Positions 1 to 15,091 of a stretch of 15,091 bases of DNA are shown here, in pieces. A program made the position numbers and the translations under genes. The DNA is taken from positions 1 to 15,091 of the forward strand of contig JAYZAL010000012.1 of assembly GCA_036339735.1 (NCBI GenBank), read 5' to 3'. Under the pieces are notes generated by a model. That model searched no databases. It had not been told where the DNA came from and saw only the letters and a list, made by a program, of their open reading frames with translations. The first letter of the stretch is position 1; each line of letters opens with the position of its first letter. The DNA comes from Candidatus Poribacteria bacterium (GTDB lineage: Bacteria > Poribacteria > WGA-4E > UBA9662).

Positions 1-1
1 C

Positions 2-196
2 TCTGAATGGAAATGGGGATATATTGATTACCGTGGCGAATATGTGATTCAGCCACAGTTTGAGGTTGCACATCCTTTCGTCAATGGCATTGCTAAAGTG
101 AAGCGGGATGGTCTTTGGGAGCTAATAAATAGAGAAGGCCAGCTAATGCCAACCAATGCTAACCAAACTAGTACTGGTAAGAAGAATTCTTCTTAG
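2..196 (+). CDS. WG-repeat (KWG/WG_beta_rep) protein, C-terminal fragment (5' end outside window)
   Basis: Not in the ORF track. Manual translation of frame 2 gives SEWKWGYIDYRGEYVIQPQFEVAHPFVNGIAKVKRDGLWELINREGQ...SS*, with stop TAG at 194-196. This fits the WG-repeat pattern KWGyId..G..vi.pqf..a..F..G.A.V. Confidence 0.88.
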   Translation, partial: SEWKWGYIDYRGEYVIQPQFEVAHPFVNGIAKVKRDGLWELINREGQLMPTNANQTSTGKKNSS

Positions 197-203
197 TTTT
201 TCA

Positions 204-1004
204 TCAACTTAACGAATAACCAACCACTTTCATTCCTTGCGCAAAAGCCCCCTGGCGTTGTTCTTCTCCACCGGGAGAACATGGCCGACCTTCCCAAGCA
301 CAGTTGAGATCGCTGGGGCAAAAATAGATGCCGACACGATCATCAAAGGTTACGGCTTCGTCATAACACCCGTGCGGTTTGACCAGTTTGTCTCCGCCCA
401 GATATTCGTTATGATCATAAATCGAATGGTAGATTGGGTGGGATAGGTCAAGGCGTTCAACTTTAATAGGTAAACCGCTTCGCGCATAAAGCTACGCCCC
501 CCCATTTAACCGAACGTCGCAATCCTCAATTTGCAAGAACCCTCCCCTTTCTAAAAACTCTTTCAATCGCCATTTTTGCTTTTGGGGAAATCAAAAACCG
601 ATATGCCCCGTAGCAAATAAGTAAGAGTGAGCAAACAAGCAATCGTCATCAATTGATACAAACTGTGGATTGCTATAAAGTACCACATCAATATTTGTCA
701 GCTGGTCAAGCATCTGAGTAAACCTTAGATCAGATGGCCAACGGTAATAATCAACAATATTAGTGTACCAATCTCCACCTGGGTACTTAAGCCGAATAAA
801 AACAAATTTTTCACCTGTTGGCTCTTTGTCTGGCCGATGGTGATCAACAATGCCGTACGGAGAACCATGATAGGTATTTGTTTCATTTTCAGAAGGAAGT
901 TCAGTCGGGTTCTCGTTGGCAAGGATTGGAAGTTGGGAAAGGAGCAAACCGGTTGTAATTAATTCTGCAGATTTTTTGAGAAAAATCCGACGGGGTGCTG
1001 TCAT
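204..1004 (-). pseudogene. Tat-exported DUF4159-family protein, disrupted by in-frame TGA (591-593) and TAG (492-494)
   Basis: The N-terminus has the twin-arginine motif RRIFLK plus a hydrophobic stretch. DUF4159-like motifs FIRLKY.GGDW and YLFATGH precede the TGA. The same frame then continues LKEFLERGGFLQIED, and after the TAG continues LDLSHPIYHSIY...SDLNCAWE...AFAQGMKVVGYSLS* to a TGA at 204-206. Confidence 0.82.
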
Positions 1005-1331
1005 TCCTATTAGCTTTCCAAAATTACGATTTAGGTTTTAGGCATGAGTAGATCTGTATAGTCAGCTACAAGCCTGAACCGAGATTTAATACGGACAAAA
1101 TTGAAAGTCAGGCTATCGATATGCTTTTTCATAGGCGTTTGGCACCCTAACACATTTTTTTGATAGTCTCAAGTGAGTTACTGATATAAACCTAGACGCC
1201 GTGTAAATTGTAGAAAATTGACTTAAGACATCAGTAGCATCGGGCTAATTTTAGTTATCAGTTAAGTTGAAAAACACCCACAGTTGATCACCAATTGAAG
1301 ATATGATAGTTTATAGAAAAACAGGTGATAC

Positions 1332-2210
1332 ATGTCAAAATGGACATCTTGTGGCTACTCGTTTGATTTGAGTCCGTCCAAATTTGGTGAATTACGCTCT
1401 TCTAATGAGATTTTAAGTAATCGATGCAAATTGCAAACACGAATGCAAGAAGATGGGTATCTATTACTCAGACAAATTTTGGATCTAGATCTAGTAGAAA
1501 ATTGCCGACTAGAGTTAGCCGAGAAATTAGATTCTATTGGCGATATTGACCAACGCTACCCATTGATTGATACTATACAAAACCCAGAGTCTCAGAACGC
1601 TCAAATGTCGGCTACAGGATTTGCTAAAAAGCTGGGGGCTGGGCCAGCAGTTCGCAGATTAGTACATGAAGGTAGAATGATCAATTTTTACACACACTTT
1701 TTTGGTCAGTCAGTTCGTCCTTTGGACTTTGTTTGGGTAAGATCTGTGAGAGTAGGACATTCTGCCCCTTGCCATTATGACTGGGTCTACATGGGGCGTG
1801 GTTCTAACCGGCTATTAACCAGCTGGACGCCAATTGGAAATGTACCAAAAATCGAGGGAGCCTTAGCAGTTTTGGAAGGCTCGAACCACTTTGACGAACT
1901 AATTCAAAGCTATGGCTCAATCGACGTTGATGATCAAAGCTCAAACCCACACAGATTCAAAGGTTCCTACACACAAAACCCTGTCGAAGTACAAAGACAG
2001 TTTGGAGGACGTTGGTTAACAACAGATTTTCAGGCTGGTGATGTACTGATCTTTACCATGCATACTATGCACTGTTCATTGGATAATCAGTCTCCCGACA
2101 ACAGAATTCGACTGAGCATTGATACTCGTTACCAACCGGCTATCGATCAGGTTGACGAACGTTGGGTTGGGGACAATCCAATTGCTCATTCTGATGCTGC
2201 TAAGCGTTAA
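1332..2210 (+). CDS. PhyH-family Fe(II)/2-oxoglutarate-dependent dioxygenase
   Basis: 292-aa ORF with EDGYLLLR, HxD (CHYD), SWTPIG, GALAVLEGS, AGDVLIF...H (distal His) and RLSIDTRY. SD-like AGGTG lies upstream. Confidence 0.9.
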   Translation: MSKWTSCGYSFDLSPSKFGELRSSNEILSNRCKLQTRMQEDGYLLLRQILDLDLVENCRLELAEKLDSIGDIDQRYPLIDTIQNPESQNAQMSATGFAKKLGAGPAVRRLVHEGRMINFYTHFFGQSVRPLDFVWVRSVRVGHSAPCHYDWVYMGRGSNRLLTSWTPIGNVPKIEGALAVLEGSNHFDELIQSYGSIDVDDQSSNPHRFKGSYTQNPVEVQRQFGGRWLTTDFQAGDVLIFTMHTMHCSLDNQSPDNRIRLSIDTRYQPAIDQVDERWVGDNPIAHSDAAKR

Positions 2211-2253
2211 AGTAAGAAATTAGATTGGCCCTAACGAGTTTTATACTCTGCTG

Positions 2254-2281
2254 TTCTCAAAATTTACTCTTGTGATATAAT
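2254..2281 (+). promoter_or_regulatory. Putative sigma70 extended -10 promoter for the XRE regulator
   Basis: TGTGaTATAAT at 2271-2281 (perfect -10 with TG extension). A weak -35 TTCTCA at 2254-2259 has a 16-nt spacer. It lies about 80 nt upstream of the ATG. Confidence 0.6.
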
Positions 2282-2361
2282 GGAATTAAATGTTACGTTT
2301 AGTAGACGAGTGTTACCAAACCAGCAGACCAAAAAGTTCAGATTAAAGATTAGTAAGGGAT

Positions 2362-2703
2362 ATGAGGATGTCAATTGCTGAACTCATTAAACGCCGTAGA
2401 TTAGAACTTAAGATGACACAGACCCAACTAGCTAGCAATGCTAACCTGACACCAGCCGCCATCTCCCAATTTGAATCTGGAACACGGAAGCCTTCGTTTA
2501 ACACACTCTCTAGTTTGGCTGATGCCCTAAAAGTAACTACCGATTATTTGCTGGGTAAGCGAAAGCAAAACTATGATGACCTATTGGCTGATCCGCAAGT
2601 TGCCCTAATGTTTAGAGGTTTGATAGAATTACCAGAGCGCGATAAAGAAACGATGTTGGAGTTTTATCAATTTTTGAAGGATAAACACGAGAAAAACAAG
2701 TAG
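2362..2703 (+). CDS. XRE/Cro-C1 family helix-turn-helix transcriptional regulator
   Basis: IKRRR...MTQTQLA....LTPAAISQFESGTRKPS...L..LADALKVTTDYLLG is a canonical HTH_3 domain, followed by a short helical C-terminal domain. The start may be the second Met (2368), given TAAGGG upstream. Confidence 0.93.
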   Translation: MRMSIAELIKRRRLELKMTQTQLASNANLTPAAISQFESGTRKPSFNTLSSLADALKVTTDYLLGKRKQNYDDLLADPQVALMFRGLIELPERDKETMLEFYQFLKDKHEKNK

Positions 2704-3104
2704 ATACTATTCTGGTAGATAACATCATTAAAGCTCTAGCTTGTGATTTTTCTGGTAGGGTTTGGGATGTTTGCATAATGATTTAGGCTGACTGTGCGTT
2801 TCGTAGTCAACCAAGAAAACTGGCCTAAAAAACCTGATTCATTTCCTGTCGTTATTATAAACTAAATCTTATCTATTTAAACCTTGCCCCTGTCTGTTCG
2901 AATAATCAAATATAAGATCTTTTAGGAAAGCTGGAACCAATGTTCTCTTGCCTGATTACCTAGATCAGATTTTGCTACTCAATAACATCTGATATCGAAA
3001 AGAACTCGAGTCGAATTGGTGCATAAAGAAATAGTACACCAAAAAGTCCTAATGATGATATTTGTTTTAGGTATTCTTGTTAGCAGTGTTCGGCCATTTG
3101 GTAA

Positions 3105-4955
3105 CTAGCCTCCAACAGGGACGCTGCCGGGATCAATATTCGGGGTTCGAAGTTGGATTGGAGATAACATTTTTTCTTCCACACACCAAGGGAAATCGTA
3201 TCGTGGTGGATTAACAAATCGATCAGTTTTAATCTCGAGTGTAATACCACAACGAGGTTGTAAATCAACTTGTAACCATTTAGAGTCAACAGAGATAGTT
3301 CTCTTACCAATGGTGATACTTTTGAACTGGTGTTCACCGAAAGCTCCTGCAAGGCTGACTACAGAACGAGGAGAAAGAGGATTCAAATTAATCAGCTGAA
3401 GGCGAAATCGGCACTCGGAAATTTGATCAACCAATGCTGATACGTCCTCAGGCAAACCTGCTCTCTTATTCATTAAGTCGAAGTGTCGAATTCGACAATT
3501 CAACAATCCACCGTGATAGATGGCAGTTGGACCACCGGTGGTCAGTTGCAACAGCCCCTGTGGCCAAACAGGATTACGTGTTTGCCAGTGGTGAACATCC
3601 CAAGTCTCTGGGGCAGTATTATCGTTTTCGATCATCTCTAGGCGTTGATTCATATAATCGATATTTGCAGCTAAAACGCGTTCCGGGAATTCCGGAAATT
3701 CACCACGAACGAAGCGAAACCAACCACCATTATCATCCCGACCATCAATCTGTTTTAACCATTTTTCAGAATCGGTTAAGCGATTAACTCGTTCCAAGTC
3801 GACCTCTGATTCGGAGACATTCCATAGTTGAATAGGAAAATTGGAAGGCATCAGCCTGTAGCTATCCCATCCATTGTCAGTATGCTTGAACGGGACAATC
3901 CTATTCCCATCTTGGTTTTTGCCTAAAGACCATAGCAAATCTTGCTGAGAACGAGCTAAGTTTAGATGATCAATATTGCCTGTTAGCATCAAAGCATTGC
4001 AGCCCGAAATTAATGTTGATTCCAACAAATTGGTAGCTCCGTGGGGCCAATACCATCCGTAATAACCTCCCCACCACTTACCATTCATATTTTCACCAAT
4101 TACTCCATTTAGACCGATATTGTCGGGAATGATACCGTCGTTCTTTTCTGCTCGCTTCTGCCAAGCGCCCAAGTAATCCAAAATCCATTTTTCATACTTG
4201 GTGTCATTGTCGTAGGCAAATGCGTGTAAGATCAAGCTAGTCGCAGTCAGATTGAGAGGGACATCCCCTTTTGCCATCCGCTGATTGAGCAATTTTAGAA
4301 TAATAGTAAAAGTTTCATCGTCGTTCCAATTTGCCTTTTCAGTTTCAACGCCGGGGATGTCTTCGTAAGGTGCAGGGTAGTTGGATAGAACATCCCTATG
4401 AGTAGACCAGTCTTCTCGAGACATTTCCAGTCTGGGCCCCCGACTACCATTTAGTGGTGAGCGAATTAACTTCCGATCTGGATCGTAGTTTCTTGCCTCC
4501 GAGTCCTCATCAAGGTAAAAACTGGCAAACCTTCTTGCTCGTTGCCTATCCTTGAAGACAAAAGGATCACAAAGGCCAAGGTAATAAAGATAGCTGTAAC
4601 TTTCGCCATGATGCATCCAATCATAATATGCATCGAACTCGCGATAAATTTGACCATATTCGGTAAACTGCCAAGTGATACTATCCCACAATTGCCTTGA
4701 CATTTGGTGAATCTGCTCGCTTCCACCAACCAAATAGAATAAAGGAAAGGTCCAAAAACTTTCGTAGGCATCATCGGAGCCGTCCATACCCGGCCAACTA
4801 TCTTTCCAGATTAGGGTATTATCGGAACGAACATACTGATTAGCGTAGAAGACACCGGCCTGATTCATCAGGTCAATTAGACGCCTTTGTTGAATCGCCC
4901 AATTAGGTGGATTAACATATTGGTCAGCACAAATAGACGGAATTCGGTCGGACAT
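3105..4955 (-). CDS. Uncharacterised ~616-aa Trp/Asp-rich cytoplasmic protein, possibly an alpha/alpha-barrel enzyme
   Basis: Long uninterrupted ORF. SD AAGGA (4965-4969, minus strand) sits 9 nt before the ATG at 4955, so this start is preferred to the TTG at 4964. Motif-like blocks are DGSDDAYESF, YYDWMHHGE and PDNIG..G..GE...GKWWGGYYGW. No signal peptide is evident. Confidence 0.85.
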   Translation of the reverse strand: MSDRIPSICADQYVNPPNWAIQQRRLIDLMNQAGVFYANQYVRSDNTLIWKDSWPGMDGSDDAYESFWTFPLFYLVGGSEQIHQMSRQLWDSITWQFTEYGQIYREFDAYYDWMHHGESYSYLYYLGLCDPFVFKDRQRARRFASFYLDEDSEARNYDPDRKLIRSPLNGSRGPRLEMSREDWSTHRDVLSNYPAPYEDIPGVETEKANWNDDETFTIILKLLNQRMAKGDVPLNLTATSLILHAFAYDNDTKYEKWILDYLGAWQKRAEKNDGIIPDNIGLNGVIGENMNGKWWGGYYGWYWPHGATNLLESTLISGCNALMLTGNIDHLNLARSQQDLLWSLGKNQDGNRIVPFKHTDNGWDSYRLMPSNFPIQLWNVSESEVDLERVNRLTDSEKWLKQIDGRDDNGGWFRFVRGEFPEFPERVLAANIDYMNQRLEMIENDNTAPETWDVHHWQTRNPVWPQGLLQLTTGGPTAIYHGGLLNCRIRHFDLMNKRAGLPEDVSALVDQISECRFRLQLINLNPLSPRSVVSLAGAFGEHQFKSITIGKRTISVDSKWLQVDLQPRCGITLEIKTDRFVNPPRYDFPWCVEEKMLSPIQLRTPNIDPGSVPVGG

Positions 4956-5073
4956 ATTATTCAATCCTTAATGCGTAATGACTTGAGAACGGAAACAATA
5001 CAAGCTATCATAAATCGTCAGTGAGATCAACAAGGTAATACAAGTGAGGAGTTGAAAACCTCAGGTTTCTGCC

Positions 5074-5101
5074 TTGACATTCCTTGACAATATCATATAA
5101 T
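5074..5101 (+). promoter_or_regulatory. Consensus sigma70 promoter upstream of the asparaginase gene cluster
   Basis: TTGACA (5074-5079), 16-nt spacer, TATAAT (5096-5101). Both hexamers are perfect consensus, in a divergent intergenic region. Confidence 0.8.
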
Positions 5102-5193
5102 GAAGCGACCTTAGATTAAGGTAGAGTCGAACAGTTTTGGGTTGAGGCTGTGTCCGGTTGGTCAATCTAATTTTATGATTAATACCAGGCCAA

Positions 5194-6243
5194 ATGCAAT
5201 ATCGAGATACTGTACCATTAGTAGAAAAAACACGTGGAGAATTAGTGGAAACAGTTCATCGTGGCGTGATTGCTATTGTTTCTCCGGATGGTGAAATTCG
5301 GTATTCAGCTGGTAATCCTGAGTTTAAAACATTCTTGCGCTCTTCGGCGAAACCATTCCAGTTGTTGCCAACGATCGAAGCTGGAGCTATAAAAGCCTAC
5401 GACTTACAAGACCACGAAATTGCAGTTATGTGTTCTTCTCACAGTGGTGAAGAGTATCATTTGGATGCTGTACGTCAGATTTTGTCCAAAATTGGCTTAG
5501 ACGAATCGGCGTTAGACTCAGGGGTGCACCCACCGAGCGACGTATCTAGTCATGAGACCATGATAAGGAAAGGCCAAAAGCCAACTGCCATCCATTCGAA
5601 TTGTTCTGGAAAGCATGCTGGTATCTTAACTTTGTGCCAGCTGAAAGGTTTTTCAACCCTGAGCTATTTGGATCAGTCTCATCCAGCACAACAGTTAATC
5701 AGGCAAACATTGTCAGAATTGGCAGAAGTTGAGTTGTCTGATGCTGATGTCGCAATTGATGGCTGTGGAGTGCCAACCTTTGCTCTCCCCGTTTGGCGAA
5801 TTGGGTTGCTATTTGCTAAATTTTCCACAGCCTCTACAAATGGAACCAATCGCCAGCAGGCTTTGGCACAAATTCGAAATTCTATGACAAAAAAACCCAT
5901 GTATGTGTCAGGAAGCAATCGTTTCTGCGCCAAACTGACAAGACATTACCCTAACCAACTCGTAATGAAATCGGGAGCCGAGGGAGTTTATGGCCTCGGC
6001 CTGGCAGAAACTGGTTTGGGGTTGGGCATGAAAATAGAAACTGGTGCCAGCGAACCGAGGGAAATCTCAATTTTAGAAACATTACGACAATTATCGCAAT
6101 GCGAGTCAATTTCGATGTCTAGTTATTTGCGCCAAAGTTTTGGTCGCCTTAGTGGACAAAAGCCAATATATAATTTTCACAACCAGAATGTTGGACGAAC
6201 CTATCCCGTTTTCCAACTTCGATCAACCACCCCAAAAAATTAA
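5194..6243 (+). CDS. L-asparaginase II (Rhizobium etli-type, class 3 asparaginase)
   Basis: Family motifs RSSAKPFQ, SHSGE, NCSGKH (Zn-ligand Cys/Lys), DGCG.P and KSGAEG are all present. Confidence 0.92.
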   Translation: MQYRDTVPLVEKTRGELVETVHRGVIAIVSPDGEIRYSAGNPEFKTFLRSSAKPFQLLPTIEAGAIKAYDLQDHEIAVMCSSHSGEEYHLDAVRQILSKIGLDESALDSGVHPPSDVSSHETMIRKGQKPTAIHSNCSGKHAGILTLCQLKGFSTLSYLDQSHPAQQLIRQTLSELAEVELSDADVAIDGCGVPTFALPVWRIGLLFAKFSTASTNGTNRQQALAQIRNSMTKKPMYVSGSNRFCAKLTRHYPNQLVMKSGAEGVYGLGLAETGLGLGMKIETGASEPREISILETLRQLSQCESISMSSYLRQSFGRLSGQKPIYNFHNQNVGRTYPVFQLRSTTPKN

Positions 6244-6290
6244 ATCCTATCCTTTTTGATCAGTTTGTACTGATCAATGGAGTCAAAAAT

Positions 6291-7280
6291 ATGTCAGATG
6301 TTAAAGTTGGTTTTGTTGGTACGGGCGGGATGGCAAACGCTCATATCAGTCAAGTTGATACTATTGAAGAAGCCACTATTGTTGCTTTTTGCGATATAGA
6401 GGAAGAAAGGGCTAAAGTCGCCGCTGACCGTTACGGAGGCCAGTATTATACTGATGCTCGGCGACTAATTGACGAAACTGAAGTAGACGCAATTTATTTT
6501 TGTCTGCCACCATTTGCCCACACAGATATTGAACGGTTAGCAGCAGATAGCGGCCGACATATTTTTGTTGAAAAACCTGTATCTATGACGATAGATCACG
6601 GATTATCAGTTCTAGAAGCGGTGAATAAAAATTCAGTTATAAGCGGCGTTGGTTATCAAGGACGTTACCAAAACTCAGAAATAGCCCTGCGAGACTATTT
6701 GAAGGATAAAACAATCGGTATGGTTGTTAGCCATCGTTGGGGTGGAATCGCCGGAGGTTCAGATCATTGGTGGCGAGTAATGGAAAAATCAGGAGGTATG
6801 CTACACGAGCAAGCTACACATCAGGTCGATATGATTCGCTATTTGGCAGGTGAGATAACGGAAGTCTATAAATTATCAGCCATGAAAATTAACACTGACC
6901 AACCTAACCATACTATTCCCGATGCAGAAGTCGTTAGTCTCAAATTTGCCAGTGGTGCAGTTGGCCAAATCACTACCACTTGTGCACTAACCGGTGGGGG
7001 TGGGAGCATGCGAACTGATTTCATTCTCGAGGACCATCAAATTGTCCAACTCGGTTGGGGCAATTTCGAGATTCAGCCTCAAAATTTTGACACCATTGAA
7101 ATTTCGACTGACCCGCAGCTTGGCATTGATCAAGCTTTTATACAAGCGATCCAAACAAACAACCAGTCGCTAATCAAATCGTCTTACGCAGATGGACTAC
7201 AATCAGCTCTTGTGTCAATCTGTGCTAACCAATCATCAGAAGAAGGGAAACCAGTTGCTGTCCCCCAAATTGTTTCCTAA
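6291..7280 (+). CDS. Gfo/Idh/MocA-family NAD(P)-dependent oxidoreductase
   Basis: Rossmann motif VGFVGTGGMA, PPFAH, HIFVEKP and SGGMLHEQATHQVD. SD GGAG at 6279-6282. Confidence 0.93.
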   Translation: MSDVKVGFVGTGGMANAHISQVDTIEEATIVAFCDIEEERAKVAADRYGGQYYTDARRLIDETEVDAIYFCLPPFAHTDIERLAADSGRHIFVEKPVSMTIDHGLSVLEAVNKNSVISGVGYQGRYQNSEIALRDYLKDKTIGMVVSHRWGGIAGGSDHWWRVMEKSGGMLHEQATHQVDMIRYLAGEITEVYKLSAMKINTDQPNHTIPDAEVVSLKFASGAVGQITTTCALTGGGGSMRTDFILEDHQIVQLGWGNFEIQPQNFDTIEISTDPQLGIDQAFIQAIQTNNQSLIKSSYADGLQSALVSICANQSSEEGKPVAVPQIVS

Positions 7281-7316
7281 AGCTAAAGAAAGTAGACATC
7301 TACACTCGAGTTTGTT

Positions 7317-8576
7317 TTGAATTCCATTAAATGGCCCAAAATTGGTGTTGGTAAAATAGATATCACACCTGACTATCCTATTCGTTTGTCTGGTTATGGT
7401 GTTAGGGAAACTGAAACAACAAAGGTCGTACAACCCATCTGGGCTAGATGTTTAGTTATTATTCCGCCCAATCAGCAACCGTTCATTCTTTTGTGCGTAG
7501 AAAATTGTGGTATTCCAGAACACATTACTGAAACGGTGGCTCAGCGCTTGAAAGTTGAAGAAAATATTCCGCGCCACCATTTTACACTGAGCGTCACTCA
7601 TACTCACTCAGCGCCTTTCGTATCAGGTGCACTGGAGACACTTTTTGGTCAATCAATACCTACAGACCATCAAGCCCGGATTGACCGGTATACTGTCGAG
7701 TTAACTGATAAGTTGGTCTTTGTTGTTCAATCGGCCTTGTCTAAGGTTGAAATTGGCCAACTTTCCTGGGGGTTAAGTTCAGTTAATTTTGCCAGAAACC
7801 GTCGGGACGAAGGGGGGCCGGTGGATCACGATTTACCCGTTATCTTGGCCTCACGAAAGAATGGCGAACCGCTAGCGATTTGGTGCAGTTACGCTTGTCA
7901 TACCACGACAGTATCTTTTAATACGATTAACGGAGATTGGGCAGGCTATGCGATGTCTGAGCTTGAAGCTGATTATCCAACGGCAACGGCTTTTGTCTCT
8001 ATAGGTTGTGCTGGTGATGCAAACCCATATCCGCGTGGCGAATATGAGCATGCGAAACTGCATGGCCATTCAATAGCCGAAGAAGTTAGTAGACTAATGA
8101 ATACTAAACTGAAACCACTGGATTTAGACTCTTTGAGGGGTAAAATAAACTGGATTAAATTGCCTTTTGATAAAATTCCTACACGAGCGGAGTGGAAAAA
8201 ACGGGTCAAAGAAGGAGGCGCTGTCGGCTATCATGCTGAGGTTCAGTTAGCAAAAATCGATAGTGGTCAGAGTTTACCATCGCACCTCTCTTATGCGGTT
8301 CAGGTATGGCAATTTGGTCGTGACCTATCAATCGTATTTTTAGCCGGTGAAGTCGTGGTTGATTTTGCAGTTCGATTGAAAAATGAGTTGGGCAAAGATA
8401 CACTTTGGATCAATGCGTATTGTAACGATCTACCGGCTTACATTCCTTCCGTTCGTATTCTCAAAGAGGGCGGCTATGAAGGGAAAACCGCAATGATTTA
8501 TTTCAATCGCCCGACATATTTCAAACCAGACGTTGAAGAGCTGGTTGTTTCCGCGGTTCATAGCTTATTGTCTTAA
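7317..8576 (+). CDS. Neutral/alkaline ceramidase-like metallo-amidohydrolase
   Basis: KIDITP, LSGYG.R, THTHSAP (metal His motif), YACH.T, GCAGDANP, LAGEVVVDF and AYIPS...EGGYE. The TTG start is uncertain and the substrate is unknown. Confidence 0.85.
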   Translation: MNSIKWPKIGVGKIDITPDYPIRLSGYGVRETETTKVVQPIWARCLVIIPPNQQPFILLCVENCGIPEHITETVAQRLKVEENIPRHHFTLSVTHTHSAPFVSGALETLFGQSIPTDHQARIDRYTVELTDKLVFVVQSALSKVEIGQLSWGLSSVNFARNRRDEGGPVDHDLPVILASRKNGEPLAIWCSYACHTTTVSFNTINGDWAGYAMSELEADYPTATAFVSIGCAGDANPYPRGEYEHAKLHGHSIAEEVSRLMNTKLKPLDLDSLRGKINWIKLPFDKIPTRAEWKKRVKEGGAVGYHAEVQLAKIDSGQSLPSHLSYAVQVWQFGRDLSIVFLAGEVVVDFAVRLKNELGKDTLWINAYCNDLPAYIPSVRILKEGGYEGKTAMIYFNRPTYFKPDVEELVVSAVHSLLS

Positions 8577-8582
8577 CATACT

Positions 8583-10811
8583 ATGATTTTATTATTAACA
8601 CTTTTTCTGATTCTAGTCTATTGGCCACATCCTTCACTAGAACCAGATGTTATTCCATCAACGATTTCACAAGAAGAAGCTTTTTTCAAACAGATCATTG
8701 CTAACCAGAATCTAGACCGGTCGTTTCCACCTGTCAAAACCCGACCTGATAACCCATTTACAAAGGAAAAAGTTGAACTAGGCCGGCTGCTGTATTTTGA
8801 CCCTATACTGTCAGGCAAAAACGATATTTCTTGTGCTCACTGTCATCATCCAGATCTTGGGTTTTCGGATAATCGCGCTTTGTCAATGGGTATTGGTGGC
8901 TTAGGTGTTGGGCGAGAGCGGAAGAACGGTAGAATCTTGGCTCGATCTTCACCGACTATATGGAACACGACTTACAACCATTTACAATATTGGGACGGTA
9001 GGTCTATAGATCTAGAAGATCAAGCCAAAAACCCGATTCAGCATCCTGACGAAATGGGCCAAGATCCAGACCAATTAGTGGAAGAATTACAAAGCATTCC
9101 AGAGTATGTTCGCCAATTCGCTGCTAATTTCAATGACGGAGTAACTTTCCAAAATGTCACCTATGCTATTGCTAGCTTTGAGCGTAGCCTTGTAACACAT
9201 GAATCACCTTTTGATAAATTTGCTAAAGGTGATTCATCGGCATTAACCCCCTCAGCTCAACGAGGTTTGAACATTTTTCGCTCTATGAAAACTCGTTGCT
9301 TTGAATGCCATAATTTTCCGACCTTTGCCAATCCTGATTTTAAAGTGATTGGCGTGCCCGATTCTCATTTAGAAACACCTGATTTGGGACGAGGTGGAAT
9401 TACAGGTAATTCGAATGACAACTTTGCCTTCAAAGTGCCATCGCTACGAAATATAGCCTTGACAGCTCCTTACATGCACAACGGCAGTCTCGATACACTG
9501 TCAGATGTAATTGACTTTTATGCTAAAGGTGGTGGAAGCAGCAAGGGGCTATCCAACATCGATGACAAAATCCGCCCATTTACCTTGGCAAAACAAGAAA
9601 AGGTAGACTTGATAGCTTTTCTTCACAGTTTAACTGATGAATCAAACAAGCCATCTATTCCCAGTGTTTTACCGTCTGGCCTGCCACCCGTTTCAAGACT
9701 CGAAAATCAATCTGTTGAGTTACAACGAGCCTCAAGATTAATCCCTAAAACACTTTCTTCGGTCAGTAAACATGGTAGCATCATTACAATTCAATCTGGA
9801 CAAAAGATACAAGACGGTATCAATCTTGCGGTGGCAGGAGATACAATCCGTATTATGCCCGGGTTGTACCATGAAACGCTCAGTGTTGATATATCAGGTG
9901 TAGTGATCGAAGGCGTATTAGAAGAAGGAAGTCGCCCAATTTTAGATGGTCTCGGAAAATTAGCTGATGGAATTATAGGTTCAGGAAGTAATATCACCCT
10001 TCGAAATTTGACAATCAGAAACTACACAGCTAACGGGGTCATGATCAATAGGGCCCACAATATAACTTTTGAAAAACTATATTGTCATGATACTGGATTG
10101 TATGGAGTTTATCCTGTTGAGTGCGTTGGTATTCACGTTGATAGCTGCGAAGTTACAGGAGTTAGGGATGCAGGGATATATGTTGGACAATCTAAAGATA
10201 TCGTAGTTGAAGATTGCCGAGTTTATAGTAATGTAACAGGTATTGAAATAGAAAATTCTGTCAACGCAGTAGTACAAAGAAATATAGCCTATGATAATGC
10301 AGGTGGAATTTTAGTTTTTCTCCTACCTAATAATCCGTCCAAATTCTCTCGCAACTGTCGGGTTATAAATAATCAAGTATTTGATAATAACCATGTCAAT
10401 TTTGCTGATCCTAATGCCGCGGTTAGTGGTGTGCCGTCCGGTAGTGGTATTATGATTATGGCTGCGGATGAAGTCGAGGTAGCTTATAACCAAATCACTG
10501 GTAACAACTCCTATGGTGTTGGTCTAATTGCACTTAGTAACCAGCCAAAAGGAAAAAAGCTTGATGTTGATCCTATTGCTTCTGGCTGCTGGATTCACGA
10601 TAACATTCTGGAAAATAATGGTAAACATCCAGATTCCAAACTTCTTGAATTGGGGCTGCCGGGTGCCGATTTGTTGTGGGACGTAACGGGATATGATAAT
10701 AGTTGGCAACAACCAGGAGCAACTTCTATGCCTTGGATTTTGCCTGGTAAATCTTGGCCAGAAATCCTTCGTAGAGCCAATTGGCGATTGTGGAAAACAC
10801 TTTCGAACTGA
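8583..10811 (+). CDS. Fusion: exported di-heme cytochrome c peroxidase/MauG-family domain plus parallel beta-helix (TIGR03805-like) domain
   Basis: Hydrophobic N-terminus, then [16 protein letters not shown] (8832-8846), QYWDGR, CFECH (9297-9311) and [19 protein letters not shown]. The C-terminal half has [25 protein letters not shown] and [10 protein letters not shown] repeats. Confidence 0.9.
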
Positions 10812-10866
10812 ACAGTTAATAATAAATTAAGGAGAATTAATAACTCTCATACAAAAGAGTAAAACC

Positions 10867-11391
10867 GTGATGTCAGAAATAAAGAGTAGTACGACCCATC
10901 GAGAGATGGCGGCCGAAGCCGTTGAATCAGTTGCTGTTGGCATAGTAACTGTTAGCGACTCTAGAACTCCCGAAACAGATACTAATGCCATTTTTTTGCG
11001 AGGTGAATTGGAGCAAGAAGGTCATAGAATAATGGCTTACCGAATAGTGCCAGATGAACCAAAGCAAATAGAAATTGTTTTGGAGGAAATGATCGAAAGT
11101 TCAGCCCGTATCATAATTTTTAACGGTGGCACAGGCATAACACCTCGGGACCGGACCTTTGATGTTATTGACCGGAAGTTAGAAAAACGGTTGACAGGAT
11201 TTGGTGAAATCTTCCGCATGTTGAGTTATGATCAAGTTGGAGCTGCCGCCATGCTCTCCCGTGCGACTGCTGGTACTTATAAGGGTAAACTCATCATTTC
11301 AACGCCGGGGTCCCCCCAGGCAGTCAAATTAGCCTGGGATAAATTAATTAAACCGGAATTGCAACATTTAGCTTGGGAGATAATTCGGTAA
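10867..11391 (+). CDS. moaB: MoaB/MogA-family molybdenum cofactor biosynthesis protein
   Basis: [43 protein letters not shown] and PGSP. The start is ambiguous (GTG 10867 or ATG 10870). Confidence 0.9.
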
Positions 11392-11446
11392 ACAAATATT
11401 AGGAAACTAATCGCTAGTGAAAACCAGAGTTGTGGAAACGATTTTA

Positions 11447-12241
11447 CTACACACGCCCTTCGAAAGAGCAGCCAAGGACTTGCTTGAAGGGTGGCATTTT
11501 AGGAGCATCAGTGACCGAATGGTCCTGCCATGAACTGGCTCGCATGTAGTGGACTGCGTAACCCCTCCTCCTCTGATTCGACAAATTAGCTTCACTCATG
11601 TGTAAAGTCAAGCTATGGTGAAAACTGACACTTCCTGGGCGGAGTTCTACCGGTACTATTGGCCAAGGGGCATGGCCAAAGTCAGGAATGAAATTGGCCA
11701 ATTGTTCACCTCGTAACATTCCCCAGCGATGTGTACCTGGAATAAAATGTAAGCATCCATTTTCTATAGATGATTGGTCTATTGCTGTCCAAGCAGTTAC
11801 CAGATCCATAGGAAAAATATCTCGCCATGAGGCTGAATCTTGATGCCATGCTTGGGCACTGCCAGTATCTGGAGCTTTCATAAATAGCTGGTCACCATAC
11901 ATTTTAATGTCTTTCACACCAAGTAGGTCAGTTACCACCGCCACAATTTCAGGGTGCTTAGCGTGCTGCCACATACGGTCATCGTAAACAGCAATATCAT
12001 ACAATTTTCGAACTGACAAAACTTGGTCAACTGTGGTATTTTCGCCAGAACGAAAAACTGGCTCTAGCTGAATGCTAGTTTGGGGAATGTAGGGCAATTT
12101 GCCCGCAGCAATGCTGTCGGCCCTTTGTCCTAGTGTTTTTAATTCTTCTTGGTGTAATAAATCTTCAATGACCAAAAAACCATTTCTTTGAAATTGATCA
12201 ACTTGTTCCGTTGTGAGATAATTTAGGGGAGTAATACTCAT
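11447..12241 (-). CDS. PhyH-family Fe(II)/2-oxoglutarate-dependent dioxygenase
   Basis: FQRNGFLVI, QLFMKAP, WHQD (HxD), WTAID....NGCL.FIPGTH, PGSVSFHH..TLH.S..N....RR. SD AAGGAG lies 7 nt before the ATG at 12241, preferred over the TTG at 12295. Confidence 0.92.
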   Translation of the reverse strand: MSITPLNYLTTEQVDQFQRNGFLVIEDLLHQEELKTLGQRADSIAAGKLPYIPQTSIQLEPVFRSGENTTVDQVLSVRKLYDIAVYDDRMWQHAKHPEIVAVVTDLLGVKDIKMYGDQLFMKAPDTGSAQAWHQDSASWRDIFPMDLVTAWTAIDQSSIENGCLHFIPGTHRWGMLRGEQLANFIPDFGHAPWPIVPVELRPGSVSFHHSLTLHMSEANLSNQRRRGYAVHYMRASSWQDHSVTDAPKMPPFKQVLGCSFEGRV

Positions 12242-12369
12242 TAATCGACTCCTTAAAAAGTCCAAAAATTTTCCATAATTTGCTCCAATAGTCAAGGGAG
12301 TTTAGCAATCAATAATTCTCAGACATTACTATGTGAACTTTTGATTTTTTTGAATGCAGGTGTCCAATT

Positions 12370-13290
12370 TTGACCCGATTAATAAATCTTCAACAACCAA
12401 ATTGCCTAGAAGAAAGAGGTATACAACATCAACAATTGAACGATCCTGATTCATTTCAAGGTGTTCTGGATAAATATTGGCCTTGGCACTACGACCCAAG
12501 CCAAATACCATCAATAAAACGTTTATTGTTAGCTGATCTAAAATGGAAACCCGTTACTCCATTTACAAAAACGACTTCATCAGTAACATCACAACAACTG
12601 ATTTCACCTCTTGGTTTAGCTCTCTCAAATTGTGACACTGACTTGGTTCGTGCATCCTTGGAAATTCTCGACAGCACAGTTGAAATCGTAGCAGGTGATG
12701 TTCTGCTTGGTACGACGGAGTTAGATCCAATACTTGTTGACCACTTTCGAATTGGCAGGTATCCAGTAACCAATGCTCAATACGAACGCTTCGTTGAGGC
12801 TACAGACCATCCACCTCCAGCTGATTGGAGAAACGAGGACCCAGAGCTAGATGGCCGGTTTTTACCCAATTTCGGTGATCACCCTGTATCCCATGTCAGT
12901 TGTACGGACGCAGAAGCTTATGCAGATTGGATTGGAGGGAGATTACCTAGTTTTGAGGAGTGGGAACGGGCAGCACGTGGGGATGATGCTCGGAACTTTC
13001 CATGGGGAAATGAGATTGATAAACCACGTTGTAATACGGCCGAAGCGGGAGTTGGTAATACAACTCCTGTTGGTACTTTTCCCGATGGTATTAGTCCCTT
13101 TGGTTGCTACGATCTACTAGGCAACGTTTGGGAGTGGAGTTCAACATGGTATGACGAAAATCAAACTTTTCGTCTTGTCAGAGGCGGTGCTTGGTATTAC
13201 AATCACGATCATGCTAGCTGTAGTAGCTACGATTTTTTTAGTCATGATTATTCTGAATTTGTGATAGGTTTTCGAGTTGCTTTTGATTAG
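12370..13290 (+). CDS. FGE-sulfatase-fold (SUMF1/EgtB/PvdO-family) protein
   Basis: YPVTNAQY, HPV..VS..DA.AYA.W.G.RLP...EWERAARG, FPWG, YDLLGNVWEW, RGGAW and GFRV, plus an N-terminal extension of about 100 aa that I do not recognise. TTG start with AGGTG upstream. Confidence 0.88.
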   Translation: MTRLINLQQPNCLEERGIQHQQLNDPDSFQGVLDKYWPWHYDPSQIPSIKRLLLADLKWKPVTPFTKTTSSVTSQQLISPLGLALSNCDTDLVRASLEILDSTVEIVAGDVLLGTTELDPILVDHFRIGRYPVTNAQYERFVEATDHPPPADWRNEDPELDGRFLPNFGDHPVSHVSCTDAEAYADWIGGRLPSFEEWERAARGDDARNFPWGNEIDKPRCNTAEAGVGNTTPVGTFPDGISPFGCYDLLGNVWEWSSTWYDENQTFRLVRGGAWYYNHDHASCSSYDFFSHDYSEFVIGFRVAFD

Positions 13291-13313
13291 GTTTTTACTA
13301 AAAAGATAGACAA

Positions 13314-14390
13314 ATGAATATACATATGTTAGATACACCTTCACTTTGGGTTGATTTAAATCAACTCGAAGCGAATATAGCGACTTTGGCGGATTTCTTT
13401 CGTCGCTCAAAAGTAGATTGGCGACCGCATGTTAAAGGAATTAAAATCCCTGCAATTCTTCATAAAGCTCTAGAAGCCGGAGCCATCGGGGGAACTTGTG
13501 CCAAAATCAGTGAAGCTGAAGTGATGGTTAACGGTGGGATATGTGATATTTTAATTGCTAATCAAATTATCGGCCAACGGAAAATTGAGAAACTCGCGCG
13601 ACTATGTCATAAAGCAGACGTGAAGGTGGCCGTTGATCACCCAAATAATGTGAAACAAATGGGAGTCATCGCGACCCAAAATAAAACTGAGATTGGTGTT
13701 CTTATTGAGATAAATACTGGAATGAATCGCGCAGGCATACAACCTGGACAGCCTGCTGTTGATTTAGCTCTATTAGTCAATGAAACACCTGGCCTAAATT
13801 TTCGAGGTCTTATGGCTTGGGAAGGACATGCTGTTAGCATCGAAAACGAATGTAAAAAGCGAGAAACAATCAGTAAATCAGTTAAAGAACTACGTCAAAC
13901 TATAGAAATGGTTAAGGCCGCCAATTTGACTATGAATATTGTTAGTGGCGGAGGAAGTGGAACTTACAACATAATCACATCAATGGCGATACTAACTGAA
14001 GTTCAGGCCGGTGGGGCAATGTTTGGTGATGCTTCTTATTGTCATTGGGGAGCAAAGACACAACCATCGCTTTTTGTTCGAAGTATGGTTACTAGTCGAC
14101 CAGACCCATATCGGATCATTTTTGATGCAGGTTTTAAGGCTTTACCTGCTTGGGCTGGTCAACCTCCGATTGCTATTAATCTACCTGGATTTGATACATT
14201 TCACCCTTCGGCAGAACACGGCACCGTAAAGCTTACTTGCCCGAATTACGATATTCAACCTGGACAGATTTTTAATTTCATTGTTGGCTATGGTGATTCA
14301 ACTGTTTTTCTTCACGATATGTTATATGGCATCCGAGGTGAGAGTATTGAAATGACCTGGCCTATTACGGGCCGAGGTAAAATTCATTAA
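13314..14390 (+). CDS. DSD1/D-threonine aldolase-like fold-type III PLP-dependent enzyme
   Basis: LDTPSL.VD, RPHVK (PLP Lys41), CAKISEAEVM, EINTGMNRAG, WEGH, SGGGSGT, EVQAG, DAGFKAL and SAEHG. Confidence 0.9.
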   Translation: MNIHMLDTPSLWVDLNQLEANIATLADFFRRSKVDWRPHVKGIKIPAILHKALEAGAIGGTCAKISEAEVMVNGGICDILIANQIIGQRKIEKLARLCHKADVKVAVDHPNNVKQMGVIATQNKTEIGVLIEINTGMNRAGIQPGQPAVDLALLVNETPGLNFRGLMAWEGHAVSIENECKKRETISKSVKELRQTIEMVKAANLTMNIVSGGGSGTYNIITSMAILTEVQAGGAMFGDASYCHWGAKTQPSLFVRSMVTSRPDPYRIIFDAGFKALPAWAGQPPIAINLPGFDTFHPSAEHGTVKLTCPNYDIQPGQIFNFIVGYGDSTVFLHDMLYGIRGESIEMTWPITGRGKIH

Positions 14391-14447
14391 TCTTAAGCTT
14401 TTCAAAAAGAATGTCACTAAATAATTAAGGCGTGAAACCTATACTAT

Positions 14448-14467
14448 CACTAGGTTTAAACCTAGTG
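14448..14467. repeat. Perfect 20-bp palindrome CACTAGGTTTAAACCTAGTG
   Basis: The sequence equals its own reverse complement. It lies between the PLP-enzyme stop and the rrn promoter. Confidence 0.9.
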
Positions 14468-14512
14468 CCGATGGATTAATGTGAGAAGGTGTAATAAAAA
14501 CTTCGTTTTCTC

Positions 14513-14550
14513 TTGACACTATATATGTCTAGTGTTATACTTCCCCCCGC
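14513..14550 (+). promoter_or_regulatory. rRNA operon promoter
   Basis: TTGACA (14513-14518), 17-nt spacer, TATACT (14536-14541) with a TG extension at 14533-14534. It has an AT-rich upstream region and a GC-rich discriminator (TCCCCCCGC). Confidence 0.85.
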
Positions 14551-14566
14551 TTCGCAAGGAAGACAT

Positions 14567-14626
14567 TGATCAGCATGTAGTGCTGATCAGGTAGTGTCCA
14601 ATTGCGTTGTAGACTGATCTTTGAAA
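14567..14626 (+). promoter_or_regulatory. rrn leader antitermination elements (boxB-like hairpin and boxA)
   Basis: Hairpin TGATCAGCA-TGTAG-TGCTGATCA (14567-14589) followed by boxA-like TGATCTTTGAAA (14615-14626), in the expected order. Confidence 0.7.
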
Positions 14627-14750
14627 ACTGAATACATATTAAGTGAACGCTATGCGATGTAATGGCCATTTGGTCATTCATCGTCTGATAAGGTAGTATA
14701 CAAAATTCTTGTCAAAACCTGCTCGAGAGAGTAGGCTTGAGAAAACGACT

Positions 14751-15091
14751 CTTTTGGAGAGTATGATACCGGCTCAGGACGAACGCTGGCGGCGTGGATT
14801 AGGCATGCAAGTCGAACGAGAATCTTAACTTCGGTTATGAAGAGAGTGGCGAAAGGGTGAGTAACGCGTAGGTAATTTGCCCTTGAGACAGGAATAACAT
14901 CCCGAAAGGGTTGCTAATACCTGATAACATCTATTAACCCTCGGGTTTTTGGATCAAATGAAGGCTCTGCTTTCGCTCAAGGAGAAACCTGCGTCCTATT
15001 AGCTTGTTGGTAGGGTAATGGCCTACCAAGGCGATGATGGGTAGCTGGTCTGAGAGGATGGTCAGCCACATTGGGACTGAGACACTGCCCA
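14751..15091 (+). rRNA. rrs: 16S rRNA, 5' portion (truncated by window end; 5' end approximate)
   Basis: AGAGTATGATACCGGCTCAG, GAACGCTGGCGGCGTG, CATGCAAGTCGAACG, GGGTGAGTAACGCGT, GCTAATAC, ATTAGCTTGTTGGT, GGTCTGAGAGGATG and GGGACTGAGACAC occur in 16S order. Confidence 0.99.

Follow-up and report, generated by a model that had tools for sequence, protein, structure and literature searches.

A predicted MauG-type (His/Tyr) di-heme domain fused to a TIGR03805 beta-helix: a candidate extracytoplasmic oxidative system in Candidatus Poribacteria

What does an enzyme oxidise that carries a di-heme domain and a right-handed beta-helix in one chain, and is the beta-helix its target or its working site? 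This question is raised by a single open reading frame (8583..10811, + strand; ATG start, 742 amino acids and a stop codon) in a 15,091-nucleotide stretch of Candidatus Poribacteria DNA, the whole of which is called the window here.

Results

Domain structure of the fusion protein

The original prediction of a di-heme CCP_MauG domain and a TIGR03805 beta-helix in one chain is borne out by profile searches. PF03150 (CCP_MauG) matched residues 61–218 with an E of 9.2e-54 (182.6 bits against a gathering cut-off of 25.6), and TIGR03805 matched residues 409–689 with 228.8 bits (231.6 bits in the genome search) against a cut-off of 141.5; both scores are far above chance. Residues 1–15 are predicted to form a Sec signal or signal anchor, which would likely place the protein outside the cytoplasm. 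Cytochrome c assembly genes are present in the genome, and the fusion is its sole CCP_MauG protein scoring above the cut-off. In the C-terminal tail, Trp699 is common to the fused type and the stand-alone family, and Trp725 and the RRANWRLW helix are found specifically in the fused type. PF22842 is named in precomputed domain lists; our Pfam search gave no match to it, even at E 10. RNA-library contigs cover the gene with gaps, and the gaps carry no information.

Table 1. Features of the fusion gene, with positions in the window
Feature	Position	Strand	Residues	Basis
N-terminal hydrophobic segment	8583..8627	+	1–15	Pro15 invariant in homologues
CCP_MauG-superfamily di-heme domain	8700..9707	+	40–375	PF03150 and PDB relatives
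Heme 1 attachment motif CAHCH (Cys84, Cys87, His88; peroxide-reactive heme)	8832..8846	+	84–88	
Gly/Arg-rich loop replacing the distal-His loop	8889..8945	+	103–121	alignments
Trp137, inter-heme tryptophan, in QYWDGR (135–140)	8991..8993	+	137	kept in 127/127
Heme 1 distal pocket (Gln147, Pro151, Glu157, Met158)	9018..9056	+	146–158	
Heme 2 attachment motif CFECH (Cys239, Cys242, His243)	9297..9311	+	239–243	
YMHNG...DFY; Tyr313 codon 9519–9521	9471..9521	+	297–313	alignments
Linker, with the conserved P..IP..VPSGLP tail of the di-heme domain	9645..9806	+	355–408	
TIGR03805-type right-handed parallel beta-helix	9807..10649	+	409–689	family score
Rungs with the invariant site	10101..10403	+	507–607	conservation across 90 domains
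C-terminal Trp/Arg-rich tail	10650..10808	+	690–742	

Heme sites and the position of Tyr313

The two CxxCH motifs, the inter-heme tryptophan, the distal pocket and Tyr313 all lie where they had been placed by the original prediction, and the first three together put the domain in the CCP_MauG superfamily (Table 1). Among 127 full-length fused homologues, His88 and Tyr313 are each kept in 127, and the four pocket residues Gln147, Pro151, Glu157 and Met158 are each kept in 124–127. The alignments place Ile104 at the His position and Gly106 at the Trp position of the GHGW motif of canonical peroxidases, with ∼10 residues inserted in this loop, and a histidine stands at the Ile104 position in just 6 of 244 aligned homologue domains. 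The distal histidine that canonical peroxidases carry on a mobile loop is thus absent. In classical peroxidases this loop has a role in reductive activation, according to the portion of the literature drawn on here (PMC10094543).

The register of Tyr313 was read from gap-free phmmer alignments of residues 274–343. Tyr313 falls on residue 294 in the MauG chains (segment 263–296, ...AILFYNK) and on the tyrosine of PDB 6e1c (...VIDIYSEGG). In 3o5c (...AVNTM) and 2c1u (VKIMS) it aligns with the methionine, which we take to be the heme ligand of canonical peroxidases. These alignments agree with the prediction that Tyr313 stands in the register of the MauG tyrosine, where canonical peroxidases have methionine. 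The His/Met electron-transfer heme of canonical peroxidases is therefore not seen in the fusion; its sequence is of the MauG/MbnH/BthA type, with a tyrosine in register with the sixth ligand of heme 2, and Tyr313 is predicted to be that ligand.

Comparison with characterised di-heme enzymes

Over the whole domain, canonical bacterial di-heme cytochrome c peroxidases (for example 3hq8, 2c1u and 3o5c) are the most similar (E 3.5e-54); 6e1c (1e-43) and MauG (2.8e-23) match less well. The canonical enzymes share the fold, the pocket, the Ca-site residues and the inter-heme tryptophan with the fusion, but the fusion has Tyr313 in place of methionine, a longer Gly/Arg loop in place of the GHGW loop, and an added beta-helix. 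Around the ligand itself, the best local match is 6e1c (E 1.9e-12; entry title 'Di-heme enzyme'), which we take to be MbnH. This CCP_MauG-fold di-heme protein has its tyrosine in the same register (VIDIY versus VIDFY in the fusion), and the MbnH family TIGR04039 is the top NCBIfam match. The fusion nevertheless falls outside that family, since it scores 234.8 bits against a cut-off of 362.85 and the 92%-complete genome gave no match to the MbnP-like family TIGR04052; MbnH acts on a separate Trp-rich copper protein, whereas the fusion carries a beta-helix.

MauG (TIGR03791; PDB 3l4m and related entries) shares with the fusion the predicted His/Tyr heme 2 (Tyr313 corresponding to Tyr294), the inter-heme tryptophan, the Gln/Pro/Glu/Met pocket and the absence of a distal histidine. 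The fusion is not MauG proper, as it scores 220.5 bits against a cut-off of 443.85 and, as had been predicted, profile searches of the window's ORFs found no mau or mbn genes. Thr237 of the fusion stands at the position of what is presumably the surface Trp199 of MauG.

BthA of Burkholderia (PDB 6nx0) is a His/Tyr di-heme enzyme, as predicted for the fusion, and like it an orphan, with no mau operon. It matches weakly (E 1.1e-12), over the N-terminal half alone, and lacks the inter-heme tryptophan, the Ca site and the beta-helix, all three of which the fusion has. BthA forms a stable bis-Fe(IV) state and has no physiological substrate assigned in the part of the report drawn on here (PMC6405878). 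The same part describes the His/Tyr heme as required for the near-IR bis-Fe(IV) signature (MauG Y294H, BthA Y463H) and BthA Y463H as retaining peroxidase turnover with an external donor (PMC6405878). Because of this retained turnover, a tyrosine ligand is compatible with plain peroxidase activity.

An invariant site in the beta-helix

Ninety beta-helix domains spanning all of the heme-wiring types described below were examined, and Tyr507, Pro511, Asp529, Tyr533, Glu555, Glu557, Asn558, Asn572, Asn602 and Asn606 were each kept in 90 of the 90. All ten are present in the protein studied here, in keeping with TIGR03805, and Trp699 is kept in about 86 of the 90. The fused proteins have a divergent beta-helix subtype that scores 229–255 bits with TIGR03805, against 373–444 bits for the TIGR03806-paired type, in which His604 is replaced by threonine. 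Since the invariant site is common to all heme-wiring types, the beta-helix looks like a constant functional centre rather than a passive target. It had been proposed that the beta-helix may be either the substrate or a binding platform, and this pattern favours the platform.

No redox cofactor site was recognisable in the beta-helix, and the invariant asparagines may be a purely structural ladder. Look-alikes of this part in the ESM Atlas were generic Beta_helix/NosD clusters alone. NosD (TIGR04247, PF05048) is likewise a right-handed, periplasmic beta-helix, but the fusion scores 41.3 bits against a cut-off of 300 and no nos genes were found among the window's ORFs, so it is not a NosD protein. 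A NosD-like copper site was considered and set aside: there is no conserved His/Met/Cys set, and the Cys positions vary.

Heme wiring of TIGR03805 beta-helices

At least three kinds of link between TIGR03805 beta-helices and heme were observed. The beta-helix is fused to a CCP_MauG domain, as here; or the two are split into adjacent genes (L051), in a variant of which a mono-heme cytochrome c is attached to the beta-helix C-terminus (L120 and L121); or the beta-helix is paired with a TIGR03806 di-heme cytochrome gene. The last arrangement had been predicted to be the normal one, and it was found at 3/3, 5/5 and 13/13 loci in separate samples and at 17/30 in one further phylum. In that phylum, TIGR03806 is clearly absent within 1.5 kb of 7 of the 30 canonical beta-helix loci, so not every beta-helix is coupled to heme through a neighbouring gene. 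When genomes were sampled by beta-helix first, all matches (9/9 and 15/15) adjoined or were fused with a di-heme gene. Two genomes (G123 and G139) have both the fused system and the TIGR03805/TIGR03806 pair.

The pair has the same beta-helix family and the same ten invariant residues as the fusion, coupled 1:1 to a di-heme protein. Its heme partner is of unrelated fold and encoded downstream, whereas the CCP_MauG domain is fused N-terminally here. TIGR03806 was considered as a hidden CCP_MauG relative and rejected: BLASTP matched just a 10-residue heme motif, hhalign reported a 19-column match at a probability of 54.6%, and a search for PDB relatives of TIGR03806 found none. As TIGR03806 lacks homology to CCP_MauG beyond the heme motif, the CCP_MauG module is a different heme module, in agreement with the original prediction. 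No TIGR03806 gene adjoins the fusion; there is none in the window, and the best score in the genome is 21.9 bits against 313.3.

At three loci (L008, L010 and L039) the gene immediately downstream of the fusion encodes a second beta-helix, a paralogue without heme. Six of seven short fused-type matches share a contig with a long match and lie no more than a few hundred bases from it; among those long matches, the G123 frame (L008) is the one that was checked for a di-heme domain.

Distribution and gene neighbourhood

The fusion architecture occurs in >2000 90%-identity clusters from many phyla and is very common in metagenomes, and Tyr-type di-heme domains are present in many other architectures. 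The fusion proteins bear generic names alone, and searches of the literature returned no publication about the architecture. The system proposed as undescribed is thus less exotic than its description implied.

The neighbourhood survey that had been proposed as a check revealed no conserved partner gene, either across 28 fused loci or in genomes of the taxonomic family to which the window belongs. Even the most frequent neighbour families, considered as operon partners, occur in 3–4 of the 28 loci each, some of them several genes away, and the ceramidase-like and MoaB neighbours in the window are not kept even in same-family genomes (64–65% identity). A mono-heme cytochrome c lies directly upstream in 3 of the 28 loci; aquaporin is a neighbour in 3, and YaaA and KatG in 1 each. 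Peroxide-related neighbours are sporadic (8/28 loci in all, several of them closely related).

Discussion

The fusion enzyme probably oxidises something held on its beta-helix. We tentatively propose, at a little less than an even chance, that it is a self-contained oxidoreductase in which the constant part is the beta-helix, as a binding site for substrate or metal, and the His/Tyr di-heme domain serves it as an oxidant driven by H2O2. In this presumably extracytoplasmic two-module protein, heme 1 would offer an open peroxide pocket without the inhibitory distal histidine of classical peroxidases, and heme 2 would take Tyr313 as its sixth ligand, as in MauG, MbnH and BthA. Reaction with H2O2 would bring both hemes, with Trp137 coupling them, to a common high-valent state of the bis-Fe(IV) type, and the oxidising equivalents would then pass to the C-terminal beta-helix. 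There, Tyr507, Asp529, Tyr533, Glu555 and Glu557 on successive rungs may bind the substrate, which could be a hard metal ion or else a compound that is polar or sugar-like, so that substrate and H2O2 would yield oxidised substrate and water. The register and full conservation of Tyr313 support this mechanism, as do the dependence of the bis-Fe(IV) signature on the His/Tyr heme in MauG and BthA, the isoleucine at the distal-His position, the multiple independent wirings of the beta-helix to heme, the di-heme gene beside or fused to every match of the beta-helix-first samples, the ten invariant residues, the lack of a conserved partner gene and the presence of cytochrome c assembly genes in the genome.

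Several observations count against it. By whole-domain sequence the di-heme domain is nearer to canonical peroxidases than to 6e1c or MauG; no redox cofactor site can be recognised in the beta-helix, whose asparagine set may be structural; some neighbours would suit simple defence against peroxide or electron supply by an ordinary cytochrome c; and in one phylum 7/30 loci have no TIGR03806 gene nearby.

Alternatively, the MauG/MbnH-like domain may mature the beta-helix in cis or in trans, in one or a few reactions with H2O2 that convert tyrosine or tryptophan residues of its own beta-helix or of a downstream heme-less paralogue into a protein-derived cofactor or metal site, as MauG does in preMADH and MbnH in MbnP. 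The characterised His/Tyr enzymes with known substrates do act on tryptophans of partner proteins, as described in the parts of PMC11951088 and PMC6405878 drawn on here. The beta-helix has invariant aromatics (Tyr507 and Tyr533, and nearly invariant Trp699), and the paralogues directly 3' of three fused genes and the clustered short matches noted above could be targets, with the same limit that the di-heme check covered L008. We think such maturation unlikely, since a 1:1 covalent fusion of maturase and substrate would be wasteful, a WxW motif is absent, the genome search turned up no MbnP-like gene, and Thr237 replaces the MauG surface tryptophan if our numbering of that residue is right. Moreover, TIGR03806-paired beta-helices carry the same aromatics beside a partner unrelated to MauG, and in a third variant a cytochrome c, a plain electron carrier, is attached; because of these two points, steady electron transfer fits better than one-off maturation.

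It is likewise improbable, in our judgement, that the protein is an ordinary periplasmic cytochrome c peroxidase that scavenges H2O2 with electrons from a soluble cytochrome c, its beta-helix being a tether that targets it to, for example, the envelope or a polysaccharide. Beta-helix/CASH domains often bind carbohydrate, canonical peroxidases are the best PDB relatives, and no other CCP_MauG protein in the genome passes the cut-off. The upstream cytochrome c genes (3/28) and the YaaA, KatG and aquaporin neighbours would suit such a role, but peroxide-related genes accompany the fusion only sporadically. BthA retains peroxidase activity with artificial donors, as stated in the part of PMC6405878 drawn on here. 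However, methionine is replaced by tyrosine at the electron-entry heme in all 127 fused proteins, and an invariant, heme-linked site kept in unrelated gene arrangements exceeds the needs of a tether.

More speculative, and in our view quite unlikely, is the broader idea that TIGR03805 beta-helices are unrecognised periplasmic redox enzymes with interchangeable heme modules, whose Tyr/Tyr/Asp/Glu/Glu site binds a hard metal ion, for instance Fe or Mn, or matures into a tyrosine-derived cofactor; the fused form, with its MauG-like bis-Fe(IV) di-heme, would then be an H2O2-driven oxidase of a metal (Fe2+/Mn2+) or of a small molecule, and the first His/Tyr di-heme enzyme to target something other than a tryptophan of a partner protein.

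Least probable is a role in respiratory or extracellular electron transfer, with hemes that simply pass electrons on and a physiological partner other than H2O2. In its favour, the cytochrome that serves the TIGR03806-paired relatives is a plain di-heme one, and the Shewanella literature, in the parts retrieved, treats SO2931, which adjoins the family namesake SO2930, as an outer-membrane cytochrome homologue (our search on SO2930/SO2931 returned just passing mentions as putative outer-membrane cytochromes), but the peroxide pocket of heme 1 is complete and kept in nearly every fused protein.

His/Tyr di-heme enzymes are prized for long-range radical chemistry, and to our knowledge substrates are known only for MauG and MbnH, BthA being still an orphan. 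In the fusion the presumptive partner is covalently attached, so that enzyme and target are in one expressible chain, and its natural counterparts (split, paired or extended by a cytochrome c) show which of the modules stays constant. The one-chain fusion and these natural variants therefore give a direct experimental handle on the function of TIGR03805/TIGR03806 and on MauG-type chemistry beyond tryptophan cofactor biogenesis. Because marine, soil and symbiont bacteria carry this family in abundance, the metal oxidation, peroxide use or glycan oxidation that it may carry out would be environmentally relevant.

Domain composition and the predicted ligand of heme 2

The fusion is encoded by a single ORF of 742 amino acids, and every motif named in the original prediction lies at the residues it gave (see the table). 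The HMM searches proposed with it matched both domains: Pfam CCP_MauG covers residues 61–218 (E 9.2e-54), and NCBIfam TIGR03805 covers residues 409–689 (228.8 bits vs. a cut-off of 141.5), with Beta_helix/NosD-type Pfam repeats at approximately residues 438–603. The NCBIfam models for MbnH (TIGR04039, 234.8 bits vs. 362.85) and MauG (TIGR03791, 220.5 bits vs. 443.85) stayed below threshold. The protein is presumably exported.

Coordinates of features in the fusion, the window and the compared loci (L) and genomes (G)
Feature	Location	Remark
Fusion ORF	window 8583-10811 (+)	
CxxCH motifs	residues 84 and 239	
QYWDGR	residue 135	
Q..P..EM pocket	residues 146-158	
YMHNG...DFY	residues 297-313	
Heme-less fused-type beta-helix paralogue	L008 6138-7328; L039 9370-10518; L010 10241-10534	directly downstream of fused gene
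MIP-family channel gene	L009 10224-11132; L031 9457-10344; L033 3085-3969	directly downstream of fused gene
Beta-helix with cytochrome c	L120 1210-2811 (+); L121 1045-2724 (-)	directly after separate Tyr-type CCP_MauG gene
Longer fusion	L032 5891-9094 (+)	1068-aa open frame, ~350 extra N-terminal residues
Second cytochrome c assembly (PF01578) match of window's genome	G000:C38:131282-131833 (-)	contains one TGA and one TAG
Sigma-70 consensus, 12/12	window 5074-5101 (+)	TTGACA, 16 nt, TATAAT; upstream of asparaginase II gene
Five co-directional genes	window 5194-11391	asparaginase II, GFO/IDH/MocA, ceramidase-like, fusion, MoaB
Ceramidase-like ORF	window 7317-8576	in-frame with fusion ORF; gap is TAA stop and two codons
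619-aa ORF	window 3105-4964 (-)	conserved by position in L005, L007
RNA-library contigs (X16)	window 8109-8666 and 10749-11087	each bridges a fusion gene junction

We compared residues 274–343 with PDB sequences by phmmer, and the alignments contained no gaps. Tyr313 lined up with position 294 in the MauG chains, with the Tyr of VIDIY in 6e1c, which we take to be MbnH, and with the Met of AVNTM in 3o5c; a full-length search paired it with the Met of VKIMS in 2c1u. The proposed register, with Tyr313 at the position of the MauG heme-ligating Tyr and of the canonical-peroxidase Met, was thus recovered, and on alignment Tyr313 would ligate heme 2. As described in one report (PMC6405878), MauG and BthA both contain a His/Tyr six-coordinate heme, the near-IR bis-Fe(IV) signature is abolished by MauG Y294H and by BthA Y463H, and peroxidase turnover is retained in BthA Y463H. 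According to another report (PMC10094543), the peroxidatic heme of classical enzymes is blocked by a distal His that sits on a mobile loop (His85 in the numbering of P. pantotrophus; Trp87 is close by). The classical GHGW motif aligned with GIGG of the query (Ile104 and Gly106) in a full-length search, and alignment to classical peroxidases placed a ~10-residue insertion after it.

Among 127 full-length fused homologues, Tyr313, His88, His243, Trp137, Gln147 and Met158 are invariant and Glu157 (126/127) and Pro151 (124/127) nearly so; Asn128, Thr294 and Pro296, presumably Ca-site positions, are also kept. By whole-domain similarity the di-heme domain is nearest to canonical peroxidases (E 3.5e-54), ahead of 6e1c (E 1e-43) and MauG (E 2.8e-23). 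Because of this closer similarity to canonical peroxidases, the domain forms its own branch, in which the ligand set is of the MauG type, and is an orthologue of neither MauG nor MbnH. Plain peroxide scavenging, weighed between these nearest relatives and a Tyr in the ligand position, is an unlikely function of the protein.

An invariant site in the beta-helix

Of the 90 beta-helix domains that we aligned, 53 were of the paired type and 32 were fused; downstream paralogues contributed 2, the split form 1 and its version with cytochrome c another 2. The alignment left out 7 loci (6 near-copies or duplicates, plus L128). Tyr507, Pro511, Asp529, Tyr533, Glu555, Glu557, Asn558, Asn572, Asn602 and Asn606 were invariant in 90/90, and Tyr510 was present in 88. 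The invariant Asp and Glu lie on successive rungs with two Tyr flanking them, and the Asn residues may form a purely structural ladder. Pectate-lyase-type helices have cation sites, which this arrangement seems to resemble. A second possible parallel is with Tyr/carboxylate sites, which have a preference for hard ions, Fe(III) among them.

Heme partners of the beta-helix

Genome searches starting from the beta-helix family TIGR03805 gave samples without bias towards heme genes. In one phylum (251 genomes; matches in 8, n = 9), 5 high-scoring beta-helices (404–410 bits) were each followed by a TIGR03806-like gene, and 4 lower-scoring ones (241–253 bits) each lay within a 785–836-aa frame also containing a CCP_MauG domain. 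In one class (301 genomes; matches in 15, n = 15), 13/13 high-scoring matches had a TIGR03806-like neighbour; the other two, L120 and L121 (198 and 175 bits), each come after a CCP_MauG gene that is not fused to them and has the same ...EFY Tyr; their products have a membrane anchor at the N-terminus and a mono-heme cytochrome c domain at the C-terminus. In a third phylum (135 genomes; matches in 42), we examined the 1.5-kb flanks of the best 30 loci, every one of them high-scoring: a second beta-helix gene filled the flank in 4, a contig end cut 2, 7 had other neighbours, and only 17 had a TIGR03806-like gene. The expectation that TIGR03805 proteins normally pair with TIGR03806 therefore held for every high-scoring match of the first two samples and for part of the third, and the adjacency is strong but not universal. 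Tandem duplicates of paired-type beta-helix genes were often seen in one phylum (loci L123, L129, L136, L137; genomes G716, G717, G710, G712, G720).

At fused-type scores (223–255 bits), the third phylum contained 11 long frames (770–825 aa; the di-heme domain was checked only in that of genome G123, locus L008) and 7 short frames (336–399 aa), 6 of which share a contig with a long frame a few hundred bases away. Locus L051 has a clean split form, in which the di-heme gene ends in the usual ...VPSGLPV tail and is followed, after ~60 nt and a GAGAGG motif, by a beta-helix gene with a lipoprotein-type signal. TIGR03806 and CCP_MauG have only the heme motif in common, in agreement with the earlier proposal that the beta-helix has recruited a different heme module. 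Fused and TIGR03806-paired systems occur together in two genomes, G123 and G139.

Distribution of the fusion

At E ≤ 0.001, at least 2029 clusters matched in a word-indexed search (8000 candidates scored). Among the matches listed (54–100% identity, 737–822 aa), PF03150 and PF13229 were both present in 120/120, names were generic ("parallel beta-helix domain-containing protein", "cytochrome c peroxidase"), and named sources included KSB1, Marinimicrobia, Acidobacteriota, Rhodothermales and Bacteroidota; genome records added Poribacteria (94% identity), Hydrogenedentes and Blastocatellia. An exhaustive representative search matched 22261 proteins at E ≤ 0.001, the best 150 comprising 18 with both domains, 115 with the di-heme domain only and 17 with the beta-helix only. 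The ligand column held Tyr in 258 and Met in 2 of 265 aligned di-heme rows from 271 proteins gathered by similarity to the query, a biased sample; Tyr-type di-heme domains are therefore frequent, and they are found on their own, as tandems and as parts of other fusions. Tandem pairs lie inside 1100–1400-aa proteins (e.g. P0139, P0141, P0144, P0147, P0152) and adjacent gene pairs at L073, L079, L081, L082 and L095. Besides the fusion at L032, protein P0126 (1001 aa) is longer, with a C-terminal extension.

A FastTree phylogeny of 128 di-heme domains placed 19/19 fused rows in one well-supported clade of 41, shared with 18 stand-alone rows, some possibly gene fragments. Among 121 genomes of the window's phylum, the full-length fusion occurred only in the window's own family (3/3 genomes, including the window's) and was not found in the other 118 searched. 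Full-text searches of an open-access literature collection found no paper on the fusion.

Gene context

A survey of neighbours, also proposed originally, compared 28 fused loci (the window, L008–L010 and 24 metagenome loci), leaving out 7 with the gene cut by a contig end and L005–L007, near-copies of the window. No general neighbour family was found among the 28, and recurrence was sporadic, with three loci each for a heme-less TIGR03805-type second gene downstream, a MIP aquaporin gene downstream (in mutually related loci) and a mono-heme cytochrome c gene directly upstream (L037, L038, L041). YaaA (L022) and KatG (L023) each occurred once. The heme-less paralogue keeps the invariant site, and its arrangement recurs in several third-phylum genomes. 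Aquaporins can conduct H2O2.

The window's own neighbours (a ceramidase-like gene, MoaB, a GFO/IDH/MocA oxidoreductase and asparaginase II) are retained in the 82–94% identical relatives L005 and L007 and not in same-family genomes at 64–65% identity. Along the five co-directional genes, no terminator-like site was found on the + strand. The 6-nt ceramidase-like/fusion spacing, also present in L005 and L007, is probably mere tight packing. The 619-aa ORF matched neither Pfam nor NCBIfam at E ≤ 0.01. The window's genome (92% complete) contains one CCP_MauG gene above cut-off and cytochrome c assembly genes, with no MbnP-like gene and no TIGR03806 match above cut-off. In 14 DNA runs with a marine or seawater label, drawn from 8 studies, 84–97% of the gene's sampled words were present. 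Contigs (≥95% alike) from four marine metatranscriptome libraries covered parts of the ORF, and both gene junctions were bridged by single contigs, although presence in an RNA library is not proof of transcription.

Proposed role of the beta-helix

Across the wiring types, the heme partner is variable and the beta-helix site constant. The two domains presumably dock in the fusion. That the di-heme domain matures a residue of the beta-helix, whether in cis or in trans, is unlikely, set between the MauG-type ligand register and the same site beside TIGR03806. That the protein is a pure electron relay is very improbable. A heme partner that varies and a beta-helix site that does not are what one would expect of a beta-helix that acts as the catalytic centre, or as the place where substrate or metal binds, with the hemes serving as its redox line; in the fused form this line would be a peroxide-activated His/Tyr di-heme.
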